From Candidatus Velamenicoccus archaeovorus (GTDB taxonomy: Bacteria > Omnitrophota > Gorgyraeia > Velamenicoccales > Velamenicoccaceae): a stretch of 32,000 bases of DNA. Every line of letters begins with the position of its first letter. The first letter of the stretch is position 1. Below are positions 1 through 32,000 of the stretch, piece after piece. The notes below the pieces were generated by a model, which saw only the letters and a list, made by a program, of their open reading frames with translations, made no database searches and was not told the DNA's origin. The translations under genes were made by a program, and so were the position numbers. The stretch lies in contig NZ_CP019384.1 in the NCBI RefSeq assembly GCF_004102945.1, positions 1,500,001 through 1,532,000 of the forward strand, given 5' to 3'.

Positions 1-32
1 CAAAGGGTTAGCGGTACCCAGTCATTTACCAA

Positions 33-875
33 TTATTTAGAACTGTAATGATTTACAGTATAGGAAAGGATGGAACCAATAATATCCATATTATTTCTAT
101 CATTAAACTGGATTAGCCTCGGTTTTGATCGATTGTTTTCTGAAAACTGCATTCCGTCGGCATAAAACTGAATATCCAAAATTTTATCCAAGTTAGTCGC
201 AAAAGATTTTCTATCACCCCGAAATATAAGTCTTTTGCTGGAAAATATTAATTCCCCGTCACTCGTAGAAACATTTCCTTTTTCCACAACAGGATATCCT
301 CTGAAGCCGCCTACGCGATAACTAACCCCTTTCATCACTCTGAAGCTAAGCCCACTGTACCCGCCTTCGTAGTGCCTGCTCAAAACTTTTTCTTCCAACA
401 AAGAAGCGGGCTCTGACCAATATACCTGTTCCCCCTTCTTTAGAACGATATTTGCGATTTGTAGGGTTGGCATATTGCCGTTCTGGATCTCTCTCACCAG
501 GCGATATCTAGCAAGTATCTTCTTTTTAGCTTCGATTAAATCATCACTCAGATTTAATTCTTTCTGAATATTGTTCAGCTCTTTTTCTTCCTCTTCTGTA
601 AGAGTTGAATCGTCCACTGCCTTATTAAAGGCGGCCATATAAGCATCAATCTTTGCAACCTTTATATCTTCGTCATTAAGGCATAGCTCTGATTTTCTGC
701 TTTCAATTTGTTTTATCTCTTCCGCTGTTAATTTACCGTCCGATGCCAGCTGTATCATCTCATCTTTCAATAACTGAATATTTACTTCCTTCTTCAGTTG
801 GGCTTCTTTTTCCTGTTTTCTTTGCTCGGCAATCTGTTTCCATTCTTCAATCTTCTTCTTTATAAATTGAAGCAT
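33..875 (-). CDS. hypothetical protein: N-terminal K/E-rich coiled coil with two TerB-like helical repeats, C-terminal beta-rich bPH/GRAM-like module (tentative)
   Basis: ORF track 33..932 opens on a TTG. The first ATG (875, MLQFIKKK...) lies 6 nt after GGGGAGG, so I place the start there. Repeats: ASDGKLTAEEIKQIESRKSELCLNDEDI and VDDSTLTEEEEKELNNIQKELNLSDDLI. A Gly-rich beta region follows: GGYSGLSFRVMKGVSYRVGGFRG...GELIFSSKRLIFRG. Lies in the AT-rich segment. Domain names come from motif memory only. Confidence 0.7.
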   Translation of the reverse strand: MLQFIKKKIEEWKQIAEQRKQEKEAQLKKEVNIQLLKDEMIQLASDGKLTAEEIKQIESRKSELCLNDEDIKVAKIDAYMAAFNKAVDDSTLTEEEEKELNNIQKELNLSDDLIEAKKKILARYRLVREIQNGNMPTLQIANIVLKKGEQVYWSEPASLLEEKVLSRHYEGGYSGLSFRVMKGVSYRVGGFRGYPVVEKGNVSTSDGELIFSSKRLIFRGDRKSFATNLDKILDIQFYADGMQFSENNRSKPRLIQFNDRNNMDIIGSILSYTVNHYSSK

Positions 876-993
876 GCCATGCCTCCCCTGAGTCAGAGCT
901 ATATCTCTTGATCGAAGCTCGGCTTCAATCAAATCTCACAGACCACTTAACCAAATCGTGATTATCTGAATACCATTTATTTCTCATAAATAT

Positions 994-1734
994 TTATGTC
1001 AAAGGGTTATTGGTGCCCGGTCCATCGTTATCTCGTTGATCAAAATGTGCTTTAATTCTTCCTATCGACTCTTTTATCTCCTTTCGATCATGGAAATCAA
1101 TGAGTAATTTATAGCTCATAGCATTTGTCTCCAGAATATAAGCAATTTTTTGGAGTTCGCCTATTAATGCGTAAAATTTTTCAGATCTAGAATTGAAATT
1201 TTCAATTCGTTTTAAATATTCATCGAATATTTCAGTCGCCGCTGCTCTAATCTTATCACCTTCTACAAATTCTTTAATAGCTATACAAAGATCATACTCG
1301 TAAAAATTAGTTGATTCTTCCACGAGAATAAAAAGATGCTGTGCCTGTTCGTAAAATATCCTACCATCTTCGCCTGTTAAAGAAAAAAGCTTATAAAAAG
1401 GAAGAGAATATAAAGACTCTTGTTTCATTCTCAGAAATCTTAAGGGAGAATAATCGTCTGATGATAACTTTATCCCAGTAGCCTGTTTTTCTTTGAATAT
1501 TTTTAAAATACGCAAAGAATGAGCGAAGTTTTCTCTAAAAATACCAAGCGCATGTTCAATTCTTTCAATCAGAATATCAATTCCATGTTCCAAATATCGC
1601 TTAACAATCTGCTCATTTTCTCTCTGAACCAAATACTGTCTCCGCCAAAACAAATACGCAAAAAATGCAGGAATTAAATATTTAACTACCTCTGCGCTCC
1701 AATTCCCTAAAAAAACAAGCAGTCTTTCTTTCAT
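994..1734 (-). CDS. hypothetical protein with one N-terminal transmembrane helix, otherwise all-helical; no family recognised
   Basis: ATG at 1734 is preceded by GGAGG (about 7 nt spacing). Hydrophobic helix VVKYLIPAFFAYLFW near the N-terminus. AT-rich codon usage matches its two neighbours. Confidence 0.7.
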   Translation of the reverse strand: MKERLLVFLGNWSAEVVKYLIPAFFAYLFWRRQYLVQRENEQIVKRYLEHGIDILIERIEHALGIFRENFAHSLRILKIFKEKQATGIKLSSDDYSPLRFLRMKQESLYSLPFYKLFSLTGEDGRIFYEQAQHLFILVEESTNFYEYDLCIAIKEFVEGDKIRAAATEIFDEYLKRIENFNSRSEKFYALIGELQKIAYILETNAMSYKLLIDFHDRKEIKESIGRIKAHFDQRDNDGPGTNNPLT

Positions 1735-1822
1735 TGTTTAACCTCCAAAATCTATGCTAACAGCTCGAGGTCTCGCATCAGTTGAATTTCAATTTATGGC
1801 TTAACTAAAAAAGGTTTTCCGT

Positions 1823-2482
1823 TTATAGTACACATTTGATCTTAGTTCCTTTCGTATAAAACCTAGATCCTGGAGACACTCTAGTATTTTTTTTGCGAAC
1901 TTCTTCTCGCAGCCTTGTGCCTCGAGACAAAGATTTAAGATTATCCGGGGTGAGCTTTTCAAAATCTCTCATATGTGCAATAATTCTTAGACTCAAATAT
2001 AATGCTTTTTCAATTTTACTTTCATCCCCCAACTTTCTCTTTAGGCCAAGATGAATATTTTTTACCCAAGCTTCAGATTTTAAAATAGTTATCAAGCAAT
2101 CCCCTAATCCCTTATCTATACTATAATCGTAACGACTATATTCTAACCTCTGAATTCCTCTTATGTCCGCTGGAACTTCTAAGGCACGTTTTGTATTCAG
2201 AAGAATGTAATATTTTTTATTGCTGATTTTCCTTATCCCCTCGCTCAACCCTAATTCAAGCGTTACATTTGGGTTCCAACTAGATAAATCAAAAATTGAA
2301 TAGTCTGCTTCATTAATATGCTTCTTGAGGATTTGCAATAAATGCTTGGTTTCAATATCTGTATTTGCATAGACAACATTAAAAGGCAAATCTTTAAATA
2401 GCTTCCTGACCTTATTCACTGGAAATCTTTGACGAAATGGATGCCCTACAAATACCCTAGGCAATCTCATACGAACTTTCAT
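1823..2482 (-). CDS. nucleoside 2-deoxyribosyltransferase-like / TIR-like Rossmannoid domain protein with a basic helical C-terminal tail
   Basis: ATG at 2482 is preceded by GGAGG. Strand-helix layout: RVFVGHPF ... FNVVYA ... ADYSIFDLSSWNPNVTLELGLSEG ... YYILLN. This matches the NDT/TIR-like fold signature (first strand plus the NVxxELG acidic motif). First gene of the AT-rich cassette. Confidence 0.7.
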   Translation of the reverse strand: MKVRMRLPRVFVGHPFRQRFPVNKVRKLFKDLPFNVVYANTDIETKHLLQILKKHINEADYSIFDLSSWNPNVTLELGLSEGIRKISNKKYYILLNTKRALEVPADIRGIQRLEYSRYDYSIDKGLGDCLITILKSEAWVKNIHLGLKRKLGDESKIEKALYLSLRIIAHMRDFEKLTPDNLKSLSRGTRLREEVRKKNTRVSPGSRFYTKGTKIKCVL

Positions 2483-2551
2483 AAATATACCTCCAGCTAT
2501 CTTGCTTTTAAAAATAGTGTCTAATTATTTTCAACAAATTTTGTCGCCTAT

Positions 2552-2772
2552 ACAGGTTTAAGCGAAACGAAGTGAAGCGATTCCTTATTTACCTCCCTCT
2601 CCCCAGAGGCACGAAGAAAATCACGGATGAGGCGAGGATTGATTCAAAGCAGGACGTTTGCAGGCCGAGCGGGCGTGGTTGTCCGAAGCGCAAGATGAGG
2701 ACGAGCGAGGCCGAAACTCGAGCGCAGATTTGCCACGCTGGGGCAAATCAAGCGTTCCTGCGTGAATCAATC
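2552..2772. repeat. intergenic repeat element, copy A: 28-nt head plus about 138-nt imperfect hairpin
   Basis: The head caggtttaagcgaaacgaagtgaagcga (2552-2579) matches 5937-5964 at 24/28. Hairpin arms are ggattgattca..gcaggacg..tttgc (2635-2660) and gcaaa..cgttcctgc..tgaatcaatcc (2743-2772). The interior shares agcgcaag / gagga / gagcgag strings with copy B. Confidence 0.6.
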
Positions 2773-2800
2773 CGAGCCGAATAATTCTATACTGTAAAAG

Positions 2801-2831
2801 AAAACGCCCTGAATTTATCAGGGCGTTTTTT
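2801..2831. terminator. bidirectional intrinsic terminator
   Basis: Sequence aaaacgccctga-attta-tcagggcgtttttt. The stem is flanked by an A-run on one side and a T-run on the other, so it can terminate transcripts on both strands. It lies downstream of nrdJ in the minus direction. Confidence 0.7.
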
Positions 2832-2885
2832 GGATTCGTTAGTCAGATTCGGATTTCATAAAAAATCCGGGTTAGATTGTCAGGT

Positions 2886-3046
2886 CATTATCCCGACGCT
2901 TGCCTTCGGCAAGGTCGGGATTAATTCGGCCAAATCGGTTTATTTCTCATTAGTCCCTCGCCCCTTATCAGAATATTTGCTGGGGGCTCGGGATTAATTT
3001 GCGCAAATCATTTACGTCGCGCGTTGCGCTGCCGTAAATGATGCGC
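2886..3046. repeat. three consecutive hairpins 3' of nrdJ; the first two are paralogous units with a conserved base and tail
   Basis: Unit 1 is attatcccgacgcttgcc-ttc-ggcaaggtcgggattaat (2886-2922) and unit 2 is attagtccctcgcccc...gggggctcgggattaat (2949-2996). Each is followed by the tail attaattNNgcNcaaatc; the 12-mer tcgggattaatt is exact in both. The third hairpin is gcgcaaatcatttacg...cgtaaatgatgcgc (3001-3046), directly after the nrdJ stop codon. Confidence 0.6.
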
Positions 3047-3049
3047 TCA

Positions 3050-5353
3050 TTAGCATTTCGTATATCCGCAAGCCGAACACTTGACGCAGCCTTCTTCGTG
3101 CCTCACCACGCCGCCGCAATCGGGGCAGACGCCGACGATATTTCCCGTGATGTGCTTTTCAAGCTGTTCTTCGCTCTTGGAGACCTGACTGTAGAGCTCT
3201 TCGCTCATCTGGTCGATGGCGGCAGCGACCTTGGCTTCGGCCTTGGTCTCTATCTTGTCGTTGACCAGGCGGCGCTCGATGACGCGGGCGATGGCGTCCG
3301 CGCAGGAGAAGATGCGACAGCCCTTTTCCCACGATGGGGACGGGCAGCGGATGGAACGGAGCTGTTCGATGATGACCTTGACGTCAACGCTGGAACGCAG
3401 CGCCAAAGACACCAAGCGACCGATGGCTTCCAGCTGGGAGGCCGCGCATCCGCCTGCCTTACCCATCGACATAAAGACTTCGAACGGACGGCTGTTCTCG
3501 TCCGTATTGATCGTGACATACAGGTTGCCGCAGCCGGTCGAGACCTTGGTCGTCGTGCCCATGACGACCTCGGGCCTGGGCCTGGGGCCGATCTTGCCTT
3601 CGGCGACCTGTTTGTCTTTCTTTGTATCTTTTGTGCCGACGCTCAAGACCTGCTCGGAACGGCTCTTGTCGCGGTAGATGGTCAAACCCTTGCAGCCCAT
3701 CTCGTAGGCGAGCATGTAGGCCTTGCGCACGTCGTCGATCGACGCGTCTTCGTGGAAATTGATGGTCTTGGAGACCGCATTATCCGTGAATTTCTGGAAG
3801 ACGGCCTGCATCTTGATGTGCCATTCGGGCGTGATATCGTGGGATGTCACGAACGCGCGGCGGATATCCTCCGGAACTTCCTTCATCTCCTGGACAGAGC
3901 CTTTTTCGGCGATCTTTTCCATGAGCTTGCGCGTGTAAAGCCCCTTCTCCTCCATCACGTCCTTGAACGCGGGCTCGACCTCGATCATCCTGGCGTTATC
4001 TAGGACGTTGGCGCGCTGATAACAGAGCGCGAACATCGGCTCAATGCCGGAAGAACACGGCCCGGCGATGATGGAGATCGTGCCTGTGGGCGCGATGGTG
4101 GTGAGCGTCGCGTTGCGCAGGCGCAGGTTGCTGGCCTCAAAAATGCTGCCCTTATACGCCGGGAACGTGCCCCTGGCGCGCGCCAAGTCCAGAGACTCCT
4201 TGCGGGCCTCGGCCTGGATGAAGGACATGACCTTTTCCGCCAGGGCAATGGCCTCGTCGGAATCATACGGGATCATCATCTTGGCCAGGGCGCTCGACCA
4301 GCCCATGATGCCCAAGCCGATCTTGCGGGTCTGCTTGGTCATCTTGTCGATCTGGGAAAGGGGATACTTGTTGACGTCGATGACGTTGTCCAAGAAGTGG
4401 ACGGAAAGATGGATGATCTCTTTCAACCTGTCCCAGTCGAACTCAAACTTGCCGTCAGCCTTTTTGAGGAGCGCGTAAAGGTTGATGGAGCCGAGGTTAC
4501 AGCTCTCAAAAGGCAACAGCGGCTGTTCGCCGCAAGGATTGGTGGATTCTATCTTACCTAATAATGGGGTGGGATTGTTGTTGTTGATGCGGTCGATAAA
4601 GATGATGCCGGGTTCGCCGTTCTTGTGGGCCATTTTGACCATGAGCTCGAAGACCTCTTTGGCCTTGAGCCGGTGGACGGCCTTGTGCGTGTTGGGGTCG
4701 ATCAAGTCGTATTCTTCGTCTTTGGTGACCTTGCGCATGAAATCTTCCGTCACGGCGACGGAAATGTTGAAATTATTGATCTCCTTGTCGTTTTCCTTGC
4801 AGACGATGAAGTCCATGATATCCGGATGGTCCACGCGCAGGATGCCCATATTGGCGCCGCGCCTGGTGCCGCCCTGCTTGACCGCCTGGGTGGCGGCGTC
4901 AAAGACTTTCATGAAGGAGACCGGGCCGGAAGCGATGCCGCCCGTGGAACGCACGGTCGAAGAACGCGCCCGCAGGCGCGAAAAGGAAAATCCCGTGCCG
5001 CCGCCCGACTTGTGGATGAGCGCGGTGAACTTGATGGAATCGAAAATGCTGTCCATCGAATCTTCAATGGGCAGGACAAAACAGGCGGAGAGCTGGGAGA
5101 GGTCGCGGCCCGCGTTCATCAGGGTCGGGGAGTTCGGCATAAACTCCAGGTTCTCCATCATCGTGAAAAATTTGTGTTCCAGAGCGGCGATATCGTCCTC
5201 GGTCTTGCGATAGAGGCGGTCGGCGGCCGCAATCGCCTTGGCCACGCGGGTGAACATCTCCTGAGGGGTCTCAACCACCTTGCCGTTTTCGTCTTTTTTA
5301 AGGTAGCGTTTTTCGAGGACTTTGAGGGAGTTTTCGGAAAGCTTTAGCGCCAT
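3050..5353 (-). CDS. nrdJ: adenosylcobalamin-dependent (class II) ribonucleotide reductase
   Basis: 767-aa ORF. N-terminus LSENSLKVLEKRYLKKDENGKVVETPQEMFTRVA. Catalytic-core strings NPCGEQPL and TIAPTGT. C-terminal Cys cluster CPDCGG...CVKCSACGYTKC. AAAGGAGAGG lies 6 nt before the ATG. Confidence 0.92.
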   Translation of the reverse strand: MALKLSENSLKVLEKRYLKKDENGKVVETPQEMFTRVAKAIAAADRLYRKTEDDIAALEHKFFTMMENLEFMPNSPTLMNAGRDLSQLSACFVLPIEDSMDSIFDSIKFTALIHKSGGGTGFSFSRLRARSSTVRSTGGIASGPVSFMKVFDAATQAVKQGGTRRGANMGILRVDHPDIMDFIVCKENDKEINNFNISVAVTEDFMRKVTKDEEYDLIDPNTHKAVHRLKAKEVFELMVKMAHKNGEPGIIFIDRINNNNPTPLLGKIESTNPCGEQPLLPFESCNLGSINLYALLKKADGKFEFDWDRLKEIIHLSVHFLDNVIDVNKYPLSQIDKMTKQTRKIGLGIMGWSSALAKMMIPYDSDEAIALAEKVMSFIQAEARKESLDLARARGTFPAYKGSIFEASNLRLRNATLTTIAPTGTISIIAGPCSSGIEPMFALCYQRANVLDNARMIEVEPAFKDVMEEKGLYTRKLMEKIAEKGSVQEMKEVPEDIRRAFVTSHDITPEWHIKMQAVFQKFTDNAVSKTINFHEDASIDDVRKAYMLAYEMGCKGLTIYRDKSRSEQVLSVGTKDTKKDKQVAEGKIGPRPRPEVVMGTTTKVSTGCGNLYVTINTDENSRPFEVFMSMGKAGGCAASQLEAIGRLVSLALRSSVDVKVIIEQLRSIRCPSPSWEKGCRIFSCADAIARVIERRLVNDKIETKAEAKVAAAIDQMSEELYSQVSKSEEQLEKHITGNIVGVCPDCGGVVRHEEGCVKCSACGYTKC

Positions 5354-5458
5354 GAGTCGCCTCTCCTTTCGCTGCAGATGGTGGGATGAAATTTGTGGAA
5401 ATCTATCTTTTAAATCTCTTGAGCCGGTTTATTTTATTCTTTCGAAAAGCGCTTTTCC

Positions 5459-5487
5459 AGATTACCGCTGGTCGGGAGCTTTGTCAA
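5459..5487 (-). promoter_or_regulatory. candidate sigma70 promoter of nrdJ
   Basis: On the minus strand: TTGACA (5487-5482), a 17-nt spacer, then TAATCT (5464-5459). This implies a leader of about 100 nt. The perfect 14-nt palindrome GAAAAGCGCTTTTC (5444-5457) sits right at the predicted transcription start. Confidence 0.5.
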
Positions 5488-5494
5488 TAGAAAA

Positions 5495-5510
5495 ATACCA
5501 TATATTGGTA
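5495..5510. promoter_or_regulatory. NrdR-box-like palindrome upstream of the nrdJ promoter
   Basis: ataccatatattggta has 7-nt arms aatacca/tggtatt around tatat. It matches 11 of 16 positions of the NrdR box consensus acaCwAtATaTwGtgt as I remember it. A weaker second palindrome, caacattttgatgttt, lies at 5529-5544. Confidence 0.35.
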
Positions 5511-5657
5511 TTTTTTATTCAAATACCCCAACATTTTGATGTTTTGGAGGATGCCCTCCCCTCGTTTTTAGAGCTCTCGACGATGAATGCGGTTGTTTTG
5601 GAAGGAGATTTTTTATATTCCGCCGCTAATCCTACGGCGGAAATTCGACGGCGCTCA

Positions 5658-5744
5658 TTAACCTAAATTCGGCTTGCGGCCGTGGTTAGCTTTTTTTGAA
5701 CGCCAGTTCAACTTGCCCAGTCTTTTACGTCTGCCTTTGCCCAT
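5658..5744 (-). CDS. 28-aa highly basic protein MGKGRRKRLGKLNWRSKKANHGRKPNLG, possibly ribosomal protein bTHX-like
   Basis: Found by hand translation; it is too short for the ORF track. ATG at 5744, GAGGG 6 nt upstream, TAA at 5660-5658. 11 of 28 residues are K or R. The MGKG..RR..R.GK..WR pattern resembles Thermus Thx (MGKGDRRTRRGKIWRG...) as I recall it. It has its own strong promoter at 5859-5886. Confidence 0.5.
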   Translation of the reverse strand: MGKGRRKRLGKLNWRSKKANHGRKPNLG

Positions 5745-5858
5745 GGTTCGCCCTCGAAATTTGTTTTGCCGGCGAACCATCCCGAGTCCCTGTCTTCCTG
5801 TTTATCTGGAACAAGGGATGATCCCCTTTTTTGTCTTTATTTTTTCAATGTGTCCCTC

Positions 5859-5886
5859 ATTCTACAACTAAAAACTGTTTTGTCAA
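5859..5886 (-). promoter_or_regulatory. strong candidate sigma70 promoter for the small basic ORF
   Basis: On the minus strand: TTGACA (5886-5881), a 16-nt spacer, then TAGAAT (5864-5859). An A-tract (cattaaaaaaacagg) directly upstream of the -35 looks like an UP element. Confidence 0.55.
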
Positions 5887-5936
5887 CCAGACAAACCTGT
5901 TTTTTTAATGAGCCGACTAGGGCACCTCATCATATT

Positions 5937-6066
5937 CAGGTTTGAGCGAAACGAAGCACAGCGAAAGAATATGTTTCACCAAATCATGGCCGGTCTTTTT
6001 GGAGCGAATTGGACCACAGCGCAAGCGAGGACCAGTTGAGCGAGAAAAAGACCGGCCATGATTCCC
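5937..6066. repeat. intergenic repeat element, copy B: 28-nt head plus perfect 19-bp-stem hairpin
   Basis: The head caggtttgagcgaaacgaagcacagcga (5937-5964) matches copy A at 24/28. Stem aatcatggccggtcttttt (5983-6001) pairs perfectly with aaaaagaccggccatgatt (6048-6066). The 46-nt loop is rich in AGCGA/AGCGCAAG motifs. Confidence 0.65.
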
Positions 6067-6070
6067 TCTA

Positions 6071-6099
6071 TTGTCAAAAATCATTCCCCTTGTTATCAT
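6071..6099 (+). promoter_or_regulatory. candidate sigma70 promoter giving a leaderless transcript of the downstream gene
   Basis: TTGTCA (6071-6076), a 17-nt spacer, then TATCAT (6094-6099). Only 6 nt (acaaac) follow before the ATG at 6106, and there is no SD. Confidence 0.45.
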
Positions 6100-6105
6100 A
6101 CAAAC

Positions 6106-8343
6106 ATGAACCGCCTTTTTTCTTTCGCCATTCTTCTTCGCGGCGCCATCGCCGTCATCGCCCAGGCGCTTTTGGTGCGCGAGCTCCTTGTCGTCTTCTA
6201 CGGCAACGAATTGACCTTCGGCATCATCTTGAGCGCGTGGCTCCTCTGCGGCGCCTTGGGCAGTATTGTTGCGGCCTATCTGCAGCGCATCAGCAAACCG
6301 GAGCCGCTTTTCGCCACGCTCCAGCTTCTCTCGGGCGTCTGGCTCGCCGCCGCCGTCATTCTTGTGCGCTCCTCGAAAATCCTCTTGTCTGTGCCGTTCG
6401 GCGAAGTGCTCAGTCTCGGGCAGATCGTCCTCATCGCCTTTGCCGCGCTGTCCGTATCGTCTTTCTGCGATGGCGCCATGTTCAGCGTGGCGTTCCGCAG
6501 CGTCAGGTCCGTCGGCCGCGTCTATGCGCTGGAGTGCGCGGGAGCGCTCGCGGCCGGCGGGCTGTTCAGTTTTGTCCTCATCAGGATATTCACCAGCATC
6601 CAGATCGCCCTCTTTGTGTGGGTGGCTGCCGCGGCCGTCGCCTTCGGGCTGTTTTTGGAGAAACGCAGGAAAGGACCGGCGATCCTCTCATTTCTCATAT
6701 TGTGCTACGGCACGACCGCGCTGATCCATGCTTCAGGATTGCAGAAAAAAACGCTCGAACTCCAATGGCAGGGGCAACGCCTCACCGCTTATGAAAATTC
6801 CGTCTATGGCAATATCGCCGTCGTGCAGAACGAGGAGCAGCGCACGGTTTACTACGACGGCCTGCCGTTGATCAACGTCCCTGCGCCCGAGGACTATTTC
6901 ACGCAGGATTTCATCCACCTTCCCTTGCTTGCCGCAGGCCGCACGGCTTCCGTCCTCTTTTTAGGCAATGCCGCGGGCGGGCTGCTCAAAGAAGCCGAAA
7001 AATATCCGTTCAGGCAGATCGTCTATGCCGAAATAGACCCTCTCCTCATCGGCATTCTTCGCTCGCTTGGCATCGAACCCGTCGCCAGCGAACTCTCCGA
7101 CAAACGCCTCCTCATCGAGCTGCTTGACGGCCGCAGCTATTTGAGAAAGAAGCAGGGCGTCTTCGACGCCATCTTTGTCAACACAAGCCTCCCCACCTCC
7201 TTGTCCATCAACCGCTACGCCACGAAAGAATTTTTCAAAGAGCTCAAAGACCATCTTGACGACAACGGCATGGCTGTATTCAAAACCTGGGGTTCGTTGT
7301 CCGCCTTGAGCCGGGAACTGGCCGCGATCAACGCCTCGCTTCTGGCTACGGCCGCGGATGTCTTCGGACACGTCTTTGTCATTCCCGGCGACGGCTACAA
7401 TATCTTTATCGCCTCAAAAAAACCTATTCTCTTCAACCCCGGCCAGATGGCCGAACGGATGCGGCAACTCGGCATCGCCGCCAGCCTCCTGGAACCCGCC
7501 TACCTGGCGTTGCGGCTTGATCCAGCCTATCGGGCATGGTTCGAAAAAACCATTGCCGCCGCCCGCAAAAATGCCTGCATCAACACCGACCTGCGGCCTT
7601 GCGGCCTCTACGACGGCCTGGCGCTCTATTATGCGCAATTCAGCAAAAAACTGCCGCGGGTCTTCAGCGGCTTTAGACACATCGCGCCTGAAACGATATT
7701 CCTTACTGTCATGCTCTTCTTGTTCGCCTGGTCCGTAGGATCAAAAAAGCCGCGCAGGCGCGGCTCTCTATTAGGATTCACAGTCTTCTCCAGCGGATTT
7801 TTTGCGATGGGCGTCCAGGTGAGCGTCATCTTCCTTTTCCAGAGCTTCCTGGGGTATATCTTCCAGTGGCTGGCGGTCCTGACCGCCTCTTTCATGGCAG
7901 GCGCGTCCCTCGGCGCGCTCTACGCCCTGCGCAACAAGGAAAAACTCTTGTCATTCAAGCGCCTGGCCCTCGTCGAGTGCGCGACGGCAACGCTCGTTGC
8001 ATTGCTCGCCTTTTTCATCATCCGGGCCGTCGAATACCGGGTCGGGCCCCCCGGCGGCGCTGGACTCTTTGGCCTCCTCAGCGCCTGCGCAGGCCTCCTG
8101 GTCGGCATCGAACTACCCATGATCCATGAGCTCCTCTGCCGTCTCCGGCACGAATCAGACCAAAGCCCCGGCCGCGCTGCCGGATGGATCTATGGCATGG
8201 ACCTCGCCGGCGCCAGTATAGGCGCCCTTGCCACGCCGCTTTTTCTTATTCCCGCCTGCGGCATCGACCTGACACTTCTGTTGTTATGGGTAATCAAGGT
8301 GATAAACGGCTGGATCGTGCTCTCTGCGGAACGGATGGGATGA
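6106..8343 (+). CDS. membrane-fused spermidine-synthase-like (SAM-dependent aminopropyl/methyltransferase fold) protein
   Basis: ORF track 6058..8343. I start at the ATG at 6106 (MNRLFSFAILL...). Multi-TM N-terminal block, then a central soluble domain with VLFLGNAAGGLL...IVYAEIDP and DAIFVNTS (SAM-binding-like), then further TM helices at the C-terminus. Confidence 0.75.
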   Translation: MNRLFSFAILLRGAIAVIAQALLVRELLVVFYGNELTFGIILSAWLLCGALGSIVAAYLQRISKPEPLFATLQLLSGVWLAAAVILVRSSKILLSVPFGEVLSLGQIVLIAFAALSVSSFCDGAMFSVAFRSVRSVGRVYALECAGALAAGGLFSFVLIRIFTSIQIALFVWVAAAAVAFGLFLEKRRKGPAILSFLILCYGTTALIHASGLQKKTLELQWQGQRLTAYENSVYGNIAVVQNEEQRTVYYDGLPLINVPAPEDYFTQDFIHLPLLAAGRTASVLFLGNAAGGLLKEAEKYPFRQIVYAEIDPLLIGILRSLGIEPVASELSDKRLLIELLDGRSYLRKKQGVFDAIFVNTSLPTSLSINRYATKEFFKELKDHLDDNGMAVFKTWGSLSALSRELAAINASLLATAADVFGHVFVIPGDGYNIFIASKKPILFNPGQMAERMRQLGIAASLLEPAYLALRLDPAYRAWFEKTIAAARKNACINTDLRPCGLYDGLALYYAQFSKKLPRVFSGFRHIAPETIFLTVMLFLFAWSVGSKKPRRRGSLLGFTVFSSGFFAMGVQVSVIFLFQSFLGYIFQWLAVLTASFMAGASLGALYALRNKEKLLSFKRLALVECATATLVALLAFFIIRAVEYRVGPPGGAGLFGLLSACAGLLVGIELPMIHELLCRLRHESDQSPGRAAGWIYGMDLAGASIGALATPLFLIPACGIDLTLLLLWVIKVINGWIVLSAERMG

Positions 8344-8362
8344 TGCCTCTACCGGCGCCCGG

Positions 8363-9004
8363 TCACAGTTCGCCTTCTGAAGACGCTTCATGCCGCAACA
8401 GATCCCTGGGATTCAAGACGCCTCCGGAAATGACCAGCCTCACCGCCTCCTCGACCGTCAAATCAAGAAAGATCAGCTCTTTTTTGGCGACGATCACATA
8501 GAATCCCGTAACAGGGTTCGGCACCGTCGGAATAAGGACGTTGCAATACTCTTCCCTCCCCAGCTTCGCGTCAAAATAAGGGATAGACTGGTTTGTGACG
8601 AAACACAGGACATACATGCCTTTGCGGGGCCACTCTGTGAGAGCCACGCGCTGGACGCCTTCGCCGAACTTATGGGAAAACAAGAACTTCGAGATCTGTT
8701 TGAACGCCGGATAGATGTTTTTGATGAGGGGAAATTTGAGCCACAGGCCTTCGAAATAGGTAATCAGACGCCGGCCGATGAGATTGGTCGCCAGGAGCCC
8801 CGTCAAAAAGATCAGGATGATAAAGACGAGCAGCCCGAGGCCGGGAATAGAAAACCCAAGATACGCCTCCGTCAGCTTGGAGATATAACGGCCGAGGATA
8901 TTGTCGAAAAACAAAAAAAGCGAAACAAAAAGATAGACGGTGGCCAAAACCGGAAGGACGATCAAAAGGCCCGTCAAAAAATATCTCTTCCCAAGTGGTT
9001 TCAT
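8363..9004 (-). CDS. DUF502 family membrane protein
   Basis: The ORF track extends to 9337, but that N-terminal extension overlaps the upstream permease. ATG at 9004 (MKPLGKRYFLTGLLIVLPVLATVYL...) is preceded by GTGAGGTG. Strings NIYPAFKQI and VPNPVTGFYV are typical of DUF502. Confidence 0.75.
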   Translation of the reverse strand: MKPLGKRYFLTGLLIVLPVLATVYLFVSLFLFFDNILGRYISKLTEAYLGFSIPGLGLLVFIILIFLTGLLATNLIGRRLITYFEGLWLKFPLIKNIYPAFKQISKFLFSHKFGEGVQRVALTEWPRKGMYVLCFVTNQSIPYFDAKLGREEYCNVLIPTVPNPVTGFYVIVAKKELIFLDLTVEEAVRLVISGGVLNPRDLLRHEASSEGEL

Positions 9005-9021
9005 ATGCACCTCACGAAGTC

Positions 9022-10413
9022 TTAGCCGAAGACCGGAAAAAACAAGAGAATCGCCCACACCAACCCTGTCGTGAGTAGGCCGATCACAAGGCCGATTTTG
9101 AGCCAATCCAAAAATCCGATCTTGATATGTTTCTCTTTTTCCAGGATGCCGATGGCGACGATGTTGGCCGTCGAACCGATCAAGGTGATGTTGCCGCCCA
9201 GACACCCCCCGAACAAAAGCGCCCACCAAAACGCCTCCATCCCCTTGCCCAGCGCATGAAAACTGTTGATGATGGGGATAAAGGCGACAACGATGACGAC
9301 GTTGTCCATGATGCTGGAGCCGATGGACGAAAACCAAAGGATCAGGCCCAGGAGGACATCATGGCTGCCGCGCGCCAGATGGATCATCCCCTGCGCAAAG
9401 ACATCGGTAGCGCCGGTGTGTTGAAGGGTGCCGGCCTGGGCGAAAAGGAACATAAAGAACAACAGCGACCACCACTCGACGTCTTTTTCGACGAATTCCC
9501 GCGCCTTGTGCCACTTCCAGATCATGATGAAAGCCGATATGATCAACGGGATCGTCAACAAAACCGCATTGTTTTCCAGATGGAAGAACAGCTCAATACG
9601 GTGGCTAACGGTGATCAGAAAGACCGTTAGTCCCAAGATAAAGAGGCTGATCTTAAGCTCACGCGCCAGGGGCACGGAGATCAGACGGATCAGGATCTCG
9701 TTGGCGCCGAGCTCCTTGATCTTTTTGTCGAACTCATTGAGTTTTTTCCTGTACCAGAAGTCGAAAACGATGATGGTCACAGCCAGGCAGACGACGGACA
9801 AAGGCAGGGCCTTCACCAGGAAATCCTCGGCGGTCAGGCTGGACTTGGTCGCGATCAGGATACCGATGGGATTACCCAGGACGGTCGCGGCCGAGCCGAT
9901 GTTGGTCGTGAAGATCGAGATGATGACGTACGGCAGAGGGTCGACCTCGAAATAATCGCATATCTCCAGGATGGCCGCGACCATGAAGATAATGGAGACC
10001 ACCTCACCCGTCGTCGCCGACAGCACCGCCGAAAAAAGCGATATGGCGATCACGAACTTCCTGGCCGTCAAGTTGCGCATCTTTAAGATCAACTCGACGA
10101 CCCAGGCGAAGAAGCCGGCGTCTTTCATCAATCCGACGATGATCATCATGCCGACCAGAAAAAGAATCACTTCCAGCGAGCTGAACCTGACCAGGTGCTC
10201 GATATCGATGGTCCGGGTCAAGATCAGGATGGACGTCCCCAGAAAGGCGAAACTAAGGCGGAACTCCCAGAAAAAAAGCGTGCCGCAGATGGACGCCGTA
10301 AAAATCCCCAAAGACAGCGCCTGCGCATGACTCATGCCCGCCCGGCTGCTCACCGTACTGACCAGGATGGATGCGGCGATAAGCGTAAGAAATTTAATGA
10401 ATGCCGTGCGCAT
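9022..10413 (-). CDS. ArsB/NhaD-superfamily (CitMHS/SLC13-like) anion permease, paralog 2
   Basis: 463-aa polytopic protein, clearly paralogous to 10429..11832. Shared strings include FFWEFRLSFAFLG, KDAGFFAW, FMVAAILEICDY, TNIGSAATV.GNPIGILIATK and GGNITLIGSTANIVAIG. GGAG lies 8 nt before the ATG. Confidence 0.8.
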   Translation of the reverse strand: MRTAFIKFLTLIAASILVSTVSSRAGMSHAQALSLGIFTASICGTLFFWEFRLSFAFLGTSILILTRTIDIEHLVRFSSLEVILFLVGMMIIVGLMKDAGFFAWVVELILKMRNLTARKFVIAISLFSAVLSATTGEVVSIIFMVAAILEICDYFEVDPLPYVIISIFTTNIGSAATVLGNPIGILIATKSSLTAEDFLVKALPLSVVCLAVTIIVFDFWYRKKLNEFDKKIKELGANEILIRLISVPLARELKISLFILGLTVFLITVSHRIELFFHLENNAVLLTIPLIISAFIMIWKWHKAREFVEKDVEWWSLLFFMFLFAQAGTLQHTGATDVFAQGMIHLARGSHDVLLGLILWFSSIGSSIMDNVVIVVAFIPIINSFHALGKGMEAFWWALLFGGCLGGNITLIGSTANIVAIGILEKEKHIKIGFLDWLKIGLVIGLLTTGLVWAILLFFPVFG

Positions 10414-10428
10414 GCAAGAACTCCGACG

Positions 10429-11832
10429 TCAAATCTTAAACGTGCAGCAATAATTCTTCAGCAACAACATGGCCCAGGCGACCATCGTCGTCACCAGACC
10501 GACGGTCAAGCCGATACCGAACCAGTCCCTGAACCTGATGCGGATGTTTTTTTCCTTTTCCAACAGGCCGATGGCCACGATGTTGGCCGTCGAGCCGATC
10601 AGGGTGATGTTGCCGCCGAAGCATCCGCCCAACAAAAGCGCCCACCAGAGCGGCGGCGCGCCGTAACCCAAAGTAAAAAAGCTCTTAATGATCGGCACGT
10701 AGGTGACGACGATGATGACATTGTCCAGAACGCTGGAACCGATGCTGGAGCTCCACAGGACGAACGCCAGGAGCCCTCCAGGGTTGTTTTTGGCAAAATC
10801 GGCGAACAGCCGCGCAAAGACGTCGGTCGTGCCGGTATGCCGTAGGGTCCCGGCCTGCGCAAAAAGGAGCATGAAGAACAAAAGCGTCCACCATTCGATG
10901 CCGCGCTCGACGTATTCGCGCGCCTTGTGCCGCTTCCAGACCATGATGACGCCGGCGGTGAGCATCGGCGCGATCAGAAGGATCGTGTTCTCGGTCAGGC
11001 CCAAGAGCACCTCCAAGCGCCGATGGAGGACGATCGTGACCATCATGACGCCGAAGATGGTCAACGACGACTTCAGGTGCCGGTCCATGGGCACGGAGAT
11101 CAGCCTCAAAAGGATATCATCGGCCCTCATCTCGTCGATATGCCGGTCGAATTCCGTGATGGCGCGGTTGTACCAGCGAAAAACGATCAGGATCGTCACC
11201 AGAAGAGCGACGAGCGCAATAGGGAATGGCGTCAGGAGAAAATCCTCGAAGCTCATGTTCGCCTTGGTCGCGATCAGGATACCGATGGGGTTGCCCATGA
11301 CCGTCGCGGCCGAACCGATATTGGTCGCCAAGACCGAAATGATAATGAACGGCGTCGGGGTTACCTCGTAATAATCACAGATCTCCAGGATCGCCGCGAC
11401 CATGAAGATGATGGACGTCACTTCGTCCACGGCGCAGGCGAGCAGGCCCGAGATAACCATGACCAAAAACGTGAACTTCTTACCGGAAAGATTTTTGGCC
11501 CTGAGGATCAACGCGACCAGCCACGCGAAAAACCCGGCGTCCTTGAGCAGGCTGACGACGATCATCATCCCCGCCAAAAACAGGATCACGTCCAGGGACG
11601 TCAATTTCAGAAAACTGTCGAGGTCGATCGCCTTGGCGACCAGAAGCAGGCCGGACCCCAAAAATGCGAAACTGAGCCGGAACTCCCAGAAAAAAAGCGT
11701 CCCCATGATGGACGCGACGAAGATGGCGAGCGAAAGAGCCTGGTGCGCATTCAGGCCACAGGCGTGGCTCATGAGGCCCGAGGCCACGGAGACAAAAAGA
11801 AGACCGCCGAATTTGAGGACGATTTTTTTCAT
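10429..11832 (-). CDS. ArsB/NhaD-superfamily (CitMHS/SLC13-like) anion permease, paralog 1
   Basis: 467-aa polytopic protein. Its start ATG overlaps the CBS gene stop (ATGA at 11829-11832). Confidence 0.8.
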   Translation of the reverse strand: MKKIVLKFGGLLFVSVASGLMSHACGLNAHQALSLAIFVASIMGTLFFWEFRLSFAFLGSGLLLVAKAIDLDSFLKLTSLDVILFLAGMMIVVSLLKDAGFFAWLVALILRAKNLSGKKFTFLVMVISGLLACAVDEVTSIIFMVAAILEICDYYEVTPTPFIIISVLATNIGSAATVMGNPIGILIATKANMSFEDFLLTPFPIALVALLVTILIVFRWYNRAITEFDRHIDEMRADDILLRLISVPMDRHLKSSLTIFGVMMVTIVLHRRLEVLLGLTENTILLIAPMLTAGVIMVWKRHKAREYVERGIEWWTLLFFMLLFAQAGTLRHTGTTDVFARLFADFAKNNPGGLLAFVLWSSSIGSSVLDNVIIVVTYVPIIKSFFTLGYGAPPLWWALLLGGCFGGNITLIGSTANIVAIGLLEKEKNIRIRFRDWFGIGLTVGLVTTMVAWAMLLLKNYCCTFKI

Positions 11833-12269
11833 CCTTTAAGCAGCTGGTCCAGGACGTCGGAACGCGCCACAATCCCCTTGATCCTGTCTTCGGCATCGAC
11901 AACAGGAACCCTGCGGACGTTCTGCGTCAGCATGATATGGGCCACCTCGCACACGGGGGCCTCTTCGGAAACCTTCACGACCTCTTTGCGCATCAGCTCG
12001 CCGACCTTGGCTCCGGCGAGCTTGGCCACCTTGCATTTGATGGTCTTGGGGCTGTTTTCGTAGACGAAACGGCCGACCTGCGAAACATAGCTAGGCAGGA
12101 TAGCCCGCAGGATGTCTTTTTCCGTAAACATCCCGATGAGCCTGCCTTCACCGTCCACGACCGGCAGGCCGCTGATCTTATTTTCAAAAAGATGTTTGAG
12201 CGCTTCAACGGCGGGCGTATCGGATGAGAGCGTCCTGACTTCCCTGGTCATGATCTCGCTGATCTTCAT
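11829..12269 (-). CDS. CBS-pair domain protein
   Basis: 146 aa with two CBS-like halves (ISGLPVVDGEGRLIGMFTEKDILR and VRRVPVVDAEDRIKGIVARSDVL). GAGGAGG lies before the ATG. Translationally coupled to the permease. Confidence 0.85.
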   Translation of the reverse strand: MKISEIMTREVRTLSSDTPAVEALKHLFENKISGLPVVDGEGRLIGMFTEKDILRAILPSYVSQVGRFVYENSPKTIKCKVAKLAGAKVGELMRKEVVKVSEEAPVCEVAHIMLTQNVRRVPVVDAEDRIKGIVARSDVLDQLLKG

Positions 12270-12278
12270 ACGACCTCC

Positions 12279-12434
12279 TCATTCTGCCTCTGGCAGAATG
12301 ACTCCGATGCTTGCGCAATCAATTTTGTGAACGCCTTGGCCTGCCACCGGCGAGGCCGAGGCGCATGTGAACAAAATTGATGCGCGATTAAGCAAGGAGT
12401 ACTCTACCAACTTCACTCCGCCTCTGGCGGGGTG
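12279..12434. repeat. hairpin cluster between bioY and the CBS gene
   Basis: tcattctgcc-tct-ggcagaatga (12279-12301) and cactccgcc-tct-ggcggggtg (12414-12434) share the core gcctctggc. Between them is a nested hairpin of about 73 nt, gcgcaatcaattttgt..cgccttggcc-N12-ggccgaggcg..acaaaattgatgcgc (12313-12385). Confidence 0.6.
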
Positions 12435-12451
12435 ACTCTATTCCAAACGAT

Positions 12452-13006
12452 TTATCGTTTATAGAGCCTCACGCAGATCCATGCCGCGATCCACGCCTTC
12501 ATCAGATCAGGCAAAATAAAAGGCATGCTTCCCAAAAAGAAAGCCTGCAAAGTCATCATACGCAAACCTGCCATCAGCCACAATGCGCCGCAGGCATGGA
12601 TCACGACCATGCCGAATGCCATACAAATGAAATTCGCAACTACCGTCCTTAATGAGAATAAGTTGCGGACCTTGCTGATCATCCAGGCGGCAGCCAGGAA
12701 GCCCAAAAGATAACCGCCCGTCGGACCCAACAGATACGGGACTCCCCATCCGGCATTGGCAAAGAAGGGCGCGCCGAAAATGCCGATGGCGATGTAGGCG
12801 GCAACGGAAATAAAGGCCTCGACAGGACCCAAGAGGCCGCCGGCCAGAAAAATAACAAACGTCTGGAGCGTCACCGGGACAGGCGTAAAAAACAGGGGCA
12901 GTTTGATGAAAGACGAAAAACACAAAAGAACCGTCAGGCCGCCGATCTTCAGGGCGGAAACAGCCAAGGCGCTCTTTTTTGAAAGCATCATATCGAACGT
13001 CGTCAT
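12452..13006 (-). CDS. bioY: biotin transporter BioY
   Basis: 184-aa membrane protein. Strings VPVTLQTFVIFLAGGLLGP and GPTGGYLLGF are typical of BioY. AAGGAG lies before the ATG. Confidence 0.85.
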   Translation of the reverse strand: MTTFDMMLSKKSALAVSALKIGGLTVLLCFSSFIKLPLFFTPVPVTLQTFVIFLAGGLLGPVEAFISVAAYIAIGIFGAPFFANAGWGVPYLLGPTGGYLLGFLAAAWMISKVRNLFSLRTVVANFICMAFGMVVIHACGALWLMAGLRMMTLQAFFLGSMPFILPDLMKAWIAAWICVRLYKR

Positions 13007-13028
13007 TTTTGATTCTCCTTATCGGTGT

Positions 13029-13997
13029 TTATGCTATATCTATATCAACATCGCCCGCTGCGGCAGCCATGGCCCCTTGTTTCTCCTCCTTGGGCCTGGC
13101 TTTCCAGCGTTTATGGATCCATCCCCATTCATGGGGATGCTGACGGATATATTTTTCGATCAAGGCCGTCAGCCGCTCAACTGCGTGCAAGAGCCGTTCA
13201 CTCTTGGTGCCGCTCTCATCTACATGGATCGGCGGCTCGATCACGATACGATGCCGCGGGCCGCCAAGACGGTAAATGAACATGGGAACGATCGGCGCGC
13301 CCGTGCGCATGGAAAAGACGATGGGCCCCGTCGCTGTCGCGGCCTTGACGCCGAAGAAATCCACAAAGACGCCGCCGGTGCCGAAATTCTGGTCGAGCTG
13401 GACGAAAAGAACCTCATTGTCCCGCAGGACCTTAAGACTCTGGCTGACACACGTCTGGCGGGGCTGGGTGTAAATAGAACCGACGCGCATCAGGCGCCTC
13501 TTGTCCTCGAAAAGCTCGTCGAGCTTCTGGTCGCGCATATGTCTCATGACGGCGTTGACTTTGCACTCCTCCTGGGCCAGCCGCGACAAGAGCAGGGGAA
13601 AACTGCCGAAATGTGCGCTGATCGCGACAACCCCCTTGCCTTCAGCGAGGGCTTTTTTGAGATTGTCAATGCCCTCGATATCCACAAATTTTTTGATGCG
13701 TTCGGGGTGTTTCATGAACATGAAAAATTCAACAGCCAGGCAGGCCATTGAATTGAAGCATTCCCGGCAGATGCGGCGTATCTCCTGCGGCGTCTTGGTC
13801 TTGCCGAAGGCCATTGTCAAGCTCTCGATGGCGATCCGCCTATGTTTGACGGCAAACGCATAACCCGCCCAACCGAAAAAACGGCCGAAGGCATACAAAA
13901 GCCCAAGCGGCACGATGCCGCCGACAAAATCACAGAAGCCGATGACGACGCGGCCGGAGGAATAAGCCATCCAACGGCAGAATTCTTTACGAGTCAT
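13029..13997 (-). CDS. lipid A biosynthesis lauroyl/myristoyl acyltransferase family (LpxL/HtrB-like) protein
   Basis: ORF track 13029..14027 opens on a TTG. ATG at 13997 (MTRKEF...) follows AGAAGGAA. N-terminal TM segment, then GKGVVAISAHFGSFPLL in the position of the acyltransferase H-box. Confidence 0.75.
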   Translation of the reverse strand: MTRKEFCRWMAYSSGRVVIGFCDFVGGIVPLGLLYAFGRFFGWAGYAFAVKHRRIAIESLTMAFGKTKTPQEIRRICRECFNSMACLAVEFFMFMKHPERIKKFVDIEGIDNLKKALAEGKGVVAISAHFGSFPLLLSRLAQEECKVNAVMRHMRDQKLDELFEDKRRLMRVGSIYTQPRQTCVSQSLKVLRDNEVLFVQLDQNFGTGGVFVDFFGVKAATATGPIVFSMRTGAPIVPMFIYRLGGPRHRIVIEPPIHVDESGTKSERLLHAVERLTALIEKYIRQHPHEWGWIHKRWKARPKEEKQGAMAAAAGDVDIDIA

Positions 13998-14053
13998 AAA
14001 AATTCCTTCTGACAACGAGTCCGGCAACCGGCATCATGGAGCCGTTGGAGACC

Positions 14054-14545
14054 TCATTGGATTTTATATCCGATCTTTCTTAGGAAATCCTTGCGCCAGC
14101 GGATGTCCGCCTCATCTTCAACGCCTTTCGGACACACCCCATCGATGACACCCATGATGCCGCGGCCGGCGGCGGTCTCCATGACGACCGCCTCAAGAGG
14201 ATTGGCCGTCGCGGCAAAAATACCACAGACCTCCGGCACAGACTTGATGGCGTTCAGGACATTGATAGGAAAAGAACCGTCCAAAAAGATGATAAAGGAA
14301 TGACCGCACCCCAGCTTCAGCGCGTTATCCACGGCCAGCCGCTTCATGGCTTCGTCCGAACCCTCGGCGCGCACCTTGCAGGCGCCCGACGCCTCGCAAA
14401 ACGCAATGCCGCACTTGATGCCCGGCACCGATCCGATCAACGCCTCGTAGAGATCCTCGACGGTCTTGATGAAATGGGACTGTCCCAGGATCACATTGAC
14501 CTGCTCGGGCTTCTCGATCTTGACAATCTCTATCTTAGGTTCCAT
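14054..14545 (-). CDS. adenosine-specific kinase family (PF04008-like) protein
   Basis: The string [39 protein letters not shown]...[30 protein letters not shown] matches my memory of this archaeal/bacterial family. I start at the ATG at 14545 (MEPKIEIV), preceded by AGAAGG. Confidence 0.7.
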
Positions 14546-14560
14546 AGGCCTTCTTTTCTG

Positions 14561-14771
14561 GAGCCCCACGGGCTCAGCCTGGCCTCAAGGCCAAGGGCAG
14601 GCCCGTGGTCCTTTTTGATTCGCCCGTGGGGCGACATCCCGCTCCGCCATGGTTTTGTCTGCAAGACAAAACCAATCCACGGGCCCAGCCTCGCCCGCCC
14701 AAGCGGGCAGGGAATTCTGGCAAACGGGATTAACCCGTTTACCCCGTTAGAGAACTCGTTCTTTAACGGGG
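14561..14771. repeat. cluster of at least six short palindromes/hairpins with recurrent ccacgggc/gcccgtgg and aacggg/cccgtt words
   Basis: Hairpins: gagccc-cac-gggctc (14561-75); ggcc-tcaa-ggcc (14581-92); ggttttgtct-gca-agacaaaacc (14651-73); gcccgc-ccaa-gcgggc (14693-708); aaacggg-attaa-cccgttt (14722-40); ccccgtta-g-agaac-tc-gttct-t-taacgggg (14742-71). Long-range pairs: 14566-73 with 14601-08, and 14622-29 with 14678-85. Confidence 0.6.
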
Positions 14772-14794
14772 TTTACCCACTAACCCGCAAACCG

Positions 14795-16123
14795 CTAATT
14801 CTCGTTGTTTTCAATCTGCTTGTCCTTACCTTCGCCTTTAAGCCTTTGTTGCGCCTTTTCCATCAGGCGTCTCGCCGTACCGGAGTAGATGGATCCGGTC
14901 GTGCTGCTTTCGGCCGCGATCAGAGACTCAAAGGTGGCGATCGCCTCCCCGTACTTCCTCTTGCCGTATTGATCAACACCCTTCAAAAAGAGCTCTTTAT
15001 TGTCTTTGCGCGCCTGGTCCAACTGCTTGGCCGATTCCTTCTTGAGCGCCTTTTCCACGCGGACATCCTGTTTATGGTCTATGGCGTTTTGCCGGCGCTG
15101 AGCGGCCTCCGCCTGCTTTCTGGCCCGCTTCTGCTGAGCGGCTTCCATCTTGGCCTGCCGGCGCTCTTCAGCAGTTTCTTTTCCGGAAACCCCCTGGTTC
15201 TTCTCCAGGGCCTTGCGCACCCTGGCATCTATCTTGGCCTGACGCCGTTCTTCAACGGCCGCTTCCTTGGCGGCGCGCCGCTCCTTAACAGCCGCTTCCT
15301 TGGCGGCGCGGCGTTCTTCGGCGGCCGCTTTCTTGGCGGCGAGACGCTCCTCTTTTTCTTTCTTCTTCTCCGCTATGGCCTCAAGTTTTTCCTGGCGCCG
15401 CCGCTCTTTCTCGGCCAGCTTCTCCTGGCGCAGACGCATCTTCCTGTCAATGGGCTTTTCTATCTCACCTTCGGGTTTGGCCCGCGGCGTCGCTTCCACC
15501 TCGTAAGCCGCCAAATCCTGCTGAACGACCGCCTCATGGTCCGTCTTGTCTACCGGCCGGCGAGCGGCCTCGCGGGCAGCCTTGCGTGCGGCCGCCTTCT
15601 CCTTCTTCTCGTTTGCCCTGTCGATCTTGGCCTGTCTCCTAGCCGCCTTCAGCTTTTCTTTGTCCTGGATCTTCTTCTCGCGCTTCAATTGCTGCGATAT
15701 CTTGATCTCACACTCTTCCCGATAATAAGACGCGTAGTCATCGATCGGCTTGATCTGAAGGATCTTGTTGCATACTTCGATCGCTTCCTGGTATTTATGC
15801 GCCGCGTAAAGCCGGCGGCTGTCCTGATAGAGCTGTTTGAGCTCGGCATTCTTGCTCGCCTTCGCCTCCACCTTCGTCTGGTTCTTCTGGATCAAATGAA
15901 CCTTCTCCAGATAGATCTTGGCCTCCTCGTGGCCGGGTTCCATGCTCAGCGTCTTTTCAAATTCTTCGGCGGCGCGGTCATAGAGGCCGCGTTTATAGTA
16001 TTTAACGCCGTTCTGGAAGTGGAGCTCGACGACAACCGGATCCGCCGCCTCCAGACGCATCGCCGAAAAAAGGAAAACCGCTAGCAATCCAACCAAGACC
16101 GTGAACCGAGAAAATGATTTCAT
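14795..16123 (-). CDS. secreted TPR protein with a long E/K/R/A-rich charged helical region
   Basis: AAGGAG lies 6 nt before the ATG. Signal peptide MKSFSRFTVLVGLLAVFLFSAMRLEAA. TPR-like segments at both ends. About 230 aa of low-complexity charged sequence in the middle (AAKEAAVKERRAAKEAAVEERR...). Confidence 0.8.
   Translation of the reverse strand: MKSFSRFTVLVGLLAVFLFSAMRLEAADPVVVELHFQNGVKYYKRGLYDRAAEEFEKTLSMEPGHEEAKIYLEKVHLIQKNQTKVEAKASKNAELKQLYQDSRRLYAAHKYQEAIEVCNKILQIKPIDDYASYYREECEIKISQQLKREKKIQDKEKLKAARRQAKIDRANEKKEKAAARKAAREAARRPVDKTDHEAVVQQDLAAYEVEATPRAKPEGEIEKPIDRKMRLRQEKLAEKERRRQEKLEAIAEKKKEKEERLAAKKAAAEERRAAKEAAVKERRAAKEAAVEERRQAKIDARVRKALEKNQGVSGKETAEERRQAKMEAAQQKRARKQAEAAQRRQNAIDHKQDVRVEKALKKESAKQLDQARKDNKELFLKGVDQYGKRKYGEAIATFESLIAAESSTTGSIYSGTARRLMEKAQQRLKGEGKDKQIENNEN
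15258..15356. repeat. three tandem 33-nt coding repeats inside the charged region
   Basis: Units start at 15258, 15291 and 15324 (gccgcttccttggcggcgcg...). They encode ERRAAKEAAV(K/E)-type 11-residue repeats on the minus strand. Confidence 0.7.
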
Positions 16124-16130
16124 TCCGAAC

Positions 16131-16480
16131 TCCTTAATTTTGCCTATAACAGGGTAAGCTTTCCTTACAAAATGAACTCCGCACTTACGCAGAAAATTTC
16201 CGCCGGCCCGCCTTGGCGGAAATTTTCAAGTGCCCAAGTGCGGAGTCAACGTTTATTTCCTTAATTTTGCCTATAACAGGGTAAACTTTCCTTACAAAAT
16301 TAGGCCCTCCGCTTATTCGGAATTGCGTAGGCCTACCCCCTTGTGGGGTTAACTCTGTGCCTGCGAAGGAAATTTCACGCCGGCTTGCCCTGGCGTGAAA
16401 TTTACGAGCGCCTAGGCGCAGAGTAACGTTATTTTCCTTCATTTCGCCTATATCGAGGTTTTCTTCTTTTACGGCAAAAT
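16131..16480. repeat. tandem intergenic modules: a conserved 43-nt block (x2, plus one degenerate copy) alternating with paralogous nested hairpins
   Basis: Blocks tccttaattttgcctataacagggtaaRctttccttacaaaat at 16131-16173 and 16258-16300 match 42/43. A degenerate copy lies at 16435-16480. Hairpin 1: outer stem 16176-86/16236-46, inner stem 16192-204/16215-27. Hairpin 2: outer stem 16352-62/16414-24, inner stem 16370-81/16392-403. Both hairpins are followed by aacgtt(t)att. Confidence 0.75.
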
Positions 16481-17668
16481 CGAGCGGCACCATTCGATCA
16501 GCCGCTCCGCCTTCTCGGCAAGAAAGATGGCTTCCGACCGCGTCAGGGGCCTGTCTTCATTTTCCATGAGATCTCTCATATTCAGGATCGCCCTCAACCG
16601 CAGGATGTTCTCTTCGGCATCCGTACGATTGACATGGTCCACCATCAGCCACACAATATTCTCATGTTCCGGATAAGCGCTTTTGATCCCGTAAAAATAA
16701 ATCAAGAGCGCGTCACAATAATACAAAGATGCCTGGATGGCATTCAATCCCGCAGAATTCCAGCGACTGGTCCGCAAGGCATCTTTCATATTCTCGTAAT
16801 AGGCAGCCGCTTTGTTCAAATAAATAGGGAATTCGATAAGCTCTGCCGGCACCCCGGGCTTGCCTGCAGAAACCTCTTCTTTCTTGCGCCGCCACTTCTC
16901 CGTCTCCGCATCGAGCTTCCTGGCTTTCTTGGCAAGCTTCGCCTCGGCGAGATACCCCTGCTTCTCCTCTTCCAGGATCGCCTCCTGCCGGCTCAACTGC
17001 CGCTCTTTTTTTCTGATCATCTCGTCGAGGTCCGCGCGACTCTGGGCCTTCTCCTCCAGGAATGTATCCATGTCCTCCTGGGCGGAGATATCTTCCTTCA
17101 TGTAGGCGACCTCCTTCTCCATCCCCATCACTTCTTCGGCGCGCTTCCTGGGTCCGTAGATAGAAGAATCCTTCTTGGCCTTGGGGCCCAGCGCCTGCTC
17201 GCAAAGCTCGGCATAATAAAGGGCGAATTTATCGCTTGGGTTCTGGTCCAGAATGGCCTTGAATGCCTCCAGGGCCCGGTCGTAATCGTGTTTTTCGTAA
17301 TACATCTTTCCCAGAAAATACAGATCGACGCCCTTGGCCTCGTAGGACGAATTATCCTTGGGCAAAAGCAGGTCTTCACGGTACTGCTCCAGATGGGTCA
17401 TGGAATCCGTGATGTATCTCTGCGTGTTCTTATAATAAGGGTCTATGGAAGATACCGTCCTGAATTCATTCAGGGCGTCTTCAAAGCGGCCGGCCTCGTA
17501 ATTCACGACGCCGCGGAAGTAATGCACAGCCAACTCCCGGCGGACATCCGCATCATCCGGCTTTGCCGCCCGAACTATGCCTGAAAACGCCAGAAAGAGT
17601 CCGGTCATCAGCAAGACGGCTATTTTGAAGGTGTCTCTCAACTCCGCCTCCTTCAATGAGCGTACCAT
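16469..17668 (-). CDS. secreted/membrane-anchored TPR and coiled-coil protein, paralogous in architecture to 14795..16123
   Basis: ATG at 17668 has no SD and lies in a hairpin arm. TTG at 17641 is preceded by AAGGAGG (5 nt spacing) and gives a canonical signal peptide MRDTFKIAVLLMTGLFLAFSGIVRAA, so 17641 is probably the true start. N-terminal TPR repeats, a charged coiled coil, and a helical C-terminal domain. Confidence 0.8.
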   Translation of the reverse strand: MVRSLKEAELRDTFKIAVLLMTGLFLAFSGIVRAAKPDDADVRRELAVHYFRGVVNYEAGRFEDALNEFRTVSSIDPYYKNTQRYITDSMTHLEQYREDLLLPKDNSSYEAKGVDLYFLGKMYYEKHDYDRALEAFKAILDQNPSDKFALYYAELCEQALGPKAKKDSSIYGPRKRAEEVMGMEKEVAYMKEDISAQEDMDTFLEEKAQSRADLDEMIRKKERQLSRQEAILEEEKQGYLAEAKLAKKARKLDAETEKWRRKKEEVSAGKPGVPAELIEFPIYLNKAAAYYENMKDALRTSRWNSAGLNAIQASLYYCDALLIYFYGIKSAYPEHENIVWLMVDHVNRTDAEENILRLRAILNMRDLMENEDRPLTRSEAIFLAEKAERLIEWCRSILP

Positions 17669-17700
17669 TTACGGAACCATGTGAACGTAAATGGTATGCG

Positions 17701-17822
17701 CGAATTGAACCCAGCACTAATTTTACTGACAACCTTTTACAACCATAGGCGTATACCAAGAAACAGGCGTATATTCCCATGCTTCTGGCTCGTAGGTAAA
17801 ATTGGTGCTGGGTCGAATTCCG
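17701..17822. repeat. about 26-nt inverted repeat pair enclosing about 70 nt
   Basis: cgaattgaacccagcactaattttac (17701-26) against gtaaaattggtgctgggtcgaattccg (17796-822); about 22 of 26 positions pair. The interior carries direct repeats aggcgtata (x2) and ttttac (x2). Confidence 0.55.
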
Positions 17823-17865
17823 GCAGATAACTTAGCAGCGCTCCGCTCGCTAACCCAGAAAGGGT

Positions 17866-17898
17866 AGGCCTTCCTTATACCATATAAAGGAAGGGCCT
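17866..17898 (-). terminator. possible intrinsic terminator after lnt
   Basis: aggccttcctt-ataccatata-aaggaagggcct lies 12 nt after the lnt stop. On the minus strand it is followed by cccuuucuggguu, which is only moderately U-rich. Confidence 0.4.
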
Positions 17899-17909
17899 AA
17901 GTCATGCCG

Positions 17910-19436
17910 TCATTTCGACCTCCGCCACACTATCATACCAAAAATTATGAAGCTGACAACGATAATCAACGCATCGCCGACGTGCGTATACAGGCTCGTT
18001 CGACGGGTCGCGCCGATGACCGCCGCGGCCTCGCCGCAGACAAATGTCTCTTTGCCGCCGGCATCTCTGACGTCGGCGACAGGGCGGCCGGCATCGTCGA
18101 TGACGCAGGAGACGCCCGTATTGGCCGCCCGCACGACATACACCCTGTTCTCGACAGCCCTCAGCACCGACGCCTGCATATGCTGATAGGGACTCGATGT
18201 GTCCCCGAACCAGGCATCATTCGTCATGTTCACAAGAAAATCGGCGCCCCGGACAACGAACGCCCGGCTCAATTCAGGGAAGATATCTTCAAAACAGACG
18301 AGAACGCCGAACCGTAATCCTTGACAGCCGGCGGCGGGCACGGAAAACAGGTGAAAATCATCGCCGGGCGTAAAATCCTCGATCGGCACGACATCTTCCA
18401 GAAAATGCAGATAGCGGCGGGTCGGGAGATATTCGCCGAACGGGACCAGGTGCAATTTGTCATGGACCATCTCCAGGCGCCCCTGCGCATCATAAAGGAG
18501 GGCGCTGTTGTAATAACGCATGTTCTCAAGCCGGACCGCGCCGATCACAAGCGGCACATGCAACTCAGCGGCCAAATCGCTCAATTCACGATCATTCACG
18601 CCGGGATCAAGATAATCCGCAAAAGATGTTTCCGGCCAGACGACCAGCCCCGGTTCTTCCTTCAAGACCGCCAACTCGCTCAGAAGGGCATGCTTGCGGA
18701 AAATCCCGTCGCTGAAACGCTCCACCCATTTGATCTCCTGGGGAATATTCCCCTGGATGACGGCCACGCGGAGCGGGCATGCCTCGACGGGAGACTGGGA
18801 TATCCTCCAGAGACCATAAGAAAACCACATGACGATCACGGCGGCAGGAACAAGGAACCGTTTCGAACGCAGGGGCAAGGCTCCCGGCGCCGCCAGTCCT
18901 TCAAAAATGAAAACATTCACAAAGACGAGGAGGAACGAAAGGCCCCAGCTGCCGAAGAGGTCGGCGACCTGGAGGGCGATGACGACAGGTGTCTGCGTAT
19001 AGCTCAAAAGCGCCCAGGGGAAACCCGTAAACAGGTGCGCCCTCACGTATTCCAGGGCGACCCAGACGGCCGGCGCAAACACCAGACGCATGCCGAAGGA
19101 AAAATAGCGGCGGCTATAGGCCCATGCCAGGCAGAAGACGGCCGGATACAAAGCCAGGTAGGCGCACAAGACAAGCATACCGGTGACCGTCACATGGATC
19201 AGCCAAAAAAGGAGCGCGACATTATAGACATAACCGGCACCAAGACCCATGAAAAAAACCTGCGCCGTATCCCTGCGCTCGAGAGAAAAAAAGAGCGGCA
19301 CGAAGGCGACCCAGGCCAACAGCCAGATCCCCGGCCTGGGAAACGATAGCCGCAGAAGGGCGGCGCTCAACAACGCCAACAGCCACGGCGTCCATTTCGA
19401 TTTCATGAAATCCTCTTGCCAGCGCGAAAAAAACAT
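17910..19436 (-). CDS. lnt: apolipoprotein N-acyltransferase
   Basis: 508 aa. N-terminal multi-TM region, then a C-terminal nitrilase-like domain (VVWPETS, VPFGEYLP, LVCFEDIFPE, NDAWFG). The alternative start ATG at 19406 (MKSKW) is also plausible. Confidence 0.88.
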   Translation of the reverse strand: MFFSRWQEDFMKSKWTPWLLALLSAALLRLSFPRPGIWLLAWVAFVPLFFSLERRDTAQVFFMGLGAGYVYNVALLFWLIHVTVTGMLVLCAYLALYPAVFCLAWAYSRRYFSFGMRLVFAPAVWVALEYVRAHLFTGFPWALLSYTQTPVVIALQVADLFGSWGLSFLLVFVNVFIFEGLAAPGALPLRSKRFLVPAAVIVMWFSYGLWRISQSPVEACPLRVAVIQGNIPQEIKWVERFSDGIFRKHALLSELAVLKEEPGLVVWPETSFADYLDPGVNDRELSDLAAELHVPLVIGAVRLENMRYYNSALLYDAQGRLEMVHDKLHLVPFGEYLPTRRYLHFLEDVVPIEDFTPGDDFHLFSVPAAGCQGLRFGVLVCFEDIFPELSRAFVVRGADFLVNMTNDAWFGDTSSPYQHMQASVLRAVENRVYVVRAANTGVSCVIDDAGRPVADVRDAGGKETFVCGEAAAVIGATRRTSLYTHVGDALIIVVSFIIFGMIVWRRSK

Positions 19437-19472
19437 GTCCCTCCCATCACGCCAGAAACAAATCCGTCAACT

Positions 19473-22322
19473 TCAACCGTTGGCGCCGCAGCACTTCTTG
19501 TATTTCTTCCCGCTGCCGCAAGGACACGGGTCGTTGCGGCCGACCTTGGGACCTTCATGCCGGACTGTCCTGGAAGGGGCGGGCGCCTCCTCACCGACTG
19601 CCCCGCCCTCATCCTCCTGCGACATGCGCACCTGCGCGCTTGTCGCTGATAAACCGCCGAACTCCCTGTGTTCCGTCTTCTGGGGTAAGGAGGTAAAGAC
19701 CCCCCTGAGTTCTTCTTTTTGCTCAAGGATCTGCATGCGGAAGACGAGTTCCACAACCTCATCTTTGATACGTTCCATCATCTCGATGAACATGTTGTAG
19801 GCTTCTTTCTGATATTCGATCAGGGGATCGCGCGCGCCGTAGGCCCTCAGGCCGATACCCTCCTTGAGGCAGTCCATGCCATAAAGATGGTCCTTCCAGC
19901 GGCTGTCGATCACGTGAAGCATGACCATGCGCTGCATCGGTTCAAGCTTGTCTGCGCCAACTTCCTGTTCCTTCTTCTCCCAAACCTCCTGGACCTTGGC
20001 CGCCAGTTCTTCTCTGACGCCGGCGGGATCCAGGGCGGCGAGCTCCTCGGGATTGACGGCGATGCCGGGACCGAATTTCTGTTTCAGCCACGCATCCAGG
20101 CCGGCCCAGTTCCAATCCTGAGGCATCTGTCCTTCCGGGCAGTAGGCGGGAATATTCCGTCCAATACAATCCCCTATCATTTCATAAAGGAAATCCTTGA
20201 GGGCCGCGGCGCCGCCTTCCAGGATCAAGCGACGTTCGCTATAGACGACCTCTCTCTGTTTGTTCATGACGTCGTCGTATTCCAACAGGTGCTTGCGAAT
20301 CTCGAAGTTGTAGGCCTCGACGCGGCGTTGGGCGTCCTCAATGCGCCGCGTGATGAAGATGTTCTCGATGACCATCCCGTCTTCGACGCCCATCTTGTCC
20401 ATGATGCCGATGAGACGGTCTGAACCGAAGAGCCGCATGAGGTCGTCTTCGAAAGAAACATAAAACCGCGACGACCCCGGGTCGCCCTGGCGGCCCGAGC
20501 GGCCGCGCAGCTGGTTGTCGATACGCCTGGCCTCATGACGCTCGGTGCCGATGACATGCAGGCCGCCAGCTTCAACGACGCGGTCATGCTCCTTCTGGGC
20601 CTCTTCCCTGAGTTTCGCGTAAATCTTTTCGTATTCTTCCCTGTAGGCGTCCGTATGCGGCTCTATCTTCTGGGCCGCGAGGATGTTTCTGGTCATGTTC
20701 TGCGGATTGCCGCCCAAAAGAATGTCCGTGCCGCGGCCGGCCATGTTGGTCGCGATGGTCACAGCCTTGTGGCGGCCCGCCTGGGCGACGATCTGCGCCT
20801 CCATCTCGTGGTATTTGGCATTCAGGACATTGTGCGGGATGCCGATTTTTTTGAGCATGCTGGAAAGCGTCTCGGATTTTTCGATGGAAATGGTGCCGAC
20901 AAGGACAGGCTGCCCCTTGGCATAGCAGGTCTTGATATCTTCGACGACGGCGTTAAACTTCTCGCGGGCGGACTTAAAGACCGCGTCGGAATAGTTGGTG
21001 CGCGACAGCGGCCGGTTCGTCGGGATCACGACGACATCGAGCTTGTAGATCTGCTTGAACTCGTTGGCCTCGGTGAAAGCGGTGCCGGTCATGCCGGCGA
21101 GCTTATCATAGATCCTGAAATAATTCTGCAGCGTGATCGTGGCCAACGTCTGGTTCTCGCGCTCGATACGCAGGTTCTCCTTGGCCTCCACGGCCTGGTG
21201 CATGCCGTCGGACCACCGGCGGCCCGGCATGAGGCGCCCCGTGAATTCGTCGACGATGATGACCTTGCCGTCTTTGACGACGTAATCCACGTCCCGCTTG
21301 AAAAGGTCGTGCGCCTTGATCGCCTGGATGATATGATGGGCCCATTCGCCGGAAAGATCGTCATAGAGGCTCTTGACCCCCAGAAGCTCCTCGCATTTGG
21401 CCATGCCGCTTTCCGTCAGGTTGACGGTATGGTTCTTTTCATCGACGACGGCATCATAACCCGCCGAAAGGTCCTCCCCTTTGTATTTGGCGTCTATCTC
21501 GTCTTTTTCAAGGATCAGGCGCCGCTTCAGCCCGGGGATGATGCGGTTGATGGTGTAATATTTGTCGACCGAGTCGTCGGTGGGGCCGGAAATGATGAGG
21601 GGGGTCCTCGCCTCATCGATCAGGATGGAATCCACCTCGTCGACAATGGCGTAATGAAGCGGCCTCTGGACCATCTGCCGGGGGTGCGTCACCATGTTGT
21701 CGCGCAGATAATCAAACCCGAATTCGTTGTTCGTGCCGTAGGTGATATCGCAGTTGTAGGCGGAAATCTTTTCCTCGAAAGGCTGATCGTGCTGGATGAC
21801 CCCGACGGAAAGACCCAGGAATTCATAGATCGGCCCCATCCACTCGCGGTCGCGCCGGGCCAGGTAGTCATTGACGGTCACGACGTGGACGCCGAGACCG
21901 GCAAGGGCATTGAGATACACCGGCAGGGTTGCGACGAGGGTTTTGCCTTCGCCCGTCGCCATCTCGGCGATGCCGCCGCGGTGCAGAACGATGCCGCCGA
22001 TCAGCTGCACATCGAAATGGCGCAGGCCGATGGTGCGCACGGACGCTTCGCGCACGACGGCGAACGCCTCGGGCAGGATCTCATCCAGGATATCCCGGAG
22101 GATCTTTTTCTTCGGCTCGCCTTCCGCCTCTGCGTAGCCGGCGGCGCGCATCTGGTCGGTGATCCTCTTTTTGAAAGCCGCAGTTTTGGCCTTCAGTCCG
22201 GCATCCGGCAGCGCCTTCATCTGCGGCTCAAGGACATTGATCTCCTCGACGACCAAAGAGAGCGTACGCAGCATGCGCTCATTCTGGGTGCCAATGATCT
22301 TTGAAAGGATAAAATTAATCAC
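19473..22322 (-). CDS. secA: preprotein translocase ATPase SecA
   Basis: 949 aa. [13 protein letters not shown]-terminus, [14 protein letters not shown] Walker [11 protein letters not shown], and a C-terminal zinc motif [14 protein letters not shown]. The GTG start overlaps the prfB stop (GTGATTAA, 8-nt overlap). Confidence 0.95.
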
Positions 22323-23419
22323 GTCTTGTCTTCATGTCCCGCAGGTAAATCTCGATGAACGGGTCGAGCTTCCCGTCGAGGACGCCGTTGGCGTCACCCG
22401 TCTCGTAGTCCGTGCGATGGTCCTTGACCAAGTTATAGGGGTGCAGGACATACGAACGGATCTGCGAACCCCATTCGATCTTCCTCTTCTCCTGGTGTTC
22501 CCGGGACATCTTTTCGTCTTGTTCCCTGCGCTTGAGTGCGTAGAGCCGGGACTTAAGGATCCCCAGGGCCACCTGTTTGTTCTGGTGCTGGGAACGTTCG
22601 TTCTGGCACTGCGCAACGGTACCGGTCGGCAGATGCGTGATCCGAACGGCCGAATCCGTCGTGTTGACGTGCTGGCCGCCCTTGCCTCCGGCGCGGTAGA
22701 CGTCGATCCGCAGGTCCTCGGGCCTGATGTCCACTTCGACATCGCCTTCAAATTCCGGGATCACATCGACGGACGCAAACGACGTATGGCGCCGCTTGTT
22801 GGCGTCGAAAGGCGAGATCCTCACCAGGCGGTGGACGCCCACCTCCGGCCGCAAATATCCGTAGGCGTATGCGCCGCGCACGATCACAGTCACGTTCTTG
22901 GTTCCCGCCTCTTCCCCGGGCAGGATGTCCGTCACCGTCACCTCAAAGCCGTGCCCCTGGGCCCAGCGCGTGTACATGCGCAAAAGCATCGACACCCAGT
23001 CGCAGGACTCCGTGCCGCCGGCCCCGGCATTGATGCTGACGATCGCGTTGTTGGCGTCGTATTCGCCGCTGAAAAGCGTAAGAAATTCGAGACGATCCAG
23101 CTCTTCTTTCAGGGCATTGAGATCAACATCAAGATGGACCAGGAAATCCTCTCCCTCATCTCCGGAAATATGGAACAGCTCTGATGTTTCCTTGAGGCGG
23201 CGCTCGAGCTTATGCCAGGACTCCGAGATATTCTTGAGGGCCTTGAGGTTCCGGACGACATGATTCGCTGCCGAGGGATTCTGCCAGAAAGCCTCATCCG
23301 TCATCTTCGCCTGCAGCTCGGCGATCTGACGGTCTTTGTCATCGATGTCAAAGATACCCCCGGAGTCTTTCGAGGGTTTCCTGGACAAGCGTTATCTTTT
23401 GTGCAATATCTTCACGCAT
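22315..23419 (-). CDS. prfB: peptide chain release factor 2, expressed via a programmed +1 frameshift (23419..23351 joined to 23349..22315)
   Basis: The 0-frame ATG at 23419 (AGAGGTGAG upstream) encodes [23 protein letters not shown], then TGA at 23350-23348. The +1 frame continues [13 protein letters not shown]... through SPF and GGQHVN motifs to 22315. Confidence 0.93.
23347..23362 (-). other. RF2 autoregulatory +1 frameshift site
   Basis: The minus strand reads CGG GGG TAT CTT TGA C. It differs from the E. coli site AGG GGG TAT CTT TGA C only at the first base, and it includes the internal SD-like GGGGG. Confidence 0.9.
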
Positions 23420-23486
23420 CTGTCAAACTCACCTCTGTCCTTACATTTAGTTATAAACGAAGACTTATTTTAACGCATAGCCCGCT

Positions 23487-24608
23487 TCACATCAACCTCT
23501 TAATGCCTTTTATTTCCAGATCCAGGTCTTCGCGGCTGTCGGCATACTTATAGGCCTCCTCGACTCCGATTTTGCCTTCTTTGACGAGCTTGGCCAAAGA
23601 CTGCTTGAAGCTCTGCATACCGAACAAGGCGCCCTCTTCCAGAAAACGGGTAATGTCGGCAAAAGCGCCTTCGCGCAGGAGACGGCTGATGGTCGGCGTC
23701 AAGAGCATCGTCTCGCAGGCGGGGATGCGGCCGGAACCATCGGCGCGCGGCACCAGGCGCAGAGAGACAACACCTTTAAGCAAAAACGACAGTTGCATGC
23801 GGATCTCCGCATGCTGGTGCGGCGGGAAGAAATTCAGGATGCGCTGAGCGGTCTGGGCGGCGTTAACCGTGTGCACGGTGCTCAAGACAAGGATGCCCAT
23901 TTCCGCGGCGTTGAGGGCGGCGGACATCGTGTCGAGGTCGCGGATCGTACCGATAAAAATGACGTCAGGGCTCTGCAGCGTCACCTGCCTTAAAGCAACG
24001 GGATAAGACGAAACATCCAGGCCAAGTTCCCTCTGGTTGATGACGCTCTTGTTGTCCGTAAAGGTAAATTCAATAGGGTCTTCGACGGTCAAGACGTGTC
24101 TCGCCTGGGTCGTATTCATGTATTCGATCATGCTGGCGATCGTCGTGGATTTGCCGTGGCCCGCCGGGCCCGTCAAAAGGATCAACCCACGCCTCTCTTG
24201 GGAGAGACGCTCCAAGACGTCTTTGGGAAGATTGAGAGCGTCGAAATCCGGGACGGCTTTTTTAATGCGGCGCATGACGATCGACGGTACACCGCGCTGC
24301 ATGAAGATGCTGACGCGAAAACGGTCCAATCCGCAAGGGGCGGGCCTCCCTGTTCCGCTTAGGGAAGGACCCAGACCTTCGGCATCCATGGCAAAATCCG
24401 TATCGAAGACATTCTGGAGCATCTTTTTGTGGGTCTCATCCGCAATTTCGGCAACAATGTGCTGAAGATCTGCGGCCCCCAGGACCGGTATATCCGTCAA
24501 AGGGACCAACTCTCCATAGATACGCAGGTAGGGAACGTTGTCGACCTTGAGAAAAACATCCGAGGCATCCCGATCGCACATCACCCTTAAGACATCCCTG
24601 ATCTTCAT
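23487..24608 (-). CDS. pilT: type IV pilus retraction ATPase PilT/PilU family
   Basis: 373 aa. ASDVFLKVDNVPYLRIYGEL, Walker A GPAGHGKST, and ILVLSTVHT. No other pilus genes are in the window. Confidence 0.8.
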   Translation of the reverse strand: MKIRDVLRVMCDRDASDVFLKVDNVPYLRIYGELVPLTDIPVLGAADLQHIVAEIADETHKKMLQNVFDTDFAMDAEGLGPSLSGTGRPAPCGLDRFRVSIFMQRGVPSIVMRRIKKAVPDFDALNLPKDVLERLSQERRGLILLTGPAGHGKSTTIASMIEYMNTTQARHVLTVEDPIEFTFTDNKSVINQRELGLDVSSYPVALRQVTLQSPDVIFIGTIRDLDTMSAALNAAEMGILVLSTVHTVNAAQTAQRILNFFPPHQHAEIRMQLSFLLKGVVSLRLVPRADGSGRIPACETMLLTPTISRLLREGAFADITRFLEEGALFGMQSFKQSLAKLVKEGKIGVEEAYKYADSREDLDLEIKGIKRLM

Positions 24609-24758
24609 GGTCCCCCCTTGAAAAAGTATTCAGTAGCCGGTAAAAAACCAAAAAAGTCTTTAAAATCTTGTATTTAAAATGAGAGGGTGATTCTTGAGGT
24701 TGTGTAGAAATATTTTATTCTTCCCATTTCTTTTTTTGTCTTCTTCTTTTACTGACGA

Positions 24759-25058
24759 CTATCTACTCACTACCATTGACTTCTTGGCCCTGCTGAATTT
24801 TCTTTCTTGCTTAAGAAGCCTCAATTTTTTGACAAGGCCGCCCCTGAACCCTCCGAGCGACCCATCGGAAGAAATCACGCGGTGGCACGGCACAAAGGGC
24901 GCATAGGGATTTTTATTCAGCGCATTTCCCACGGCGCGGCTGCTCTTGGGTGAGCCGATGCGCCGCGCGATCCAGGCATAAGACCTGGTTTCACCCAGCG
25001 GGATCTCCATGGTCGCCGCATAAACTGCTTTTTGAAAAGGAGTCAGTTTCTGGCGCAT
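24759..25058 (-). CDS. ogt: methylated-DNA-protein-cysteine methyltransferase (C-terminal MGMT domain only)
   Basis: TPFQKAVYAATMEIPLGETRSYAWIA...NPYAPFVPCHRVI contains the PCHR active site. I start at the ATG at 25058 (GGAG 10 nt upstream) rather than the track start at 25097. Confidence 0.85.
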   Translation of the reverse strand: MRQKLTPFQKAVYAATMEIPLGETRSYAWIARRIGSPKSSRAVGNALNKNPYAPFVPCHRVISSDGSLGGFRGGLVKKLRLLKQERKFSRAKKSMVVSR

Positions 25059-25183
25059 TTTTAAAACTCCAATATCGAATTTCCAACGACCAATCAATCT
25101 CTAATGCTTCAAGGCCTGAACTTTGTCGTCGGTTCTTTGGTCATTTATTCGTCATTCGGATTTTGCCACTGGTCATTCGCCTG

Positions 25184-26434
25184 TTATTCTTCCATCATCT
25201 TCTTCTTTCTCAGCAGAATGTGATATTTTCTGGCGAAGCGGTGCGCCTCGTCGCGGACCGCCTGGATCAGCCGCAGGACAGGACTGGAGCGTTCCAACGC
25301 CAGCGGCTTCGGACGCATACCAGTATAAATCAATTCCTCCTCTTTGGCGATAGCAATGATGGGAAGCGCAGGCCCCCATTCCCGTAAGGCCCCCCTGGCG
25401 GCCGCCAGGTGGCCGGCGCCGCCGTCGATAACAACAAGATCAGGCAGGCTCAGGTGTTCCTCCAGGAGCCGCCGATACCTGCGGCCGACGACCTCGCGAA
25501 TCATGGCATAATCGTCGATCCCGACGACAGCCCTGATGCGGAAACGGCGGTAATTGTCCTTGTCCGGCCGGCCTTCAAAAAAAGACACCATGGACCCCAC
25601 GGCCTCTCCCCCTGCGGTATTGGAAACATCGAAGGCTTCGATCCGGCGGGGCTCTCTCTTCAATCCCAGCCGTATCCAGTCGTCCTCCTTCTGCGGCCCC
25701 CGGAGCGGACTTTTTCTCAGGGAAACAAGGATGCTTAACGCCTCCAGCTGGTCGCGCAGTTTCGCCGCCTCCTCGAAACGCTCGCGGGCCACAAGCGCCT
25801 GCATGCGCCGCGAAAGCCCCTCAATCAGTTCCGTGTCTTTCTGGGTCAGAAAATCCTCCAGCGACCGGATGATCGTCCGATAACGCCTGCGGCCGATCCT
25901 GCCCTGGCAGGGACCGGGGCACAACCCCAGATCAAAATTCAGGCAGGGTTTTTTGGGAAACCTGCGGCAGCTGCAGAACGGAAAACTCCTGCGCAGGATC
26001 TTGAGCGCCCGACGCAAAAGAGACGCGCTCGTATAAGGGCCGAAAAGATCCGCCTCGTCCATCAGGCGGCCGCGCCTGCGGCCGATAAAAACACGAGGGA
26101 AAGTTTCGCGCGTCACGACGATATACGGATAGCTCTTGTCGTCTTTTAAGCTGATATTGAACCGAGGCTGGTATTTCTTGATGAGCTCGGCTTCGAGAAG
26201 CAGCGCCTCTCGTTCCGTCGGCACCTGCCGATACGAAATGTCTTCCACATAGGACATCATGACGTCCGTCTTCAGGCCGGCACCGGCGGCGGGGGGACAG
26301 CGGTTAAAATAGGACGCCACTCTTTTTTTGAGCGAAACCGCCTTGCCGACATAAATGATCTCGCCGGCGCGGTCTTTCATGAAATAGACGCCCGGGGAAT
26401 CCGGAAAACTTCTTATTTTTTCCTTATCAACCAT
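25184..26434 (-). CDS. uvrC: excinuclease ABC subunit C, compact form (416 aa)
   Basis: GIY-YIG N-terminus (PGVYFMKD..GEIIYVGKA), a Cys-rich segment, a UVR motif (FEEAAKLRDQLEAL), and the C-terminal nuclease region (RIEAFDVSN...DDYAMIREV...LVVIDGG...RDEAHRFA). The ORF ends right after that; no HhH pair is present. Confidence 0.88.
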   Translation of the reverse strand: MVDKEKIRSFPDSPGVYFMKDRAGEIIYVGKAVSLKKRVASYFNRCPPAAGAGLKTDVMMSYVEDISYRQVPTEREALLLEAELIKKYQPRFNISLKDDKSYPYIVVTRETFPRVFIGRRRGRLMDEADLFGPYTSASLLRRALKILRRSFPFCSCRRFPKKPCLNFDLGLCPGPCQGRIGRRRYRTIIRSLEDFLTQKDTELIEGLSRRMQALVARERFEEAAKLRDQLEALSILVSLRKSPLRGPQKEDDWIRLGLKREPRRIEAFDVSNTAGGEAVGSMVSFFEGRPDKDNYRRFRIRAVVGIDDYAMIREVVGRRYRRLLEEHLSLPDLVVIDGGAGHLAAARGALREWGPALPIIAIAKEEELIYTGMRPKPLALERSSPVLRLIQAVRDEAHRFARKYHILLRKKKMMEE

Positions 26435-27987
26435 ATCGCAAGCCTTTTAAGTTCGCCGACGCCGAGCAGCCACAACAATCCCGCGTAGACCACACAGGCC
26501 ACAAGGACTGACGCGCACAGAGAAACGAGGGTGGCGCGGGAAGCAAAAACATTCTGCCAGATAAAGAATGCGGCGGCCGCGCATCCCGCAGAAGCCGCCA
26601 GAACGCGCACGAACAGTCCTTCCAGGAGAGGACGGATCCTGTACCCCGTGCGCCGCCTGACATGCCGATACAAAAGATAAAAATTTAAAAATGCAGAGAT
26701 GCTGCTGGCCAGAGCGAGCCCCGCGATCTTCATGCCGAAGACGAAAATGAAAAGTGCATTCAGGACAACATTGGAAACCAGTGCGGCCGCGGACGTCTTC
26801 ACCGGCGTCAGCGTATCCTGGAGCGCATAGAAAAAATGTGACAGAAACCGCACCCCCACATACGACACAAGACCCAGACCGTAAAAGAAAAGCGCCGTCG
26901 TCGTGATCGAGGCGGAATAGGCCCCGAAACTGCCGCGCTCAAAGACCGCCGTCACCACCGGACCGGCAAAAACCAGGATCCCAACCGCCACAGGCAACAT
27001 CGCCAATAGGAGACTCTTGAGACAGACATCCAGGGTCTGGTTCATGGCGGCGGCATCCTTACGCGCTGCGTGGGCGGACATTTGAGGGAGCGCGGCATTC
27101 GAGACGGCGACGCCGAAAATGGCAAAAGGGAACTGGATGATCCTGTTGGCGTAATAGATGGCCGCGATCGCCCCCTCGCCGGCATAGGTGGACAACGAAG
27201 CAAAAATCGTATCTATGAAAATATTCATCTGATAGATACTCGTGCCGACGAGGCGCGGAACGATCAGGCGGCCCACCTTGACAACGCCTTCCTCTTTCCA
27301 GAAACGCGTCGTCTCCGGCTGCCATCGCAGGGATACGCCGCGGCGCATGAGAGACGGCATCTGCATGGCGACCTGAGCGGTCCCTCCTAAAAGCGTAGCC
27401 AAGGCCAAGAGGTAAATCTGGAAAAAACTATCCTGTCTGATAAAAAGCGCCAGGCAGGCGATCAAGACGCAATTAAAGACAACGGGAGAGGCCGCCGGGA
27501 CGGCAAACGATTTCATGGCGTTGGCGACAGACATCAAATACGCCGAAACAACCACAAGGACAAGGTAGGGAAAAAGGATCTGCGTCAGACGGATGGTCAG
27601 ATGGAGCTTGGCGGGGTCTGTTGCAAAGCCAGGCGCGACCACATGTATCAAGGGATCGGCCAAAATGATCCCCGAGACCGCAATGATCAAAGAAATGGAC
27701 AAAACGAGCGTAAAAAGGCTGTTGACAAGCCTCTGGAAGTGCTGCCGGCTCCTGACGGCCAGGTATTCGCAAAAAACAGGCACAAAAGCGGCATTCCCCG
27801 CCCCCTCCCCCAGGATGTCCCGGAACATATTCGGGATGCGGAAGGCGACGAAAAAAGCCTGGGCCGCCGGCCCTGTCCCGAAAACACCCGCGATCAAGAC
27901 ATCACGCACAAATCCCGTGATACGGGAGATAATCGTCATCGCACTGATGGCGGCGGCTGATTTGAATATCGTCTTGTGTTCACTCAT
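26413..27987 (-). CDS. murJ: lipid II flippase MurJ
   Basis: RITGFVRDVLIAGVFGTGPAAQAFFVAFRIPNMFRDILGEGA is the MurJ/MviN N-terminal signature. Polytopic. I start at the ATG at 27987 (MSEHKT). The 3' end overlaps the uvrC start by 22 nt. Confidence 0.9.
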   Translation of the reverse strand: MSEHKTIFKSAAAISAMTIISRITGFVRDVLIAGVFGTGPAAQAFFVAFRIPNMFRDILGEGAGNAAFVPVFCEYLAVRSRQHFQRLVNSLFTLVLSISLIIAVSGIILADPLIHVVAPGFATDPAKLHLTIRLTQILFPYLVLVVVSAYLMSVANAMKSFAVPAASPVVFNCVLIACLALFIRQDSFFQIYLLALATLLGGTAQVAMQMPSLMRRGVSLRWQPETTRFWKEEGVVKVGRLIVPRLVGTSIYQMNIFIDTIFASLSTYAGEGAIAAIYYANRIIQFPFAIFGVAVSNAALPQMSAHAARKDAAAMNQTLDVCLKSLLLAMLPVAVGILVFAGPVVTAVFERGSFGAYSASITTTALFFYGLGLVSYVGVRFLSHFFYALQDTLTPVKTSAAALVSNVVLNALFIFVFGMKIAGLALASSISAFLNFYLLYRHVRRRTGYRIRPLLEGLFVRVLAASAGCAAAAFFIWQNVFASRATLVSLCASVLVACVVYAGLLWLLGVGELKRLAIWLIRKK

Positions 27988-28020
27988 GGCCTTGACAGCG
28001 CCCAACGGCGTTTTCTACTA

Positions 28021-28049
28021 TTGACAATGGCGGCCTTCTATGATATAAA
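28021..28049 (+). promoter_or_regulatory. near-consensus sigma70 promoter, probably for rpsT
   Basis: TTGACA (28021-26), a 17-nt spacer ending in TGA (extended -10), then TATAAA (28044-49). This would give a leader of about 190 nt before rpsT. Confidence 0.55.
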
Positions 28050-28242
28050 ACCCCTTACTTATCGTCGGCCGCAAAAACAGATCGTCGAATGGGGCGTCCG
28101 ATATTCCTGGATAAACTTGACCAAAAAGGTCCTCCATCCAGGAATTCCAAAGCAAGAAACCCAGGATTAATTCCGGCAAACGACTTACGTCGTAAAAACG
28201 CTTCGTAAGCCCTGCCGTCATTCAAAGGAGCTGAGAAAAGCT

Positions 28243-28506
28243 ATGCCACAAAGAAAATGCGCATCAAAACGCTTGAGAGTCGATAAAACAAGATCCCTGG
28301 CGAACGCGGAGAAAAGGTCGCAGATCAAGAAAGAGATCAAGAATTTCCGCTCCCTCGTAACGCAGGGAAAGATCGATGAAGCCAAGGCCCAGCTGAAAGC
28401 GGTCTTCGCGAAGCTCGACCGGGCTGTCAGCAAGGGCATCCTGCACAAGAACACGGCTTCCCGTCGCAAATCCTATCTTAGCCGCGTTCTAAACAAGAAA
28501 GCTTAA
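28243..28506 (+). CDS. rpsT: 30S ribosomal protein S20
   Basis: 87-aa basic protein. KRLRVDKTRSLANAEKRSQIK...LDRAVSKGILHKNTASRRKS is typical of bS20. AAAGGAG lies upstream. Confidence 0.93.
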   Translation: MPQRKCASKRLRVDKTRSLANAEKRSQIKKEIKNFRSLVTQGKIDEAKAQLKAVFAKLDRAVSKGILHKNTASRRKSYLSRVLNKKA

Positions 28507-29182
28507 CCACCATAATCTCCAGGATCGCGTGATTACGCGCGTATGCGGATACGGAAGACTTGAGCTTCCGGTCCGCATCGAGCATGAGCTTGACCCCCCG
28601 TGCATACCCCTTAGGCCCGATTTTTTTTTGAGAAAAAAATCTTTCCCACTGCCAAGAAAGCCCTCCAAGGATCTTCTCTGCCCGCTCCCGATGACGCAGC
28701 AATTCCTCCAGGACCTGCAGGGCCCGGCCGGCCTGCTGTTCCGTGATGCAACGGCCCAAATCAAAGACGTTCAGCGGCACATCCTCCTTGAAACGCACGA
28801 GGCGCGCGCCGGCGCCTTCGAGCGCCTCGATGAAATCCTGCGTCTCAGAAGACATATCGCCGCGCGCCTCGGGAATATCGATGACGACAATGGTCTTCTG
28901 CGGTTTGGCGGCGATATTCCTGACAAGGGCCTCGCGCAAAGACTTCCCCAATTTGTGCGCCATGCGCAAAACCAGGAGACGCGCGCGAGCACCTTCCGTC
29001 GGCAAAAGAGAGAGGCATTCCTTAAAGTCTTGCGGGGAGATCTGATGGTCGTCGCCGTAAAGAAGCGTCGCGTTCAGGTCGCGAAGTTCGGGCGGGAATA
29101 ATTCTTTGGCGATGAGCTCAAGCTTCTCGTGTTTGTGCAGCTCATCAGAGCCTACAAATAGATAGGCGGCTGGCGCTACCAT
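28478..29182 (-). CDS. holA: DNA polymerase III delta subunit (short, 234 aa)
   Basis: YLFVGSDELHKHEKLELI N-terminus. Sits in the conserved lptE-holA gene order, and its ATG overlaps the lptE stop. About 100 aa shorter than typical HolA. The 3' end overlaps the convergent rpsT by 29 nt. Confidence 0.6.
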   Translation of the reverse strand: MVAPAAYLFVGSDELHKHEKLELIAKELFPPELRDLNATLLYGDDHQISPQDFKECLSLLPTEGARARLLVLRMAHKLGKSLREALVRNIAAKPQKTIVVIDIPEARGDMSSETQDFIEALEGAGARLVRFKEDVPLNVFDLGRCITEQQAGRALQVLEELLRHRERAEKILGGLSWQWERFFSQKKIGPKGYARGVKLMLDADRKLKSSVSAYARNHAILEIMVVKLSCLERG

Positions 29183-29724
29183 GCTTCAACGGTGGTCTCC
29201 ACGATCCTGCGGGCAAGGTCGATCGAAGCATCCTGGACAGCCTGGGATTCCGAGGTAGCCATGGTGCCGCTCACGAAATACGTCGCATCGCCGGCGAAAT
29301 CGTTCTTCTCCCAGAGCACCTTGCCGGTCCTGTTCTCGACAAGCTTGATATTGACGAAAAGCGTCACGCGGTATTCTTCGGGATTGTCGTCGCCCGAGGC
29401 CGTGCGCAGGGTCTCCCGGCGGTAATTGACAAGGGAACCGGAAAGCACGAGATCCGCCTCCTCCCGCTGGGCGGTCCTGAGGGACCCCTCGAAATTAAAG
29501 CGGTCCACGACGGCATTGGTGATCTTATTTTCCAACAAAGGAAAATAGGTGCGGAACCGTGAACCCTCGGCATATTCAGAGGTCGTGTTGATCTTGTTGA
29601 TAAAAGGTTCGACATAAACCGTCTTATAACCCGCCTCGGTGATATAGCCGCGGGTGGTATAGCCGCATCCGCAGCTGGTCAAAGCAAGGACCGCGGCACA
29701 GACCATCAAAGATAGATGTCTCAT
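29176..29724 (-). CDS. lptE: LPS-assembly lipoprotein LptE-like
   Basis: Lipobox LALTSC followed by GYTTRGY. 182 aa. Lies immediately upstream of holA, as in the E. coli lptE-holA arrangement. Confidence 0.65.
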   Translation of the reverse strand: MRHLSLMVCAAVLALTSCGCGYTTRGYITEAGYKTVYVEPFINKINTTSEYAEGSRFRTYFPLLENKITNAVVDRFNFEGSLRTAQREEADLVLSGSLVNYRRETLRTASGDDNPEEYRVTLFVNIKLVENRTGKVLWEKNDFAGDATYFVSGTMATSESQAVQDASIDLARRIVETTVEAW

Positions 29725-30686
29725 TTTTTCTTCTCCTCCAAGGCCTGCAGCCGTTCCACGGATTTTTTCGCCCAGGCGGAACTGGGATAATTGTCGACGA
29801 CATACTGATAATAAATCTTGGCGCTGTCGGGAGCCTTCTGTTTTTCATAAAACAAGCCCACCTCGTAATTGGACTGGGCCTCTTTATCCCGGAGCTCATC
29901 GATGCGCTGTTCCGCCTGGTCCGAAAGCTCGGCGTCCGGGTGCGTCGTCAAAAAAACCTTGAACTTATCCACAGCTTCCTGGGTCATGCTCTGGTCATAA
30001 GAAGCGTCCAAGGACGAACGGGCCGCGCAGACGGCGATCTGGAACTTGGCCGGCTCTGCCCACTCACTCGTGGGATAATTATCCAGCACCTTTTGAAATT
30101 CATCCGTCGCCTCGGTAAAATCCCCCTTGGCCTTCAACGTCAGGCCGATCTTGTACTGGCTGGCGGCGGCATACTTACCGTAAGGGGCGTTTTCAATGAC
30201 CTTGTGGAATATCTCCAGGGCCGCATTTTCACCCGTGAAACTGATCCCGGCGACGTTCTTGCGGTAGTCCAACAGCCTCTGGGCAAGGATATACTCCTGC
30301 TGGAGAACATCGTCGGTCCTTTCCGTAAAAGGATATTTGTCGATGACCTTCTGGTAGGCCTGAAAAGCTTCGTAAAATTTCCCCGTTTCTTCGAGGCATC
30401 GCCCCATATAAAACTGCGCCTCGGGGGCCTCCAGGGCGTCCGGATAATACTTCACGAGCTTTTTAAACTCATTATAGGCCGTCTCGTAATCCTTGATCTC
30501 AAGATAGCCGAGGGCAAACTTCAACTGCTCCTGGGGACTCTCCTTCGGGGCGTATTTGGGATTGGTCCATTTCTTTGATTCAGGCGTCCAAATCCAATAG
30601 CCAAAAGAAGTTTGAGAAAAGAGAAAAAAAAGGATAAGCGTCACACACGCCTTTTTCATCATAGCCATCTTACCTAAAAGCTCCAT
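29721..30686 (-). CDS. BamD/YfiO-like TPR protein (secreted; no clear lipobox)
   Basis: Signal-like MKKACVTLILFFLFSQTSFG followed by TPR repeats (YETAYNEFKKLVKYYPDALEAPEAQFYMGRC...). ATGA overlap with lptE. The start is uncertain (ATG at 30686, 30668 or 30662). Confidence 0.6.
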   Translation of the reverse strand: MELLGKMAMMKKACVTLILFFLFSQTSFGYWIWTPESKKWTNPKYAPKESPQEQLKFALGYLEIKDYETAYNEFKKLVKYYPDALEAPEAQFYMGRCLEETGKFYEAFQAYQKVIDKYPFTERTDDVLQQEYILAQRLLDYRKNVAGISFTGENAALEIFHKVIENAPYGKYAAASQYKIGLTLKAKGDFTEATDEFQKVLDNYPTSEWAEPAKFQIAVCAARSSLDASYDQSMTQEAVDKFKVFLTTHPDAELSDQAEQRIDELRDKEAQSNYEVGLFYEKQKAPDSAKIYYQYVVDNYPSSAWAKKSVERLQALEEKKK

Positions 30687-30874
30687 TCTGTTTATTATTA
30701 TATTTACCGCCGGCGACGCGCCGGCATGATCAGCCTACCCATTCTTGCGTCCGGTACCCGTCCGGGGACCGGCGCCAGACCACGCAAGAAGCTATAATTT
30801 ATCATAGCCCATCGGCTTTGTCAACGCATGAAGCCCGGCCGGCGCGGCAGACATCCCAGGCGCCGGAGCCGCTA

Positions 30875-30902
30875 TTGACTATCCCTGGAGGCCTGTTACA
30901 AT
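30875..30902 (+). promoter_or_regulatory. candidate sigma70 promoter giving a leaderless dus transcript
   Basis: TTGACT (30875-80), a 16-nt spacer, then TACAAT (30897-902). Only accccc follows before the ATG at 30909, and there is no SD. Confidence 0.5.
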
Positions 30903-30908
30903 ACCCCC

Positions 30909-31877
30909 ATGTTCAAAATCGGCGACCTTCGCCTGCACTCCAATGTCCTATTGGCACCCCTGGCCGGCATCAGCGACTCTTCCTTTCGCCTGCTTTGCAG
31001 GCAGTTTGGGGCCTCTTTCACCTTCATCGAAATGATCAACGCGCGCGCGATCTCCTATAAAAACAAAAAAACAAAAAAGATGCTCGAAACAGACCCCATG
31101 GACAGACCCATCGGCATCCAACTTCTGGGCGCAGAGATCCCCTATCTTCTGCGGGCCATGGATGTCATCGCTCCCTACGATTTCGACCTCTTGGATTTCA
31201 ACGCGGCCTGCCCCGTCCGCAAGGTATGCCGCCGTCAGGAAGGCGCCGCCCTCCTCAAGAACATCCCGAAGCTCAAAAACATTCTCATGGCCATGGTCAA
31301 GGCATGGAAAAAACCCGTAACGGTCAAAATCCGCAGCGGCTGGGACATAAACAGCCGCAACGCGACCGATGCCGCCTGCGCTGCCGAAGACGCAGGCGTT
31401 TCCGCCATCTTTATCCACGGACGCGATCGTCAACAGTTTTACAAAGGGACTGTGGACTATGCCGTCATCGCCGCTGTCAAAAAAAACGTACGGATCCCCG
31501 TCATCGCCAGCGGCGACATCTGGTCTGCCGCCCATGCCAAAAAGATGTTCGATGAAACGGGCTGCGACGGCATCCTCGTGGCCCGCGGAGGCCTCGGCAA
31601 CCCGTGGATCTTCCGCCAGATAGAAGAATATCTCTCACAAGGACGCCTCCTGCCGGCGCCGGAGACCGAAGAAATTTTAAGCGTCATGCAGCAGCACATG
31701 GAGATGATGGTCACCGAACACGGAGAAAAGAACGGCATCGCCCTGATGCGCAAATTCGTCGGATGGTACCTGAAAGGCCGGAGATTCGTGCGATCCGTCC
31801 GCCAACGGATCAACAATATCAAAACACGCGAAGAATTCCTGGACATGATCGCCCATGCGCGCCAGTTGGCATCATGA
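30909..31877 (+). CDS. dus: tRNA-dihydrouridine synthase (DusB-like)
   Basis: The string NVLLAPLAGISDSSFRLLCRQFGA...IQLLGAE...DFNAACPV.KV...GAALL...VTVKIRSGW...IHGR matches the Dus family TIM-barrel motifs. Confidence 0.9.
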   Translation: MFKIGDLRLHSNVLLAPLAGISDSSFRLLCRQFGASFTFIEMINARAISYKNKKTKKMLETDPMDRPIGIQLLGAEIPYLLRAMDVIAPYDFDLLDFNAACPVRKVCRRQEGAALLKNIPKLKNILMAMVKAWKKPVTVKIRSGWDINSRNATDAACAAEDAGVSAIFIHGRDRQQFYKGTVDYAVIAAVKKNVRIPVIASGDIWSAAHAKKMFDETGCDGILVARGGLGNPWIFRQIEEYLSQGRLLPAPETEEILSVMQQHMEMMVTEHGEKNGIALMRKFVGWYLKGRRFVRSVRQRINNIKTREEFLDMIAHARQLAS

Positions 31878-31903
31878 ACAAGATATGCTAAAATTGGAGT
31901 GAC

Positions 31904-32000
31904 ATGAAGAGATACGCCACATCCATAGCTGTGATGTTCCTCGCATGGAATGCGATGATGCTGTCCGCCGGGGCGGCTAAATTCGGCGACGCATCTACGG
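31904..32000 (+). CDS. 5' end of a secreted protein (truncated by the window edge)
   Basis: GGAG lies 4 nt before the ATG at 31904. It encodes MKRYATSIAVMFLAWNAMMLSAGAAKFGDAST, which looks like a signal peptide. The ORF is open to the end of the window. Confidence 0.5.
   Translation, partial: MKRYATSIAVMFLAWNAMMLSAGAAKFGDAST

Follow-up and report, generated by a model that had tools for sequence, protein, structure and literature searches.

Gene content and composition of the locus

The window, i.e., the whole stretch of 32,000 nt from the Candidatus Velamenicoccus archaeovorus chromosome that was analysed, opens with an AT-rich islet carrying three minus-strand genes, referred to as g1, g2 and g3. 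Their coordinates and those of the flanking features are compiled in Table 1. Each ATG is preceded at a distance of 6-7 nt by GGAGG (plus-strand CCTCC at 2490-2494, 1742-1746 and 882-886), so both the ORF list and the sequence agree with the original prediction of three co-directional minus-strand genes with GGAGG Shine-Dalgarno sites. The start of g3 at the ATG at 875 is backed by homologs of 280 aa. That none of the three is a housekeeping gene, as had been proposed, is supported as well. The assignment to the Velamenicoccus genome is based on the NCBI proteins BU251_07045 and BU251_07040, which are 99-100% identical.

Table 1. Features of the islet and of its right-hand flank (window coordinates).
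Feature	Position	Strand	Remarks
AT-rich, compositionally foreign islet	1..2545	.	GC and GC3; cut by the left edge of the window
23-nt direct repeat, copy 2	1..23	+	at the window edge, 10 nt past the stop of g3
g3, 280-aa protein	33..875	-	N-terminal long helix, TerB/Tic110-like helical repeats, predicted C-terminal PH-like (GRAM/CheF-like) beta-sandwich
11-bp hairpin between g2 and g3	908..932	-	no T-run; DNA fold of 876-1025, z = -2.29
g2, 246-aa protein	994..1734	-	hydrophobic N-terminal segment; no family annotation
23-nt direct repeat, copy 1	1000..1022	+	overlaps the g2 3' end; family D9
g1, read in two frames	1801..2482	-	annotated frame 1823-2482 (stop 1823); conserved-frame stop 1801
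A8 tract at the g1 frameshift	1887..1894	-	T8 on the plus strand; alignment
Promoter-like site upstream of g1	2484..2512	-	consensus match only; site count not above shuffled sequence
32-nt repeat (element A), copy abutting the islet's right edge	2549..2580	+	repeat search
Class II ribonucleotide reductase gene	3050-5353	minus	adjoins the islet on the right
Element A, second copy	5933-5964		far side of the ribonucleotide reductase gene

The GC content is 35.4% at positions 1-2545 versus 55.2% at 2546-32000, and 300-nt windows stay at 0.31-0.43 as far as position 2550. The same picture is obtained for GC3, with values of 0.295, 0.263 and 0.388 for g1, g2 and g3, respectively, compared to 0.56-0.81 for the 17 other long ORFs of the window. 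The AT-rich left segment that had been noticed by eye is thus confirmed. Since its composition is foreign, the islet very probably represents horizontally acquired DNA within the Velamenicoccus chromosome, as had been suggested.

With regard to the right edge, the reported GC switch is real but wider than the claimed 20 nt or so, since it proceeds in two steps. That is, a first step at approximately 2545-2590 takes GC from about 33% to 44-51% (maximum-likelihood change point at 2591), and at least 58% is reached only from about 3040, at the start of the ribonucleotide reductase gene. Element A indeed begins at the switch, at position 2549; its 20-mer core has 2 matches where 0.01 are expected. 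Neither ARAGORN nor Rfam at gathering thresholds places a tRNA, a tmRNA or another known RNA at the edge of the islet, and a permissive Rfam scan of 2450-3060 returned noise only. The left boundary lies beyond the window, such that positions 1-2545 would form the right-hand end of an acquired, un-ameliorated islet next to the ribonucleotide reductase gene.

Within the islet, the two copies of the 23-nt repeat are identical at 19/23 positions and bracket g3. Taken alone, this repeat is statistically weak: by estimate, about one repeat of this strength is expected by chance per 2.5 kb.

Co-occurrence of the three genes

The original prediction combined the three genes into a single cassette, i.e., a TIR/NDT-like enzyme acting with a membrane-associated g2 and a TerB/PH-type g3 as one abortive-infection module. 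Such a module might be confined to this lineage. Co-directional genes, tight spacing (a g1-g2 gap of 66 nt when the conserved-frame stop at 1801 is used, and 118 nt in the g2-g3 spacer) and a similar foreign composition of all three fit such a module, as do partial matches to PADLOC models. For g1, the latter cover about 45 residues (a TIR effector model with E 5e-5 and PDC-S35 models with E ~3e-4 at residues 71-116). For g3, residues 44-151 match positions 239-338 of the 411 positions of the PADLOC candidate PDC-S48 (E 3e-6). Neither a full-length PADLOC system match for g1 nor a full-length PDC-S48 match for g3 (about 100 residues only) is obtained. A PADLOC assignment of the trio was thus rejected because all matches are partial domain matches. 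The literature offered nothing useful on PDC-S35, PDC-S48, 8xMP or the BU251 locus tags.

We assessed co-occurrence for 22 g1 loci, 87 g3 loci and 6 g2 loci (about 115 in total, many on short contigs). No two of the three genes were found together in any of them. Using tblastn, no g2 or g3 relative is detected at a distance of up to 10 kb from any of 20 g1 relatives. For the two further g1 loci (L112, L113), comparison with the island DNA by blastn and of the genes with Pfam matched g1 only, with nothing resembling g2 or g3. Likewise, there is no g1 or g2 relative near 85 g3 relatives, in two further g3 loci only the g3 DNA matches the island, and a profile search yields no g1 or g3 relative near the 6 g2 relatives. 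The family sizes differ widely, too, with 8 word-index matches for g2, 111 for g3 and 133 for g1. Each of the genes is a solitary, patchily distributed family.

Missing co-occurrence in other genomes is what the original prediction itself had named as speaking against a cassette, and with about 115 loci free of it the three-gene system falls, which removes a false lead. In addition, a strong hairpin lies between g2 and g3, the closest g3 relatives have other neighbours with homology ending at the g3 stop codon, and g1 is frameshifted. We thus consider the joint module already largely refuted and very unlikely. Since the islet is cut by the window edge, a partner gene may be located to the left of it.

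Compact, co-directional and unrelated ORFs, each of which is found alone elsewhere, are also what would be expected from integron-like cassettes, i.e., promoterless ORFs that are each followed by a recombination site. Here, one copy of the 23-nt motif is located after g2 and another after g3, and GTTRRRY-like heptamers can be read by eye within the spacers. However, the g1-g2 spacer shows no attC-like fold (z = +0.35 and +0.54), being no better than shuffled sequence, while the g2-g3 spacer provides only an imperfect, partly hairpin-like stem. Furthermore, no shared motif follows g1, Phage_integrase is not among the top 25 Pfam families listed with at least 2 of the 149 g1-neighbour proteins, and the strength of the 23-nt repeat corresponds to what an estimate yields about once by chance in 2.5 kb. 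A cassette array with attC sites was rejected, given that spacer folding provided no support, and we assign it hardly any probability. The hairpin between g2 and g3 could be a signal for transcript end or processing.

Proteins encoded by g2 and g3

No Pfam, PADLOC or PHROG match was found for g2. Homologs are few when using the word index (8), while a profile search collects 281 cluster representatives, and in one of these the protein is a fusion with the 8xMP membrane domain PF24838. A Kyte-Doolittle mean of about 1.6 is the usual indication of a transmembrane helix, and the best 19-residue mean of g2 is 1.20. From the earlier description as a single-TM protein, the hydrophobic N-terminus holds but the transmembrane helix is not confirmed; g2 is probably membrane-tethered. 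The last 9-12 residues of g2 (GPGTNNPLT) are missing from all aligned homologs; this aberrant C-terminal tail is encoded by the 23-nt repeat.

For g3, TerB (PF05099) is matched by 19/24 relatives (E<=0.1, best E 5.7e-6), while the window protein itself only shows a sub-threshold Tic110 match. Its AF2 model (pLDDT 86.9) matches PH domains in Foldseek, which assigns a predicted PH-like fold to the C-terminal half. With these qualifications, the proposed TerB-like/bPH-like nature of g3 stands. No meaningful sequence relatives of g3 are found among solved structures. The TerB matches relate g3 to TerB-domain proteins of Ter stress-response and defence-associated systems, and the PH-like fold to bPH/GRAM/CheF-like domains. 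In contrast to Ter systems, g3 relatives are solitary and located outside ter operons.

In three close g3 relatives (73-90% nt identity), homology at the DNA level stops precisely with the g3 stop codon, and the genes that follow downstream are unlike those in the window. No neighbour family is conserved around g3. A protein of about 500 aa is common to 8/41 g3 loci, and a gene of about 192 aa is found beside g3 in two loci (L114, L115), with weak matches (~30% identity) in three others (L028, L029, L054). We therefore regard g2, probably membrane-tethered, and g3, with its TerB-like and PH-like parts, as likely separate cargo with no demonstrated tie to g1.

Domains and fold of g1

In the g1 protein, a TIR/NDT-like Rossmannoid domain at residues ~9-116 is followed by a helical stalk and a predicted C-terminal winged-helix-like domain. 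At the sequence level, it matches Pfam PF10137 (CAP12-PCTIR_TIR) with 27.6-27.7 bits (cut-off 24.7) over profile positions 1-118 of 119, and all 33 aligned family members match this profile (E<=0.1). Neither g1 nor its family has a sequence-level match to the NDT family PF05014 in Pfam, and no meaningful sequence relatives of g1 are found among solved structures.

The AF2 model (pLDDT 81.8) places strands and helices at residues 9-115, helices at 126-173 and an H-H-H-beta-beta unit with pLDDT above 90 at 179-220. The latter is a putative winged helix, as judged from the AF2 topology and sub-threshold Pfam matches, i.e., weak matches of some family members to winged-helix families. When comparing the model to the PDB using Foldseek, MilB, DNPH1 and NDT are found with E 5e-4 to 1e-2 and probability 1.00, together with TIR-STING. 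The best structural matches are 4ohb (E 4.6e-4) and DNPH1 (target-normalised TM 0.62-0.67), and a giant-virus CAP12-TIR protein matches g1 over its full length. Thus, by its model, g1 has an NDT-like Rossmannoid fold, and both the PF10137 score and the Foldseek matches bear out the original assignment as an NDT/TIR-like Rossmannoid protein.

Invariant residues of the family include D60, D65, N72, V73, E76, L77 and G78. E76 is invariant in 33 sequences and is placed by the model in a helix (71-76) that follows the third strand (61-65). The surrounding motif D-x-S-x-W-N-P-N-V-x-L-E-L-G presumably resembles the catalytic-Glu motif of NDT/DNPH1, and we infer that E76 is equivalent to the catalytic Glu of TIR/NDT enzymes. 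The N-terminal domain would accordingly be named a candidate TIR/NDT-like N-glycosidase of the CAP12/PCTIR family.

Distribution and genomic context of g1

The g1 family comprises at least 133 clusters at 90% identity from many uncultured phyla, and its members are scattered over Omnitrophota, Acidobacteriota, Planctomycetota, Lentisphaerae, Chlamydiae and Proteobacteria. In 20/20 loci measured, the g1 relative is below the GC content of its host locus, by 2-21 points. No tblastn match to g1 is found among 50,697 phage and 72,556 plasmid records, and there is none in IMG/VR, such that carriage by phages or plasmids was rejected. The sole viral signals are a weak phrog_3634 match and, at the level of the fold, similarity to viral NDT and CAP12-TIR proteins.

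Two of the three closest relatives reside within type I restriction-modification (R-M) operons. One of these (L002) has the order hsdS, a 162-aa gene, g1, DUF6978, DUF1828/1829 and hsdR, with SoFic and TIR_2 upstream. The other (L113) reads hsdM, AAA_14, hsdS, a 155-aa gene, g1 and Schlafen-AlbA_2. The third relative (L112) adjoins an AAA_13 ATPase, i.e., it lies between a 949-aa protein with an AAA_13 match below cut-off and a DUF2971 protein. More distant relatives adjoin ordinary genes (e.g., Pirin, RNase J, UPF0047, amidohydrolase, GNAT), and no neighbour family is conserved around g1 in 20 loci.

We also considered that g1 is no immune effector at all, i.e., that it is a one-component regulator whose Rossmannoid domain binds or hydrolyses a nucleotide and whose winged helix binds DNA and thereby controls transcription, similar to CARF-wHTH proteins, or a deoxynucleotide enzyme similar to the N-hydrolases DNPH1 and MilB. 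The best structural matches are indeed nucleotide N-hydrolases (MilB, DNPH1) and NDTs. Within the window, g1 and the class II ribonucleotide reductase gene are 570 nt apart. NrdR is encoded 1.4-4 kb upstream of the g1 relatives in two loci (L006, L007) and nowhere in 614 kb of g3 loci, and automatic annotation labels one homolog an ArsR-family regulator. Yet conserved neighbours or targets would be expected for such a role and none are found, and a host-like composition would be expected where the GC content is below that of the host in all 20 loci. The spread is patchy, the nearest relatives are inside R-M operons, and the NrdR association comprises 2 loci only. A regulatory or metabolic role is thus unlikely.

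Comparison of g1 with known immune systems

The closest likeness in layout is to Swarozyc, whose TIR-like NADase is joined by a stalk and by an HTH/winged AUX domain as the part binding to the phage portal; the TIR-like domain of KpSwz is DUF4062 (bioRxiv 10.64898/2026.05.01.722283). Like Swarozyc, g1 is a single protein that, according to its model, has an N-terminal five-stranded TIR-like domain with a Glu, a helical stalk and a C-terminal domain of winged-helix type. Both are patchy and horizontally spread, with varied defence genes nearby. In contrast, the catalytic domain of g1 is PF10137 and not DUF4062, which is matched by 0/33 family members at E<=0.1, and its size of about 226 aa is a further difference. 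Portal binding, NADase activity and defence are features of Swarozyc that g1 may share by analogy.

The TIR-like domain family PF10137 is shared end to end with the Cap12 and PycTIR effectors of CBASS and Pycsar. In these effectors, the TIR-like domain is accompanied by a SAVED or cyclic-nucleotide-binding sensor, or by transmembrane segments, and their operons also encode a CD-NTase or pyrimidine cyclase. Unlike them, g1 has the predicted winged helix in the sensor position and is without a conserved neighbour. Membership in CBASS or Pycsar fails, given that no neighbour is conserved in 20 loci and no cyclase is among the neighbour families listed with at least 2 proteins. Membership in Thoeris fails as well, with no ThsA (SIR2/SLOG or Macro type) adjoining g1 in the window and no conserved neighbour. 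Finally, the best structural matches relate g1 to the N-glycosidases of the NDT superfamily (MilB, DNPH1, NDT, and the NDT-like effector of retron Eco1), from which it differs by the extra stalk and putative winged helix as well as by the missing PF05014 match. It also differs from the Eco1 effector in that it is without a retron RT or ncRNA partner.

A role in conflict or defence, which had been proposed for the trio, is hence not supported for the three as a unit but is plausible for g1, given its TIR/NDT-like fold, the invariant Glu and the R-M/AAA_13 context. Both its genomic surroundings and its domain layout point to a self-contained TIR-type immune protein, and g1 is a plausible stand-alone defence gene of this type. 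On balance, we lean towards an islet of independent cargo genes that are not a co-evolved system, in which g1 is a self-contained TIR-like/winged-helix defence protein that is interrupted here. Three independent accessory genes would then have come to stand side by side.

By analogy, the winged-helix end of g1 would serve as the sensor and bind a phage protein or DNA. Sensing would lead to release or oligomerisation of the TIR-like domain, and the freed domain may hydrolyse NAD+ or another nucleotide such that the infection is aborted, following the logic experimentally shown for Swarozyc. In any case, the PF10137 TIR-like domain combined with a stalk and a predicted winged helix is a compact, widespread and uncharacterised architecture outside PADLOC.

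A more far-reaching interpretation is offered tentatively and is rather doubtful as a whole. The g1 family might be a previously undescribed single-protein anti-phage system, with a PF10137 TIR-like N-glycosidase under the control of its own winged-helix sensor, and hence a second, independent instance of the Swarozyc layout. It would travel as a lone low-GC gene that enters variable slots, e.g., the interior of type I R-M operons, with the A tract as a possible phase switch that leaves g1 off or leaky in the archaea-preying Velamenicoccus. If g1 proves to be a self-contained TIR-type immune protein, the Swarozyc principle, i.e., a TIR-like NADase gated by a winged-helix sensor, would extend to a second TIR-like clade. 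Furthermore, Omnitrophota, for which experimental genetics is almost absent, would gain a defence gene.

Frameshift in g1

A frameshift in g1 had been overlooked in the original prediction. The annotated g1 frame closes with a tail that is absent from every aligned homolog, and the conserved C-terminus is encoded in an overlapping ORF at 1801-1962. Removing one A from the A8 tract restores a 226-aa protein that ends in REEVRKKILECLQDLGFIRKELRSNVYYKRKTFFS followed by the stop and agrees with all homologs. Among 23 copies examined, 3 are frameshifted (the window copy and those of L008 and L010), and the family may often be decaying. Because the A7 tract has grown to A8, g1 would be off here or expressed only via rare slippage.

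The disrupted copies in the window, L008 and L010 also fit a different origin of the whole segment, namely a leftover of some mobile element or other foreign DNA that is decaying and in which no gene now serves the cell. The aberrant, repeat-encoded C-terminal tail of g2 and the un-ameliorated composition would agree with this. However, g2 and g3 are intact and of full length and keep all family-invariant residues, and canonical Shine-Dalgarno sites are kept by all three genes. The g1 lesion is a single-base homopolymer slip, which could be a sequencing error, reversible, or bypassed by slippage. We thus deem mere decay improbable and keep to independent cargo genes with an interrupted g1. The A tract may reflect an error, a pseudogene or a switch. 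Within the islet, A8 is the sole homopolymer of at least 8 bases.

Co-occurrence of the islet genes

The original prediction combined the three genes (g1, g2 and g3) of the islet, i.e., the AT-rich left end of the window (positions 1-2545), into one acquired conflict/defence module. We fetched relatives of g1 (19 genome loci and 3 metagenome contigs), g2 (6 contigs) and g3 (80 metagenome loci, 4 viral loci and 3 further contigs); single loci are denoted by L-numbers. Each set was searched for the two other genes by tblastn and profile HMMs, with tblastn replaced by blastn with the island DNA and Pfam searches of the respective genes for the g1 loci L112 and L113. Neither g2 nor g3 was found near the g1 relatives (22 loci), neither g1 nor g2 near those of g3 (87 loci), and neither g1 nor g3 near those of g2 (6 contigs). 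Furthermore, the homology of 3 close g3 relatives (73-90% nucleotide identity) to the window stops exactly at the g3 stop codon, and the downstream genes of the close relatives of this type (n=3) are unlike those of the window. The lack of co-occurrence, which the original prediction itself had placed first among the observations speaking against it, together with the end of g3 homology and the differing neighbours, contradicts a single three-gene module, and we consider a lineage-specific module of this kind very improbable. What stands of the interpretation is an acquired segment without housekeeping genes, in which g1 is plausibly conflict-related.

Features of the islet and its surroundings and of related loci (window positions unless a locus or residues are named)
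Feature	Position	Strand	Remarks
g3	33-875	minus	ATG at 875 backed by 280-aa homologs
g2	994-1734	minus	100% identical to BU251_07040
g1	1801-2482	minus	annotated ORF 1823-2482 (219 aa) plus overlapping ORF 1801-1962
A8 tract at g1 frame break	1887-1894		T8 on plus strand; sole islet homopolymer of at least 8 bases
g1 Rossmannoid domain	residues 9-115		five-stranded; AlphaFold2 model
g1 two long helices	residues 138-173		AlphaFold2 model
g1 C-terminal unit	residues 179-220		helix-helix-helix-strand-strand; AlphaFold2 model, pLDDT >90
23-nt direct repeat	1-23, 1000-1022		19/23 identical; brackets g3; copy at 1000-1022 encodes g2 tail
Element A (32-nt direct repeat)	2549-2580, 5933-5964		copies 84% identical
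Class II ribonucleotide reductase gene	3050-5353	minus	
g1 relative in L002			between hsdS and complete-looking hsdR; SoFic-like and TIR_2 genes upstream
g1 relative in L113			after hsdM, AAA_14 ATPase and hsdS; before Schlafen/AlbA_2 gene
g1 relative in L112			between 949-aa protein (sub-cut-off AAA_13 match) and DUF2971 protein
~192-aa gene after g3	L114:919-1398, L115:1367-1945		weak relatives in L028, L029, L054

Composition and boundary

The compositional anomaly of the islet is real. Its GC content is 35.4% vs. 55.2% in the other 29.5 kb of the window, and the GC3 values of g1, g2 and g3 (0.295, 0.263 and 0.388, respectively) lie below those of 17 other long window ORFs (0.56-0.81). The claimed sharp GC switch at the right edge holds for a rise from about 33% to 44-51% around 2545-2590 (maximum-likelihood change point 2591), but the change comes in two steps, i.e., at least 58% is reached only from the start of the reductase gene. 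As predicted, the three genes are co-directional on the minus strand, each with GGAGG 6-7 nt 5' of its ATG.

No tRNA, tmRNA or Rfam family was found at the islet boundary. The first copy of element A meets the right edge of the islet, and the two copies flank the reductase gene together with its long leader; the 20-mer core shows 2 matches vs. 0.01 expected. Element A could be a repeat dispersed over the genome or a hotspot of recombination. Reading the islet as an integron-like array receives no support from spacer folding, and we give it hardly any credence. A strong GC-rich hairpin with A-runs and T-runs on its flanks (aaaacgccctgaatttatcagggcgtttttt, 2797-2830), located ~220 nt 3' of the reductase stop, looks like a bidirectional intrinsic terminator; it is absent from the list of a simple terminator scan.

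Sequence and predicted structure of g1

With regard to sequence, g1 matches Pfam PF10137 (CAP12/Pycsar-effector TIR domain) end to end with 27.6 bits (cut-off 24.7). The same family is matched by 33/33 aligned g1 relatives, DUF4062 and TIR_2 by 0/33. Alignment with the homologs (~225 aa) reveals that the last ~25 residues of the annotated frame are unrelated to the family, and that the conserved C-terminus is encoded by the overlapping ORF. With one A deleted from the A8 tract, the protein has 226 aa and aligns collinearly with all homologs. The corresponding NCBI protein (BU251_07045, 99% identity) ends in the same aberrant tail and, therefore, the extra base is present in the deposited sequence. 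Such an A7-to-A8 slip can reflect an assembly error, a costly gene having been inactivated recently, or a switch that is reversible or leaky. Frameshifts are also found in the g1 relatives of an Acidobacteria MAG (L008:~10426-10437) and an Omnitrophota MAG (L010:~10165-10168), the latter within a short A-run; including the copy of the window, 3/23 g1 copies are disrupted. Pure decay is conceivable for g1; as an account of the whole islet it is unlikely, given its poor fit to the intact g2 and g3.

The AlphaFold2 model of the repaired g1 (pLDDT 81.8, pTM 0.82) suggests a winged-helix-like topology for the C-terminal unit, in agreement with scattered sub-threshold Pfam matches of the g1 family to winged-helix families. 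For the N-terminal domain, Foldseek reports the CMP N-glycosidase MilB (E 4.6e-4) as well as DNPH1, nucleoside 2'-deoxyribosyltransferases and TIR-STING; among viral models, g1 matches a CAP12-TIR protein comparable in length (E 2.1e-5). Residues invariant across the family include D60, D65, N72, V73, E76, L77 and G78. E76 is located in the helix that follows strand three, the position of the catalytic Glu in TIR and NDT enzymes, and would be its equivalent.

Distribution and neighbourhood of g1

In 20/20 loci measured, the g1 relative is 2-21 points lower in GC content than its surroundings, as is characteristic of a gene that is repeatedly acquired by transfer. The 3 closest relatives (67-72% identity; L002, L112, L113) are all in defence-type contexts. 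Neighbours of distant relatives are mixed, i.e., IS110 transposases (3), HerA, an HD/dGTPase-like protein and GIY-YIG, but also Pirin, RNase J, GNAT and amidohydrolase. Judged from contexts uncorrected for background, the defence association is suggestive only, and mainly so for the nearest clade. All-against-all clustering of the neighbours revealed no conserved family around g1, and no g1 relatives were found in phage records, plasmid records or IMG/VR.

According to the most likely working model, g1 would act alone as a TIR-type abortive-infection protein. Its winged-helix end would sense an infection cue, whereupon the TIR/NDT-like domain would hydrolyse NAD+ or another nucleotide via Glu76. 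In the genome of Candidatus Velamenicoccus archaeovorus, the gene is interrupted by the A7-to-A8 slip. A direct precedent for the layout that g1 has on paper (TIR-like domain, helices, winged C-terminus) is Swarozyc, which combines a DUF4062 TIR-like NADase with helical stalks and, at the C-terminus, an HTH/winged AUX domain binding the phage portal; NAD+ is depleted by Swarozyc, and both the catalytic Glu and the AUX domain are required (bioRxiv 10.64898/2026.05.01.722283). Since the TIR-like domain of g1 is PF10137 and not DUF4062, g1 is not a Swarozyc member. We also considered g1 as a component of CBASS, Pycsar or Thoeris and rejected this because it comes without cyclase (neighbour families with at least two matching proteins), SAVED domain, ThsA partner or conserved neighbour (20 loci).

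A regulatory or nucleotide-metabolic role of g1 would be in line with MilB and DNPH1 as best fold matches and with the adjoining reductase gene, 570 nt away in the window. In addition, NrdR (the ribonucleotide-reductase repressor) is encoded 1.4-4 kb upstream of g1 relatives at two loci from unrelated phyla (L006:5717-6172, L007:8110-8565), and the g3 loci (614 kb) contain none. These small numbers could point to a hotspot of insertion or to a connection with deoxynucleotide metabolism. The solitary, low-GC and patchy distribution is not that of regulators or salvage enzymes, and we consider this role improbable. The remaining interest of the islet is the uncharacterised g1 architecture as a plausible new form of TIR-like single-protein immunity, along with its homopolymer frameshift.

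Characteristics of g3 and g2

The 'TerB-like/bPH-like' call for g3 was right: TerB and Tic110 are each matched by 19 of 24 family members (CheF-arch by 8, GRAM or Vps36-GLUE by a few), and the C-terminal beta-sandwich matches PH domains in structure comparison. The model (pLDDT 86.9) comprises a 43-residue N-terminal helix, four more helices and said beta-sandwich with a helix cap. Relatives are plentiful in Patescibacteria and Pacearchaeota and present in other phyla, with a GC content equal to the host in low-GC hosts and below it in higher-GC hosts. Clustering their neighbours all against all yields only local synteny, with one ~500-aa protein common to 8/41 loci. Downstream of an 89%-identical relative, a 281-aa ORF (L027:781-1626) shows, by eye, a PD-(D/E)xK-like motif (DLLAV...ILEVKLG).

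For g2, no family assignment was obtained from Pfam, PADLOC, NCBIfam or PHROG. A word-indexed search found only 8 relatives, an exhaustive profile search 281 cluster representatives, mostly stand-alone and 230-260 aa long. One of these carries an 8xMP membrane domain (PF24838) fused to its N-terminus, a hint of a membrane-tethered module. The proposed single TM is unconfirmed, since the N-terminal hydrophobic stretch reaches only 1.20 in a 19-residue Kyte-Doolittle scan. At L110:83-725, a g2 relative lies 1.5 kb from a PIN-domain gene (faint Pfam match) followed by a 57-aa ORF, which, among other ORFan genes, looks like a VapBC-type toxin-antitoxin pair.

The last 9-12 residues of g2 have no counterpart in any homolog; they are encoded by the 23-nt sequence that is repeated just past the g3 stop codon. 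As about one such repeat is expected by chance in 2.5 kb (estimate), the repeat is suggestive by its position alone; an insertion of g3 could have left it as a scar. In the closest g3 relatives (L114, L115), the g3 stop and a conserved gene of ~192 aa (MSKGLLGYY...), which the window does not visibly contain, are 25-33 nt apart. The first codons of this downstream gene (CAAAGGGTTGTTGG) resemble the 23-nt repeat of the window, with the orientation to g3 reversed.

Follow-up and report, generated by a model that had tools for sequence, protein, structure and literature searches.

A tandem array of small palindromic repeats between two TPR genes of Candidatus Velamenicoccus archaeovorus, probably drawn from a dispersed family of mobile elements

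The 345 nt spacer between two minus-strand TPR genes of Candidatus Velamenicoccus archaeovorus (16124-16468) is most probably a tandem array of small, palindromic, mobile DNA repeats that belong to a dispersed family specific to the lineage and would be added at TAA junctions. The family is modular as well as dispersed, with modules nested one inside another, and is characterised by exact insertion polymorphisms, a TAA rule at its junctions, copies abutting ribosome-binding sites and the replacement of an entire spacer between strains. An initial annotation of the same DNA had read the hairpins of this spacer as candidate small RNA genes. All positions are those of the window, the whole stretch of 32,000 nt that was analysed (contig NZ_CP019384.1 of assembly GCF_004102945.1, positions 1,500,001 to 1,532,000, forward strand); sequences compared with it are given as L001, L002 and so on.

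Results

Organisation of the intergenic array

The gene downstream of the spacer, BU251_07095, encodes a TPR protein of 442 aa and the ORF upstream one of 399 aa, the true start of which probably lies around 27 nt further downstream at a TTG codon, judging from the 390 aa protein of relatives. The two products are weak paralogues (29% identity over 123 aa, E = 6e-12). Both lnt and secA lie upstream of the pair, and the neighbouring genes (secA, lnt and that for adenosine kinase) are core genes. When read in the sense of the genes, the spacer resolves into six module copies of three types (H, P and B), arranged in the order B3-H2-P-B2-H2-B1-SD-ATG. The features of the locus, including a further P module outside the spacer, are as follows.

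17850-17900, plus strand: second P module, lying between lnt and the upstream TPR gene in antisense to the genes, with CTAA at each side; the site is empty in L003
16469-17668, minus strand: upstream gene, TPR ORF of 399 aa, with its TAA stop at 16469-16471
16469-16480, minus strand: end of the upstream TPR gene (final codons and TAA stop), ATTTTGCCGTAA
16435-16468, minus strand: B3, a degenerate B module (loop and 3' arm), ...CCTCGATATAGGCGAAATGAAGGA; resembles the B variants of L010, L012 and L025
16425-16434, minus strand: H leader AAATAACGTT, with the TAA junction before hairpin 2
16352-16424, minus strand: hp2, an H module of subtype H2; basal stem ACTCTG/CAGAGT, mid stem AAATTT/AAATTT
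16300-16351, minus strand: TAA and P module, CCCCACAAGGGGGTAGGCC...GGGCCTAA; two small hairpins, GTAG before the second, CTAA end
16258-16299, minus strand: B2, B module TTTTGTAAGGAAAGTTTACCCTGTTATAGGCAAAATTAAGGA, then A and the next H leader
16247-16257, minus strand: H leader AATAAACGTTG, with the TAA junction before hairpin 1
16176-16246, minus strand: hp1, an H module of subtype H2; basal stem ACTCCGCAC/GTGCGGAGT
16131-16175, minus strand: TCA and B1, the terminal B module; its 3' end ATTAAGGA and a following G form the ribosome-binding site
16121-16135, minus strand: AAGGAG ribosome-binding site (16130-16135), TTCGGA spacer and ATG (16121-16123) of BU251_07095
14795-16123, minus strand: BU251_07095, 442 aa TPR gene of Candidatus Velamenicoccus archaeovorus

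A repeat finder recovered the 43 nt block of the initial annotation twice, at 16131-16173 and 16258-16300 (42/43 identical, 127 nt apart), together with the degenerate third copy (65% identical, 16435-16477) that overlaps the TAA stop of the upstream gene; the window contains no further match, and shuffled sequences gave an expectation of 0 matches. The block is indeed a repeated unit ending in a ribosome-binding site. Within the third copy, ATTTTGCC, at the end of the upstream gene, is able to pair with GGCGAAAT, in the position of the 5' arm of a B-type palindrome.

Both nested hairpins (16176-16246 and 16352-16424) are, as had been noticed, paralogous structures in which pairing is kept, with 10 nt loops and perfect inner stems of 13 and 12 bp that differ, on direct reading, by a matched A/T insertion. 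The outer stems are distinguished by the three double compensatory changes described, but the wobble reported alongside these is a G.U pair on the plus strand only, antisense to the genes, and an A.C mismatch on the gene-sense strand. The observation that each hairpin is followed by the same motif holds for hairpin 1, which directly precedes TTCATTTTGT, but not for hairpin 2, which is followed by TAA and a separate 49 nt element (16300-16348) before ATTTTGT; the extra ~50 nt of the second unit is the P module. The spacer as a whole folds far better than shuffled sequences on both strands (z = -5.3 on the minus strand, -7.3 on the plus strand).

A modular family of nested palindromes

Comparison across loci resolved five module types. 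Module H, a long hairpin of variable middle, carries the leader AAYAAACGTT(G) and is closed at its base by the stem ACTCCTCG.../...CTCGGAGT, after which comes TAA; subtype H1 is marked by ATATCTGTCTGCANCCAG...GGGCATCCAGATAT and subtype H2 by CTTGTAAATTT...AAATTTAC. The basal stem of H could be counted as inverted repeats. P, a double hairpin of 47-49 nt, has the form CCCCACAAGGGGGTAGGCCTTCGC...GCGAAGGGCCTAA. S (TTAATCCCGCCAGAGGCGGGATTAAGGA) and B are alternative small palindromes with a TTAAGGA end, B being the 43 nt block, in which the palindrome TTAATTTTG...CAAAATTAA encloses a 20-25 nt loop with a mini-hairpin. K, a pair of small hairpins with the conserved loops GAAAG and TCCGAT, is found nested within the apex of H, the loop of P, or B.

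These modules are assembled according to the grammar (H [P] (S or B)), repeated, then GGAG and a start codon: where ATTAAGGA is followed by G a gene comes next, and where it is followed by A the next H leader begins. Within every array examined, all modules share one orientation. As regards coding potential, a small ORF following the internal AAGGA was considered and rejected, the 7-codon TTG frame being found only in GTTGACTCC variants and not in CGTTACTCC variants.

The hairpins hp1 and hp2 align with H2 hairpins elsewhere, having in common the leader AAYAAACGTT, basal ACTCC/GGAGT pairing, an AAATTT mid stem and a 3' TAA; an alignment of eight H2 sequences retains the basal and AAATTT stems and exhibits compensatory changes. 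While the two are 76% identical to one another, hp1 is 78-82% identical to copies at other loci, and the identity of the pair to seven other H copies ranges from 66 to 82%. As copies elsewhere resemble hp1 no less than hp2 does, the two hairpins are best regarded as separate members of the family and not as a recent local duplicate. The contrast between B1 and B2 (98% identical) and the hairpins (76%) needs either the insertion of an H and B composite or local gene conversion, homogenising the blocks.

Dispersal and position relative to genes

A scan of metagenomes with the H-S junction identified 20 loci. At all 20, the H-S unit is in the sense orientation and directly 5' of an ORF, with TTAAGGAG located 5-10 nt before the start codon. 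In each of ten cases checked, the ORF proved to be a real housekeeping gene: the genes following H-S units include groEL, ilvC, aroC and those for L25, glutamate dehydrogenase (gdh), the gamma and beta subunits of PFOR, ACP, a phosphorylase and a PLP enzyme. Units are also present inside operons, for instance between groES and groEL or among PFOR subunits. Greedy ORF calling was too noisy in such G+C-rich DNA, and orientation was consequently assessed by the combination of a ribosome-binding site and an ORF, with an antisense control; by this measure, a sense gene start is present within 520 nt for 36 of 42 distinct H copies, compared with 4/42 in the control.

Composite arrangements recur too. 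On another contig (L020, 3490-3690), a B-H2-B composite precedes a gene for the TPP-binding beta subunit of PFOR and matches the B2-hp1-B1 segment of the window with 82% mean column identity over ~200 nt. A second H1-S unit, on the opposite strand, separates the adenosine kinase and lipid A acyltransferase genes in L006 and L016; the same site lacks it in the window and L010. Antisense copies therefore exist, exemplified by the H-S unit of L016, an H2-like hairpin upstream of prfA and the P module at 17854-17900 of the window; in L016, the sole antisense H-S unit found, the ribosome-binding site has decayed to TTAAAGC.

Scanning a genome collection with the H1 core pattern added four loci, none of them from the genome of the window, the pattern being too specific to serve as a census. 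Viral contigs scanned for the H-S junction and for P gave no matches. No description of such repeat elements was found in the searchable part of the literature on Velamenicoccus and Omnitrophota.

Variation among strains and relatives

L001 (GCA_041890195.1) and L002 encode a protein identical to BU251_07095, and their flanks are 99.7-100% identical to the window, yet 16146-16468 is replaced in both by a different spacer of 170 nt, containing one longer, different hairpin and no 43 nt block. This homologous spacer of the same species thus lacks both hairpins and both blocks, an outcome that the initial annotation had itself named as counting against its proposal. The replacement runs from the stop codon of the upstream gene to the ribosome-binding site of the gene downstream. 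Its left breakpoint corresponds to the last codons and stop of the upstream gene (16469-16480); the variable region begins exactly at the stop codon because these last codons (ATTTTGCC) supply the 5' arm of the third block.

At orthologous loci with 94%, 75% and 60% protein identity, the spacers measure 253, 328 and 617 nt, respectively, and are mosaics of the same modules in other orders and numbers. Stretches of 34 nt are identical between organisms in which the flanking proteins are only 60% identical.

The family also occupies several unrelated loci within the species. Besides the P module at 17854-17900, the region upstream of prfA is 32 nt long in the window and 243 nt in L001, where it contains the antisense H2-like hairpin; a P-B array adjoins the start codon of nrdR (L037), ~4 kb past the right end of the window, the B module there lying next to the ATG without a canonical ribosome-binding site; and contig L039 has a further array at its end. 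Arrays are also where several contigs break off, as would be expected of dispersed repeats.

Insertion polymorphisms and TAA junctions

Two exact presence/absence polymorphisms of 47 nt indicate that P is mobile. The P module at 17854-17900 is missing from L003, a relative with 94% identity, in which the empty site has a single TTAG (CTAA when read on the other strand) where 17850-17900 has one on both sides of the insert. At another locus, L027 and L028 are otherwise identical over 150 nt and differ by the same 47 nt P, inserted inside an H stem at CTAA. Such clean insertion polymorphisms were found for P only, and not for H or B.

The regular expression for P returned 23 matches, 4 of which were judged to be artefacts. 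P follows YTAA in 19/23 (TTAA in 11, CTAA in 8), and its right end is CTAA in 19/23; TTAA on the left flank in 11/23 and CTAA at the right end in 19/23 do not look like a simple target site duplication. H copies also follow the junction rule, 29/40 being preceded by TAA(A)[C/G]N1-5, a pattern present in 2.5% of random 12-mers. Direct reading of P revealed no terminal inverted repeats, although hairpins are positioned near both ends; GTAG is conserved in 11 of 12 aligned copies, and its TAG is predicted to be paired with the 3' CTA.

The absence of terminal inverted repeats from P, the hairpins near both ends, the GTAG and the constancy of the CTAA end whatever precedes the module all favour mobilization by an HUH/Y1 enzyme. 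Our best guess, from these sequence features, would be a transposase of the REP-RAYT or IS200/IS605 type, which recognises hairpins in single-stranded DNA. A tblastn search of 252 kb for RAYT and IS608 TnpA returned no match, which is uninformative given the approximate query sequences and the small amount of sequence.

Pairing, promoters and terminators

The frequency of G.U pairs is ~3% on each strand (55/1601 sense, 47/1579 antisense), and the antisense fold is the more stable in 36/40 H copies, by a mean of 3.6 kcal/mol. Stems so nearly purely Watson-Crick are a signature of DNA inverted repeats, with no strand of function. A search of the window against Rfam 15 gave no match at the gathering score, the best sub-threshold hit being uup RNA (19.4 bits against a cut-off of 36.8, E = 0.47), and four related loci yielded nothing but tRNAs.

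The promoter-like TTGTAA-16-TATAGG noted in the block is present in B1 and B2, but a sigma-70 scan, for which the -10 hexamer must have A in second and T in sixth place and lie 16-18 nt from the -35, did not call the 43 nt block, as TATAGG has no T at position 6. Among B copies the spacing between TTGTAA and TATAGG, counted by hand from their sequences, varies from 13 to 16 nt, and the hexamers are the arms and loop of the B palindrome. Scanning for intrinsic terminators, defined by a G+C-rich stem with a U-run right after it, turned up only a weak alternative stem of 7 bp (minus strand, 16177-16194); next to the main stems come TGCG or CCTT, and no U-tract adjoins them.

Transcription of the downstream gene probably includes the array, which may then influence the mRNA, and a cis-regulatory role as part of the mRNA leader is conceivable. 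The arrangement at nrdR is a lead towards a promoter role for B.

Discussion

A mechanism of growth at TAA junctions

In the mechanism we propose, each module would be an inverted repeat with a (T/C)TAA end, lying directly after a TAA, and new modules would join at any TAA available: a stop codon, the terminal TAA of a resident module or the TAA of TAAGGAG. In its extended form the canonical ribosome-binding site reads TAAGGAGG, complementary to the 3' end of 16S rRNA, and a module inserted after TAA and itself ending in TAA would regenerate it. Since terminal S and B modules end in TTAA, TAAGGAG would be restored before the gene, making insertions tolerable and leading to the sense orientation and start-proximal position of the repeats. 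Those tolerated would then accumulate as direct arrays between one stop codon and the next start. Tolerance of insertions at the stop TAA, at module ends and at the ribosome-binding site would explain why the array of the window fills exactly the interval bounded by the TAA at 16469-16471 and the TAAGGAG at 16130-16136; the same insertion logic could account for both the orientation bias and the wholesale differences between strains. The compensatory changes that separate hp1 from hp2 would be those of two diverged members of a palindromic family, and are no evidence of local RNA co-evolution.

Alternative explanations

The near-invariant sense orientation and exact abutment on ribosome-binding sites could result from selection for a function at the RNA level instead of from insertion logic. 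The repeats would then be host-functional RNA leader or intercistronic cassettes tuning housekeeping genes, with H acting as a processing site for a double-strand-specific RNase or as a 3' stabiliser of the upstream cistron, and S or B as a protective 5' hairpin before a standard ribosome-binding site. This explanation, which is compatible with a mobile origin, is possible but unlikely to be the correct account of the array. It draws support from the sense orientation of 20/20 H-S units, each immediately ahead of a start codon with TTAAGGAG at a distance of 5-10 nt, from units within operons (groES-groEL, PFOR subunits), from the decay to TTAAAGC in the antisense unit of L016, and from the 34 nt identities between organisms whose flanking proteins are 60% identical. 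However, pairing exhibits no strand asymmetry and the antisense fold is the more stable on average, strains of one species differ wholesale in their modules at the same gene, and antisense copies exist. A combination of the two, in which mobile 'leader cassettes' are used by the host to place a long hairpin (for processing or insulation), a small 5' hairpin and a canonical ribosome-binding site before housekeeping genes, perhaps with B as a promoter, is more doubtful still.

The proposal of the initial annotation, that a pair of genes for short hairpin RNAs occupies the spacer, each under a duplicate of the 442 aa gene's promoter and closing in a terminator-like hairpin, now seems improbable. 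TTGTAA-16-TATAGG does occur in both B1 and B2, a weak terminator-like stem and TTCATTTTGT follow hp1, and B adjoins the nrdR start without a canonical ribosome-binding site, as would fit the promoter of a leaderless mRNA. Yet the second hexamer lacks T at position 6, there is no sigma-70 call, the hexamers vary in spacing and coincide with palindrome arms and loop, and the main hairpins have neither an adjacent U-tract nor a match in Rfam. The dispersal of the hairpins over many loci and organisms, the absence of hairpins and blocks from a strain of the same species and the want of strand asymmetry leave the proposal unsupported, while the alternative that the annotation kept in reserve, modules of a mobile element, comes close to what is observed. 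Purely local tandem duplication of the 5' region of the gene, involving neither mobility nor a repeat family, would fit the 127 nt period, the 42/43 identity of B1 and B2 and the duplication history suggested by TPR paralogues on both sides; it is rendered very improbable by the presence of the same modules, and of the B-H2-B composite, at unrelated genes and in other organisms, by hairpins only 76% identical and no closer to each other than to copies elsewhere, and by the P module interrupting one unit. Least credible of all are integron-like attC sites flanking very short cassettes: conserved hairpin ends around a variable interior, AAC/GTT triplets near the hairpin feet and the recurrence of GA|GTT at junctions are reminiscent of attC, but the ends AAYAAAC-GTT(G)ACTCC ... 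GGAGTTAA misfit RYYYAAC / GTTRRRY and the putative R boxes are unpaired in register, there is no integrase or cassette ORF among what are core neighbouring genes, and the elements reside in the 5' leaders of many unrelated housekeeping genes.

Implications

Attributing the array most probably to mobile palindromic repeats removes a false lead, in that compensatory changes in these tandem hairpins do not mark small RNA genes, and gives Omnitrophota, to our knowledge a phylum with almost no cultured members, a family of repeats that appears not to have been described before. The family explains intergenic assembly breaks and wholesale spacer differences between near-identical strains, and its modules are ready markers for strain typing. 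Its logic would be unusual, as modules that end in TAA and insert after TAA would be able to colonise TAAGGAG without destroying it. Should the arrays affect mRNA processing or translation, they would provide a predatory ultramicrobacterium with a level of expression control that varies from strain to strain; if the host does use them as leader cassettes, translation initiation regions would be standardised and re-tuned by transposition, a natural counterpart of synthetic 5' UTR insulators.

Comparison with known repeat families

REPs and REPINs are mobilised by RAYT Y1 transposases. REP sequences are 20-40 bp palindromes with an unpaired GTAG or CGTC tag at one end (PMC3733652), and REPs and BIMEs have been described as extragenic palindromes that form mosaic clusters and lie mainly downstream of coding regions (PMC3733652, PMC3116915). 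The Velamenicoccus repeats resemble REP, BIME and REPIN sequences in being short, dispersed, extragenic imperfect palindromes that form mosaics of several motif types and vary between strains. A GTAG immediately precedes the main hairpin of P; the long hairpin H, conserved at its ends and variable in between, is akin to a REPIN; and the arrays are found between unidirectional genes, with which they are probably co-transcribed. They differ in that the arrays are direct and in the gene sense, whereas REP dimers and BIMEs alternate; in adjoining the ribosome-binding site of the next gene, whereas REPs lie mainly downstream of coding regions; in the predicted pairing of the TAG of P, the REP tag being unpaired; in the lack of a GTAG or CGTC tag from H, S and B; and in the nesting of modules in each other's loops.

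BOX elements of Streptococcus pneumoniae and MIRUs of Mycobacterium are modular intergenic repeats with stable hairpins, located near gene starts or inside operons; MIRUs run in the direction of the flanking genes, the stop and start signals of which they overlap. The Velamenicoccus arrays are similar to BOX in comprising a few types of unit in variable number, with stable hairpins, near gene starts or within operons, and to MIRUs in their orientation with the flanking genes and position at stop and start signals. There is, however, no sequence similarity to either; the modules are individually palindromic and nested and bear a full ribosome-binding site at their 3' end, and they contain no small coupled ORFs, the 7-codon TTG frame being confined to some variants.

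Correia elements, in Neisseria, are co-transcribed and able to supply promoters. With these and RUP, as examples of MITEs, the Velamenicoccus modules share a length of 50-180 nt, a hairpin-forming and non-coding nature and a location next to genes, as well as presence/absence polymorphisms with a short A/T-rich junction repeat (CTAA). MITEs of the DDE type, among them Correia, RUP and derivatives of IS5 or IS630, are marked by terminal inverted repeats and a true target site duplication. P is also like derivatives of IS200/IS605 in lacking terminal inverted repeats, having hairpins near both ends, lying 3' of a fixed short motif and possessing its own terminal tetranucleotide. No parent insertion sequence or transposase was found for the modules in the 252 kb searched, in which respect they differ from MITEs and IS200/IS605 derivatives alike, and neither the strictness of the sense orientation nor the way in which the ribosome-binding site is regenerated has a counterpart in those elements. 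The family therefore appears to be an undescribed, directional variant of REP/BIME-, BOX- and MITE-type repeats, one that abuts the ribosome-binding site of the gene it precedes.

Module copies and allele differences between relatives

The small palindromic repeats of the module family occur beyond the tandem array that separates the two TPR genes, and comparison with relatives and with other contigs of the same species reveals the following copies:

17850-17900, + strand: second copy of the P module in the window, in the gap that separates lnt from the upstream TPR gene
L037 14881-14984: P(+K)-B array adjoining the nrdR start codon (..TATAGGCAAAATTAATGAAATGTCC..)
L039 20577-20837: array of H2-like, S-like and H1 modules with nested inserts including K, from the same species and reaching the contig end

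The second P copy, which is antisense to both the upstream TPR gene and lnt, is an exact 47 nt insertion relative to the 94% identical relative L003, and is flanked on each side by TTAG/CTAA. The intergenic region upstream of prfA is replaced by a different one between strains that are 99.7% identical: it spans 32 nt in the window (23421-23452) and 243 nt in the same-species strain L001 (2636-2878), and within the 243 nt version lies an antisense H2-like hairpin. This replacement is accompanied by additional synonymous differences in the first codons.

The nrdR array lies in a same-species contig, approximately 4 kb past the right end of the window, and both contigs terminate within it. The nrdR start has no canonical ribosome-binding site at this array, and the B module may therefore serve as the promoter of a leaderless mRNA. 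Many metagenomic and MAG contigs (L004, L005, L011, L012, L014, L015, L037, L038 and L039) start or stop within arrays, which makes the family a systematic source of assembly breaks in Velamenicoccus-like genomes.

Other features of the window

A further type of hairpin, AATTYGCGCAWAYCATTTACG..loop..CGTAAATGRTRCGCTCATT, is present twice in the window:

2997-3052, + strand: immediately 3' of the ribonucleotide reductase gene
17660-17699, - strand: immediately 5' of the upstream TPR gene's GAAGGAGG site

The latter is also found in L003, with an apex around 40 nt bigger. At 17641-17668 (- strand), the ATG of the 399 aa TPR ORF falls within this hairpin and the ORF's orthologues are called as 390 aa proteins with a TTG start after GAAGGAGG; hence the true start is probably around 27 nt downstream.

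The 3' region of the 442 aa gene (14570-14795) is rich in hairpins, such as CCCCGTTA...TAACGGGG. This region is also conserved in L001, and it had no match in the module library.

At the left end, positions 1-2800 have a G+C content of 34-40%, against about 55%. Three ORFs lie there on the minus strand, and one of them encodes a CAP12/Pycsar TIR effector domain. The match of same-species contig L039 to the window begins only at 2801, and the low-G+C stretch may be a strain-specific defence islet.
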